A stretch of 56,423 bases of DNA from Fidelibacterota bacterium (GTDB taxonomy: Bacteria; Fidelibacterota; Marinisomatia; Marinisomatales; UBA1611), in contig PBFM01000016.1 of NCBI GenBank assembly GCA_002718655.1, positions 6,013 through 62,435 of the forward strand. Direction: 5' to 3'. The notes beneath the pieces were generated by a model, which had not been told where the DNA came from, ran no database searches, and saw nothing but the letters and a program-made list of their open reading frames with translations. The position numbers and the translations under genes were made by a program. Every line of letters starts with the position of its first letter. The stretch's first letter is position 1. Below, one piece after another: positions 1 to 56,423 of this stretch.

Positions 1-104
1 ACAACAAAAAAGATAACAAGTTTTGGAGGTTTAGGAGCAGATAAAGTACAGCTAACATTAATGAATATTGCTGATAGAAATATAACAAGGAATAGTTTTT
101 TCAT
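1..104 (-). CDS. N-terminus (partial, runs off window) of a probable alkaline phosphatase-superfamily lipoprotein (PafA-like)
   Basis: Not in the ORF track. Manual translation from ATG at 104 (ATGA overlap with the tyrS stop) gives MKKLFLVIFLSAIFINVSCTLSAPKPPKLVIFFVV. This is a signal peptide with a lipobox-like Cys followed by PKLVIFFVV, resembling the PKLVVxIVVDQ start of PafA/NPP-type phosphatases. Confidence 0.6.
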   Translation of the reverse strand, partial: MKKLFLVIFLSAIFINVSCTLSAPKPPKLVIFFV

Positions 105-1309
105 CTGGTCACCTTCAGAAAACGTCTTTTACCAATTTTTAATATTTGATCATCTCCTGGCAATATAGTAGCTTGTAGGTCTTCAACCTTATGATCATCC
201 AATCTTACAGCACCCTGTCTAATCATTCTTCTGGCTTCTCCTTTACTTTTTAAAATACCTGACTCAAAAATTATATGAACTATCAATTCTTCTTTTTCGA
301 TACAAAAAACAGGAATCTCCTCGGGTACACCTTTGCGAACTACGACCTGATTAAAATATTTTTCTGCCTTTTCTGCTAATTTATCATTATGATATATGGA
401 TACTAATTTTCTACCAAGCTCCCGCTTTATATCCATTGGATTAATTTTTTCATCATTTAGCTTTCTTTTAATTGATTTACAATGTGAATAGTCAGCGTCA
501 GCAGCTAAAATAAACCATCTTAAAATCATTTTATCTGAAATGGATAACACCTTGCCGTACATATCCTCAGGAGTATCCGTGATTCCTATGTGGTTTCCCA
601 AAGATTTAGACATTTTTTCTACACCGTCTGTCCCTTCAAGAAGCGGAGTGGTAATTATGCACTGAGGCTCTTGGCCAATGTCTTTTTGTAAATCTCTTCC
701 AACTAAAAGATTGAATTTTTGATCCGTTCCACCAAGCTCAACATCGGCGTTTAATTCTACTGAATCCTGAGCCTGAGCCAAAGGATAAAGAAATTCATGA
801 ATGGATATGGGTATTTCGGATTTAAAGCGCTTTGTAAAATCATCTCTCTCAAGCATCCTAGCAACTGTATATGAGCTAGCTAATTTTACAACATCATTGA
901 AATTCATTTTATTTAGCCAATTTGAATTATATTTAACTATAAGTCTTTTTATATTAAGTATAGCTTTAGCCTGCTCAACATAACTTTTGGCATTGTCTTG
1001 AGCTTCTTGAAGAGTTAACTGTGGCCTTGTTTTGTTTTTTCCAGATGGGTCGCCTATCATTGCAGTAAAGTCACCAATCACCAGTACTGCAGTATGACCA
1101 AGATCTTGAAAATGCCTCAATTTTCTTAGCACAACACTATGCCCAAGATGAAGATCTGGTCTGCTTGGATCACAACCAAGTTTTACAATCAATGGCCTAT
1201 TTTGAGATATAGATCTTTCCAGCTTCGCTATAAGTTGATCTTCAGGAAGAATTTCTTCTACACCCCTTTTTATCAAATCCATTTGTTCATTAACTGGTAA
1301 ATATTTCAT
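101..1309 (-). CDS. tyrS: Tyrosine--tRNA ligase
   Basis: Class I motifs HLGH and KMSKS, GGTDQKFN, YPLAQAQD, and a C-terminal S4-like domain (SKGEARRMIRQGAV...KIGKRRF). Confidence 0.98.
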   Translation of the reverse strand: MKYLPVNEQMDLIKRGVEEILPEDQLIAKLERSISQNRPLIVKLGCDPSRPDLHLGHSVVLRKLRHFQDLGHTAVLVIGDFTAMIGDPSGKNKTRPQLTLQEAQDNAKSYVEQAKAILNIKRLIVKYNSNWLNKMNFNDVVKLASSYTVARMLERDDFTKRFKSEIPISIHEFLYPLAQAQDSVELNADVELGGTDQKFNLLVGRDLQKDIGQEPQCIITTPLLEGTDGVEKMSKSLGNHIGITDTPEDMYGKVLSISDKMILRWFILAADADYSHCKSIKRKLNDEKINPMDIKRELGRKLVSIYHNDKLAEKAEKYFNQVVVRKGVPEEIPVFCIEKEELIVHIIFESGILKSKGEARRMIRQGAVRLDDHKVEDLQATILPGDDQILKIGKRRFLKVTR

Positions 1310-1755
1310 TTATCTTTCATTGCTCTTTGGATGTCTCTTTCAGCATCTCTTTTCTTTTTAGCTGATCTCTTATCATATAATTTTTTTCCTTTTGCAAGAC
1401 CAAATTCTAATTTTATTAGACCGCCTTTAAAATATAGTTTAATTGGAACAGCGGTTAATCCTTTTTCTGCTAATTTTGAATCAATTTTTTGAATCTCTCT
1501 CTTGTGTAGTAGTAATTTCCTATTTCTAACTGGATCATGCCCTATGAAACCAGTATGACTATAAGACGCAATATGTGAACCTTTGAGCCATGCTTCACCC
1601 TTACGGATTAGTACGTATGCTTGTTTTAAACTTGCCTTACCTTCCCTTATGCTTTTTACTTCACTTCCCTTAAGCTTAATCCCAGCTTCAAATTCTTCAA
1701 GAATATGATATTCGTGGAATGCTTTTCGATTAGTTGCAACGACGATGTTTTCCAT
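1306..1755 (-). CDS. smpB: SsrA (tmRNA)-binding protein
   Basis: NRKAFHEY, EAGIKLKGSEVKSIR, RKLLLHKREI, AKGKKLYDKR motifs. Confidence 0.98.
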   Translation of the reverse strand: MENIVVATNRKAFHEYHILEEFEAGIKLKGSEVKSIREGKASLKQAYVLIRKGEAWLKGSHIASYSHTGFIGHDPVRNRKLLLHKREIQKIDSKLAEKGLTAVPIKLYFKGGLIKLEFGLAKGKKLYDKRSAKKKRDAERDIQRAMKDK

Positions 1756-1891
1756 ATAATTAATGTAACTAAAAATACAAGTATGAAAGTTCTGTTAACA
1801 AGTTTAATAATGTATTCCATTTTATTCCCAATAGTATACTTTTTATGATGTATGATACCTACAATTGTTCTATTAAATTTTATTATGTTTT

Positions 1892-1975
1892 GCCCGGGTG
1901 GCAGAATTGGTAGACTCGAGCTACTGAGGTCCGTGTGTTTCAGATGACGTGTTGATTCGATTCCAGTCTTGGGCA
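1892..1975 (+). pseudogene. Degenerate tRNA-Leu(GAG)-like element (probable tRNA pseudogene)
   Basis: Acceptor stem GCCCGGG/CTTGGGC plus discriminator A, Leu-type D-loop GAATTGGTAGA, anticodon loop CTGAGGT (GAG at 1926-1928), long variable arm and T-loop TTCGATT are present. The D stem (GCA/CTC), anticodon stem (AGCTA/CCGTG) and the T-stem closing pair (A.C) are mispaired. No CCA is encoded. Confidence 0.75.
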
Positions 1976-2004
1976 CTTTAATATTCATAAATGTAAGTCA
2001 TAAA

Positions 2005-3099
2005 ATGAAAATTTTACTTATTGAACCTTACTATTCTGGCTCCCATAAGCAATGGGTTGATGGATATTCAAAACATAGTCTCCATGATATAAAGGTTATT
2101 AAAATGAAAGGCCAATTCTGGAAATGGAGGATGCATGGAGGAGCGATAACAGTCGCAAATACCTTTAATAAAATGGACTACAAACCAGATTTGATTCTCA
2201 CATCATCAATGCTAGACTTAACTACTTTTCTATCATTAACAAGAAAAAAGTCTAACGGTATTAAAACTGCAATATATTTCCATGAGAATCAATTAACCTA
2301 TCCATGGTCCCCCTTAGATAGAGATCTTTTAAAAAAAAGAAATTCTCATTATGGATTTATAAATTTTTCATCTGCTCTAGCAGCTGATAAAATATTCTTT
2401 AATTCAAAATTTCATATGAATTCTTTCTTAAAGGCATTAAACCCCTTTTTAAAGCAATTTCCAGATAACAATGAAATAGAATCTATAGAATCAATCAAAG
2501 ATAAATCAGAACTCCTATACCTAGGATTAGATCTTAAACAATTGAAACAGCCTAAGTTTGAAAAACAAAGTTTACCATTATTACTTTGGAATCATAGATG
2601 GGAATATGATAAAAACCCAGAATTGTTTTTTAAGATAATTGGAAAAATAAAAAACCATGGACATCGTTTTAATTTAGCTGTAATTGGAGAGAACTTTAGT
2701 CAAAAGCCTGAGATTTTTGAAAAAGCTAAAAAGACTTTTAATAATGAGATTGTTCAATGGGGATTTCTTGATTCTCTAGATGATTATGCGAAATGGCTAT
2801 GGAAAGCAGATATTTTACCAGTTACATCTAACCAAGAATTTTTTGGTGCTAGTGTCATTGAGGCTATTTACTGCAATACATGGCCAATTTTACCTAATCG
2901 ATTAACATACCCTGAGCTTATTAGCGAAGACTTCCATAATAACATACTATACAATAATGATATTGAACTGTTTAACAAATTGATTTGGGCAATGCAAAAT
3001 AAGAAAAATATTAAGAAATCAAAATTATTTGATTTGGTATCTAGATTTGATTGGGCAGAAATGTCTCAACTTTATGATAGAGTTTTTGAAAATGTATAA
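2005..3099 (+). CDS. DUF3524 / GT-B glycosyltransferase, homolog of GTDC1 (QTMAN, queuosine-tRNA mannosyltransferase)
   Basis: MKILLIEPYYSGSHKQW, WKWRMHG, YFHENQLTYP, FNSKFH, WNHRWEYDKNPE and EFFG..VIEA motifs as in the GTDC1 family. Start moved to ATG 2005 because the ORF-track start lies inside the tRNA-like element. Confidence 0.85.
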   Translation: MKILLIEPYYSGSHKQWVDGYSKHSLHDIKVIKMKGQFWKWRMHGGAITVANTFNKMDYKPDLILTSSMLDLTTFLSLTRKKSNGIKTAIYFHENQLTYPWSPLDRDLLKKRNSHYGFINFSSALAADKIFFNSKFHMNSFLKALNPFLKQFPDNNEIESIESIKDKSELLYLGLDLKQLKQPKFEKQSLPLLLWNHRWEYDKNPELFFKIIGKIKNHGHRFNLAVIGENFSQKPEIFEKAKKTFNNEIVQWGFLDSLDDYAKWLWKADILPVTSNQEFFGASVIEAIYCNTWPILPNRLTYPELISEDFHNNILYNNDIELFNKLIWAMQNKKNIKKSKLFDLVSRFDWAEMSQLYDRVFENV

Positions 3100-3210
3100 C
3101 TAAGATATTTATATCGTTAACTCTTCAACAACTTATTTCATTAAAAAAAAAATTTCATCACAGTCATATGAACCAGCAGAAATAATGTTCTAACCTTGAG
3201 ATAGTATATT

Positions 3211-4989
3211 TCATTTTACTAATATCATTTTTCTTTTTAATAAATACCCATCGAATTTTAATACTGAAAAATATAATCCACTTGTAACCTCATAGCCCAT
3301 ATTGTTCTTCCCATTCCATTTTATCGAGTGATTTCCCTTTGGCCTTATCTCATTAATTAATTGCACTATAACCTTTCCTGAAATATCAATTATGGACACA
3401 TCAACCATTGATTTAAATGGAAGATAAAAAGATATGGAGGATTGTGAATTAAACGGATTGGGATAATTTGGATACAATGATAAGTCCTTTATAAAATGAT
3501 TTTCTTTAGCAACACCAATATTATCATCAATTGAGATATCAAATACTATTGGTAAGTGGTCTGATGCTATGTGAGTATCATACCGTTGAAATCCAAAATA
3601 TTCTAAAGTAGCATCATTCAATTCTAACGTATTTAAAATGTAATAATTACCAGGATTGATAGTGAAGTTAGAATAGAATACATAGTCTAGTTTTCCCGGG
3701 TTGAATGATGAACCATCATTCCTCCATGTATAACCCATACGTTTATGACTATGAAGAGGAAACAACTCTCTAATTGGAGTTGAGTCCCAATCTGGAAAAT
3801 AATCATTACCGAACTCTTCTTGATCCTCAATATCCCCGTCTCTGATAGTTCTTATTTGCTGGCTATATCCAACAAAATTAAAGTCTCCAATGTGAATGAA
3901 AGGAGTCTGTTCCTCTATTTCAAATGGCCCAGAACCTTCTTGCATCCAATCTCTCCAAACTCCAGAAAACTCATCTACTTGTTGCTGCCTGCTTTCATCA
4001 TTATCACAACAAGATAAATGAGAATTAAAAATTAATAAGTTGTGGCCTAACTCATTTACTGTATTTAATAATGCTGCCATAGTTCTTCCAGAGCTTATAA
4101 TATTCGCATCATTTAATATTGGGAATCTGGATAATATAACAAGATCATTATATGTCCAACTTGCATACCATTCTTCATCAGGAAACCAAGACTGAATTAT
4201 TCCATCTATTTGATCCCATTCTCCATGCTCTTGAAGCCCAATAACATCAGGGTTTAGCCCTTGAATGATTCGCTTAAAACGAATTTGTCGCTCGCTATCA
4301 AGGATACCTTCATTCCATGTGTTGTATGAAATTATTCGAATATCTGATTCACTTTCTCTTTCTAAAGAAATTGATGGTGAATCATCAACAAAATTATGAT
4401 CTACCATAAAAGTCACTCCACCAGATTCATTTGGAACAAAATCACCATCATCAGCCATTTCAGATAAGATTAACCTAGCTTGGCTTAAAATTTGACTCCC
4501 GTTTAATGTAAGTGGTGAAGAGTTTAGCGATATTGCAATCTCAAATTCCATGGATGTCACGGTCGGCGCAATTCTGAGTGTGAGATCATTTTGATAAATA
4601 TCATATTCTTGCCCATCTACATGTCCGTATCCCCAACGGTCACCAAACGCCCACACAAGCTCTGCGCCAATACCATTAACAAATTGGCCAGTCGTTGAAT
4701 TATTATCGCTATCAATGTATAAATGAAAATCATTCCAATTCTGCATCAAGAATTCATCATTAAAAAAATTGAAGTAAATGAATAAAAATTGAGAATCATT
4801 CGTAATCTTAAATATTGAATAATCAGCACCAATGTGATCCCCTTCTGCATCATTATAAGCTATGGGAACTTCAATCCAATCATCAAACTGACCATCAATA
4901 TTTATAGGATTACCACAGATTAAAATGGAAATCAAAAAAAAGGGGCTGATAATTAGTTGTTTCAACCCCTTTTGTATTATGCTGTGCAA
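3211..4989 (-). CDS. Secreted endonuclease/exonuclease/phosphatase (EEP) family protein with C-terminal sorting (T9SS-A/FlgD-Ig-like) domain
   Basis: EEP motifs ISYN, GLQE, NSHL, GDFN, LDYVFYS, SDHLP. Hydrophobic N-terminus. C-terminal NYPNPFN...WNGKN...SGLYF...KMILVK. Confidence 0.85.
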   Translation of the reverse strand: MHSIIQKGLKQLIISPFFLISILICGNPINIDGQFDDWIEVPIAYNDAEGDHIGADYSIFKITNDSQFLFIYFNFFNDEFLMQNWNDFHLYIDSDNNSTTGQFVNGIGAELVWAFGDRWGYGHVDGQEYDIYQNDLTLRIAPTVTSMEFEIAISLNSSPLTLNGSQILSQARLILSEMADDGDFVPNESGGVTFMVDHNFVDDSPSISLERESESDIRIISYNTWNEGILDSERQIRFKRIIQGLNPDVIGLQEHGEWDQIDGIIQSWFPDEEWYASWTYNDLVILSRFPILNDANIISSGRTMAALLNTVNELGHNLLIFNSHLSCCDNDESRQQQVDEFSGVWRDWMQEGSGPFEIEEQTPFIHIGDFNFVGYSQQIRTIRDGDIEDQEEFGNDYFPDWDSTPIRELFPLHSHKRMGYTWRNDGSSFNPGKLDYVFYSNFTINPGNYYILNTLELNDATLEYFGFQRYDTHIASDHLPIVFDISIDDNIGVAKENHFIKDLSLYPNYPNPFNSQSSISFYLPFKSMVDVSIIDISGKVIVQLINEIRPKGNHSIKWNGKNNMGYEVTSGLYFSVLKFDGYLLKRKMILVK

Positions 4990-4995
4990 AATATT

Positions 4996-6453
4996 TTACA
5001 CATCAAACATATCCAAAACAAGCCTAATACCCCAACCAGTAGCGCTTCCTTTTGGATTCATACTGTTTGCTTTACCACCCCAGGCAGTTCCTGCAATGTC
5101 AAAATGAACCCATGGTATGTTTTCACCAACAAATTCTTTCAAAAATGCGCCTCCTGCTATTGTACCAGCTTGCCTCGCCGCACCAATATTTTTTACATCT
5201 GCGATTTCTGATTGAACCTGTTTACAAAATTCTGGCCAAAGCGGGAACTCCCATACTTTTTCATTTACATTTTTAGATGATTTTTTCACCATTTCAATTA
5301 GTTCCTCATTTGTGCCCATAATACCAGTTGCTATGTGTCCCAATGCAATCAATACTGCACCAGTCAGGGTAGCAAAATCAAGTATGTATTCTGGATCATA
5401 ATGTTTACTTGCATATGATAGTCCATCAGCTAATATCAGTCTTCCCTCTGCATCTGTATTTAGTACTTCAATTGTTTTTCCATTATATGCCTTTAATATA
5501 TCACCTGGCTTGTAAGCTTTCCCACCAAGGAGATTTTCAGTCGATGGTACTATGCAAACTGCATTAATCTTTGGCTTTAAGCTAGCGATTGCTTTAAAAA
5601 TACCTAAGACTGTTGCAGCACCGCACATATCGAACTTCATTTCGTCCATGGAAGCTGCTGGCTTTATTGATATGCCTCCAGCATCGAAAGTAAGGCCTTT
5701 CCCCACTAGTATTTTTGGTTTAGCCTCACCACCATTCATATATTCTAGTACAATGAATTTAGGCGGTTCATCTGAACCTTGAGCTACGCCTGCTAATCCA
5801 CCCATCCCCATCGAAGTGAACTCTTCCCTATCAAACACGCTTAGCTTCATTTCTCCTTCTTCGGCAATCTCTCTTGCGGCTTCGGCTAGCCGTGTAGGCG
5901 TGGTTTTATTTCCAGGATGATTGGCAAGATCTCTTGCGAAACAAATCGCAGTTCCAATTGAAACACCTGTTGAAATAATAGATTCGTTACCCCCCATTAC
6001 AATTGCTGATTTTAGAGAAAAATTATCTTTGTCTTTTGTTTTATAATCCAAAAACTGATAACTACCAAGAATGATGCCTTCACCCATCGCTTGGCAATTA
6101 GATTTTTCATCTGAAAAACATTCCAAAGCAAATCTATTAACTTTTTTTCTGATTGCCGTGCGAGATATCGTTGCTGCAATCATGCGAGTTTCATTGCTAT
6201 CAAATTTTTCTTTCTTACCAAGTCCTACTAACAATACACGTTTTCCTGATACATAAAAAGTATGAACGTTACCGGCCTCCCCTTTAACATCTCCAATACC
6301 AACAGCTTTTGAAAAGATTCCATCATTATTTGAATCTATTTTTTTTGCTAATGGTGTAAAACTTTTATCCTTAAAAATACCTACAGCAAATAAATCGGCA
6401 TTTATATCGAGCCAATCATTATCTGAGCAAGATACCTCTGAAATATAAGACAT
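4996..6453 (-). CDS. pepA: Leucyl aminopeptidase (M17)
   Basis: VGKGLTFDAGG, MKFDMCGAA, NTDAEGRLILAD, ATLTGA, WVHFDIAG. Confidence 0.96.
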   Translation of the reverse strand: MSYISEVSCSDNDWLDINADLFAVGIFKDKSFTPLAKKIDSNNDGIFSKAVGIGDVKGEAGNVHTFYVSGKRVLLVGLGKKEKFDSNETRMIAATISRTAIRKKVNRFALECFSDEKSNCQAMGEGIILGSYQFLDYKTKDKDNFSLKSAIVMGGNESIISTGVSIGTAICFARDLANHPGNKTTPTRLAEAAREIAEEGEMKLSVFDREEFTSMGMGGLAGVAQGSDEPPKFIVLEYMNGGEAKPKILVGKGLTFDAGGISIKPAASMDEMKFDMCGAATVLGIFKAIASLKPKINAVCIVPSTENLLGGKAYKPGDILKAYNGKTIEVLNTDAEGRLILADGLSYASKHYDPEYILDFATLTGAVLIALGHIATGIMGTNEELIEMVKKSSKNVNEKVWEFPLWPEFCKQVQSEIADVKNIGAARQAGTIAGGAFLKEFVGENIPWVHFDIAGTAWGGKANSMNPKGSATGWGIRLVLDMFDV

Positions 6454-6577
6454 AACTTTCCTTTAATTTTTTTTTTGATTTTGACAATCATAAATTAATA
6501 TTTACTTATAAATCTATCCATAAACATAATCTACATTTTAAAGAAAATTAGTTTGATATAATTTTCATATCGCACAT

Positions 6578-9500
6578 ATGAGCATTATTAACATAAAGTC
6601 TAAAGAAAAAAAACCTGCAGCATTATTACTAGTCATGTTCTTTGCCATTGTTTCAATGAGCATAACAGGATCATCAGTCCGTGATACAGCATTCCTTTTA
6701 GAGTATGATAGAACGTTACTTCCAATTATGTATGTTATCATTGCTTTGGTTATGGCGGCAATAATTCCTATTTATAAAAAACTTGTAAAAGGGAAGGACC
6801 ATATTTCAGTAATCAAATTGAGTGGTATATGGTTTGCAATCACAATTACGCTAATAAAACCAAACATGATAGGCTTGCTAATACCAGTATTTTATGTGTG
6901 GATAGAAATTATAACGATTATTTCTATTTTACAGTTTTGGGTATTAGCAGGAGAAATTTTTAACGCTAGGCAAGCTAAAAGACTTTTCCCTATCATCACA
7001 GCGGGTGGTTCATTTTCCGGTATGGGGATAGGTTATATTATAAAACCAATTGCCAAAAATCATGGATATGAAAATCTTTTGATATTAACATTATTTTTCA
7101 TCTTAATTACCATAGCAATCGCTCATATATTGGTATCATATGTCAGAAAAGAAAAATTTTCAGATAGTAATGATAATAGTGGAAGTAAATCCGCAAAAGT
7201 AGACACTTACATAAAATTTATTGCGGGAATGGTTGGCATTTCTGCTTTCATTTCCAAAGTAGTTGATTATCAATTTAAAATAATGGCAGTAAATACATAT
7301 CCTGAACAAGATGCTCTTGTGAGTTTTTTTGGAACGTATTACATGCTTACCGGATTGGCTACATTAATCATGCAGTTTTTTGTTTCTGGAACAATCCTCG
7401 GCAGATTTGGAATTTTAGTCGCTTCACTAGTTTTGCCTATTTCATTGGCATTTGGGTCAATCGGGTTTTTTCTGCTAGGTACCATAACAACTGTTTTTAC
7501 AGCAAAATTCTCAGACCAGGTATTCAAATTCTCCATTAATAATTCTGTTCAGGAAATATTATGGTTACCTGTTGCAAGACAGATGAAACGTCAATCAAAA
7601 CCAATCATCGATGGTACAATACGTTCTGGGATGGAGGGTCTTGCAGGAGTTTTAATCTTTTTGCTAATTAGCACCAGTATAATATCTGAGTCGCAAATAT
7701 ATTCACTAAGCCTCGTCATTATTTTTGCAATTTTCTTATGGATATGGAACAATATGAAATTAAAAGAGGGTTATGTTAAGACACTAATGTCCTCAATTGA
7801 AAACAGGCAATTAAACTTCGATAATGTAAGATTTGATATTAATGATACTGACATAATCAAGACACTAGATAATGCTCTGAAAGATGATGATGAATTGAAA
7901 CAGCTTTTTGCCTTAGACTTACTTAGAAAATTGCCTCTCACTCCATGGAAAAGAACACTTGAAACCCTATTTATTGAAGGAAAAAAATCAGTGAAACTTG
8001 GGGTCATAAAACTTACTTGGAACAAAAAAGATATCATAACAAATGATTTAATCATACAGCAAATCAATGCGGATTCAAAAGTATCTCCAACATTGATTTC
8101 CTGTGCTGCTGATAGGAACATCAATGGAATAAAGAGTATCTTAGTTAATTATCTTAAAAGTTCAAATGTTGATTTAAAATTATCTGCGGCAATTTCACTA
8201 TTTAAAATCGACAGCTCTACTTCGTTAGCAAAAAGTATCATTCATTCAGTATTTGAAAGTGGTAATAAGGAAAATATAACGAAGATGCTAGGCTTTATGC
8301 GAGGTTCAAGTGTCCATTTGTCTGACACAAGAATATTGATGTTATTTAAGTTTTCATCTAATGATATAAAAAATGCCACCTTGAAACTTGTAAAAGAAAA
8401 AAATGGTATAGATCTAATTAATCCTATTATTGACTTATTAATGAATCCAAAAACATTTGAAAATGCAACCATTGCATTAAATCAACTTGATTTAAATGTT
8501 GTATCATCTAAAATAAGGGAGAAAATCAAAGATCCAAAATGTAAAACAGATTTAAAAGTGGGAATATTAAAGTCAACTCACCAATTAAATGATAAAAAAA
8601 ACATAGATCTTTATCTGTTGATGTTAAAAGACCCAGAGTTAATTGTTTTAGATGCTGCCAGTAATGCTTTATTAAAAAAATCAAAAACAATCGCCCTTAA
8701 AACTTTTGAGTTAAAGAAGATTCATAACATAGTTAGTGAAATTGCAGAAAGAGCATATCAACTTTTTCTTTTTAAAGAAAATCTTAATGATAAACAAGGT
8801 ACAAAACTTTTGGTGGATCATATAGAAAGTGATTTAAATATACTCATACCAATTATTTTAAAATTAGGTACCTTAGAAAACCCTGAAATCCCGATTGAAA
8901 CCTATATTCGTTTTCTTCAAAGTAAGGACCCATATTTTATGCCCATGGTGCTTGAATTAGTTGAAACTACATTTTCAAAAAACATAAAAAAAATCACCCT
9001 CCCATTAATTGATCAAGAATTGGACAAAATTAAATTTGGCAAAGAATTTTTCCCAGAAATGTTTAAAACTAAGGATGAAATGCTATTATTTTGGTCAGGC
9101 AGTAAAAATTATTGGAAAACTGGAATAGCAATACACTTCCTCATAAAGGAAAATAAAATTAACATTCTTGATAAAATTAATTGGAAAAACATTCCAAAAT
9201 CAATTTTTGCAAGCAATTTATTTAATTTCGATGAACAACAATATTTGAAACAGTACACAACCAAAAGTAAATTGCTTGAGAAAGAAAACTCAAATATGTA
9301 TTCAATACTCGAAAAAACCCTGATACTCAAATCTGTTGACATGTTCAACTTGATTCCAGGTGATATCCTTAACAAAGTTGCTCAAATTTCAAAAGAATTG
9401 GAATATCAAAAAGGAAGTAAGATATTTAAACAAGGAGATAATGGAGACTCAATGTTTGTCATTATTTCGGGTGGTATTGAAATAAGTCAAAACAGAAAAA

Positions 9501-9727
9501 CAATCACAACCCTTAAAAGTGGTCAATGTATTGGAGAGATGGCACTCTTAGACCAGGAACCGCGATCCGCAGATGCAATTACAATTGAGGATACAATTTT
9601 GTTGGAAATTGATCAAGAAAGTTTTTACGAATTGATGTCCACCAACCAAGAAATCACGAAACAAATAATAAAAATACTAACCAAAAGGTTAAGGGAAACG
9701 AATCAAAAGTTGACTACTTCTTTGTAA
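6578..9727 (+). CDS. NTT/TLC-family nucleotide transporter fused to HEAT-like repeats and a C-terminal cyclic-nucleotide-binding domain
   Basis: About 12 hydrophobic segments in the first ~400 aa with QFW...[18 protein letters not shown] and KPIIDG (NTT-like). A long helical repeat region follows. The C-terminus has [14 protein letters not shown]...[15 protein letters not shown] (cNMP-binding). Confidence 0.88.
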
Positions 9728-11645
9728 TAAGAAAATCAACTACGCTTGGGTCTGCCAAAGTAGAGATATCACCCATATCATCAAAATCTCCATCAGCAAT
9801 TTTTCTCAATATTCTTCTCATTATTTTTCCTGATCTTGTTTTAGGAAGAGCAGGTGTAAACTTAATTTCATCTGGTTTCGCATGGGGCCCAATATCTTTT
9901 GTTACCGATGCTAAAATCCCATCATATATCTCATTAGAAGGTTCGGTACCTGTCATCAAAATCACAAAAGCATAAATACCTTGTCCTTTAATATCATGGG
10001 GATATCCAACAACTGCAGCCTCAGCAACTCCTTTAGCCTTGCCAATCGCTCCTTCAACTTCAGCTGTTCCGATTCTATGACCGGATACATTTAGGACATC
10101 GTCAACACGACCTGTAATCCAATAGTATCCATCTTTATCTCGCCTTGCACCATCACCAGTAAAATAATATCCAGGAAATTGAGAAAGATATACATCAATA
10201 AAACGTTTATGGTCTCCGTAAACCGATCTCATTTGCCCAGGCCATGAAGAACGAATTGCCAATAATCCAGATACATCATTACCTTCAATTTCTTTTCCGT
10301 CCTCGCCCATTAGAACAGGTTCAATACCAAAAAATGGAAGAGTGGCCGACCCAGGCTTAGTTGCTATTGCTCCTGGAATAGGTGTAATCAATATACCACC
10401 CGTTTCGGTTTGCCACCATGTATCTACAATTGGGCATCTCTCCTTGCCCACGACACTGTGATACCAAAGCCACTCAGGTTCCTTTATGGGTTCACCAACA
10501 GTGCCTAATAGTCTAAGAGATGATAAATCTTTGGATTCAACCCACTTATTTCCTTCTTTCATTAGAGCGCGTAATGCAGTTGGAGCAGTATAAAATTGGT
10601 TTACCTGGTGCTTATCAACTACATCCCAGAAACGACCAAAGTCAGGATAATTTGGAACTCCTTCAAACATCAAGGTTGTCGCTCGATTGGATAAAGGACC
10701 ATAGATAATATATGAATGGCCAGTAATCCATCCAAGATCAGCAGTGCACCAGTAAATATCACCTGGCATATAATCAAATACTAGTTCATGTGTATAGGAA
10801 GCATAAGTTAAATATCCACCAGTTGTGTGAAGCACACCTTTTGGCTTACCTGTAGAACCAGATGTATATAATATGAAAAGCGGATCCTCTGAATCCATAT
10901 TTTCAGGCTTACATTTTGAACTAACCCCTGAAATAGCCTCATGCCACCAAATATCTCTTTCAATATCCATATTCACTGGCTCACCAGTTCTGCGCACAAC
11001 AATTACGTGCTCAATTGATGGAGTTTCTAATAATGCATTATCTGCATTCTTTTTCATATCGATGTTATGTTTGCTTCCTCTTACACCAGTGTCTTGAGTA
11101 ACCAAAATTTTACAGCTGGAATCATTAATCCTATCTCTAAGGGATTCGCTTGAAAATGCTCCAAAAACAACGGAATGGACAGCACCAATTCGAGCACAGG
11201 CTAATACGGCAAAAGCAAGTTCAGGTATCATTTGCATATAAAGACATACTCTATCACCTTTTTTGACACCAAGTTCTTTAAGAGCATTTGAAAAACGGCA
11301 AACTTCCTTTAATAATTCATCATAAGAAATCTTTCTTGATTGATGTAAATCGTTTCCCTCCCAAATAATAGCTGTTTCATTACCAAACCCATTTTCAATG
11401 TGGCGATCAATACAGTTATAAGAAGCATTTAATTTTCCTCCAATAAACCATTTAATATCACCATTTACAAAATCAAAATCTCTTACTTTATCCCAGCTTT
11501 CATACCAAGAAAGTCTTTGGGCAACTTTACCCCAAAACCCATCGGGATCATTAATTGAATATTGATAATGAAGTTTATATTCTTCAAATGAACCAATATG
11601 AGACTTAGATGAAAAATTTTGCTTTGGCTTGAAATATTCACCCAT
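9714..11645 (-). CDS. acs: Acetyl-CoA synthetase (AMP-forming)
   Basis: [53 protein letters not shown]. Start set at the internal ATG (MGEYFKP) just after the upstream stop. Confidence 0.97.
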
Positions 11646-11650
11646 CAATT

Positions 11651-12049
11651 TTAACCTATAACCATACAATGGTCGACTTTTTGATAAGTGCCATCATCCA
11701 TTTTTTTTACTGATACGAAAGTAAATCTTGCAGTACAAGCCAATATATTTTGAACAAGTTTAGTTTCTTTATATGCATCTACCTTAATAGAGATTGAGGA
11801 ATTACCAGTTGAAGTAATCCTAGCTTCAAAATTTACCCAATTACCTACATGAACAGGTTCTTTGAATTCAATGGCATCAATCGCTCTTGTAAGTGCAGCA
11901 TCAGCTTTTGATTCTTTCAGAAATCTGTGCACTGCTTTTGCAGCCGCAATATCCATCCAGGAAACCATTTGCCCACCAAATAAAGTACCAAGAATATTTG
12001 CATCCTGAGGCATCACAATTTGAGAATATTTTATTGTTACTGAATTCAT
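11651..12049 (-). CDS. Acyl-CoA thioesterase (hotdog fold, YciA-like)
   Basis: [40 protein letters not shown]. Confidence 0.9.
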
Positions 12050-12060
12050 ATTAATAATTT

Positions 12061-12130
12061 AAAAAAGCCCCGTCAAAGAACCCTCGGAAAAAACTGTTTC
12101 CCCTGAAGAGCACGCCACATCAACGGGGCT
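12061..12130 (-). ncRNA. Candidate structured RNA (long hairpin ending in a U-tract): sRNA, attenuator or elaborate terminator
   Basis: Minus strand reads AGCCCCGTTGA-TGTGGCGT-GCTCTT-CAG-GGGAAA-CAGTT-TTTTCC-GAGGGT-TCT-TTGACGGGGCT-TTTTT. This gives an 11-bp outer stem and two inner stems with several G.U pairs, and is GC-rich within AT-rich DNA. Confidence 0.55.
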
Positions 12131-12140
12131 GAAACATAAT

Positions 12141-12148
12141 CAAACTTA
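12141..12148 (-). promoter_or_regulatory. Putative TAnnTTTG (Bacteroidota-type -7) promoter box
   Basis: TAAGTTTG on the minus strand about 10 nt upstream of the structured element. The same octamer occurs upstream of groES. Confidence 0.35.
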
Positions 12149-12185
12149 AACTATATGTCCTTTTCTAATCAATATATTTCCCATT

Positions 12186-13463
12186 TTAATTTTTTCCATA
12201 TTCTAAAGCAATTTTTTCACCTGCATCAAAATCGACTTTTCTTAATATTATGGCTCCTAAGACAAAAAGAACTAATATAGAAAGTATACCAGTACGTACA
12301 TTACCAGTTAAAATTGTGATATAACCCATTATTAATGGACCAAGCACAGCAGCAAATTTTCCAAGCATATTATAAAAACCAAAAAACTCAGCCTCCTTTC
12401 CCTTAGGTATCAATCGTGAAAACAGACTTCGACTAAGTGCTTGAATTCCACCCTGAAAGCAACCTATAATGACTGCTAATAGATAAAAGTGGAATTTTTC
12501 TGTCATTAGATAGCCTAAAATAGTCGCAACGCCATATCCACAAATAGCAAATAAAACTGCATTTTTCACACCTATTTTGCTACCAAACCAGTTATATAAT
12601 AAAGCTGCTGGAACACCAATAAATTGAACCATTAATATAGCTAAAATCAAATCTGCTGGTTCAAAGCCCATTGAAGAGCCTACCTTTACTGCCATCCTTA
12701 CTATGGTAGCAACACCATCCTCATATAGCCAGTAAGCTAAAAGGAAAGTACCAATGATTTTCATTTCTCTAATATTTTTGTATGTTTCATTTATTTGCTT
12801 AAAACCACTAGAAATAGCATTTCGAATTGGAATCTTTTTTGTTTTATTAGGTTCAGGAAAAAAAAAGATAATTGGTAAAGTAAAAACCCCCCACCATATA
12901 GATACTGAAATAAAAGAAATACGAATCGCAGTAGATTGATCTGGAATTCCAAACCAACTAGGATTTAAATACATCAATACATTAATTAAAAACAATAACC
13001 CTCCTCCTAGGTATCCTAAAGAATAACCCAATGATGAAACATAATCTATTTTTTCTTTTTTTGCTACAGATGGTAAAAGTGAATCATAAAATATATTACC
13101 AGCCATAAATCCCACAGTTGACATAATATATAAAATTGCAGCTAATTTCCACTGCCCTTGTTGAACAAACCATAATCCTCCAGTCATTATGATACCAAGA
13201 AACGCAAAAGTAATTAAGAATTTCTTTTTTGCAGATCCTTTATCAGCAATTGCCCCTAAAATGGGAGCAACTAATGCAATAATTATGGAAGAAATTGAAT
13301 TGGCAATTCCAAGGTGGTAAGTACTCTGGATTACATCATCAGGATTAGACCAATATTTTTCAAAAAATATAGGAAAAAACCCTGCCATTACAGTTGTGGC
13401 ATAAACAGAATTTGCCCAATCATAAAAAGCCCATGAGATAATTTTTTTTCTACTTTCCTTCAT
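12186..13463 (-). CDS. MFS transporter, Atg22/UMF1-like family
   Basis: SWAFYDWANS, P.LGAIAD, N.FYDSLLP, GYSLGYLGG, GGIQALSRS, EFFGFY, GKFAAVLGP. Start at MKESRKK. Confidence 0.9.
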   Translation of the reverse strand: MKESRKKIISWAFYDWANSVYATTVMAGFFPIFFEKYWSNPDDVIQSTYHLGIANSISSIIIALVAPILGAIADKGSAKKKFLITFAFLGIIMTGGLWFVQQGQWKLAAILYIMSTVGFMAGNIFYDSLLPSVAKKEKIDYVSSLGYSLGYLGGGLLFLINVLMYLNPSWFGIPDQSTAIRISFISVSIWWGVFTLPIIFFFPEPNKTKKIPIRNAISSGFKQINETYKNIREMKIIGTFLLAYWLYEDGVATIVRMAVKVGSSMGFEPADLILAILMVQFIGVPAALLYNWFGSKIGVKNAVLFAICGYGVATILGYLMTEKFHFYLLAVIIGCFQGGIQALSRSLFSRLIPKGKEAEFFGFYNMLGKFAAVLGPLIMGYITILTGNVRTGILSILVLFVLGAIILRKVDFDAGEKIALEYGKN

Positions 13464-13467
13464 TATT

Positions 13468-15003
13468 TCACCACCCTTGATAATAGGCAATAATACCTCC
13501 ATACAAATTCCATCCAGAATAAGTATTATTTGATGCGAGATTATTCTTGAGACCTAAAAAACAATCAAATGGAAGCGAACCAATACGATATTTTGAATTT
13601 GAATTTAAAAATCTAAACTCTGTTATTAAATCCACTTTATTATATGTTGGTGAATTACCAGAATAATTCTCCATCCATTCATCCCATTTAGAGTCACCAG
13701 AAATGTAATTATCTTTGCTTTTGTATTGAACTAACAGTTCTGCTACCATATGCATCTTCTTTGGAATTTGTTCAATTTCTACCCCTGCATTAAACATGAA
13801 GCCAGTCCCCTTATCGTATTTATAAGTATTACCAATATTTGCTAAAATTGAATCAGGATGTGTATGCCCGCCTGAGAAAAATCTCACGGGGGTATTCAAA
13901 GTAGCGGTTGTACTAAATTGCACGTTGCTCTGGAAAAATATTCTGCGAACATTTTTTGATTGGATACTTCTACTACCTAATAGACCTACAGTCCATCTAC
14001 TAATACCATCACCAATTTTTGCTTCACTAAATTGTTTGGAACCTGAGTCTAGATATTGTGTTAGGGTCTTTCCATAAGGAATTGTAAAAGAAATTTGTCC
14101 ATAGATAGCATCTCCTGGTCCATCAATTTTCCAGGGCTGTACACCATTAAGTAAAAAAGTTGTACCGATTTTGATATCATTCAATCCGCTACCATTAATT
14201 TTTTCTGGGTAGTAATGCGAGACTATGTCACTAATCGTAACAGAATCTTTATTGATAGCAGAAGGGATAAAGCTTTCATCAATTAATAAATTATTAATAG
14301 GGTCATCTTGAGAATGGAAGGCCCATTTAACTGAATATTTCCCATTGTTTGTATAAAACATTTGATAAATCATTTGAAGAGTATCTTTAAGACCATTTCG
14401 AAGATTATTGTATTTATTTGAATCAAAAAAATTATTGAAGTCCTGTCTAGCATTTTGGTGATAATCAACAAGAAGTTTAGCACCATCAATCTTATCAACT
14501 GAATAGTTTGAAAATAATTGATTCACCTCATATGATTCTATAAATGGAATCGAGATGCTAAGAGTTACCTCATCAGACATGCCATAATCTATTTTGATAG
14601 CATTAATATTTATTTTTCTTATCCTATCTTCGTTAAAAATACCGCTAGGGGCAATTATATGTGACGTGTCTATATTTTGAGACTCAAATGTTGGTAGTGA
14701 GCAAGAATGTACCGAATTAAAATTGGTTATCCATTCCTCCAATGTATTAGAAGAATCAATATTCATACTCCCATTATGGTATAAATCAAAATTTGATGAA
14801 AATCTAAGCGAATCGTTATGTGTTTCATAATCAAAGTATTTCTTTCCTATTCCTCTTAAGGCAAATTGATTATTTTTTATATTCCAGTTTGCGTTAGAAA
14901 AACTTTTACTGACTGAGAAACGAAAAACATTCCTAGGGATTGTTGATGGAATTTGACAAAAGAGAAATTGTGTAATTATAAAATATAATAGGATTTTCTT
15001 CAT
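13468..15003 (-). CDS. Secreted protein, probable outer-membrane beta-barrel channel (COG4313/MetA-pathway-like features)
   Basis: Signal peptide. Motifs IDYGMSDEVTLSISIPF, SGLNDIKIG, FTIPYG and IGDG resemble that family. Amphipathic beta-strands and a terminal aromatic residue (YYQGW). Confidence 0.5.
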   Translation of the reverse strand: MKKILLYFIITQFLFCQIPSTIPRNVFRFSVSKSFSNANWNIKNNQFALRGIGKKYFDYETHNDSLRFSSNFDLYHNGSMNIDSSNTLEEWITNFNSVHSCSLPTFESQNIDTSHIIAPSGIFNEDRIRKININAIKIDYGMSDEVTLSISIPFIESYEVNQLFSNYSVDKIDGAKLLVDYHQNARQDFNNFFDSNKYNNLRNGLKDTLQMIYQMFYTNNGKYSVKWAFHSQDDPINNLLIDESFIPSAINKDSVTISDIVSHYYPEKINGSGLNDIKIGTTFLLNGVQPWKIDGPGDAIYGQISFTIPYGKTLTQYLDSGSKQFSEAKIGDGISRWTVGLLGSRSIQSKNVRRIFFQSNVQFSTTATLNTPVRFFSGGHTHPDSILANIGNTYKYDKGTGFMFNAGVEIEQIPKKMHMVAELLVQYKSKDNYISGDSKWDEWMENYSGNSPTYNKVDLITEFRFLNSNSKYRIGSLPFDCFLGLKNNLASNNTYSGWNLYGGIIAYYQGW

Positions 15004-16310
15004 TAGTACATCAAGAATTTTGATCTAAACTCACTAAACTCATAAACGTCTCTTGCCCATATTGCTGGCAAATTTTCTGATGATTTTCCCTGAGCAGAAA
15101 TAATTCGTAAATCATTTGTTCCGTACAACTTATCTATATAATCATTATCTGCCCATTTAAACTGATGAGGATGTAGTTTTTGTATAAGAATCATCATCGT
15201 AATAGCTGTTCTGATTGGATCATAGATATTTTTATCTATTACTTTAATTTTTATGCCACTACATGACTTTCCATCGTATTTTGGCGCTATAGAATGATAT
15301 ACAGACCCATTAGGCCTATATTTGACATCTTTAAAAATCACGCCTGGAAGATTAAAATCAGCTAATTTTTTCATTAGAAATGAGGTTTCAAGCCATGGTG
15401 CACCAACCAACATATATGGTGTTTTTGTGCCAAAACCTATATTCATGTTTGTGCCTTTGAATAGATACATCCCACCATAAACAAGGAGACTAATAGGATC
15501 TCTTATGTACGGTAAAGGATTACGCCAAATTAAACTGGTATTTTCAAACCACATATCCCTATCCCAATTAGATAATGGAAGGATACTCAAATCAATTCTC
15601 TTAGAATTATTTACCCAACCCATTTCATTAATTATTAGGGCAATTTCTCCAATGGTTAACCCATGCCTAATTGGCAGTAAGTGGTATGATTCAAATGATT
15701 GAAATTCAGTTCTTGGTACTGGACCATCAACAACATCACCTCTAATTGGATTTGGTCTGTCTAAAATTAATACGGGTACATTATGGTTTGATGCTGATTC
15801 AAATACCTTAGTCATAGTTGCTAAAAAAGTTGAATAGCGACTTCCAGTTTCTTGAAAATCAACTAGTATAAGATCAATTTTATCCATAACCCACCTCGGA
15901 GGGTAAAGGTATGTGTTAAATAAGTCAATAACCATCGCACCGTGTACAGGTTCTATTTTATCTCTGCTAATCATTTTTGATCGATTATCATCTATCCCCC
16001 AAACACCATGTTCAAAAGCAAGCAAGAAGGAAATTTTGATATCTTTTTGATCTCTAATAATATCAAGTAAATGCATACCATTCTTATTAATTGCTGTCTG
16101 ATTAGTTAAAATAGCGATGGTTTTATTTTTTAACAGTTTAAAATCCATTTGCTCTAGAATATCGAGCCCAGTATAAACCTCATCCAAAAAAGATAAATCG
16201 GGAATGGATATAATTTTAGTATGATTAAAGCGCTTAATAATCGAATCTTTGCCATTAACCAATGCAGGTAAAAGAAAAATGATAATAGATAAGGTTCTCA
16301 ATATATTCAT
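15003..16310 (-). CDS. DUF1343 / NamZ-family exo-beta-N-acetylmuramidase-like protein
   Basis: TGLD.L, LTNQTA, EHG, LDRPNPI, LPIRHGLTIGEIA, GTN...G.GT..PY..VGAPW. Signal peptide. Confidence 0.88.
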   Translation of the reverse strand: MNILRTLSIIIFLLPALVNGKDSIIKRFNHTKIISIPDLSFLDEVYTGLDILEQMDFKLLKNKTIAILTNQTAINKNGMHLLDIIRDQKDIKISFLLAFEHGVWGIDDNRSKMISRDKIEPVHGAMVIDLFNTYLYPPRWVMDKIDLILVDFQETGSRYSTFLATMTKVFESASNHNVPVLILDRPNPIRGDVVDGPVPRTEFQSFESYHLLPIRHGLTIGEIALIINEMGWVNNSKRIDLSILPLSNWDRDMWFENTSLIWRNPLPYIRDPISLLVYGGMYLFKGTNMNIGFGTKTPYMLVGAPWLETSFLMKKLADFNLPGVIFKDVKYRPNGSVYHSIAPKYDGKSCSGIKIKVIDKNIYDPIRTAITMMILIQKLHPHQFKWADNDYIDKLYGTNDLRIISAQGKSSENLPAIWARDVYEFSEFRSKFLMY

Positions 16311-16420
16311 TATATAAAATAAAATTACCTCGAAAAAATGAAATCAAAAAAAGAAAGTCATTTATTTTTTAGGCAGTTCTATTGATTTTAATTATTTTCC
16401 GTGGCACATTTGAGGACATT

Positions 16421-17968
16421 ATGAGTGATTCAAGCAATAATAATAGTGGAGGTTTTGCAAAAACAACTGATTTTAAGTGGTTAGGTATTGGAATCCTGAT
16501 TTTTGTTCTTATCGGATTTATTATGCCTACTCCACAGTCTATGTTGGATAAAGCAACAAGCCATTTCCCAACCCTAAGTGAAAGTCATCAAACATTTGTT
16601 GGAGATGATAGTCGATTAGCAGTTCACATAAAACTAACTATGGCGTTACTTGCCACTTGTGTTGTTTTCTTTGCTACTGAAGCTGTACCAATGCCTGCAG
16701 TAGCATTATTAATTGGGTTGGTACAATTATTTTTTGGTATTACTTCTCCCTCCGTGTTGGCAAAAACATATGCACACGATGCTGTATGGTTCATTGCGGG
16801 TTCTTTGGCATTGGGGGCAACTTTGGTCAAATATGGACTTGATAAAAGAGTAGGAATGTTAGTTGTAAATCTTGCAGGAACCAAAACAAGATCAATTGTT
16901 ATTGGTATTCTATTAGGTACTGCTATCCCTACTGCTTTTGTAGGTGAACATGCTGTAGCTGCAATGTATGTGCCTATAGCATTAGCTTTGTATACTCTAA
17001 CGAATAAGTCTACTCCTTCTCCAAACCTTGGGACATTACTCATGGTTACAATTGCTGTTGGATGTATGATAGGAGGGCCTATGAGTCCTACTGGTGGAGC
17101 TCGCAATGCACTTATGATTGGATTTTTAGGAAATATGGATATTGATGTGTCTTTCATGCAATGGATATCGATGGGAGTAATGTATACAATAATAATGTCT
17201 ATTGTAATGGCATTCTTACTACCGTTTTTATTTAAGCCAGAAGTAGATGACCTTAGTGAAGCTGTTGGATTACTTAAAAAAGACCTTGAAAAACACGGTG
17301 ATATGACAAATCAACAAAAACTTGTTGCTGGGATTATGGCTTTAGTAGTCTTTCTTTGGATTACTGACAAATCACTTGTAAATGATTTGTTTGGTTTTTC
17401 TCTTGGCTTGGGTGGCATTGCCATAACTGGAGCTGTCCTTTATATGCTATTTGGTCTAACATCTTGGAAAGATTATGAAGAAAAAGTAAGCTGGGGTGTT
17501 ATTGTACTATATGCTGGCTGCATTAGCCTTGGAATTGTTTTTAAAAATACTGGTGCATCAAGTTGGTTCGCAGACCAAATAATGATGCTTGTTGCTCCAT
17601 TAGGTCTGAATTCAGGTGTTGGTCTTGTCATACTTATGTGTGTAATAGGTGCCGTTTTAACAAATTTAATGAGCGCTGGTGCTACTGTTGCCGTCATAGG
17701 ACCAGTTGTATTAGATATGGCTATAAGTTCAGGTACTAATCCAGTACTAGTAGGTATTGGTCTTGCAATAGCGACCTCTATGGCCTACTGGCTTGTGATT
17801 GGTACTCCAGCAAGTTCTATTGTATATGCAAGTGGACAATTAGAATCAAAAGATTTTATTAGAATGGCTACAATGGGTTGGCCTGCTGCATTAATAGCGC
17901 TATCTGGAATCATCATTTTATGGTGGGTTGGTGTTCTAGGTATTGACCCAAACAGTATTGGTTTCTAA
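16421..17968 (+). CDS. SLC13/DASS family anion (dicarboxylate/sulfate):Na+ symporter
   Basis: FFATEAVP, YGLDKR, IGGPMSPTGGARN, VSWGVIVLYAG, IGTPASSIVYASG. GAGG RBS before ATG 16421. Confidence 0.9.
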   Translation: MSDSSNNNSGGFAKTTDFKWLGIGILIFVLIGFIMPTPQSMLDKATSHFPTLSESHQTFVGDDSRLAVHIKLTMALLATCVVFFATEAVPMPAVALLIGLVQLFFGITSPSVLAKTYAHDAVWFIAGSLALGATLVKYGLDKRVGMLVVNLAGTKTRSIVIGILLGTAIPTAFVGEHAVAAMYVPIALALYTLTNKSTPSPNLGTLLMVTIAVGCMIGGPMSPTGGARNALMIGFLGNMDIDVSFMQWISMGVMYTIIMSIVMAFLLPFLFKPEVDDLSEAVGLLKKDLEKHGDMTNQQKLVAGIMALVVFLWITDKSLVNDLFGFSLGLGGIAITGAVLYMLFGLTSWKDYEEKVSWGVIVLYAGCISLGIVFKNTGASSWFADQIMMLVAPLGLNSGVGLVILMCVIGAVLTNLMSAGATVAVIGPVVLDMAISSGTNPVLVGIGLAIATSMAYWLVIGTPASSIVYASGQLESKDFIRMATMGWPAALIALSGIIILWWVGVLGIDPNSIGF

Positions 17969-17981
17969 AGGAGGACTAACT

Positions 17982-18308
17982 ATGGATATTAATACAATAA
18001 TATTGGTCATCATACTAGCAGTAATGATTTATGCTATCTCTGAACATCTTAAAGATAAAAATGCAGATGCTGAAAGTACTAAGCAAAAAACAATTTCTGA
18101 AAAAGAAGATTTATCAAATGAAGAAGTATCGACCTACGGCCAAGTGCAAGAAAGAAAAAAACAGCTTATAGCTTTAATTGAAAACAACCTATCTGAACAT
18201 CCAGAAGAATCAGAACAATTGAAGGATATTATTGAAGACTGGGCTGAATTGAAAATAGAAGCCTTTCAAAATAGACGGTCTTGGGTAAGGGCATCACCTT
18301 CCGATTAG
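17982..18308 (+). CDS. Small membrane-anchored hypothetical protein
   Basis: Strong AGGAGG RBS just after the DASS stop. One N-terminal TM helix, then an acidic helical domain. Confidence 0.75.
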   Translation: MDINTIILVIILAVMIYAISEHLKDKNADAESTKQKTISEKEDLSNEEVSTYGQVQERKKQLIALIENNLSEHPEESEQLKDIIEDWAELKIEAFQNRRSWVRASPSD

Positions 18309-18406
18309 AAATATTAAATTTGATATATTCCTAATTTTCCAAAACTGAATTATTATTAGAAATTCATACTAATCCATTTTCGCTAGTTTAGTACTCTTTT
18401 ATCCCA

Positions 18407-18834
18407 TTGCAAATCAAGCTTGTAACCATCGGAAAAATCAAAGAAAATATTTATAGAAATCGCATATATGAATACCTTAAATGGATAAATAATGACATAC
18501 CTATTGAAATAGTTTTTTTAAAAAATGATAGAATTGATAAGTTAAATAAAAAGTTACTATCACATTTAAAAAAGCAAGATCATACGATTTGTATTTCAGA
18601 GGAGGGTGCCATTCATTCCTCAAAAAACTTTTCCAAATTAATTCATAATCAAAGCAAGGATATAACTTTCTTTATTGGCGGGCATGATGGCACTCAGAAT
18701 TTGTTAAAAGAGAAACAAATGAAATAATGTCTCTTTCTTTAATGACTTTTCCACAAGAATTAGCATTATTAATACTTGTGGAGCAAATATACAGAGGGAT
18801 ATCAATATTTAAGGGTAGTAAGTATCACCGATAG
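18407..18834 (+). pseudogene. rlmH: 23S rRNA (pseudouridine1915-N3)-methyltransferase RlmH, frameshifted near 18690
   Basis: The first frame gives IKLVTIGKIK...EEG..HSS.NFS...[11 protein letters not shown] shifted frame continues [47 protein letters not shown], the canonical RlmH C-terminus, ending at 18834. May be a sequencing error. Confidence 0.85.
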
Positions 18835-18843
18835 CGATATAAG

Positions 18844-19947
18844 TTAAATGGCTATATGTTCTGTCCTTCCTTGAATTGCAGTTAGTAGAGCATATGCTGT
18901 AGTATTGATATCTTTTGCAATGAGTTCAATAGGTATTTTATTTCCATTTTTATTCCCGAAAATCAAAACTTCTTCTCCCAATTGAGGTTCAACATTGCCA
19001 AAGTCTACCATAAATTGATCCATACAAATTCTGCCTGCAATTTTAAAATATGCACCATTATAACCTATATAACCATTCTCATACCACTGGCGAGGAATTC
19101 CATCCGAAAAGCCAGTTTGAATTACACCAATGTTTGTTGATTTTGATGTAGTATAAACTCCACCATAGCTTACTTGAGTATTCGGTTCAACTTTCCTGAT
19201 ATTTACTATTGGACCACAAAAACTCATAACCGGCTCTACATCTAAAGTCATCTTTACTTCATCAGACGGAGCAACACCATAAACTAACATCCCAACTCTT
19301 ACTGAATTGAAAAGGGATTCATTTAAATTCAATATAGAACCGCTATTTGAGCAGTGTATGTAATTAAAACTTATACCAACCTTAGCTGCATCTGTCAATA
19401 ATGAGTTAAATAATTTCAATTGATAATTTGCATATGACAAATCGCCTTCATCTGCAGTTGAAAAATGAGAATAAATTCCAATAATTTTTAAAACAGGATT
19501 ATCTAAAATAAATTGAAAGATATCATTTCTTTCTTTCAAATCAAACCCAAGTCGTGTCATACCTGTATCAAATTTTAGATGAATTGATGGACAATAGCCT
19601 TTTGATTCGAAAATTTTTCTAAGCAATATTAAATCATCTAAATGTGCTGCATTAACCCAGAAATTATTTTGATATGCTAAATCTAGCCAATTTTCTTGTA
19701 TTCTTGAAAATATCAATATAGGATTATCTACTCCACCCTCTCTTAACTCCATTGCCTCTTCAATTGAGAAAACACAAAAAATCATTTCCTTATTAAAAGA
19801 TAAAAATTTTGATATGATGAGGGCACCGTGGCCATATCCATTAGCCTTCACAACAATCATAAGATTTCTAGAACCAATGCGAGATTTTATAATCTCAATA
19901 TTTTTTTTTAGCCTTTCTTTGTGTATGTAGGCTTTAGGACCAATCAT
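18844..19947 (-). CDS. alr: Alanine racemase
   Basis: VVKANGYGHG (PLP Lys), HLKFDTGMTRLG, SHFSTAD, VSYG, GRICMDQ. Confidence 0.97.
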   Translation of the reverse strand: MIGPKAYIHKERLKKNIEIIKSRIGSRNLMIVVKANGYGHGALIISKFLSFNKEMIFCVFSIEEAMELREGGVDNPILIFSRIQENWLDLAYQNNFWVNAAHLDDLILLRKIFESKGYCPSIHLKFDTGMTRLGFDLKERNDIFQFILDNPVLKIIGIYSHFSTADEGDLSYANYQLKLFNSLLTDAAKVGISFNYIHCSNSGSILNLNESLFNSVRVGMLVYGVAPSDEVKMTLDVEPVMSFCGPIVNIRKVEPNTQVSYGGVYTTSKSTNIGVIQTGFSDGIPRQWYENGYIGYNGAYFKIAGRICMDQFMVDFGNVEPQLGEEVLIFGNKNGNKIPIELIAKDINTTAYALLTAIQGRTEHIAI

Positions 19948-20056
19948 ATGTTTTTTTTATTTGGAATTTTTTATATTCTAAAATTAACAGTTATTTATTT
20001 GTCTAAAAGCTATTATTGTAGTCCACCAGATTAAAAAATATTATTTGAACTAAATT

Positions 20057-20806
20057 TTACTGCCGTAGTTTGATTTTCAATATTTGCCCATTAACTATTA
20101 TCCATAAGTATGTCAATAGAATCATTGAAAAAATAGATAAATAGTCTATTATGTTGGTTGAGGAAAATTTTAAATAAATTTGGAATGGAATTGATATGGG
20201 TGACCATTTAAGTATAGATTCAAATCCAGGCGGGAAAAATGAAAACTCAATCAAAAAACCAGACCCAAATAAGACAATTATCATCAAAATAAAAAATATA
20301 TAAAAAATAGTGAGAAGATTATCAATAATTAATGTGAATGTTATATAAAGATTTCCAATAAGGAAACAATGTAATATAAAACAAAAAATAAAAAAAATAA
20401 TTGAGGAAATATTGAAAGATGCTGTTATCAAAAACATATATAGCATTGCACTCATCAATATCATCACAGATGTTTCAAGACATGCGACTATCAAATTTGA
20501 GAGGATGATTTTATTTTTACTATAAGGTGATAATGAAATATTCATTAATACTTTATTATTAATCCTAAGCTCAAAAAATTCTCTATATATGACAGGATAT
20601 AAAGTAAAAGAACTTATAATAAATATTAATCCAGGGAATACCCATAAATCATATGGAATTCCAGCTAAACTAAATCTTATAATATTTTTTAAAGGAAGAC
20701 TAATTAATAAAAAAACAAAAATTGGTACTAAAATAAAAAAAAATAAATTTGGCACCATATGATTTTTCCATAAGCATAATCTTCGATATATTAAAGCACT
20801 TATCAT
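20057..20806 (-). CDS. ABC-2 type transporter permease
   Basis: About 6 TM segments with PGL, SG...P...P and SP motifs. Overlaps the stop of the ABC ATPase (ATGA). Confidence 0.75.
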   Translation of the reverse strand: MISALIYRRLCLWKNHMVPNLFFFILVPIFVFLLISLPLKNIIRFSLAGIPYDLWVFPGLIFIISSFTLYPVIYREFFELRINNKVLMNISLSPYSKNKIILSNLIVACLETSVMILMSAMLYMFLITASFNISSIIFFIFCFILHCFLIGNLYITFTLIIDNLLTIFYIFFILMIIVLFGSGFLIEFSFFPPGFESILKWSPISIPFQIYLKFSSTNIIDYLSIFSMILLTYLWIIVNGQILKIKLRQ

Positions 20807-21729
20807 TCGAGACCTCTTCCAGCAAATTCTGAATCAAGTAAATCTCTTAGACCAAGTTTTTGCACATCCAAATCAATCATTATATTTTGGGATGCTACTT
20901 TTATAACATCAAAAAAGACTGTCCTTTTTCTGCCGTAAAAATGGAATATATTATCCAGTCTATTTGGTGAAACTATTGTTGGAATTTTTTTCAAACTTTT
21001 ATATAAGTCATCAGTAAGACTCTCAAATTCAATTTGAAATTGATGATATTCAATTGTACTCTCAAGAAGCTTATCTAGATGACCATCCATTATAATTCTT
21101 CCCTCATGAAAAACAAGTATACGGTCATGTGCTTGTTCTATTTCTCCAATTGAATTGCTTACGTATATAATTGATTTTTTTCCTTTTAATTCTTTTAATA
21201 GTTCCCAGGTTAAGCGTATGGATTCAGCATCCATATATCCTGTGGGTTCATCAATAACCAGTATTTCAGGGTCATGTATCAATGCCCGTACTAGCATAGC
21301 TTTTTTTTGAATTCCACCAGAAACTTTATAAGAATATTGATCTAAATAACTCAGCAAATTGAGCGATGAACAATATTCTTGCATCCTTTCCTTAATTTTC
21401 TTTTTGTCAATTGAGAAGAGACTTGCATTAAAATTTATATTTTGTCTTATGGTAAGCCAGGGGTCTAAATCGTTTTCAAAAGATACATAACCAATTAATT
21501 TTCTGGTCTCATTTCTTCTTTTTGACATATCCAATCCTTGAATGAATACTTGACCGTAATTTGGATTCTCAAATCCAGCAAGTAATTTAAGCAGTATTGA
21601 TTTTCCTGAGTCATTTAGTCCTACAACCGACACCAAACTGCCTCTTTCTATACCAAAGGATAAACCTGCCAAAATGGTTTTATCTCCTATTAATTTTCCA
21701 ACTTTTTTAAGTGTAATACTCGCTTCCAT
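20803..21729 (-). CDS. ABC transporter ATP-binding protein (degenerate Q-loop and H-loop)
   Basis: Walker A GLNDSGKS, signature VSGG, Walker B ILVIDEPT. Confidence 0.9.
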   Translation of the reverse strand: MEASITLKKVGKLIGDKTILAGLSFGIERGSLVSVVGLNDSGKSILLKLLAGFENPNYGQVFIQGLDMSKRRNETRKLIGYVSFENDLDPWLTIRQNINFNASLFSIDKKKIKERMQEYCSSLNLLSYLDQYSYKVSGGIQKKAMLVRALIHDPEILVIDEPTGYMDAESIRLTWELLKELKGKKSIIYVSNSIGEIEQAHDRILVFHEGRIIMDGHLDKLLESTIEYHQFQIEFESLTDDLYKSLKKIPTIVSPNRLDNIFHFYGRKRTVFFDVIKVASQNIMIDLDVQKLGLRDLLDSEFAGRGLE

Positions 21730-21738
21730 ATTCCTAAA

Positions 21739-24459
21739 CTAATGTGCCTCGTACCAAGATTTTCCTATACCAAAGTCTACTACGATTGGTACAGATAATT
21801 TCATTGCATTTTCCATTTTTTTTGTAACTATTTCTATTAAAGCTTTCTCTTCTTCATATGGATATTCAAAAATAAGTTCATCATGTATTTGTAGGACTAA
21901 TTTTGATTTTAGTTTTTTTTCAATTATTTCATTATGAATATCTATCATTGCTAGTTTTATCATCTCTGCTGCAGAACCTTGAATTGGCATATTAATCGCC
22001 ATCCGCTCTGCAGCTTTTCGTCTGAGACTATTGTTTGAATCAGCATCCCAAATTGGACGCTTTCTTCCTAAAATTGTCTCAACATATTTATCTTCTCTAG
22101 CCTTTTTACAAGTAGAATCTATATAATTTTGAATCCCGGGATACTGTTCAAAATAATTTTTTATTAAAGAGCTTGCTTCCGTTCGAGATATACCTAATTC
22201 TTGACCAATGCGAAATGGTCCAGCTCCATATATTATCCCAAAATTAACTATTTTTGCTGTTCGTCTCATTTCTGGGGATACCATTGTAAATGGTACATTA
22301 AAAACAAGGCTTGCAGTTTTAGAATGTATGTCTTCAGCATTTCTAAAGGCATTTATAAGACCCAAATCTTTACTATAATGTGCCATAATCCTTAGTTCAA
22401 TTTGAGAATAATCAGCAGATAATATTTTCCATGCATTATTTTGGGCAATAAAGGATTTTCTTATCTGCTTAGCCTCATCGGTTTTAATTGGAATATTTTG
22501 GAAATTAGGATGCTTACTTGATAACCTACCAGTAGATGCAGTTGTCTGGTTAAAAGTGGAGTGTATCCTATTTGTATCTTTATTTATCAATTTCAATAGG
22601 GAATCAAGATAAGTATTTCTTAGTTTAAAAAATTTCCTGTAATCCAGAATAAATTTTGGTAAATCATGATATTTAACTAATTTTTTTAATACTTCCTCAG
22701 CCGTACTACGCTTTTTTATTTGCGGTAATTTAAGATTATCAAAAAGAATCTTAGCAAGCTGTTGCGTTGAATTAATATTGAACTCCTCATCTGCAAAAAT
22801 AAAAATTTCTTTTCTTAGATAATCTAATTTTTCATCCATATCTTTAGACATTGATGATAACTTTTCAGCATTTACGAAAACTCCATTATACTCCATTTCC
22901 ATTAAAATTGGAATTAAAGGTATTTCTATTTTTTTAAAAAAATCGTAAAGTGAAGAATCTATCAGTCTTTGTCGCAAAATTTCTGTTAGTTGTAAAGTAA
23001 TATCAGCATCCTCTGAAGCATAGAATGCAGCTTTCTCTAAAGGAACTTGCGACATTAGAATTTGGTTTTTACCTTTACCAATTAATTCGACAATTTTTAT
23101 CATCTCATGATTAAGATATTCCAAGCTTAATGTATCAAGAGAGATTGATTTTGCTGCGGGATTCAGAAGATGCGCTGCTATCATTGTATCAAATACAATA
23201 CCATTTACGTTTACTCCATGCCTTCTAAGTATATGAATATCATATTTAATATTTTGCCCAGTTTTTTTTATTGATTCATCCTCAAAAATATTCCTTAATT
23301 TATTAAGTACAATAGACAAATCATCTTTACCAAAATTATTTTTCTCCTTTTCAAGATACATTATTGGAACATACCAAGCTTTATTATTTTCAACCGAAAA
23401 ACTAAGTCCCACAATTTCAGCTTTTGTAGGCTCTACACTCGTAGTTTCAAGATCTATGGAAATTAGTTTTGACTTATCTAAATCTTTAACCATCTTCTCC
23501 AATGCACTTTGTTCTAGAACTAAAATATAATCTTTTTTTTGGTTGATTTTATTGGCCCTCATTTTATTACCATTTGAAAATTGATTCACAAATGCTTGGA
23601 ATTCTAATTCTTTAAATTTTGCAAGACATAAATCATTATCCATATCTTTTTTTTCATAATTTTGCATATCAGTGTTTATTTTAACATCTAACAAAATCGT
23701 TACTAAATTTTTGCTTAGCAATGCATTGTCAATGCCATTTAACAACCCCTCTCTTGCTCTTTTATTCTGGACTTGATTAGCATTTTTTAATGCACCTTCT
23801 AAAGATCCATATTTTTTAATTAGTTTAACAGCTGTCTTTTCTCCAACACCAGCAACTCCAGGAACATTGTCTGAACTATCTCCCATTAACCCAAGTAAAT
23901 CAATTATTTTATCAGGTGGGACACCCCATTTTTGTTTAACTTTTTCCGAATTATAAATAATTGGCTTAGGTTCTTTTTTTGTACCTGGGGCATATAAGTA
24001 AATATTATCATTTATTAATTGCATAAAGTCTTTATCACCACTAACTATATAAGCATCAAGTCCCATTTTCTGTGCATTCGTAGCTAAGGTTCCGATTATG
24101 TCGTCCGCTTCAAAGCCAACTTTTTTCAGTACAGGTATTCTCATAGATTCAAGTATTTCCCATAAATGAGGTAATTGCAGTTGTAATTCTTCTGGCATTG
24201 GTGGTCGATTTGCTTTATAGTCTTTATACATTTTATGACGGAATGTTTTTCCTTTCGAATCAAATACGCAGGCGAAATAATCAGGATTTTCATCTTTGAT
24301 AATTTTAAATAATTGGTTAACAAAACCAAATAGTGCACTAGTATTTAAACCATAACTTGTAATTAATGGGTTACGTATAAGAGCAAAATGTGCTCTGAAT
24401 AAAAGAGCGTAACCATCAATCATAAAAAATCGTTTTTGAACTGTTTTATTTAAACACAT
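21739..24459 (-). CDS. polA: DNA polymerase I
   Basis: 5'-3' exonuclease (IDG..L.FRAHFA, EADDIIGT, GDKD), 3'-5' exonuclease (DLETT), polymerase motifs DYSQIELR, AKIVNFGIIYG and QIHDEL. Confidence 0.98.
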   Translation of the reverse strand: MCLNKTVQKRFFMIDGYALLFRAHFALIRNPLITSYGLNTSALFGFVNQLFKIIKDENPDYFACVFDSKGKTFRHKMYKDYKANRPPMPEELQLQLPHLWEILESMRIPVLKKVGFEADDIIGTLATNAQKMGLDAYIVSGDKDFMQLINDNIYLYAPGTKKEPKPIIYNSEKVKQKWGVPPDKIIDLLGLMGDSSDNVPGVAGVGEKTAVKLIKKYGSLEGALKNANQVQNKRAREGLLNGIDNALLSKNLVTILLDVKINTDMQNYEKKDMDNDLCLAKFKELEFQAFVNQFSNGNKMRANKINQKKDYILVLEQSALEKMVKDLDKSKLISIDLETTSVEPTKAEIVGLSFSVENNKAWYVPIMYLEKEKNNFGKDDLSIVLNKLRNIFEDESIKKTGQNIKYDIHILRRHGVNVNGIVFDTMIAAHLLNPAAKSISLDTLSLEYLNHEMIKIVELIGKGKNQILMSQVPLEKAAFYASEDADITLQLTEILRQRLIDSSLYDFFKKIEIPLIPILMEMEYNGVFVNAEKLSSMSKDMDEKLDYLRKEIFIFADEEFNINSTQQLAKILFDNLKLPQIKKRSTAEEVLKKLVKYHDLPKFILDYRKFFKLRNTYLDSLLKLINKDTNRIHSTFNQTTASTGRLSSKHPNFQNIPIKTDEAKQIRKSFIAQNNAWKILSADYSQIELRIMAHYSKDLGLINAFRNAEDIHSKTASLVFNVPFTMVSPEMRRTAKIVNFGIIYGAGPFRIGQELGISRTEASSLIKNYFEQYPGIQNYIDSTCKKAREDKYVETILGRKRPIWDADSNNSLRRKAAERMAINMPIQGSAAEMIKLAMIDIHNEIIEKKLKSKLVLQIHDELIFEYPYEEEKALIEIVTKKMENAMKLSVPIVVDFGIGKSWYEAH

Positions 24460-24511
24460 GAGGAAGAAATTACAGAGTATAGATAATACCTCCCATACCC
24501 TATTTAAATGT

Positions 24512-24542
24512 AAAAAGCCTCGAGTGTTTCGAGGCTTTTTTT
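24512..24542 (-). terminator. Rho-independent terminator downstream of groEL (potentially bidirectional)
   Basis: AAAAAGCCTCGA-GTGTT-TCGAGGCTTTTT inverted repeat with flanking A/T tracts. Confidence 0.85.
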
Positions 24543-24571
24543 ACATACAATCGATTTGGCAAAAAGATGAT

Positions 24572-26504
<1,933 letters not shown>

Positions 26505-26554
26505 CTTTGTCTCCTTATACGTTTTTTTAATTAAATTATTGATAAAATCGGCGG

Positions 26555-26562
26555 CAAACTTA
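26555..26562 (-). promoter_or_regulatory. Putative TAnnTTTG housekeeping promoter box for groES
   Basis: TAAGTTTG(C) on the minus strand about 50 nt upstream of the groES start. Confidence 0.35.
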
Positions 26563-26616
26563 ACATCACAGATACAACGTTCATAATATTTTATACACCG
26601 ATTTACTATTATGCTG

Positions 26617-26634
26617 TTGCAAAAAACATACCAA
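26617..26634 (-). promoter_or_regulatory. Putative sigma54 (-24/-12) promoter for groES-groEL
   Basis: Minus strand TTGGTATGTTTTTTGCAA has exact GG-N10-GC spacing, about 115 nt upstream of groES. Confidence 0.6.
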
Positions 26635-26675
26635 AGGAAAATTTGATTCATTTTGTAATACCAAAATAAATTATA

Positions 26676-26688
26676 TGTCATTTTGTCA
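26676..26688 (-). promoter_or_regulatory. TGACA-N3-TGACA direct repeat, candidate regulator-binding site
   Basis: TGACAAAATGACA on the minus strand about 45 nt upstream of the -24 element. Confidence 0.4.
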
Positions 26689-26700
26689 TTTATTTATAAT

Positions 26701-27138
26701 TTATTTTCCTGTAGAACCAAAACCTCCAGTACCTCTTTCAGAATTACTTAACTCACTTACGAGCTCAAAAGAGATTAAACTTCCATCAATTGCAACTAGC
26801 TGGAATAATCTTTGCCCAATATCTAGTTGATATGTTTCATTCTTTATATTGTCAACTGCTGCCATTATTTCACCTCTATACCCTGCATCAATTAAACCTA
26901 TAGAGTTACACATACGAAGTGGGGTTTTTGAAATGCTAGATCTCGGAATCAAAAAATATGATTTATTATCTAAATTTTCACATGATATACCAAGCCTAAT
27001 TCGCTCGGTTTGGCCAGGGTTGATCACTTGCTCTTGAACAATAAACAAATCTAACCCCGCATCACCATGGTGAAAATGACCATGATTCTCATACATTTCT
27101 CGAATACTAGAATTGAAAGGTTTTATTTTTAAAAACAT
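26701..27138 (-). CDS. dut: Trimeric dUTP diphosphatase
   Basis: Motifs GDAGLDL, PRSSISK, GLIDAGYRGE, QRLFQLV and RGTGGFGSTG. Confidence 0.96.
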   Translation of the reverse strand: MFLKIKPFNSSIREMYENHGHFHHGDAGLDLFIVQEQVINPGQTERIRLGISCENLDNKSYFLIPRSSISKTPLRMCNSIGLIDAGYRGEIMAAVDNIKNETYQLDIGQRLFQLVAIDGSLISFELVSELSNSERGTGGFGSTGK

Positions 27139-27145
27139 ATTTATC

Positions 27146-28009
27146 CTAAGTTTTTAATATTTTTTTTAATCTTACTAAGTGACCTGGGGAAGAGCCACAG
27201 CATAGACCAATAATATCTGGATTGAGGGAAACAATTGAAGTAAGTGCATTATGGAATTTAGATTTATCAATTATTGCAAAATACTCATTTTTATAATCAA
27301 CATTCCCAAGATTTGGATATACTCCCCAATTTCCATCCCAAAATCTTAAGAAACTTTTCAATACACTGATTGTAGTATCTATTTGATTACAATTACTTAG
27401 CAAATAATCTACTCTATATTCTTTGATGATTTGAAATAGTTTTTCTATATGTGTATCATCCAAAAGATGATTTTTATCTTTCATAATTATACTGAGCCAT
27501 AATGGCTTATCATAACTCTGAGCAATATCTAAAGCGCATTTGATTTCTATTATATTTCCCATTGTTTCAAATAAAAAGATGTCAACACCAGCATCAGATA
27601 GCCATTCTAATGCATATCCATATGTATCCTCGGCTATTGATTTTCCTGGGAAATTTTGGGGCAAATAACAATCATCAACTGAAGTTATCGATCCAAGAAT
27701 CTTAATAGAATTCTTAACTACATCTTGGGCACAGTTTACAGCAGCATAAAGACCTTTTTTTGCAAGTTCCCTGGAAATTCTATCACTGTAACCTGCTTTT
27801 CTATACGTCCAGAAAGTTGATCTAAATGTATTTGTTGTAATAACATCTGAACCTGCATCTACATAGTCCTTATGTATATCTTTTACGATTTCAGGAAATT
27901 CAATATTTGCATTTGCTGACCAGAGAGGTAATGAAACCTCAACTCCACGTTTTTGTAATTCAGTACCCATGGCACCATCCATAATTAATATTTTTTTCAA
28001 GGGAATCAC
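27146..28009 (-). CDS. Homocysteine S-methyltransferase family protein (MmuM/BHMT-like, stand-alone)
   Basis: IMDGAMGTEL, LWSA, H.DYV.AGSDVITTNTF, FET, and Zn ligands NC and GLCCG. GTG start overlapping the permease stop. Confidence 0.9.
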   Translation of the reverse strand: MIPLKKILIMDGAMGTELQKRGVEVSLPLWSANANIEFPEIVKDIHKDYVDAGSDVITTNTFRSTFWTYRKAGYSDRISRELAKKGLYAAVNCAQDVVKNSIKILGSITSVDDCYLPQNFPGKSIAEDTYGYALEWLSDAGVDIFLFETMGNIIEIKCALDIAQSYDKPLWLSIIMKDKNHLLDDTHIEKLFQIIKEYRVDYLLSNCNQIDTTISVLKSFLRFWDGNWGVYPNLGNVDYKNEYFAIIDKSKFHNALTSIVSLNPDIIGLCCGSSPGHLVRLKKILKT

Positions 28010-29304
28010 CTTCTAACCTTTAAAATATTAAATCCAATAATACTAATAGTTATAATTCCTAAACTGATTAATGATTCAAATATGGATTCCAAAAAGGAAT
28101 AATATAATATCCACAGATTAACAACTAGAAAAGTCAGAGGAACGATTGGATAACCCAACACCTTATATGGCCTCTTTAATTCCGGTTCCTTATACCTTAA
28201 AACAAATAGTGATAAAACCGTAAGGGTTGTTGTCATGATCAATGAAATTCCAGCGTACATCAATATTTGTTCGAATGACGATGTAAATATCATGGAAATT
28301 GATAGGATAAGCTGTAACCAAAATGCATTAATGGGAATATTATTTGAGTTTTTATGCTTTAATAGGCTTAAGAACCAATGATCTTCCCCCATTATTTGCA
28401 TTATCCTCGGTCCAATATATACATAACTACTTATGGTTGATAATAATATGATAGATATTCCTCCACTCATAATTAAACCACCAAATTCACCAAATATTTG
28501 TATACCTGCTATGTAACCTATTTCAACCTGACCTGTTAATAAATCCATAGGGGTCGAATAAAGAAATATATAATTTAATAAAACATAAAGTAGCATTACC
28601 AGAAGAGTAGATATAACCATTGTTCTGGTTATATTTTTCCTTGGATTAGAAATTTCACTTGCAATGTAGATTACAGAATTCCATCCAGTATATGCATACG
28701 AAACCCAAACCAAACCAATTGCAAAACTTGGACTCATAATTATTAGAAAATCAGAAGCATTTGGATAAATTGATATTTTTTGAGGATTATCAAATAAAAA
28801 TCCAAATCCAATAAAAACAATAATAAGGCCAATTTTTATAATTGTAGATATATCTTGAAAAATAGTTCCCCATTTAATACTAGTCATATGTATTAAATGC
28901 AATATCATTATTACAAAAAAAGCAATAAATGATTCATCAAGATTTGGTATAACTGCATTAAAATAATTTCCCAATGCAATTGCAGCTAATACTGCAGGCG
29001 CAGTAAAACCAACAGTTGCAGAAACTACCCCTGCTGCAAACCCTATTGAAGGATGCAGCACACGTCCTAGTAAATGATATTCTCCACCAGATCTAGGGAA
29101 AACAGTACCAAGTTCTCCATAGGTTAATGAACCAGTTAAAGCAATAAATCCACCAATAATCCATAAAATTAAAAGAGGAAATATTGATTGTATGTTTAGT
29201 AGTTGATATCCCAGACTAGTAAATACTCCAGTTCCAATCATTGATGCTACAATGAAAGAAGTAGCTGTAAAATATGAAATATGGCGACCAGATTTAATGG
29301 CCAT
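28006..29304 (-). CDS. APC-family amino acid permease
   Basis: SMIGTGVF, YGELG..FPRSGGEY, YAYTGWN, RPYKV.GYP. About 12 TM segments. Confidence 0.92.
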   Translation of the reverse strand: MAIKSGRHISYFTATSFIVASMIGTGVFTSLGYQLLNIQSIFPLLILWIIGGFIALTGSLTYGELGTVFPRSGGEYHLLGRVLHPSIGFAAGVVSATVGFTAPAVLAAIALGNYFNAVIPNLDESFIAFFVIMILHLIHMTSIKWGTIFQDISTIIKIGLIIVFIGFGFLFDNPQKISIYPNASDFLIIMSPSFAIGLVWVSYAYTGWNSVIYIASEISNPRKNITRTMVISTLLVMLLYVLLNYIFLYSTPMDLLTGQVEIGYIAGIQIFGEFGGLIMSGGISIILLSTISSYVYIGPRIMQIMGEDHWFLSLLKHKNSNNIPINAFWLQLILSISMIFTSSFEQILMYAGISLIMTTTLTVLSLFVLRYKEPELKRPYKVLGYPIVPLTFLVVNLWILYYSFLESIFESLISLGIITISIIGFNILKVRR

Positions 29305-29310
29305 AAATGA

Positions 29311-29676
29311 TTAGTGCCTATATATATTATAAAACAAATTGAGCCAGCCTAGTACAAGAAAGATTCCACCAATAGGGGTAATTGCACCCATCCATCTTAT
29401 ATTTGCTAGGACTAAAATATATAAGCTGCCAGAAAATATCAATGTACCAAAAAACAATAAAGATGCTGAAGTTCTTATAATGCTATGAGGTACATGAAAA
29501 CCAATGATTCCAATTAGCATAATACCAAGAGAGTGATACATTTGATATCTTACACCAGTCTCAAATATATTAAGATTCTCTACGGATACTTTTGATTTAA
29601 TTAAATGAGCTCCAAAAGCACCAAATATTATTGATAATGATGCCATTGCTGATCCTATGTATAAACAAATTTTCAT
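29311..29676 (-). CDS. DUF423 (YgdD/TMEM256-like) membrane protein
   Basis: GAFGAH, FETGVRYQMYH, FSGSLY, GAITPIGG. Confidence 0.92.
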   Translation of the reverse strand: MKICLYIGSAMASLSIIFGAFGAHLIKSKVSVENLNIFETGVRYQMYHSLGIMLIGIIGFHVPHSIIRTSASLLFFGTLIFSGSLYILVLANIRWMGAITPIGGIFLVLGWLNLFYNIYRH

Positions 29677-30704
29677 TAATTCGTTTTTTGTTGAATAATT
29701 GTCTGCGTTGGATATGGAATTTCAATACCCTCTGAAGAAAATCGTTTATGTACCTTTTTAATAAATTCATGAATTATTGGATTTTGATCTCCATATTTAT
29801 TTCCTCTGAAATAGACAGCTAAATCTATGCTAGATGACCCAAATAATTTGAATTTAAAGGATGGATTGGATTCTTTATTAACCTCATCCATGCTTTCATA
29901 AATTTCCTTTGCAACTTCCATCACTACTTTACTTACATGCTCAAGGTCTGAATCATATGATACACTGAGAGGAATTTTCACAGAGAAACTTGGATCTCCA
30001 CTATCATAATTTTTGATAATTGCAGTTGAAAGTTTTGTATTGGGAATATGAATTACATTATTTGACCTTTCCATCATTTTTGTATTTCGCCAACTAATAT
30101 TTTCTATATAACCCATTTCACCAGAATCCAAGCTGACAAAATCACCTGGTTCAACTTTTTTACTTAGTAAAATATGCAGACCAGCAAAAACATCAGATAA
30201 TGTATCCTTGAGTGCTAAAGATACAGCTAATCCACCTACGCCTAATGCTGTAAGCATTGGTGCAATTGATATGTTTAAATTTTCTAAAATAATGAGAATT
30301 CCAATAACATATATTGTTATCCAAACAATATTTGTAAAAATTGTAGTGGAGGGGAAACCACCGCCTTGTTTTTTTGACCATAAATCTAATAGTCCAACAA
30401 TAAGTTTAGAACAAGCATGGGTAATTGAAGCAATCAATAAAATTTGTAAACCATTTCCTATGTACGAAAAATATTCTTCAGGAATGGGCATGTCTCTTAT
30501 TGAAAGTGATAGGCCTAATAAGAAGAACCAAAATATTATTTGCGATTCTAGTGAAGAAATTATAATGTCATCACCCTTCCAACTTGTACGCTCTGCAAGC
30601 CTAGTGAGTTTTGTTCTGACAAACGTTTTAAATATTACACCAATTATCATCATACTAACGATGATAATTAAAGGTGTTAACCAAACATCAAATGAATATT
30701 CCAA
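29676..30704 (-). CDS. Small-conductance mechanosensitive channel (MscS family)
   Basis: ALGVGGLAVSLALKDTLSDVFAG, GD.V, I.WR.T, IPN, GIEIPYP. TTG start with AGGAG RBS. Confidence 0.93.
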   Translation of the reverse strand: MEYSFDVWLTPLIIIVSMMIIGVIFKTFVRTKLTRLAERTSWKGDDIIISSLESQIIFWFFLLGLSLSIRDMPIPEEYFSYIGNGLQILLIASITHACSKLIVGLLDLWSKKQGGGFPSTTIFTNIVWITIYVIGILIILENLNISIAPMLTALGVGGLAVSLALKDTLSDVFAGLHILLSKKVEPGDFVSLDSGEMGYIENISWRNTKMMERSNNVIHIPNTKLSTAIIKNYDSGDPSFSVKIPLSVSYDSDLEHVSKVVMEVAKEIYESMDEVNKESNPSFKFKLFGSSSIDLAVYFRGNKYGDQNPIIHEFIKKVHKRFSSEGIEIPYPTQTIIQQKTN

Positions 30705-30714
30705 TCAAAACTCC

Positions 30715-33700
30715 TTAATCAAATTTGACAGAAACAAGTTTTGAAATGCCTTTCTTTTCTTGAGTAACACCATACATATAATCAGCAATTTCCATAGTTA
30801 GCTTATTATGTGTGACAATAATAAATTGTGTCTCATCACTAAACTTTCCAAGTACTCTAGTAAATTTATGGATATTGACATCATCTAAAGGTGCATCAAC
30901 TTCATCTAAAATACAATAAGGACTGGGCTTAACCTGGTATATGGAAAAGAGCAATGATATTGCAGTAAGTGCCTTTTCACCGCTGGAAAGTAACCTAAGA
31001 GATGTATTCCTTTTACCAGGAGGTTGAGCTTCAATCGAAATGTCTGCTTCAAGTGGGTCTGGATCTCCAATTAATTTTAGGGTAGCATTGCCTCCCTCAA
31101 AAAACATTTTAAATAGTTTTTCAAAGTTTATCTTTATGAGATCAAATGTTTCCTGGAATCGTTTCCTGGCAATTTTATCTATTTTTCTGATTGTTTCTCT
31201 AAGATTTTCTTCTGCATCAACAAGATCATCTCGCTGGGTCAACAGAACCTCTAATCTTGAAACTTCCTCGTTGTATTCATCTTGCACTGCCATATTTACT
31301 GGACCAATATTATCAATGCTACGCTGAATTTTTTCTATTTCTATTTCAAGTTGCTCCTCAGTTTGATTTACAATTAATTTTTCTGGTAATTTTTTATTAT
31401 AACGGTCGCTTATACGCTCTATGACGAGTTGTATTTTTTGTTCTGTCTCTTTAGCCTCTAATTCAGAATTTTTTAATTCTTCCAACAATTGCTCTCTATC
31501 TCTTTGTTCAGTTGAAATTCTAGCTTGCAATTCTTCTATGTTTTGATATGTCTCTCGATAAACAGCCTGCTTAAGATTAATGATAGATCGTTGCTTTTGA
31601 ATAGCTGCATTAATAGACTCTAGTTCTTTTTCTGAATTTTTTGAATCGCTTTGTAAATTATCATTCATTTTTCTTAATTCATTGATTTCAATTCTGATTT
31701 TATCCTGCCTAATCTTTAATTCACTAGATGTCTCCTCCCCAGATTTCTTCTTAAATTTTAACTGGTCTCTTCTTGCCTCCAATTCAATTAGTTTGATTCT
31801 TATTTCTTGAAGAGTATTTTGGAAATCATCTCTTTCTTTTCTAATAATTAGCATTAAATCATTTTCTCGTTCTACCTTTGATTGATGGTCTTTTAATTTG
31901 TTTTTTGCTTTATGCACTAAAGGCTCGAGTGCAATTAGTGACTTCTTTGAATCTGCCATTTCTTTTCTTAGATCTTCTTTATTTTGAATCAAAGCGTTTA
32001 ACTTTTCAAAATTCTGTTCAATTTTCATTTGAACTCTTGCAACAGAAACATCTATTTCAGATAGATTTTTTCTTAATCTTTCATTATCAATCAATTGGCT
32101 ATCTATTTTATCTTTTTGAGATGAAATAGTTTTTGTTATAGACTCTAATAATTTCTTTATTTTATTTTCTTTTTTGATTAGCTTATCTAATTCTATCGAA
32201 ATACCATCCAGTTTTTCCTTTCTTCCAATCATATGTCCATAATCAGAAAACTGTCTATTCTTTAGAACATAATCCTCTCCAAAATATCCACCAGCTTTAT
32301 CTACTAGATTCCATCCCGTTAGTTCCTCTGAATTAATAGCTGAACTAAAATCATCAACCACCAGTACATTACCTAAAAGATAATTTGCAAGAGGCCGTAA
32401 TTCTTTACTCGTCTCAACGAGATTTGAAGCTCGTGAAATAATCAGATTTGATGATGGTAATTCTTTTAATTCTGTTGATATGTATGATGCTTCTTTTAAA
32501 GGAATAATTGTCAAAGCTCCAAGATTTTCCTGACTGACCTTTTCTAATGTATCTAATGCATGTGATCTATCTTTTGCAATAAGACAATGGGATAAATCAC
32601 CAAGACCTGATTCTAATGCATCCCTATAGGAAATTTCTGTTTGGAATACATCAGCAACAGTACCCAGTATTCCTGGGAAGAGGTTCGGATTTTCTAAAAC
32701 ATAGCGAGTACCTTCAGGGAAACCATCTCGAGATTCTACTAACTCACTATAAAACTTTTGCTGTCCTTTTAAAGATTTTATCATAGCTGAGGCATTATGT
32801 TGCTGCTCAGATATTGAATTTTTCTCATTAATAAAATTTTCAAATTCTTTTTCAAGCTTGCTAAGCTCTTTTTCTGATTTCAGGATTGATTTTTGTATTC
32901 TTAGTTTATCTTTTTCCAAGTTTTTTTGCGCAATTAAATCACTTTTTTCACATTCTTTTTGAATTTGGATTAGTTTTTTAAAATTATTTAAATCAATGGA
33001 TTTATCATCAATAAGAGCTTTAGTTCTATCATACAAAGAAACATCATCAGCAATTTTTCTTTGTAATTCCCACCTCTCATTTTGAGTGTTGTCAAGAGTT
33101 TGAACAGCTTTTTGATATTTATTTTCAATAATATTAAATTTTTCTCTTTCTGACTTATATTCTCTTAACTGTCCTTCAATGGTAGGTTCTAGTTCAGTTA
33201 TTTCTTTATCAAAATCAAGTTTAAGCTGCTTAAGATTCTCAATTTTAGAAAAGTTTGAATTCTTCTCTCGTTCTAGACGTTCAATGGTAATTAATGCACC
33301 ACGTCTTTTTTCAGTACTAACCAATATACCATTACGTAAGGATTCTCTTGATTGATTCAATTCCGCCATAGCCTCTTGAAAATGATTTAATTCTGATTCT
33401 TGTGATTTGTAGGTATCTTGCAGTTGGATTAATTCATTATCAAGAACAGATGATTCAGAAGTTTTATTTTCTCTTAGATGACGATATTCTTCTATGCGAT
33501 TTTTCAGAGGCTTGATTTGTGAATTAAATCTATGCACTTGAAGGAATGCTAATTCTTGATCTTTGTTTTGTATCGTTTCTGAAAGTGTTGCATGCCTCTT
33601 ATACCTTTTTAGCTGCAACTCTAAATTGCGTACCTTTTGCTCAACTTCAGAAATTATATCTTGGATTCTCTCAAGATCCATATGTGTAGTTTCGAACCTT

Positions 33701-34236
33701 TTTATAGTAGCTTTCCTCTGCGACCTGTATTTATGGATTCCTGCTGCTTCTTCAAACATTTTTCTGCGATCATCAGCGGTATCTGATAATATCTGCTCAA
33801 TCATTTTTAATTCGATAACTGAATAAGCATCTGCACCCATACCTGTATCAATGAATAAATCACTAATATCTTTGAGTCTGCATTGAGTCTTATTCAAATA
33901 ATATTCTGATTCACCATTTCTATATATTCTTCTAGCAATCTCAATATCATTATACTCAATTGGAAGTTTACCTGAATTATTATGAACGGTCATTGCCACC
34001 TCACATACACTAAGAGGTTTAATCCCATCGGCACCATTAAAAATAACATCTTCCATTTTACCGCTACGTAGAACACTATATTTCTGTTCACCTAATACCC
34101 AGCGAATCGCATCGACGATATTTGTTTTTCCGCACCCATTGGGTCCCACCACAGTGGTTATGCCTTGACCTAATTTCATGACTTCCTTAGAGGCAAAGGA
34201 TTTGAAGCCATGCATTTTTAATTCTGATATATACAC
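30715..34236 (-). CDS. smc: Chromosome segregation protein SMC
   Basis: GFKSFA, Walker A GPNGCGKTN, long coiled coils around a hinge, LSSGEK signature, LDEVDAPLD. Confidence 0.97.
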   Translation of the reverse strand: MYISELKMHGFKSFASKEVMKLGQGITTVVGPNGCGKTNIVDAIRWVLGEQKYSVLRSGKMEDVIFNGADGIKPLSVCEVAMTVHNNSGKLPIEYNDIEIARRIYRNGESEYYLNKTQCRLKDISDLFIDTGMGADAYSVIELKMIEQILSDTADDRRKMFEEAAGIHKYRSQRKATIKRFETTHMDLERIQDIISEVEQKVRNLELQLKRYKRHATLSETIQNKDQELAFLQVHRFNSQIKPLKNRIEEYRHLRENKTSESSVLDNELIQLQDTYKSQESELNHFQEAMAELNQSRESLRNGILVSTEKRRGALITIERLEREKNSNFSKIENLKQLKLDFDKEITELEPTIEGQLREYKSEREKFNIIENKYQKAVQTLDNTQNERWELQRKIADDVSLYDRTKALIDDKSIDLNNFKKLIQIQKECEKSDLIAQKNLEKDKLRIQKSILKSEKELSKLEKEFENFINEKNSISEQQHNASAMIKSLKGQQKFYSELVESRDGFPEGTRYVLENPNLFPGILGTVADVFQTEISYRDALESGLGDLSHCLIAKDRSHALDTLEKVSQENLGALTIIPLKEASYISTELKELPSSNLIISRASNLVETSKELRPLANYLLGNVLVVDDFSSAINSEELTGWNLVDKAGGYFGEDYVLKNRQFSDYGHMIGRKEKLDGISIELDKLIKKENKIKKLLESITKTISSQKDKIDSQLIDNERLRKNLSEIDVSVARVQMKIEQNFEKLNALIQNKEDLRKEMADSKKSLIALEPLVHKAKNKLKDHQSKVERENDLMLIIRKERDDFQNTLQEIRIKLIELEARRDQLKFKKKSGEETSSELKIRQDKIRIEINELRKMNDNLQSDSKNSEKELESINAAIQKQRSIINLKQAVYRETYQNIEELQARISTEQRDREQLLEELKNSELEAKETEQKIQLVIERISDRYNKKLPEKLIVNQTEEQLEIEIEKIQRSIDNIGPVNMAVQDEYNEEVSRLEVLLTQRDDLVDAEENLRETIRKIDKIARKRFQETFDLIKINFEKLFKMFFEGGNATLKLIGDPDPLEADISIEAQPPGKRNTSLRLLSSGEKALTAISLLFSIYQVKPSPYCILDEVDAPLDDVNIHKFTRVLGKFSDETQFIIVTHNKLTMEIADYMYGVTQEKKGISKLVSVKFD

Positions 34237-34359
34237 AAAAACTTTTGAGAATGCGGTGTTGAAATTTACCCGATTTTATGGAAAAAAACTACAGTCCGAG
34301 TAAATATTATTTAAAACCAAATAACAAAGATATTTGAATTAAAAACCAGATAAAAAATA

Positions 34360-34653
34360 TTAGTGCGAATACTGCCTACAATCTGATTTCTTACAGTCTT
34401 CATCATATACAAACTTATTTTTATTCTTTAATGATTTATAGATTGTTTTTGAAATTAGCTTTCCATATTGATTAAAGTTTAAAGAGACCACTCTGTCACC
34501 CTCCTTACCACCGAAAACGTAATGCAGATTAGATTTGTATACGGGTCTATAATTTAGAACATTAACATTTTGATGTGCATTTTGATTAATTAAAGGATCG
34601 GAGGAAAGTAATTCATTAAATAAGCACAATAATATTAGAATTAGAATCTTCAT
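34360..34653 (-). CDS. Small hypothetical secreted protein
   Basis: 97-aa ORF with a signal-peptide-like N-terminus, filling the intergenic gap on the prevailing strand. No family recognised. Confidence 0.45.
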   Translation of the reverse strand: MKILILILLCLFNELLSSDPLINQNAHQNVNVLNYRPVYKSNLHYVFGGKEGDRVVSLNFNQYGKLISKTIYKSLKNKNKFVYDEDCKKSDCRQYSH

Positions 34654-34751
34654 ATAACATAACTTAGATTTGAGGAATCAACATATGATATTTTCACGAA
34701 CGAATATTAATTGGTTGTATTTAAAAATACTAAAATAACTTTTTAAAAACT

Positions 34752-35096
34752 TTATCCTGGTGGCCAATGAAATTTTCTTCCTCCTAATAAGTGAAGATGG
34801 ATGTGAAAAACAGTTTGACCACCATGACTATTGCAATTGAAATTTGTTCTATATCCATTATCGGATATATCAAAATCTTTTGCAAGTTTACTTGCTAGTA
34901 GTACCATTTCACCAATTAAGGATTTATGCTCTAATCCTATATGATTTAAGGTAGAAATGTGTAGTTTAGGTATGATTAGTAAATGTATGGGGGCTTGAGG
35001 ATTGATATCATTGAATGCTAATAACCTATCATCTTCATAAACAATATTTGTTTGTATTTCTTTATTTATAATTTTACAAAATAAACAATCCTTCAA
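34752..35096 (-). CDS. Histidine triad nucleotide-binding protein (HinT-like)
   Basis: DCLFCKI, AFNDINPQAP.H, GQTVFHIHLHLLGGR..WPPG. Confidence 0.95.
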   Translation of the reverse strand: MKDCLFCKIINKEIQTNIVYEDDRLLAFNDINPQAPIHLLIIPKLHISTLNHIGLEHKSLIGEMVLLASKLAKDFDISDNGYRTNFNCNSHGGQTVFHIHLHLLGGRKFHWPPG

Positions 35097-35107
35097 AAAA
35101 AATCCTT

Positions 35108-35815
35108 TTATCCATATAATTCATTTAAAATAGATAATGATGCGTGCATAGCAGTTTCTGCCCTAAGTTTTCTTATTCCAAGATTATAAAACTTAACTCC
35201 AGAATTATTCATAATATTCATTTCTTTTTTATTAAAATCTCCTTCTGGACCAATTATGATATTTATTGTCTTACTTTTTTTCACTGTATATTCGGATAAT
35301 TTTTTATGCGATTTCATACTACCAGCAAAACATTGGCCTTTATTTATTTTTAACCATTCTTTCAATTTTAATGGTTCACTAATACTTGGAAAGACACTTC
35401 TATTGCATTGCTTTGCAGCTGAAATAATTAATTTTTCACATCTAGAAATGTTGATTGTTTTTTTCATACACCTATCTGTAATTATTGGGATAATATTCTT
35501 AGCACCTAATTCAGTAGCTTTTTCAATCAAATTTTCAAATCTATGTCGTTTTATTACAGCTGGGACTACATTTATGAGTGTTTTATTTTCACCAAATTTT
35601 TCTACTTTTTTTAATATTTTTCCATATACAAAACCATTATTAATTTTTTTAATCTTTGCAATATAACCATATCCTTTCCCATCTAGGAGAATTAAACTTT
35701 CTCCAGTTCTAACTCTTAATACATTCTTCGCGTGGTGAGATTCTTTTTTGTTTAATTTAAATTGGTCATCATTGATTTCAGAAGATTCAATGAAAAAAGA
35801 TTTAAAGTTTGTCAC
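35108..35815 (-). CDS. rsmE: 16S rRNA (uracil1498-N3)-methyltransferase
   Basis: HHAKNVLR, EKATELG, AAKQC.R, IGPEGDF, LG.RKLRAETA. Confidence 0.94.
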   Translation of the reverse strand: MTNFKSFFIESSEINDDQFKLNKKESHHAKNVLRVRTGESLILLDGKGYGYIAKIKKINNGFVYGKILKKVEKFGENKTLINVVPAVIKRHRFENLIEKATELGAKNIIPIITDRCMKKTINISRCEKLIISAAKQCNRSVFPSISEPLKLKEWLKINKGQCFAGSMKSHKKLSEYTVKKSKTINIIIGPEGDFNKKEMNIMNNSGVKFYNLGIRKLRAETAMHASLSILNELYG

Positions 35816-36438
35816 TTTTTTCTACGATTAAATGAAATATGAATTAATTGACCTGAATAATCATCTATACCATCAAATTCCCGTTTAAGTGGAAGAAGCT
35901 CATAACCGAACATTACTGAAACAGAATTAAGACCAACCATTTTAAATTCTACACCAGCACCAATGAATCCACCAGGTGTAATTTGTGAATCTGGGTTTTC
36001 CCATCTATCCTTAAAACTTCCATATTCTTTACCATCAAAACTTAATACTACCCCTGATCTTAAAGTTAAAAATGGTGAAAAATTATTTTCTATTTTCCCA
36101 TTAAATGGGAAATAGTTACCACCAATGAAAATGGGTAGCATAAATAAGCTTACACCTCCGATGGTCTCCCATTGTCCATTAAAATTATTAAAAACATATG
36201 TCTCATTTGATGCTTTTATATCATAGTATCTAATTTCAATATTTAGTGAAAAATCATTACTATCATGCATTAATTGGCGCGTAAAAAAAAATCCTGAGCC
36301 ACTATTACCTATATCTAAACCAAACCCATTATCAACGTTTGTGTACTGACCAAATATTGTTGCAGTCAAGAATAATAGAATGATTATTTTAATAATTTTA
36401 AAGAAATTCAAAACTTTGTTAGAAACAGTAAATGCCAT
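35812..36438 (-). CDS. Hypothetical small outer-membrane beta-barrel-like protein
   Basis: Signal peptide, alternating aromatic/Gly beta-strands (FSPFLT.RSG, GGFIGAGVEF), aromatic residue near the C-terminus. Confidence 0.55.
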   Translation of the reverse strand: MAFTVSNKVLNFFKIIKIIILLFLTATIFGQYTNVDNGFGLDIGNSGSGFFFTRQLMHDSNDFSLNIEIRYYDIKASNETYVFNNFNGQWETIGGVSLFMLPIFIGGNYFPFNGKIENNFSPFLTLRSGVVLSFDGKEYGSFKDRWENPDSQITPGGFIGAGVEFKMVGLNSVSVMFGYELLPLKREFDGIDDYSGQLIHISFNRRKK

Positions 36439-36440
36439 GA

Positions 36441-36884
36441 TTATGATTTATTTAATGTAAATAGATTTTGATCCAGACTATAACGACCGGGTCCCGTTAT
36501 TAATATGAAAATATATATGGTTAAATAGATAAATGCTAATTCAGCATTTTCTCCGTCAAAAAGATGAAAAAGCCCTGCGAAGGCCATGGTTATAATGATT
36601 AATAATGAAGAAAATCTGGTAAAGAGTCCTAATGCTACGAACCAGGTAAATACTGCTTCACTTAATGCTGCAAAAAAACCAAAGAAAATATATCCAAATT
36701 TAATACCTATCAAAGGCATTACTGCCTCACCAAGCCATTCCCAAGTAGATGTTCCACCAAGAATTTTTTTATACCCGTGATAGTAAAACAAATAAAATGA
36801 AGGTATGATTCTTATTAGCAATAATGCCCAATCAACACTGTTAGCAAATAGCTTTTTTTTAAACATTAACCTTTTTAATAGCAT
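36441..36884 (-). CDS. DoxX family membrane protein
   Basis: LLIR...HG..K, E, GLFTR, M..A...H, E.A, GPGRYSLD. Confidence 0.9.
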   Translation of the reverse strand: MLLKRLMFKKKLFANSVDWALLLIRIIPSFYLFYYHGYKKILGGTSTWEWLGEAVMPLIGIKFGYIFFGFFAALSEAVFTWFVALGLFTRFSSLLIIITMAFAGLFHLFDGENAELAFIYLTIYIFILITGPGRYSLDQNLFTLNKS

Positions 36885-36895
36885 ATTTCTTGTTG

Positions 36896-38569
36896 CTATC
36901 CTTTATGTTTCATTAATAGTTTAATGCTCTCACCTTCAATAACCTCATAATAATTATTCACTTTTATTCTTTCGTATTTATCTACAATCCCACTAGGCCA
37001 TTTTATTTCAATCTTTTCAATATTTGATTGATTATCTAACCCAAATAATATCCGCTTATCATTTGATGCCATATAACTTCCTGCTGTATTTACAACTCTT
37101 TTTTGCAACAAATCATATGAGTCTATTGTAATCAGAGCTCCTATTGCATCCTTATTTGATTTCACACCTACCAATGAGAACCCAACCCAATTTTTTTCTG
37201 GATTACCTTTCCTTATCAAAAGGTTTGCAGGCCCATTATTGTTTGCAATGACTATATCAACATCACCATCATTATCAATATCACCAAAAGCGGCTCCACG
37301 GCCTACGCTTGCTGAGTTAACATCATCAGTAGCATCCAATTTTAATTCCTTAAATTTTCCATTACGATTATTTAGAAAAATTTGCTTTTTTTGAGCATAA
37401 GTATATCCGCTATGTACATCATTTATATTTGCTGCCACATGCCCATTTACAACAAAAAGATCAAGCCATCCATCATTATCTAAATCAAGGAGTTTTGTAC
37501 CAAAACCAACATAATTAAGACTAGGCTGTTGAAGTCCGGAACTAAAGGTAAGGTCATTAAAATATCCCATTCTATTATTAATATAAATTGTATTTGACTC
37601 ACCACTAAAATTTGTTACAAAAATATCTAACCAACCATCGCCGTTCACATCGCCAATATCTACTCCCATCCCGGCTTCAGGTAATCCATTCCCGTTGTAG
37701 CCAATACCATTGAAAATTGCATTTTCCTCAAAATATCCGTACCCGTCATTAATATAGTAATGATTCATGACCCCATCATTAGCAACGTAAATGTCCAAAT
37801 CACCATCAAAATCAAAGTCTGCAGGTATAACACCAAGTCCCTTACCATTTTTACCTAATATACCAGATTTTGTTGAAACATCTTCAAATTTCCAATTCCC
37901 CTTATTTTTATATAGTTTATCTTCAATACCGTTAAAAAAATCAGGCTTACAATAGTCCCTGATTCCTCTTACTCTATCTCCGCACCAAGGGTTATTAGTT
38001 AATGAGAATTCTACATAATTAGAAATGTATATATCTAACAGCCCATCCGAATCCATATCAAACAAAGCGACACTCGCACCCCATTCAGGATTACTAATTC
38101 CAGCGCTAACTGTAACATTCGAAAATGTTCCATTACCTTCATTTTTGTAAAAAACATCTTCACCAAAATTTGTAACGTAGAGATCAATATTCCCATCATT
38201 ATCAACATCACCACACGCACATCCCATACTATATGATTTATCACCTACTCCAGCTAACGAAGTTACATCAGTCCAGAATTTGCCATCATTTCGAAATAGC
38301 TTATTTTCAAGAATTATATTTTGGTCCGATCCAGGAAGTTTAGAACCCTGACAGAAGTAAATATCTAGATCTTTATCATTATCATAGTCAAAAAGACATA
38401 CCCCTGGGCCTATCGTCTCTATATAATACCTTTCCCCTGTACCACCATGGTCATGGTGGAAAAAGAGTCCCTGAGATAACGCTTCGTCAATAAACTCGAT
38501 TCCATTTGCAATGAGTTGACTCATTTGTAAAAGTATTAAAACAATGCGGATATTGATTAAATGACTCAT
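36896..38569 (-). CDS. CRTAC1-family protein (FG-GAP/VCBS beta-propeller repeats plus ASPIC/UnbV domain)
   Basis: Repeated DxDxDGxxD(I/L)(Y/F)V motifs. C-terminal SN.DAIGA.I...GSYMASND.R..FGL...IKWPSG. Confidence 0.92.
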   Translation of the reverse strand: MSHLINIRIVLILLQMSQLIANGIEFIDEALSQGLFFHHDHGGTGERYYIETIGPGVCLFDYDNDKDLDIYFCQGSKLPGSDQNIILENKLFRNDGKFWTDVTSLAGVGDKSYSMGCACGDVDNDGNIDLYVTNFGEDVFYKNEGNGTFSNVTVSAGISNPEWGASVALFDMDSDGLLDIYISNYVEFSLTNNPWCGDRVRGIRDYCKPDFFNGIEDKLYKNKGNWKFEDVSTKSGILGKNGKGLGVIPADFDFDGDLDIYVANDGVMNHYYINDGYGYFEENAIFNGIGYNGNGLPEAGMGVDIGDVNGDGWLDIFVTNFSGESNTIYINNRMGYFNDLTFSSGLQQPSLNYVGFGTKLLDLDNDGWLDLFVVNGHVAANINDVHSGYTYAQKKQIFLNNRNGKFKELKLDATDDVNSASVGRGAAFGDIDNDGDVDIVIANNNGPANLLIRKGNPEKNWVGFSLVGVKSNKDAIGALITIDSYDLLQKRVVNTAGSYMASNDKRILFGLDNQSNIEKIEIKWPSGIVDKYERIKVNNYYEVIEGESIKLLMKHKG

Positions 38570-38604
38570 CAACGATAAATAATTTTTAAAATTAATTGAA
38601 ATAT

Positions 38605-39814
38605 TTAATCATGTACTAATTCCTTATCAATTTTTCCATCTTGTTTATAATATATCCATTTACCGTATTCCCGACCATTTTTCATTATACCCTCTTCCAT
38701 TTTCTGTCCATTACCATACCACATTTTGTGCATGCCATGTTTTTTTCCATTTTTCCATGCCTGCTCAATGCTTTTTTGACCATTCTCATACCAACCAACT
38801 ATTATACCATTCTTTTTGTCATCTACGTAATTTTCTTGTAACCATAAATTTCCATTCTTGTACCAATATAGCATATTTCCCTCTTTCATACCCTCAACAA
38901 ACTTCACAGTTTGTTTTTTTTTTTCCATTTTCATGCCAAGCAGTAAAAGAACCTTCTTTTAAATCATTCTTGTAATTTTGTTCAATACTTTTTATGCCAT
39001 TCTCATACCAACCAATCTGTATTCCATGTTTTTTTCCATCAACATAATTTTCTTCTAAATATTTTATACTATTTTCTTGCCAATATGTCCATTTACCCAT
39101 TTTATAGTTGAAATCTCCTAATAAACCCTGCTGTTTCTTATAACCATTTTCATACCATTCTGTGAAAAGGCCATCCTTTTTTCCATTTTTCCATGTTTGC
39201 TCAATACTTTTTTGACCATTTTCATACCATTCTGTGAAAAAACCATTCTTTTGACCTTTTTCATAAGATTCTTTTAAATACTTTTTCCCTTCCTCATCCC
39301 AATAAATCCATTCTCCATCTTGCAAACCATCTTTAAAATTTCCTTTTTGCTTTTTTAATCCATTATCATACCATTCTATGAATAAACCATTCTTTAATTT
39401 ATTTAGGTATGATCCTTGTCTTCTTTTGATACCATCTTCAAATAAAGTAAATAACCCATGTTTTTTTCCATCAACATAATTTTCTTCTAAATATTTTTGT
39501 CCATTTTCATCCCAATAAATCCATTCTCCATTTTTCAAATCATTAAAATAATTACCTTCATTTTTCTTTTGCCCTGAATTGTAATAATTAGTGAAGAAGC
39601 CTTCTTTTTTTCCATTTTTCAATTCTCCATTTTCACGAGTCATTCCTGAATCATATAATGAAAAAACCTTACCTGAGTATGGCTCACCTGATATTTTTTC
39701 ATGATATGAGCCATTGACATTATTTAAATCTTTTTTATAATTAATAGCATCCTTTTCACAGCAATGTAAAAATATAACAAAACTAATTATGTATATTTGT
39801 GGTGGAAATTTCAT
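38605..39814 (-). pseudogene. MORN-variant repeat (YwqK-like) lipoprotein split by a +1 frameshift in an A11 tract (38914-38924)
   Basis: ORFs 38894..39814 and 38605..38934 both consist of 24-aa WYENGQK..E..Y.NGKK.G repeats. Removing one A from the run joins them into one ~402-aa protein. Lipobox-like Cys at the N-terminus. Confidence 0.8.
39024..39497. repeat. Intragenic direct repeats in the MORN-repeat gene
   Basis: Identical 42-nt copies at 39024-39065 and 39456-39497 (432 nt apart, 6 x 72). Identical 26-nt copies at 39143-39168 and 39215-39240 (72 nt apart). Confidence 0.85.
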
Positions 39815-39870
39815 AAAGAAATTTTAATAATATAATGTAGTCATATAAATCTTACCGCTTCTTTCAAAAA

Positions 39871-40053
39871 TCATTTATCTATATTTTCTTCATATTCAGC
39901 ATCTTGAATATCCATTTTATATATTTTATTTCGTAAGTCTTGTTTACGTTTTTTTTGCTTTATTGTGTTACTAAATCTAAAAACAGTTAAAAATGGTTTT
40001 GCAGACTTATATAGTAAGTAAACAATTGCAAATAAAAATAACCACTTGATCAT
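39871..40053 (-). CDS. Small membrane-anchored hypothetical protein
   Basis: 60 aa, N-terminal TM helix, C-terminal IQDAEYEE motif. Start overlaps the kinase stop (TAATG). Confidence 0.7.
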   Translation of the reverse strand: MIKWLFLFAIVYLLYKSAKPFLTVFRFSNTIKQKKRKQDLRNKIYKMDIQDAEYEENIDK

Positions 40054-40694
40054 TAAAGCTGCGATATTGGATTAAAGAATTTTGTACCAGAAATAGGCTG
40101 TCTTATATATTTAATTATCTCTTTTAAGTCATTTTCATTATGTACAAAATCAATATTATTAGTATTAATTATTACTAGGGGAGTATCTTGATAACGAAAA
40201 AAATATTCAGTGTAGACTTGACTTAATGCATCTATGTAATCATAGGTTATTTCCGATTCCATTTCTCTTCCTCTTTGGTTTATATTATTCATCAATGAGT
40301 CAGTTTCAGCTTGAAGGTAAATAACAAGATCTGGCCTTATAATGTTACGTTCTAATAAATTAGCAACCGTATCGTATAACTGCATTTCCATTTCATTAAG
40401 GTTTAGTGAAGCAAACAATCTATCTTTTACAAACATATAGTCCGTGACTAATAAGTTTTGAAACATGTCAACCTGCCGAAGCTCTTGCTGCTGCCTATAT
40501 CTCTGGAGCAAAAAGAACAATTGTGTCTGGAAAGAATATCTCTCAGGATCTTTATAAAAATCAGGCAAGAAAGGATTCTCTTCAAATTCTTCTAAGACTA
40601 ATCTCGCACCAAGTTCTTTTGACATTAAGTTAGCAAGACTTGTTTTTCCAACACCAATGGGTCCCTCTATTGCTATATAATATAAATTTTTCAA
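40053..40694 (-). CDS. Deoxynucleoside kinase (dAK/dCK/dGK family)
   Basis: IAIEGPIGVGKTSLA, ENPFL.DFY, QLFFLLQRY, PDLVIYLQA, RGR.ME. Confidence 0.93.
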   Translation of the reverse strand: MKNLYYIAIEGPIGVGKTSLANLMSKELGARLVLEEFEENPFLPDFYKDPERYSFQTQLFFLLQRYRQQQELRQVDMFQNLLVTDYMFVKDRLFASLNLNEMEMQLYDTVANLLERNIIRPDLVIYLQAETDSLMNNINQRGREMESEITYDYIDALSQVYTEYFFRYQDTPLVIINTNNIDFVHNENDLKEIIKYIRQPISGTKFFNPISQL

Positions 40695-41200
40695 GCTTGT
40701 ATATCTGGATAATGTCTGATTACTCTAGATGTGTCAGGACAGTTCTCAATTAAATCATTTATGTACAATTCAGAATGCGGAATTTGGAATTCTGGTTCGA
40801 TTTCAGCAAATGGAATTAATATGAATTTTCTAAGAGATACCATCGGGTGTGGAATTGATAATTGTTCGGTTTCAATAATGGCATCTCCATGAAAAAGAAT
40901 ATCTATATCTATTATTCTTGGTTGATTTTTTTTCCTTTTGGGTGGTCTTCCTAGCATTGTTTCCACTTTTTTTGCTATATCCAATATGTCAAATGGTTTA
41001 AGGGTTGTTGAAAATTTAACCACTGAATTTAAAAAATGAGGCTGATTAGTATTATATAATGGTTCAGTATCATAATAAGAAGAACTAATAATATTAGATA
41101 TCTCAAAATTGATAGATAGCGCCATTGTTGCCTGTGCTAGATTAGACTCCCTATCCCCTATGTTAGATCCTAGGGATAAATATACTTTTTGCTCATTCAT
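40691..41200 (-). CDS. folK: 2-amino-4-hydroxy-6-hydroxymethyldihydropteridine diphosphokinase
   Basis: YLSLGSNIGDR, Y.TEP, FLNSV, PRIIDIDIL, IPHP, R.F.L.P. Confidence 0.96.
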   Translation of the reverse strand: MNEQKVYLSLGSNIGDRESNLAQATMALSINFEISNIISSSYYDTEPLYNTNQPHFLNSVVKFSTTLKPFDILDIAKKVETMLGRPPKRKKNQPRIIDIDILFHGDAIIETEQLSIPHPMVSLRKFILIPFAEIEPEFQIPHSELYINDLIENCPDTSRVIRHYPDIQA

Positions 41201-41556
41201 TTAGTTGTCCTAATAAGCTCAACCTCTACAGTATCGAACTCAGCATTAATGGGAGCATGTGGTTTCCTAATTCTAATAATAACTTTTTCTAATTTAAATT
41301 GTGTAAGTAGTTGATTGCATATATTCTGACCAGCAGCCTCAATAAGGTTGTAATCCTTATTGGTAAATACTTTAATAACAACATTCACAACATCATCATA
41401 ATTTATGGTATCATCTATTTTATCGGTTTTTCCTGGTATATTTAAATCTAAAAACATTTCAACATCAAGCTCAAACACCCCTTCTTTATTTTTTTCGAAA
41501 TCATATATCCCATGTTTGGCTGGAATCTTTAAATTGAGAATTCTTAAACAGTCCAT
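41197..41556 (-). CDS. folB: Dihydroneopterin aldolase
   Basis: HG...FEK, D.IDDTINY, NLIE, I.KP.API. Adjacent to folK. Confidence 0.93.
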   Translation of the reverse strand: MDCLRILNLKIPAKHGIYDFEKNKEGVFELDVEMFLDLNIPGKTDKIDDTINYDDVVNVVIKVFTNKDYNLIEAAGQNICNQLLTQFKLEKVIIRIRKPHAPINAEFDTVEVELIRTTK

Positions 41557-41560
41557 TTAT

Positions 41561-43504
41561 TTACTTAATCAACTGAATCTTTTGTGAAAAAATGGTGTTA
41601 TCCGAAAAGAATTGGATGAAATAGATGCCTGAGCCTCTTCCGTTTGCATTCCATTGGATTTCATGCATCCCAGGAGAAACTTTATCCACTAATATTTCTT
41701 CAATCCTTTGGCCTTTAATATCAAATATATTTACTTTAGGACGTATCTCACCAAGTGCCTGGGGTATGAAAAATTTCAGGAATGTGCTTGGATTAAATGG
41801 GTTTGGATAAGCAGGGAAAATAGTGATTTGGGGCTTATTAGGAATAATATCTGATAAATTCATATATTCAACTTCTTTTAAAATCCAATTATCTGGATCT
41901 AACAAAACAGCAGATGGATATCCGGAAATGGCACCTAAGTTATATTGTTCAAATTGAAATTGGTTATCTACTTTGAATGATAGTGTGTCTACTGGTAAAA
42001 ACACTTTTATTTCAATTGGCATGTGAAAATATTGCCAATTCTGAGTTTGCTCTATGTTTATTATTAATTCATTCATATTCGATACTTCCCATGATAAAGA
42101 ATATCTAGGGTAATACTCGCCATATATCCACTGCTCAAAAAAATCATCTAAATCGTAATTAGATACGCTTTCGCAAACTGCCTTAAAGTCTTCTGTGGTT
42201 GCTGAAGAATATGCAAGAGAATCATTTGATGAATATGATTGAAGTGTCTCAAAAAATATACTATCTCCCATAACACCTCTAAGCATATGCATCACCCAAC
42301 CTGCTTTATTGTAAGTTAAGTTACCATTAAATATTTGGCTTGGTAGATTTGGTTCTTCTACAAAAATAGTACCTCCACCATAGTATGTATGGTTTTGCCA
42401 ATAATTTTTATATGCATTAAATCCTCCAGTCGCTTCATCCCATAAAGCTTCTGAGAATCTTGCAAACCCCTCATTTAACCAAATATGATGAAAACTTGCA
42501 CAAGTTATTAAATCACCCCACCATTGGTGACCTAATTCATGAGCAATGAGCCATTGTGAATATCCCCCAAGACTACTTATTGTTTGGTGCTCCATACCCC
42601 CACCTCGAGCAAATTCTACATGGCCATATTTTTCGCCCATAAAAGGGTATTCGCCAAATTTTTCAGCAAACACGGAAATCATGTCCTTTGTCAATAAATA
42701 ATTTTCTAATACAATATCATAATGATCAGGATACACGTAATACTCTAAAGGTAGGGTATCTCCATTCATACCTATATAAATATCCTCCCATTTCGTGTAG
42801 GGATATGTCGTTATGGAAACAAGATATGTACAAATAGGATACTTTTCAAACCAATGATATTGTTTTCTTCCATTTTCGAGTTCTAATTCTTCTACTAGAA
42901 TACCATTAGAGACTGCTATTTGTTCGCTAGGTACGATTATTTTGATATCAAGTGAATCTGCCTTATCTGATGGGTCATCCTTGCATGGCCACCAATCTCT
43001 TGACCCATATGGTTCAGATAATGTCCATATGTGATCTACACCAAGGTGTTCATCGAAGTTGAATGAACCAAAACCAGTTGAAGGAGGATGTCCATTATAA
43101 TATATCTCCATACTGAAATTGTTTTCTTCTACTAGAGAAGCTTGACTTGGAATTTTGATCATATTGTCTTGATGAACAAAACTAATTTGTTCATCATTTG
43201 AGATTACCGAATCAACCATAAGTTGACTATTTAAATCTAATTCTATGGAGTCTGGCTGATCCGAAGATAAAATACCATTAACCTTAACTGAAGCGAAAAT
43301 CTGTTGAAGATCAATATCTATCTCAATTGATATTCCATAATATGTAATATCAATTTTTTCTTGATTTTGAGTTAATGATGATTGAGATGTCAGCCATTTA
43401 GATACTACTTGTTCATTTTTGCATATGAAATTTTCTGTAGAATGTTGGGAAAAAAGAAATCCTGATTGAATGAGAATGATTAATATTCTCTCCAAGGAAG
43501 GCAT
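41561..43504 (-). CDS. Secreted M1-family Zn aminopeptidase with C-terminal sorting domain
   Basis: GGMEH, HELGHQWWG...WLNEG (HEXXH-18-E), YNKAG. C-terminal AYPNPFNP...SGIYF. Confidence 0.92.
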   Translation of the reverse strand: MPSLERILIILIQSGFLFSQHSTENFICKNEQVVSKWLTSQSSLTQNQEKIDITYYGISIEIDIDLQQIFASVKVNGILSSDQPDSIELDLNSQLMVDSVISNDEQISFVHQDNMIKIPSQASLVEENNFSMEIYYNGHPPSTGFGSFNFDEHLGVDHIWTLSEPYGSRDWWPCKDDPSDKADSLDIKIIVPSEQIAVSNGILVEELELENGRKQYHWFEKYPICTYLVSITTYPYTKWEDIYIGMNGDTLPLEYYVYPDHYDIVLENYLLTKDMISVFAEKFGEYPFMGEKYGHVEFARGGGMEHQTISSLGGYSQWLIAHELGHQWWGDLITCASFHHIWLNEGFARFSEALWDEATGGFNAYKNYWQNHTYYGGGTIFVEEPNLPSQIFNGNLTYNKAGWVMHMLRGVMGDSIFFETLQSYSSNDSLAYSSATTEDFKAVCESVSNYDLDDFFEQWIYGEYYPRYSLSWEVSNMNELIINIEQTQNWQYFHMPIEIKVFLPVDTLSFKVDNQFQFEQYNLGAISGYPSAVLLDPDNWILKEVEYMNLSDIIPNKPQITIFPAYPNPFNPSTFLKFFIPQALGEIRPKVNIFDIKGQRIEEILVDKVSPGMHEIQWNANGRGSGIYFIQFFSDNTIFSQKIQLIK

Positions 43505-43938
43505 TAATCTTTTCCAGGTTTTATCTTATCAAACTTAAGATTTTCATATTTCTCCCACATATTTGCACCTGATGCTTCGGCAAATCGATATGCAAATTCT
43601 AGAGCTTCAATGAATGGACGGTTAGCATATTCTCCGTGTGAATAAAACTCATCAACCCATCTTACCATTTCAGAAACTTTGACGAGCTCTAATTGATCAA
43701 ATATACCATAAATCATTTCTGCTCTATTCTCATAATACCACTCGGTTATCTCTCCATATCCAACACTATTTTTTAATTCAGAGTGAGTTTCATAAACCTG
43801 AGTTAAGTAAGAAAATAAAAAAACCTCTTTTTCTTCATGAGCCAATGTCCTCCAGTAGGTTACAACTGGTGATAAAGTACCTTCACCTACCTGGGCGGAT
43901 AGAAATGATAATGTAAATAGAACGATAATCTTTTTCAT
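43504..43938 (-). CDS. Hypothetical secreted protein
   Basis: 144-aa ORF with a signal peptide, stop overlapping the M1 peptidase start. Confidence 0.75.
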   Translation of the reverse strand: MKKIIVLFTLSFLSAQVGEGTLSPVVTYWRTLAHEEKEVFLFSYLTQVYETHSELKNSVGYGEITEWYYENRAEMIYGIFDQLELVKVSEMVRWVDEFYSHGEYANRPFIEALEFAYRFAEASGANMWEKYENLKFDKIKPGKD

Positions 43939-44012
43939 GACAATCTCTTTTTTAAAAACTTTCTTGTTTTTATTAGCCTAATAATACGATTTTAGACTAC
44001 ACTTGGACAATG

Positions 44013-45920
44013 TTAAACATCATTTGGTTCAATCCAGTCACCATACTGATCAATCAATTGAATTAATGCATCTACAGCCAATTTTTCTTCAATATTCTTT
44101 TTTACAACATTCTGTCCCTTATATAATGATATTAACCCAGATCCAGTACCAACATATCCATAATCTGCATCAGCCATTTCGCCTGGTCCATTAACTATAC
44201 ATCCCATTATTCCAATTTTTATGCCCTTAAGATGGTCAGTGCGTTCTCGTATTTTTGATGTTGTCTCTTGAAGATCAAATAAAGTTCTCCCACAAGATGG
44301 ACATGATATATACTCAGTTTTAGTACTTCTTGTCCGACATGCCTGCAAAATGTTGAAAGAAAGTTCATTCGTGAATCCCTTCTCTAGATATGTAGTAAGC
44401 CAAATCCCATCACCAAACCCATCGATTTGAAGGCCACCAATATCTGTAGAAGAATAAATTAAAATCTCATCCTTTTTAATAGCTTCATAAGTTTTTTTTA
44501 TGATAACAGGATTCTTCAATCCATAGTGAACGAGGTTCATAAAAAATTTTCTTTGCAAGTGGAATCCAGCATTTTCTTTTCCCTCTAATACAATGATACA
44601 ATTTTTTAATTCCCTAATAATATCAAAAGGCTCATCAATATCGTTGCATAAAAGAAAAGATATTTTATCATTATTAATTTTACTTACATTATCCAATGAA
44701 TAGATTGGATAGTATCCATCTTTATTCGAATGGTTTGAGTGGTTTTGTATTATTTGTAAAGTACCAGGAATCTCAAAATTAAGCGAATTGGACCCAATAT
44801 AGAGAAAATCAATTGCCTGTTCGGATATATGCCATTTGTCTTGGACTTTAGCATATAAATAACCAAACTCAGCTAAATCCTCCTTTTTAATGCCATGATG
44901 AGCTGAAAGATCGCCTATAACCCTAGGAACATGTTCTGAACCTACATTTGCAATTGTAGAAGTGCTCCTTCGAGCATAGAAAAAAGAATCATGAGTTGAG
45001 GTGGTGATTGCTTTAACCTCTAATTTAGATTGGTGTAAATTTGCTTTTCTTTTAACTAGAATTCTAGCTACTGGGATTTCCTCTTCTGGAGGTTCAGTAA
45101 GAGAAACTCGAATGGTATCTCCTAGTCCGTCTTCAAGAAGTGTTCCTATTCCAACTGAAGATTTAATACGACCATCTTCAGCCTCTCCCGCCTCAGTAAC
45201 ACCAAGATGCAAAGGATAATTCATACCCTCATTCTTCATCTTAGTAACAAGAAGACGATATGCTTGAACCATTACATGAGTATTACTTGCTTTCATTGAT
45301 AAAATAATATCATGATATGACTCCTCCTCAGCGATACGAACAAATTCCATTGCTGACTCAACCATACCCTCTGGTGTATCTCCATATCTACTAAGAATGC
45401 GGTCTGAAAGAGAGCCATGGTTAGTGCCAATCCGCATAGCAGTACCATTCTCCTTACATACTTTTACCAGAGGCAAAAACCTTTCTCTTATTCTAAATAA
45501 CTCTTCTTCATATCCTTTTTCTGTATATTCGTGATATTCAAACTTTTTTTTATCTGCATAGTTCCCTGGATTAATACGAACTTTCTCAACAATATCAGCA
45601 GCAACAATAGCAGCATTTGGCGTGAAGTGTATATCTGCAACAAGTGGTGTATTGTATCCTTTAGATAATAGTCCATTTTTAATGTTTACTAAATTTTTTG
45701 CTTCCTTAATGCTTGGAGCAGTTATACGAACAATCTCACAGCCTCTATCTATCATTCTAATGGACTGTTCAATTGTCGTCTTAGTATTCATAGTATCAGT
45801 AGTGGTCATCGACTGAATTCTTATAGGATTATCACCACCCACACCAACATTGCCTACTTTAACACAACGTGTTTTCCATCTTATTGGATTAATCAAATTT
45901 TCACAATAAAAATCGGTCAT
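44013..45920 (-). CDS. ispG: (E)-4-hydroxy-3-methylbut-2-enyl-diphosphate synthase (long, three-domain form)
   Basis: IRIQSMT, PLVADIHF, RINPGN, RIGTNHGSL, YPLHLGVTEAG, CPSCGR, MGCIVNGPGE. Confidence 0.97.
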   Translation of the reverse strand: MTDFYCENLINPIRWKTRCVKVGNVGVGGDNPIRIQSMTTTDTMNTKTTIEQSIRMIDRGCEIVRITAPSIKEAKNLVNIKNGLLSKGYNTPLVADIHFTPNAAIVAADIVEKVRINPGNYADKKKFEYHEYTEKGYEEELFRIRERFLPLVKVCKENGTAMRIGTNHGSLSDRILSRYGDTPEGMVESAMEFVRIAEEESYHDIILSMKASNTHVMVQAYRLLVTKMKNEGMNYPLHLGVTEAGEAEDGRIKSSVGIGTLLEDGLGDTIRVSLTEPPEEEIPVARILVKRKANLHQSKLEVKAITTSTHDSFFYARRSTSTIANVGSEHVPRVIGDLSAHHGIKKEDLAEFGYLYAKVQDKWHISEQAIDFLYIGSNSLNFEIPGTLQIIQNHSNHSNKDGYYPIYSLDNVSKINNDKISFLLCNDIDEPFDIIRELKNCIIVLEGKENAGFHLQRKFFMNLVHYGLKNPVIIKKTYEAIKKDEILIYSSTDIGGLQIDGFGDGIWLTTYLEKGFTNELSFNILQACRTRSTKTEYISCPSCGRTLFDLQETTSKIRERTDHLKGIKIGIMGCIVNGPGEMADADYGYVGTGSGLISLYKGQNVVKKNIEEKLAVDALIQLIDQYGDWIEPNDV

Positions 45921-45924
45921 ATGC

Positions 45925-47034
45925 CTAAAATGGTATCTTTAGATGAAGTTTTGCTTTTTCTATTGAATAGGAAAAATTATCTAGACCAATACAATCCCTG
46001 TAACTCTCTTTTGCCTTAGCTCTTTCATTTATTTTATCGTATATCATACCCTGTAAAAGATAAGCATTAGATAATATTATATCTAACTCGGCTGAATAAT
46101 TTTTAATTGCAGCATTTACTAATTCTAATGCTTTTATATATTCTTTTTGAAAAAATGCCAGTAATGCAATTTCATAAGTAAGGTATGGTTGATACCATTC
46201 ACGCTGTCTACTTGTTAATTGGCTTAATCCTTTTTCCATATCTTTGATTATATCTTTTGATTCGCTGAGTTTATTTGTTCGTATCATAGATTCTAAATAT
46301 AAAAGGTTAAAGTAAAAGTTATTTGGAAAATCCCTTGCAAGTCCTTGAGAATATTCAAGAGAAAGAATAGGTTCATTTTCAACCCATAAATAGAGATTAC
46401 TTAAAATAGCTCTTGATTCTATCCATGACCAGATACCATCATCTGCTGCTATGGACATCCTGCGTAATCCAGATTCTGTTGATGCTTCTAAATCATACAA
46501 CTTAACCGCCCATCCAATGATGGGATTACTTATTCCCGCAAGATATTCGACAATACCGATAGGGAGTTGTGAGTCTATAATCCCTGGAGATTCATTTGCG
46601 ACCTTTTTTATAATCTTAAATCCTTTATACGATCTATAAAGGGTCTTAATCCATTGTTTTTTCCCTAACGATACTCTTGCAGAAAGACCTAGGACAGATC
46701 CATAGTATAATTTATAGTTTGGATCGTAATCATATTTTTCTAACAATTTTTCATAGATTGGTGTTATTGAATCAAGATCATTTTGTAAAACATCATATGT
46801 ATCATCAATAGAAAGAAATGCTTGTGATCTTACCCAACGAGAGGCAGCCCAGATAAGGTGTACTCCAGGGTGTTCTGGAAATTGTTGCCTAGCATCGCTT
46901 AATATATCGATTGCAAGGTCAAACTGATAATCATAGAAAGCATTTACACCTTTCTTGATAAGAGCATCACCAGCGTAATAGTCTCTCGCACTTATAAAAG
47001 ATAGAATCAAAACCGCAATAAGTGAGCGGATCAT
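45925..47034 (-). CDS. Secreted TPR-like helical protein
   Basis: Signal peptide and TPR-like helices (AYLLQGMIYDKINERAKAKESY). Confidence 0.75.
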   Translation of the reverse strand: MIRSLIAVLILSFISARDYYAGDALIKKGVNAFYDYQFDLAIDILSDARQQFPEHPGVHLIWAASRWVRSQAFLSIDDTYDVLQNDLDSITPIYEKLLEKYDYDPNYKLYYGSVLGLSARVSLGKKQWIKTLYRSYKGFKIIKKVANESPGIIDSQLPIGIVEYLAGISNPIIGWAVKLYDLEASTESGLRRMSIAADDGIWSWIESRAILSNLYLWVENEPILSLEYSQGLARDFPNNFYFNLLYLESMIRTNKLSESKDIIKDMEKGLSQLTSRQREWYQPYLTYEIALLAFFQKEYIKALELVNAAIKNYSAELDIILSNAYLLQGMIYDKINERAKAKESYRDCIGLDNFSYSIEKAKLHLKIPF

Positions 47035-47085
47035 TTTATGATATCTGTAGGGATTTGATGTGATTATGAGATAATAAAAAAGCTA

Positions 47086-48666
47086 TCATCCCTGCGATGA
47101 TAAGATTAGCCAACCTTTAGATTCATTATTATCAGGTTTTATTTCTAAACTTTTTTCCCACGATGCTCTAGCGAGTTGTTTCTCACCCATTTCCCAATAG
47201 GTTATGCCCATCCCCATATATGCACCTGCATCATTTGGCATGAGTTCTAGTACTTCCTGATACGCAATCAAGGATTCATTGTACATATTTTTTCCTCGAT
47301 AGAATTTACCTAGCACACCCATTGCCCCTGGAAGCCAAGAAGTTGTATTATTATTTACAGAGAGGGCATTTTTAAATGCCTGACGACCCATTGTCGGGTT
47401 CCCAATTCTATTATACTCTACGGCAAGTATATAGTATGTTTGGGGAAGCAGAGTTTTAACTATTGGATCATTTGGTCTATAATGAAGTAAATCTTCCCAT
47501 GCTGCCGCAGTTCTTCCCCATTCATGTGCATTAAAGTAGCTTAAACCTTGCATATAACGATAGTCCGCGTTGTCAGGATCGACATACACCGCATCACTAT
47601 AGGATAAGGCAGCATAAACATACCTACCCTGTTCAAAATATAAATCAGCCAGCGATACGTGTGGTTGTAAATCTTTAGGGTTTATTTTAATTGCTCGCTG
47701 GAATGAACGTTTAGCATCTTCAGTGCGACCTAATTTCAGATGATTTTCTCCAATGAGCTGAATGAAACCCGTATGGGTTGGATATTTTTCTGCAGCTTCT
47801 TCAGCTTTATTGAGTGCCTCAGTGTAATCTCCAGCTGCCATTGTTTCTCGAATGATATTTATTTGTTGCGCAGGTCCATCAGGAGCTTTTGCAGATGAGT
47901 ATCTCAAAACATCCCGACTAAGTTGCTTTTGTTCTTCCGTGGTGACAAACATTGACATCGCATCAATTGTGGCTGCGTGATTTGGATCAAGATAAAGTGC
48001 TTCTTCAAATGCAAATTTAGCCTTTTGATATTCTCCCATGTCAGCATATAAGGAACCGAGGAAAAAGTGTGCATCAGGATTATAAGGATTCTTACTTACT
48101 TCTCTCAGGTAAATTTCTTTCGCTGATTCAAGTTCACCGTTGGCTTGGTAATGCATCCCTAACTGCCTCTGTACGTAAATATTATCTGGATTCATTCTAG
48201 ATTCTTTTTCAAAGTCCTGGGTAGTAAAAAAGGGTTTTGAATCAAGTGACACAGGTTGTTTGCTGGTATTGTCATCATAAAAATATCGGGTTGCACGAGC
48301 TAATTCTTTGTTTGAAGCCTGTAGCTCACCAGTAAGATTATATAATTCATCTGCATATGCAGCGGTGTTCAAACGTTTTCTATTACTTTCAGAACTATTT
48401 GTGACATTGGCTTCTTCATTGATGTTTTCATTCTGACTACTTGAAGATTCTTCTTTAGCTTTTTTCTTTCTTTTTTTCTTTTTCTTCTTCTTCTTCTTCT
48501 TTCCCGAAGATTTTTTCTTACTGGATGATTTCTTACTACTAGAGGATTTTTTCTTCTTTTTTTTCTTCTTTTTAGTCTGTTCAGAAGAAGACCCAGCTTG
48601 CAAGTCACCTAGTTCCATAACTGGAAAGCTAACCAATAGCATTAATAATATAAGTAATTGTTTCAT
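47086..48666 (-). CDS. Secreted tetratricopeptide-repeat protein with N-terminal poly-Lys/Ser tract
   Basis: Signal peptide, K/S low-complexity region at aa 32-71, many canonical TPRs (AHFFLGSLY...A...FEEAL.LDP). Confidence 0.9.
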   Translation of the reverse strand: MKQLLILLMLLVSFPVMELGDLQAGSSSEQTKKKKKKKKKSSSSKKSSSKKKSSGKKKKKKKKKKRKKKAKEESSSSQNENINEEANVTNSSESNRKRLNTAAYADELYNLTGELQASNKELARATRYFYDDNTSKQPVSLDSKPFFTTQDFEKESRMNPDNIYVQRQLGMHYQANGELESAKEIYLREVSKNPYNPDAHFFLGSLYADMGEYQKAKFAFEEALYLDPNHAATIDAMSMFVTTEEQKQLSRDVLRYSSAKAPDGPAQQINIIRETMAAGDYTEALNKAEEAAEKYPTHTGFIQLIGENHLKLGRTEDAKRSFQRAIKINPKDLQPHVSLADLYFEQGRYVYAALSYSDAVYVDPDNADYRYMQGLSYFNAHEWGRTAAAWEDLLHYRPNDPIVKTLLPQTYYILAVEYNRIGNPTMGRQAFKNALSVNNNTTSWLPGAMGVLGKFYRGKNMYNESLIAYQEVLELMPNDAGAYMGMGITYWEMGEKQLARASWEKSLEIKPDNNESKGWLILSSQG

Positions 48667-48772
48667 GAATTTCTTATGGTCATATTATTGAATTAAAGAG
48701 CAAAATTACACATTTTGACCATTTTTGAAAGCATTTTTATTTTATTATCATTTTTTATACTTAACAATAAAA

Positions 48773-49114
48773 TCACATTTTATCCATACCACCAATCTTG
48801 CAACAAGCTGGTAGTGTCTCATAAGCCTTGGGGTCAGCGGCCAATTCATTCGCCTGATAACCAAGATTTGAAATAGTTTTTTCAATAATACTCAAATCAG
48901 ATTTTTCGACTTCATAAGTGACCAGAGTTGTTTTTGTGCCAAGATCAACTGTTGATTTAGTAATGCCTTTGATCTTACCTAGACCAACCTCTATGTTCTT
49001 CTGACACATACCACACTGTATCGTCGGTGTATTTATTGTCACCACACTTGTCTCTCCTACACAGCTAAAAAAGAGAATTGCAAACAATGATGAAAATATT
49101 AATCTTCCAATCAT
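48773..49114 (-). CDS. Heavy-metal-associated (HMA) domain lipoprotein (MerP/CopZ-like)
   Basis: Lipobox FFSC, CGMC metal motif, LGY, C-terminal LPACC. Confidence 0.9.
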   Translation of the reverse strand: MIGRLIFSSLFAILFFSCVGETSVVTINTPTIQCGMCQKNIEVGLGKIKGITKSTVDLGTKTTLVTYEVEKSDLSIIEKTISNLGYQANELAADPKAYETLPACCKIGGMDKM

Positions 49115-49138
49115 AAGATACCCCTTAATTATATTTTT

Positions 49139-49672
49139 TCATTTAATAATTCTGGCAAGTTCTTTAAATCTATCATCACCTGCACTTTGCTGCAAACTGA
49201 ATAATAACATCTCTGCAGTAGTTAAAAATCCACCATTGTTCCTGATCCTGTCCAATGCTATCGAATGGTTATTCTTATTACGGGATGTTACAGCATCTGT
49301 AACGACCTCGACATGTTGACCTCTATGAATTAAATCACGCTCGGTCTGATAGACACAAACGTGAGTCTCGATACCAGCTAATACCACTCCATCGTTTGAG
49401 GTTAGAGAGTTTGTCCGAATCATGAATCCAGTATCTGAAGCACAAGAAAATGACGATTTTTTTATTGCTTCAACATCACCGAGTAGCTCGAGAACTGGGT
49501 TTATAGTAGAACCAAGTTTTTCTGGAACTTGTTCAGTCAAAATAATTGGTAAATTAAAAAGTTTAAATCCCTTTATGAGTAAAGAGATATTCTTTAGAAA
49601 GTCGTCCTTTTCGTGCATCGCTGGAAATAATTTTTCTTGTACGTCAATAATTACCAAGTAAGGATTTCTCAT
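49139..49672 (-). CDS. Isochorismatase-family (cysteine) hydrolase
   Basis: IIDVQEKL, TEQ.P..LG.T, K.SFSC, GIETHVCVYQT, DAVTSR. Confidence 0.92.
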   Translation of the reverse strand: MRNPYLVIIDVQEKLFPAMHEKDDFLKNISLLIKGFKLFNLPIILTEQVPEKLGSTINPVLELLGDVEAIKKSSFSCASDTGFMIRTNSLTSNDGVVLAGIETHVCVYQTERDLIHRGQHVEVVTDAVTSRNKNNHSIALDRIRNNGGFLTTAEMLLFSLQQSAGDDRFKELARIIK

Positions 49673-49675
49673 TGC

Positions 49676-50176
49676 CTAATTTAGTTTAAACTTTTTTATT
49701 AGTTCCCACTTTTCTACCTCGCTTGGTGTATATACCAAAGCAATAGAGGAAAACACCAATCTTCGTCTTTTAAAAAGTTCAGCGTCAAGATAATCATTAT
49801 TTTTCATTTTACCATATGCAAGACTTAAATGTGGTTGAAATTCATAATTTCTTAGCTCTTTGAATCTATTATTTATTATGGATTGAAATAAATTGAGTTG
49901 ATTATTTGTTTTAAATTTAATGAAAAGTGATTTCCAAGGTGGCTCAGCAGTTTCAATTCCAATTGAAATAAGATTGAATTTAGAATATTTCTTTACTAGA
50001 TCTTCAAAAAATCCAAAATATATTTTGGGGTCAGTCTTTAATCGACCTAGCAAGGTCAAATGAGGGGTGAAAATCTTCGATTCGTATCTCTCACTTAATA
50101 GAGTAATTATCATTTCATATTTTTTGAGGTCAACTCTTGCAGGCATTAACCATATTGACCAGGGCAAATCATTCAT
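49676..50176 (-). CDS. 2H phosphoesterase (cyclic phosphodiesterase/CPDase-like)
   Basis: Two HxT/S motifs (PHLTL, PHLSLAY) and N-terminal SIWLMP. Confidence 0.85.
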   Translation of the reverse strand: MNDLPWSIWLMPARVDLKKYEMIITLLSERYESKIFTPHLTLLGRLKTDPKIYFGFFEDLVKKYSKFNLISIGIETAEPPWKSLFIKFKTNNQLNLFQSIINNRFKELRNYEFQPHLSLAYGKMKNNDYLDAELFKRRRLVFSSIALVYTPSEVEKWELIKKFKLN

Positions 50177-52632
50177 TATTTTAATATGCTTCTTATCTTT
50201 TCAATCCTTTTATTCAAACGATCCAATTCTTTTTCAGTGCGACTCTTTTCTTTTTTCATTTTAGAGCTATTTATTCTCTTTTTTGCAGCCCGAATTGACC
50301 TATTTAGCACCGGATCTCTTTCTAAAACCGCATCCAAAAAATCTAAGTGTTCTTTGTTACCATATTTACCCAGAGCTCTAACAGCTGCTCTACGTACATC
50401 GCGGGATCGATCTTCCAAAAGGTCTACAAAGATTGCAATAGTTTCTCTTTTCTCCTTGGCATATTTTTCTAATTGATATACTGATTCTGGTCGAGCATCC
50501 CATGTCGTTCCACCATAAGATGATAATTGTTTTAGACGCTCATAATTCTCATCATTTCGTACACTCCCAAAATATGATATTGCAGATCTTCTTATCACAT
50601 CTGAGTGTGAATCCACCTCAAGTAAAGGTTCTACTTTCCTTCGAGCTGCTGCAGTATCAACCGCAACTAGTGCTCTAAAAGCATCACTTATACTATAATG
50701 TTTATTATCACTTGAAATGATATTCTCCAAAAACCTACTCACAACCTTATTATTTTTATAATTCTTCAATGAATTCCAGATCGCTCTTCTCACCCGATTA
50801 TCCTTGCCGGCTGATATTTCCATTAATTCTTCTGAATAATTTTTTGGTTTTAAATTTGATAGACCATTGACAGCCTCTTTTTGAACACCCCAAAATGGGT
50901 CATCTCGTAAAGCATTTAATAAGGCCTTTTCAACATTTCTTCTTCCCTTCTTAGTTTTTAAAACATTTATAGCTTCGATTCTATCAAGAACATGGGGCGC
51001 CTTTTCTAACTGATAGATCCACTCAGATATTGGCTTATTAAATGATAACTTACAGGGAATACGCATTCCCTCATTAAATATGACCATTTCAGGTCTCATT
51101 TTAACGGGTAGTTCATACGTCATTTCTTTTTCATCCATCCATATCACATGAGTTTCTTCATCAATTCCTATGCTTATAGGCATGGTAAATAACTCATCTT
51201 GAACCTGCTTTACTTTCAATTTAACGGTCCTATTTCTTTGGTTATAGGACCATTTAACCTCATACTCTGGAAAACCAGGTTCATACAACCACTGCTTAAA
51301 AAACCAATCAAGATTTTTACCTGTAACCTCTTCAATGGCTTTTTTAAGGTCTTGTGTTTCAACATTCTTATGGTGATTAACCTTAGTATAGTGTCTTATT
51401 GAACGCCAAAAGGCATCATCACCTAGGTAGTCTTGCATCATATTTATTATTAAGCTACCTTTCGCGTAAATATGTCCATCAAATAGATCAATAGGTGCAT
51501 AATAATTATCGTGCACTGTTGGTCGTTTCCACCTTGCATTAGCTCCAAAATAGCTCCGCATCTCCCCATAACGGATGTACTCTCCTTCATCAAGACCAAA
51601 CTTATACTCACGATATTTTCTAGATAGGTAAGTAGCGAAACCTTCATTTAACCAAATGTTTTCCCAATTACGAGTTGTTATCATGTCACCATACCACTGA
51701 TGTGCCAATTCATGAGCAACTAATCCTACACTGCTTACATCAGGAGCAGAGAATTCGTCATGCATGGTCCGGTCAGTATTATGTGTCAGCGTGATGTTTT
51801 CCATACCACCAAACATGAAATCATCTAGGATAACCTGATCATATTTTTCATATGGATATTCAATTCCAGTTTTCTTTCCAAAATAATCCATCATGTCCGT
51901 GGTTAGGCCAAATGAACGTAGAGCTTCGTTTTTATTTTCCTCATACACCCAGTAATTAACAGGTATTCCATTGTATGAATCCTCTATCTTAACATAATCA
52001 CCTATAGCATAAGATATTAGATAAGATACCATGGGGAAATTTTCAAACCAGTGCCAGGTATGTGTTCCATCATTATTTTTTTTCACGGATTTGAGCTCAC
52101 CATTGGATATTGCTTTAAAATCTTGATCTACAGTAAGTATCACCTCAAATGTTGCACGATCATTAGGATAATCGTAAATAGGAACCCAATGATGGTTATC
52201 ATCTTCCTCACCTTGAGTCCAAGCCTGCCAGGGCTTGTCAGGATAAGTTTCGTCTGGCTTGATAAAATAGGTTCCTATTCTGGGGAATGCAGTGTAATCA
52301 ATCTTTAATTTAATGGTATCATCCCAGCTTATTGCTTCATCAAGATTAATGTTTAGTTTATCTCCCCAATGATCAAATCTTACATCCTTATCATTGATTC
52401 TTGCTCTTCTTATTGTCATATCCTCTGCATCAAGCTGAAATGATTCTAAATTTGAACTAAGAGGACTTAAATGATGAATCACACTACCATATACAGATTC
52501 TGAAACAATATCAACAGTTACATCTATCTTGATATGATGAATGTCTACTTCTCTGTCCCGGGTTCGATTTGAAGGTGCATTGTCATCTGCAGAATATATA
52601 ATTGACATGAATAGAATGAAAAAAATTCTCAT
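50176..52632 (-). CDS. M1-family aminopeptidase N with C-terminal HEAT repeats
   Basis: GGMEN, HELAHQWYG...WLNEGFA, YAKG. HEAT repeats (DVRRAAVRALG). Signal peptide. Confidence 0.93.
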   Translation of the reverse strand: MRIFFILFMSIIYSADDNAPSNRTRDREVDIHHIKIDVTVDIVSESVYGSVIHHLSPLSSNLESFQLDAEDMTIRRARINDKDVRFDHWGDKLNINLDEAISWDDTIKLKIDYTAFPRIGTYFIKPDETYPDKPWQAWTQGEEDDNHHWVPIYDYPNDRATFEVILTVDQDFKAISNGELKSVKKNNDGTHTWHWFENFPMVSYLISYAIGDYVKIEDSYNGIPVNYWVYEENKNEALRSFGLTTDMMDYFGKKTGIEYPYEKYDQVILDDFMFGGMENITLTHNTDRTMHDEFSAPDVSSVGLVAHELAHQWYGDMITTRNWENIWLNEGFATYLSRKYREYKFGLDEGEYIRYGEMRSYFGANARWKRPTVHDNYYAPIDLFDGHIYAKGSLIINMMQDYLGDDAFWRSIRHYTKVNHHKNVETQDLKKAIEEVTGKNLDWFFKQWLYEPGFPEYEVKWSYNQRNRTVKLKVKQVQDELFTMPISIGIDEETHVIWMDEKEMTYELPVKMRPEMVIFNEGMRIPCKLSFNKPISEWIYQLEKAPHVLDRIEAINVLKTKKGRRNVEKALLNALRDDPFWGVQKEAVNGLSNLKPKNYSEELMEISAGKDNRVRRAIWNSLKNYKNNKVVSRFLENIISSDNKHYSISDAFRALVAVDTAAARRKVEPLLEVDSHSDVIRRSAISYFGSVRNDENYERLKQLSSYGGTTWDARPESVYQLEKYAKEKRETIAIFVDLLEDRSRDVRRAAVRALGKYGNKEHLDFLDAVLERDPVLNRSIRAAKKRINSSKMKKEKSRTEKELDRLNKRIEKIRSILK

Positions 52633-52700
52633 AAGGGCCTCTATTTATACTAAAACCATTTACTAAAATATATAAACTATTATGTATTTATAATTAAAAT

Positions 52701-52730
52701 AAAAAAGGGGCCCAGATATGGGCCCCTTTT
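52701..52730 (-). terminator. Rho-independent terminator of the large surface-protein gene
   Basis: AAAAGGGGCCCA-GATA-TGGGCCCCTTTT hairpin followed by a U-tract on the minus strand. Confidence 0.88.
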
Positions 52731-52754
52731 CATTTCTAGTTTGTGTTCTAGAAC

Positions 52755-55700
52755 TTATTTCATGAGAACAAGTTTCTTGACACTTACAAAATCACCTGCT
52801 TGTATGCGATAGACATACATTCCAGATGAGAGTGCTTGACCTAGGTCATTTGTTGCATTCCAAACGATCTGGTAACGTCCAGGCTGGTGACTACCCTGTA
52901 CTAGGGTTCGTACACGCTGACCCATCACATTATAGATCTCAAGAGTTACATCTGAGACCTCAGGAATATCATATAGGATATTCGTGACAGGGTTGAACGG
53001 ATTCGGATAGTTGTTATGCAGTGCAAATTCCTGTGGAAGTGTTCCACCATCAATACCAACAAGATCAGCATCAACAGTTACAACAAGTTCACGAGGTCCA
53101 CTTGATGATGGTGTCATCTCAAAACCATCAGATGTCCACACATCCCATGTCCAGGTCATCTCTTCAAGGCCTAGATCAATTGCAGCACTTGCAATATCTT
53201 CATGGGTTACGAAAACACCTGTAGCTGTAAGAGGTACATGCATGTAAACCTCATCAGCAAAGACGTGTCCACCTTCAGTTCCACCTGCTTCAGCTGGCAT
53301 CCTCATGACACCAACCATGACTTGTGTTGCACCTTCTGGTACATGACATTCTGCATAGATATAATTCCATACATCTGCTGAATCGGCACTAGTCATTGGC
53401 TCTCCAAGCTGGAATTCCATGGTGTTGCCATCAGCATCCATGAAAGCTGCACCTACAGCTAACATTCCATCATTGATAGGATCTGCTGAGGAGTGCATTG
53501 CCCAACTATCTACCCAAAAATGGGTACCAGCTGGTAGCATGTCAACAGGCCATTGTTGGTAAACAGCATTTAATCCGCCTGCAGAACTCACAGCCATTGC
53601 TAGGGCAGCATCACCATCAGCTGCTTCAAACAGTACACCATCAGCTATTTCATCACCGGTGTTGATTACAGCATAATCATCTCCATTTGATTCCCAACCT
53701 TCAAGACCACCATCTGCATCGAGGTCCTCAAAGCTTTCATTTTCAACCGCGTTTTCAGGCAATATCTGATAAAGAGTATCACCAGGAACTGCAGCCTCAA
53801 ACTCTACATAGTATTCAACTGGGTCGTTATCTGCATCTATTGCAGCGGTCCAAATGAATGCGACCTCTTCATCAAGATTATCTGCTGTTACAGCAACCTC
53901 AAATCCATCACCTGGAGAGATTAACATTGATGCATCTGGAGGCACGTTAGAAAGCGTAACCGTAACTGTATTGGTTGCCATACTTTCATGACCATCAGAA
54001 TACTCTGCTGTGACGTGATACTCATACGTACCCCAATCCAGTCCGTTATCCCAGTAGTCATGCATGTCATGCTCTTGCATTCCTACATGTGCACCATCAC
54101 GATATATGTTATAGTGCATTAGATCTCGAGAAGCAGACTCATGAGCCCATTTCGGATCAACTACAGGAGGATTCATCAAGACAGATGGATTGTCCTTCGT
54201 GTTAACTGCTTCCATTGAAGCGATCGGAGCTGGTAGATCTACAGCGCTTGATGCACCTGATTGATTTATCCATACACCATCATTACCAAATGATGCTACA
54301 TCTCCTCCAGCTGTGAAGTCAGCGAACATGTGAAGAATCCAATCACCACAAGCTAAACTACCATAATCAGCGGATAGTGCCCATGTTTCAGCAACTGATA
54401 CATTGTAATCGTATTTGTTACCTGGGAAATCAAGAACAGCATCACATCCCATCATGTCCATGTCGGCACCTGGTGCATTATTCTCAAAGTCATATCCAAA
54501 ATCACTATACATGACGAAAACATCGCCAGTAACAGTAACTGGAACGGTTGAGAGACTGTCTGTCATTGCCCAACCATAGGTTTCAGAGGTAGGATCAGCA
54601 TCTACTAAAACAGCCTCTTGATACAATGTATCGCCAGGAAGATCAGTATCTGAATCTACTGCTAAAAGACTAAGAGTATATGGTTGTTCTCCAAGAACAG
54701 CATCAGGCCATCCACCAGTCCATACAGAGTTAGCAAGTCCATTAATGGAATATGTGCCATTAACTCTGAAACGAACGGCTACTGCACCTGCATACCACCA
54801 AGCGTTGGCAACTACGCCATCATCGTAGGCAAGCTCCATGTTACTTGCGTCAATCGGTGGATCCCACATTAGATGCACGTCATCGCCATAATCCATTGCT
54901 GTTAGGTTATTTGGATTATCTTCAATCTGAACTGTTACTGTAACAGGTCCAACAACATCAGAAACCACTGGATCAAAGATACCAGGGATATTATAGGTTG
55001 CGGTTATCGCAAGGCTAATGTCAGTTGGCTCTGCAGCAAAAAGAACAGTGGCCCATTCCGTAGCATCTGCGGCAGCCTGTCCAATTGGGCTAGGTGTGCC
55101 AGCTGCGTCAACAGACCAGACAGTATATCCAGCTAGAGGGTTATATGGAGTTAGGTCAATGGTGTATTCACCTTCACCTGCGCCATAACCATCCATGACA
55201 ATGTAGTATGTATTACCTGCTGCCATGTAAACACCTTCAATATAAGATGTCCAAATGGTACAATCATCCACTCCTGGCGGATAGGCATCATCACTACAAG
55301 CATCTGCACCAGTAACTGTGGTAGCTAGATTATCTGCTGCATTCTCGAAAACATAGATTTTCGTATCATATGTTGAATAACAAGTAGTTATGTTAACTGC
55401 TACATCTGTAGTAGGAGTAAAACTATAGACAACATCTGGTGCTGTAGCTCCAGCATATGGACACACGGCATCATAATCATCCGTATATCCAGACGTTGTT
55501 CCAGTTAGCTGCTCCAACTCAGTTATGACAGTAGCATCTTCAATGGTATCTCCACCTTGTCTCGTACTTGAAGGAGTACCATGACCTGTAATAGGTGCAC
55601 CCTCATATGGTTCCGGAGCATCCCATGTCAGGGTTACATCAAATCCTGAGGAAGAACCTACTAGATTTGTTGGCTCTGGAACATCTGGTGGTGCGGAAGG

Positions 55701-56423
55701 GGTAGCACATGCGGTATTTGATGCAGCAGATTCAGTTGTACCATCTACCTGAGTTACCGCATAGCAATATTCCACATCAGCAGTCAGAGGTTCATCTGTG
55801 TAAAGAATCAAGTTACCTGGTTGCCAAGAGGGCGATGATACGTTTTCTATTACAGCAAGATCTGCACCATCAGCTCCACGCCATACGTTCCATGTTGAGT
55901 TTGCCAGAGGACTGGTGTTATCAACACTCATTGACATGACGTTGTTACCTTCACTTTCTTCTAAAACATAATTTCCATATCCATCAGCCATTGCATAAAG
56001 TGTGTATGTTTCGCCATCATAGCCACCTGTAAACCCAGGAAGGGTCAAGTATGAACTAAGATATTGAACAACTGAATCACCAGCAGCAAGTCCAAGGCCT
56101 TGCCACGCATACTGAAAGTATCCTGGCGGATAGGTTTGGGTTGTGTCTGGATCTTGTAAAAATGCCATAGTGTAAAAATATCCAGCATCAAGATCCCCTA
56201 TATTCTTCACCGTAACTGTAGCGCGACCTGTCCAGCTGTCATAGCTCATGTCTGTTACGGTAAGGTCTGGTGCACCACATGCATATCCTTCACCCAAGAA
56301 GAAACATGCAGAAGGAGCAGCACCTTCTCCTAAAACGTTACCATCCATGTCTGTGACCTGCATGGTTTGCTCAGAAAGCCACGGCGCGGTCGCATCCCAC
56401 TCAACAGAATATACTCCGTCAGG
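52755..56423 (-). CDS. Large acidic secreted/surface protein (5'-partial) with CARDB/FN3-like Ig domains and C-terminal sorting domain
   Basis: The frame stays open to the window end (PDGVYSVEWDATAPWLSEQT precedes the ORF-track Met). It contains PDLTV...VKNIG...ESEGNN (CARDB-like), PTNL...VTLTWDAP and YNIYRDG (FN3-like), and NNYPNPFNP...SSGMYVY...KKLVLMK. Confidence 0.88.
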   Translation of the reverse strand, partial: PDGVYSVEWDATAPWLSEQTMQVTDMDGNVLGEGAAPSACFFLGEGYACGAPDLTVTDMSYDSWTGRATVTVKNIGDLDAGYFYTMAFLQDPDTTQTYPPGYFQYAWQGLGLAAGDSVVQYLSSYLTLPGFTGGYDGETYTLYAMADGYGNYVLEESEGNNVMSMSVDNTSPLANSTWNVWRGADGADLAVIENVSSPSWQPGNLILYTDEPLTADVEYCYAVTQVDGTTESAASNTACATPSAPPDVPEPTNLVGSSSGFDVTLTWDAPEPYEGAPITGHGTPSSTRQGGDTIEDATVITELEQLTGTTSGYTDDYDAVCPYAGATAPDVVYSFTPTTDVAVNITTCYSTYDTKIYVFENAADNLATTVTGADACSDDAYPPGVDDCTIWTSYIEGVYMAAGNTYYIVMDGYGAGEGEYTIDLTPYNPLAGYTVWSVDAAGTPSPIGQAAADATEWATVLFAAEPTDISLAITATYNIPGIFDPVVSDVVGPVTVTVQIEDNPNNLTAMDYGDDVHLMWDPPIDASNMELAYDDGVVANAWWYAGAVAVRFRVNGTYSINGLANSVWTGGWPDAVLGEQPYTLSLLAVDSDTDLPGDTLYQEAVLVDADPTSETYGWAMTDSLSTVPVTVTGDVFVMYSDFGYDFENNAPGADMDMMGCDAVLDFPGNKYDYNVSVAETWALSADYGSLACGDWILHMFADFTAGGDVASFGNDGVWINQSGASSAVDLPAPIASMEAVNTKDNPSVLMNPPVVDPKWAHESASRDLMHYNIYRDGAHVGMQEHDMHDYWDNGLDWGTYEYHVTAEYSDGHESMATNTVTVTLSNVPPDASMLISPGDGFEVAVTADNLDEEVAFIWTAAIDADNDPVEYYVEFEAAVPGDTLYQILPENAVENESFEDLDADGGLEGWESNGDDYAVINTGDEIADGVLFEAADGDAALAMAVSSAGGLNAVYQQWPVDMLPAGTHFWVDSWAMHSSADPINDGMLAVGAAFMDADGNTMEFQLGEPMTSADSADVWNYIYAECHVPEGATQVMVGVMRMPAEAGGTEGGHVFADEVYMHVPLTATGVFVTHEDIASAAIDLGLEEMTWTWDVWTSDGFEMTPSSSGPRELVVTVDADLVGIDGGTLPQEFALHNNYPNPFNPVTNILYDIPEVSDVTLEIYNVMGQRVRTLVQGSHQPGRYQIVWNATNDLGQALSSGMYVYRIQAGDFVSVKKLVLMK

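Follow-up and report, generated by a model that had tools for sequence, protein, structure and literature searches.

A bacterial QTMAN-family glycosyltransferase from a Marinimicrobia genome as a candidate for glycosylation of queuosine in tRNA

The window analysed here (the whole 56,423-nucleotide stretch of contig PBFM01000016.1 from a Fidelibacterota bacterium) carries a genuine and intact QTMAN-family gene at 2005-3099 of the plus strand, whose 364-aa product is, by its profile and motif matches, a bona fide QTMAN_N/DUF3524 + GT1 protein of full length. The organism may glycosylate its own tRNA, because its genome encodes an intact relative of the animal queuosine mannosyltransferase. We assign a probability of about 0.5 to the reading in which this bacterial enzyme glycosylates queuosine-34 of tRNA as a retaining GT-B glycosyltransferase of the QTMAN family, with the acceptor (queuosine-tRNA), the donor sugar and the target tRNA all presumptive. 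Queuosine glycosylation is thus put forward as a reasonable hypothesis, resting on homology and not on the gene neighbourhood. The family itself is already catalogued in the databases, and the window gene is one of its members. The features relevant to the argument are the following:

101-1309, minus strand: tyrS (TIGR00234, 1.9e-107), a lineage-specific neighbour with no functional link supported
1306-1755, minus strand: smpB (PF01668, 4e-59; NF003843, 4.4e-61), likewise a lineage-specific neighbour with no functional link supported
1892-1976, plus strand: decayed tRNA-Leu(CAG) pseudogene (aligned to 7 intact copies), a neighbour and not part of the enzyme function
2005-3099, plus strand: intact QTMAN-family (QTMAN_N/DUF3524 + GT1) glycosyltransferase gene, 364 aa (PF12038, PF00534; 53/53 invariant columns; AF2 model)
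2008-2529, plus strand: N-terminal QTMAN_N domain, residues 2-175 (PF12038; motifs GSHKQW, WKWRM, YFHENQLTYPW, FNS)
2548-3000, plus strand: C-terminal GT1/GT4-type nucleotide-sugar-binding domain, residues 182-332 (PF00534; motifs WNHRWEYDK, EFFGxSxxE)

The ORF call gives a 376-aa frame from a TTG start (1969-3099, plus strand), and the alignment places the start at the ATG at 2005, where all the homologues begin, yielding 364 aa. The HMM search proposed in the preliminary description of this DNA bore out its family assignment: the Pfam profile PF12038 (QTMAN_N, formerly DUF3524) matches over its complete length (positions 1-168 of 168) with an E-value of 4.2e-60 and 202.8 bits, against a curated cut-off of 25 bits, and a genome-wide profile search scored the same domain at 204.7 bits. 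The C-terminal half matches PF00534 (Glycos_transf_1) at 2.4e-14 and 53.7 bits. All five motif blocks that had been pointed out occur in the protein (GSHKQ at residues 12-16, WKWR at 39-42, YFHENQLTYP at 91-100, HRWEYDK at 197-203 and EFFG at 278-281), and most of their residues are invariant among 50 homologues. No membrane segment is predicted in the protein (the maximum 19-residue hydropathy is 0.99); it is most likely a retaining GT-B enzyme of GT4 type, located in the cytoplasm as a soluble glycosyltransferase.

The AF2 model of the protein (pLDDT 93.4, pTM 0.91) has a GT-B fold, with two Rossmann-like domains and an interdomain cleft. A Foldseek search of the PDB returned at least 500 matches at E<=0.001, the best being GlgM, glycogen synthase, BshA and MshA. 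The GT-B fold is common to GlgM (6tvp), BshA (5d00), MshA (3c48/3c4q), sucrose-phosphate synthase (6kih) and tetrahydrobiopterin alpha-glucosyltransferase (5zes, 9v0l), with TM-scores of 0.61-0.74 normalised to the query. Searching the PDB by sequence and by fold gave no solved structure of a QTMAN-family member in which a queuosine pocket could be checked (the fold matches reach at most 16% identity); the N-domain signature motifs had no sequence match to any PDB chain, and the C-domain had weak matches to GT4 C-domains (e.g., 6eji). The agreement of the model with retaining GT-B enzymes fits the alpha linkage of mannosyl-queuosine, as given in the accessible text of PMC12518689.

Conservation across the family is tight. 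The alignment of 50 homologues, drawn from no fewer than 10 phyla and 46-62% identical to the window protein (mean column identity 62%), contains 53 invariant columns, and the window protein has all of them. Within the C-domain, the invariants comprise W195-K203 and F279-G281, R198 and K203 among them. Such conservation, as judged from the alignment, fits a universally conserved macromolecular acceptor; it is usually far looser in polysaccharide GT4 enzymes. The bacterial invariants extend in large part to the eukaryotic relatives retrieved. The overall identity to these relatives is low (27-30%), and this low identity speaks against the queuosine-tRNA reading. Two cestode proteins (P0128 and P0129), which UniRef names tRNA-queuosine alpha-mannosyltransferase, keep 36-37 of the 53, an undercount at the N-terminus, where they are clipped by the sequence cut and the fixed-length alignment, and two diatom-type proteins (P0125 and P0126) keep 35-36; the tRNA-queuosine function of both groups is itself assigned by homology. 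The N-domain invariants kept in these relatives include W39, R42, Y91, H93, E94, Q96, P100, N133 and S134. A quick tree of 55 rows unites all 50 bacterial sequences (support 89) and leaves the five eukaryotic ones outside, on branches of more than 5 changes per column that carry a warning of long-branch attraction; this placement, too, speaks against the queuosine-tRNA reading.

The only recurrent domain fusion is that of a SpoU RNA 2'-O-methyltransferase domain with the QTMAN-family enzyme, found in three diatom-type proteins (87-94 bits). Each bacterial long form (with a peptidase M20 domain, an AAA domain or a long C-terminal extension) is represented by one record and looks like a gene-call artefact or an idiosyncratic fusion. 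As a group, the family proteins are not uniformly basic (median pI 5.9, median N-domain net charge 0); this counts against a queuosine-tRNA acceptor, and a basic surface proved uninformative as a sign of RNA binding. Over 7,700 relatives were scored, as a lower bound, among them entries called [quoted passage not shown] at source, and in species-representative genomes a relative is encoded by no fewer than 597 stretches. Cultured carriers include Balneola sp. EhC07, Geomonas paludis and Flavilitoribacter nigricans.

The surroundings of the gene were examined in 80 loci. The gene indeed diverges from smpB and tyrS, both on the minus strand, and, as previously stated, no LPS or capsule genes lie nearby, nor anywhere in the window. 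The claim that it is embedded among tRNA and translation genes stands for the smpB/tyrS side; the other flank holds genes for a T9SS-tailed endonuclease/exonuclease/phosphatase-family protein, a leucyl aminopeptidase, a TLC-like/cNMP-binding protein and an acetyl-CoA synthetase. Among 18 Marinimicrobia loci, smpB adjoins in 11 and tyrS in 9, and outside this lineage neither gene lies beside it in any of 62 loci, so that the synteny, whose loss the preliminary description had itself counted as an argument against its proposal, is lineage-specific and not conserved. No tgt or que gene adjoins in any of the 80 loci, which also speaks against the queuosine-tRNA reading. The neighbours are unrelated housekeeping genes, with a second GT4 gene adjacent in one locus only (L074) and a DegT aminotransferase downstream in two (L013 and L009). 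The glycosyltransferase gene stands alone, outside polysaccharide clusters.

The tRNA-like gene reported just upstream turned out to be tRNA-derived and yet not a tRNA gene. ARAGORN calls no tRNA gene in the window, and Rfam finds nothing in the window at gathering score, nor any tRNA match within 1700-2100 even at E<=10. In seven related loci (L002, L003, L007, L009, L012, L013 and L026), an intact tRNA-Leu(CAG) occupies the same spot and aligns with the stretch at 1892-1976 (plus strand). Compared with these copies, the stretch has a broken anticodon stem, weakened D and T stems and a changed anticodon, and its fold is no more stable than that of shuffled sequences (z = -0.13). By this alignment it is a tRNA-Leu pseudogene. 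Queuosine is absent from leucine tRNAs, and the stretch, being tRNA-Leu derived, is therefore not a queuosine-carrying tRNA. A tmRNA was considered as well; ARAGORN and Rfam find none upstream of the gene, and the tmRNA of this genome is on another contig. The adjacency to smpB, tyrS and the tRNA-Leu remnant is inherited Marinimicrobia gene order without functional meaning, and the tRNA-Leu gene is dead, so that the locus gives no evidence beyond homology; the use of this context as support for tRNA glycosylation does not hold.

The gene content of the other carrier genomes shows queuosine-tRNA to be available in them. In 69 of 69 other carrier genomes examined, tgt or queA is present: tgt, queA and queG in 13/13 other carriers of the same phylum, tgt in 16/16 Chloroflexota carriers, and tgt in 38 of the 40 carriers from other phyla (the remaining two have queA). 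The co-occurrence with tgt/que genes that the preliminary description had looked to is thus real but does not discriminate, because the background stands at 89-100% (tgt in 95/95 high-quality genomes of the same phylum and in 178/201 of Chloroflexota); finding tgt in 16/16 Chloroflexota carriers has a chance of about 0.14, with kinship ignored. The genome itself, in an 80%-complete assembly, has queG (79.8 bits), together with tRNA-Asp(GUC) and tRNA-Asn(GUU), and only sub-threshold or partial matches to queC and queF; tgt, queA and queH gave no matches in this assembly, nor did any TGT-family protein. The missing tgt and queA are an observation against the queuosine-tRNA reading, and a genome lacking tgt had been named beforehand as speaking against tRNA glycosylation; the gap is best explained by assembly incompleteness, since queG is present and both same-family genomes carry tgt, queA and queG.

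In the proposed mechanism, the C-terminal Rossmann half would bind the nucleotide sugar via the invariant R198 and K203 and the EFFG...E motif, whose E..E residues are, like these two, putative donor binders by analogy with GT4 enzymes. The family-specific N-terminal half, where many of the invariant residues are aromatic or are His, Glu or Gln, would bind the acceptor, as is presumed for the QTMAN_N half from general GT-B architecture. The sugar would then be moved, with retention, onto a cyclopentenediol hydroxyl of queuosine-34 in one or more tRNAs with a GUN anticodon, the product being hexosyl-queuosine, as with animal QTMAN.

The principal alternative is that the fold and family are those of QTMAN and that the bacterial acceptor is not RNA, being instead a soluble small molecule (for example a pterin or deazapurine with a diol, a precursor of a thiol, a compatible solute or a glucan primer) or a protein, so that the tRNA function in eukaryotes would be a later specialisation. 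We regard this alternative as plausible, if somewhat doubtful. It draws on the nearest solved structures, which act on small molecules or glucans and, as such, speak against a queuosine-tRNA acceptor, on the lack of que/tgt linkage, on the acidic to neutral character of the family, and on its patchy distribution in the phylum (14/151 genomes), where queuosine genes are near-universal. It also agrees with a 2020 review, which, in its accessible text, gives ManQ and GalQ as missing from bacteria and holds no bacterial report of glycosyl-queuosine (PMC7694415); this, too, speaks against the queuosine-tRNA reading. Against it, the acceptor-side N-domain motifs are common to the eukaryotic relatives that carry the name of tRNA-queuosine mannosyltransferase, the cross-phylum conservation is unusually tight, and an RNA methyltransferase is fused to diatom-type relatives; moreover, no small-molecule pathway gene is consistently adjacent either. 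The 53 invariants, the 35-37 of them common to the eukaryotic relatives, the solitary gene and the SpoU fusion favour queuosine-tRNA as the acceptor.

Another 7-deazaguanine nucleic acid (an epoxyqueuosine or preQ1 tRNA intermediate, or 7-deazaguanine in DNA) could be the acceptor in place of mature queuosine-34. The two TGT-family proteins that some carrier genomes encode would agree with this; we nevertheless consider it very unlikely, given that no TGT-family match occurs in the window's own assembly, that preQ1, by its chemistry, should lack a hydroxyl of the kind QTMAN uses, and that no phage link of the family came to light (a tblastn search of 50,697 phage records gave two weak matches, to the C-domain only, and a pattern scan of viral contigs for QTMAN-family relatives gave none). 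Hardly credible at all is a functional tRNA-modification or translation module made up of the glycosyltransferase, the tRNA-like gene, smpB and tyrS. Their adjacency in the window, its recurrence in related Marinimicrobia loci and the Desulfuromusa-type loci (L032, L056 and L064), where proS follows the gene immediately downstream and trmA-like and SpoU genes are close by, could suggest such a module, but it is largely refuted by the synteny survey. In other lineages the neighbours differ (GNAT, VF530, SpoIIE, OppC, rodA and alpha/beta hydrolases among them), the tRNA-Leu(CAG) gene that is decayed in the window is deleted in four related loci (L006, L008, L010 and L011), and smpB and tyrS run in the opposite direction, with the tmRNA on a different contig.

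Returning to queuosine-34 as the acceptor, a broader form of the hypothesis holds that many bacteria (the carriers span at least 10 phyla) glycosylate it with a QTMAN-family enzyme, that hexosyl-queuosine is widespread but patchy, that eukaryotic QTMAN descends from this enzyme, and that the modification could tune the decoding of NAU versus NAC codons in AT-rich genomes; to this we would give somewhat less than an even chance. In the AT-rich genome studied here, U is the third base of 76-84% of the codons for Asp, Asn, His and Tyr. Sugar-bearing queuosines are, to our knowledge, the only glycosylated tRNA nucleosides known, and the enzymes that make them were not identified until 2023, in vertebrates. 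If the hypothesis is true, hexosyl-queuosine, so far deemed an animal or eukaryotic feature, would be a bacterial tRNA modification too, and tRNA glycosylation would be ancient and widespread, and experiments on simple bacteria in culture, or on E. coli, could address it. The literature searched contains no study of bacterial QTMAN/GTDC1/manQ/galQ homologues and no mention of "DUF3524". For the window itself, the practical result is the correction of the tRNA-neighbourhood argument.

Vertebrate QTMAN (GTDC1) is described, in the accessible parts of the sources, as a tRNA-queuosine alpha-mannosyltransferase (Zhao et al., Cell 2023; PMC11755703, PMC12518689, bioRxiv 10.64898/2026.06.28.735034). 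The window protein has the same two-domain QTMAN_N + GT1 architecture, its predicted retaining GT-B fold is consistent with the alpha linkage made by the vertebrate enzyme, and it shares the motifs GSHxxW, WxWR, YFHENQxxxP, FNS, WNxRxxxDK, E(F/T)FG and RLxYPE with the cestode and diatom-type relatives. Human QTMAN is about 458 aa long, and the window protein is about 100 residues shorter. K296 is said to be the catalytic lysine of the human enzyme (bioRxiv 10.64898/2026.06.28.735034, accessible part). In the bacterial proteins, as in the eukaryotic relatives retrieved, the K203 of WNHRWEYDK does not vary, and it would be the likely equivalent of K296. From the soluble retaining GT4/GT5 enzymes of known structure, with which it has the C-domain nucleotide-sugar site in common, the protein differs in sequence (at most 16% identity). 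Among bacterial entries named "DUF3524 domain-containing protein" or "glycosyl transferase family 1", the window gene is set apart only by its phylum-specific gene order.

GluQRS (YadB) is a known bacterial enzyme that decorates queuosine-34 of tRNA-Asp, and a mutual exclusion between the two enzymes was looked for as a same-site test on this tRNA. It was not seen: 7 of 35 carriers have both (counting above-cut-off matches in ORFs of 311-377 aa and leaving out the match of G007, in a 505-aa ORF that is probably GltX), so the two enzymes are not alternatives. If the queuosine hypothesis holds, they would share the cyclopentenediol of queuosine as their site, with unrelated folds and different chemistries, aminoacylation for GluQRS and glycosylation for the QTMAN family.

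The protein encoded by the glycosyltransferase gene matches QTMAN_N (PF12038, formerly DUF3524) at 4.2e-60 over all 168 profile positions and Glycos_transf_1 at 2.4e-14 in a Pfam search, and its NCBIfam matches, to GT4 enzymes, are all weak and far below threshold. A start at the Met encoded at 2005 is common to 49 of 49 aligned homologues, which confirms the 364-residue length given in the preliminary description; every one of the motif blocks named there is likewise present (ORF translation and 50-homologue alignment). The 50 homologues (from Marinimicrobia, Balneolota, Bacteroidota, Thermodesulfobacteriota, KSB1, Calditrichota, Chloroflexota, Acidobacteriota, Planctomycetota and Bacillota) are 46-62% identical to the window protein, with a mean column identity of 62% and 53 invariant columns. 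Many of the invariants in the N-terminal half are aromatic or His/Glu/Gln (W17, W39, W41, Y91, H93, E94, Q96, Y99, W101, Y116 and F118). The window protein has no hydrophobic segment, and the family is not consistently basic.

A search limited to longer proteins gave nine matches. Two are cestode proteins, whose UniRef name is tRNA-queuosine alpha-mannosyltransferase, and three are diatom-type proteins (P0125, P0126 from Cylindrotheca closterium, and P0127) in which a QTMAN-like enzyme is fused to a C-terminal SpoU RNA 2'-O-methyltransferase domain (87-94 bits). This fusion recurs in the three proteins and links the family to RNA modification outside animals. The cestode and diatom-type relatives share 27-30% identity with the window protein; of the 53 bacterial invariants, these eukaryotic relatives retain 35-37, among them the core of the N-domain (W39, R42, Y91, H93, E94, Q96, P100, N133 and S134) and the WN.R...DK and FG motifs of the C-domain. 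A quick tree places the bacterial sequences in a single tight group, with the window protein among Marinimicrobia (support 89 and 99), and the eukaryotes on very long branches. In the same tree, the copy of Candidatus Anammoxibacter (L067) is nested within those of Desulfobacterales (support 96-100) and a Bacillota copy (L041, Thermohalobacter berrensis) adjoins the Marinimicrobia clade (support 95), placements which suggest that the gene may have moved horizontally between phyla.

The window lies on contig C16 of a 2.12-Mb assembly (60 contigs, 80% complete, 34.6% G+C), and its closest relatives among the matches listed are Candidatus Marinimicrobia or Neomarinimicrobiota. The features at the glycosyltransferase gene are the following:

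101-1309, minus strand: tyrS (Pfam/NCBIfam match), divergent from the glycosyltransferase gene
1306-1755, minus strand: smpB (Pfam/NCBIfam match), divergent from the glycosyltransferase gene
1892-1976, plus strand: decayed tRNA-Leu(CAG), from alignment to the intact tRNA-Leu(CAG) of related loci
1969-3099, plus strand: ORF containing the glycosyltransferase (ORF call)

The preliminary description had placed the gene beside a divergent smpB-tyrS pair and away from LPS or capsule genes; both genes are indeed on the minus strand, and nothing resembling LPS or capsule genes occurs across the 56 kb. The "tRNA-like gene" that it also reported is a tRNA-derived stretch, but not a tRNA called by ARAGORN or Rfam and not a queuosine tRNA. 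ARAGORN called no tRNA in the whole window, Rfam found nothing at gathering score in the window and no tRNA match in 1700-2100 even at E ≤ 10, and shuffled versions of the stretch fold just as well (z = -0.13). It can nevertheless be aligned to the tRNA-Leu genes of its own genome, and an intact tRNA-Leu(CAG) sits at exactly the same place, flanked by smpB and the glycosyltransferase gene, in 7 of the 30 related loci scanned (L002, 3815-3899; L003, 4428-4512; L013, 4807-4891; and L007, L009, L012 and L026), while in four others (L006, L008, L010 and L011) the tRNA is wholly deleted. In the alignment, the window copy lacks the 5' strand of the anticodon stem, reads GAG as anticodon instead of the CAG of the intact loci, and carries substitutions in the D, T and acceptor stems. 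CTG accounts for 59 of the 1,551 Leu codons (3.8%) in the 34 ORFs of the window. The intact and deleted relatives, the signs of decay and the codon counts mark 1892-1976 as a tRNA-Leu(CAG) gene that is dying out in an AT-rich genome. In that genome's 80%-complete assembly we found tRNA-Leu with anticodons CAA, UAG and UAA, and no tRNA-Leu(CAG) elsewhere; the decay looks like loss of an isoacceptor during AT-driven genome streamlining. Queuosine is carried, according to the available passages of PMC11755703 and PMC12518689, by the GUN-anticodon tRNAs of Asp, Asn, His and Tyr; Leu tRNAs are outside this set.

Synteny was followed in 80 loci, the best matches among at least 597 related ones in species-representative genomes, with ORFs called and clustered and Pfam run on 136 cluster representatives and flanking singletons. 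Cultured strains with a relative include Balneola sp. EhC07, Geomonas paludis Red736, Geothermobacter hydrogeniphilus HR-1, Flavilitoribacter nigricans DSM 23189, Portibacter marinus and Thermohalobacter berrensis CTT3. Of the 18 Marinimicrobia loci in this sample, 11 have smpB and 9 have tyrS, and none of the 62 other loci has either gene, so that the conserved synteny with tyrS, smpB and the tRNA is restricted to Marinimicrobia (for 5 of the 18 loci the label was assigned within the analysis; the three of these in the tree, L008, L010 and L014, all fall inside the Marinimicrobia clade). The Marinimicrobia context is inherited gene order, and the neighbourhood, being limited to one lineage, does not support a tRNA function as had been proposed. 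Elsewhere each lineage keeps a constant set of neighbours: a GNAT acetyltransferase, VF530 and an AHSA1-like gene (Balneolaceae); a SpoIIE phosphatase, an OppC permease and an alpha/beta hydrolase (Saprospiraceae); and mreC-mreD-PBP2-rodA upstream with a radical-SAM gene downstream (Geomonas). RNA-related neighbours are sporadic among the 80 loci: a cytidine-deaminase-family gene (L037), an RNB-domain RNase (L044) and proS, directly downstream in all three Desulfuromusa-type loci (L032, L056 and L064; ispG is directly upstream in the last two). This proS adjacency is a second, independent aminoacyl-tRNA synthetase neighbour, probably by chance. A D-Tyr-tRNA deacylase lies about 4-5 kb from the gene in L062 and L078. 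In none of these 80 loci did a tgt or que gene turn up near the gene, and a second glycosyltransferase lies beside it in L074 alone, so the gene stands by itself.

The three Desulfuromusa-type loci also carry a trmA-like methyltransferase gene upstream; downstream lie pyrF and a gene for a SpoU methylase. In the window, a 1,049-residue membrane protein (6578-9727, plus strand; cluster c22), kept downstream in several Marinimicrobia loci, joins a TLC ATP/ADP-transporter-like N-terminal part (6e-12) to a C-terminal cyclic-nucleotide-binding domain (5.5e-22). Two large proteins (3211-4989 and 52755-56363, both minus strand) end in type IX secretion sorting tails (Por_Secre_tail), and the former, with an endonuclease/exonuclease/phosphatase domain, is probably secreted and acts as a nuclease or phosphatase. 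A long GcpE/IspG (44013-45920, minus strand; 635 aa) is matched by Pfam in two stretches, the inserted-domain form of IspG.

Profile searches of the 80%-complete assembly found no tgt (PF01702), queA (PF02547) or queH (PF02677), and queC and queF matches that are partial or sub-threshold; queG is present (79.8 bits, 315-aa frame). Since its sole known role, in the available part of PMC7694415, is finishing queuosine on tRNA, tgt and queA are most probably within the missing 20%. In the same phylum tgt occurs in 142 of 151 genomes (95 of 95 high-quality ones), and all 13 QTMAN_N carriers other than our genome, the fourteenth, have tgt, queA and queG; 13 non-carriers of the same order have queA (13/13) and queG (11/13). 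Among 40 genomes from other phyla, all carriers by selection, 38 have tgt, and the remaining two have queA, with queG not found. In Chloroflexota (201 genomes, including the unpublished G216, G348 and G351) tgt is present in 178, among them all 16 carriers, an outcome expected by chance with probability about 0.14 when kinship is disregarded. The co-occurrence proposed as a check thus holds in that every carrier examined (69 of 69 other genomes, plus our own) has at least one queuosine gene, but it is no evidence, because the background rate is too high. GluQRS (TIGR03838) scores above cut-off in 7 of 35 carriers tested (ORFs of 311-377 aa); if both GluQRS and the QTMAN family decorate queuosine, their functions are not mutually exclusive.

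The preliminary description was thus sound in its observations apart from the tRNA, but the neighbourhood gives its queuosine reading no support. A bacterial queuosine-tRNA glycosyltransferase is still the single most likely function (probability about 0.5), because of family membership and the acceptor-side motifs shared with the eukaryotic relatives, the unusually tight conservation across phyla, the stand-alone, cytoplasmic character and the SpoU fusion; the window neighbourhood is no part of its basis. The main rival, a non-RNA acceptor, is somewhat less probable. The AlphaFold2 model of the window protein is confident (pLDDT 93.4, pTM 0.91), and Foldseek against the PDB matches its fold to GT4/GT5-type retaining GT-B enzymes (GlgM, glycogen synthase, BshA, MshA, sucrose-phosphate synthase and tetrahydrobiopterin glucosyltransferase) at no more than 16% identity; neither sequence nor fold search found a solved structure of any family member in the PDB. 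Our literature search found no study of bacterial QTMAN/DUF3524 homologues, the primary QTMAN paper lying outside it, and the available part of a 2020 compendium gives glycosyl-queuosine as absent from bacteria (PMC7694415). The locus adds nothing special to the hypothesis, and the window gene joins a known, catalogued family.
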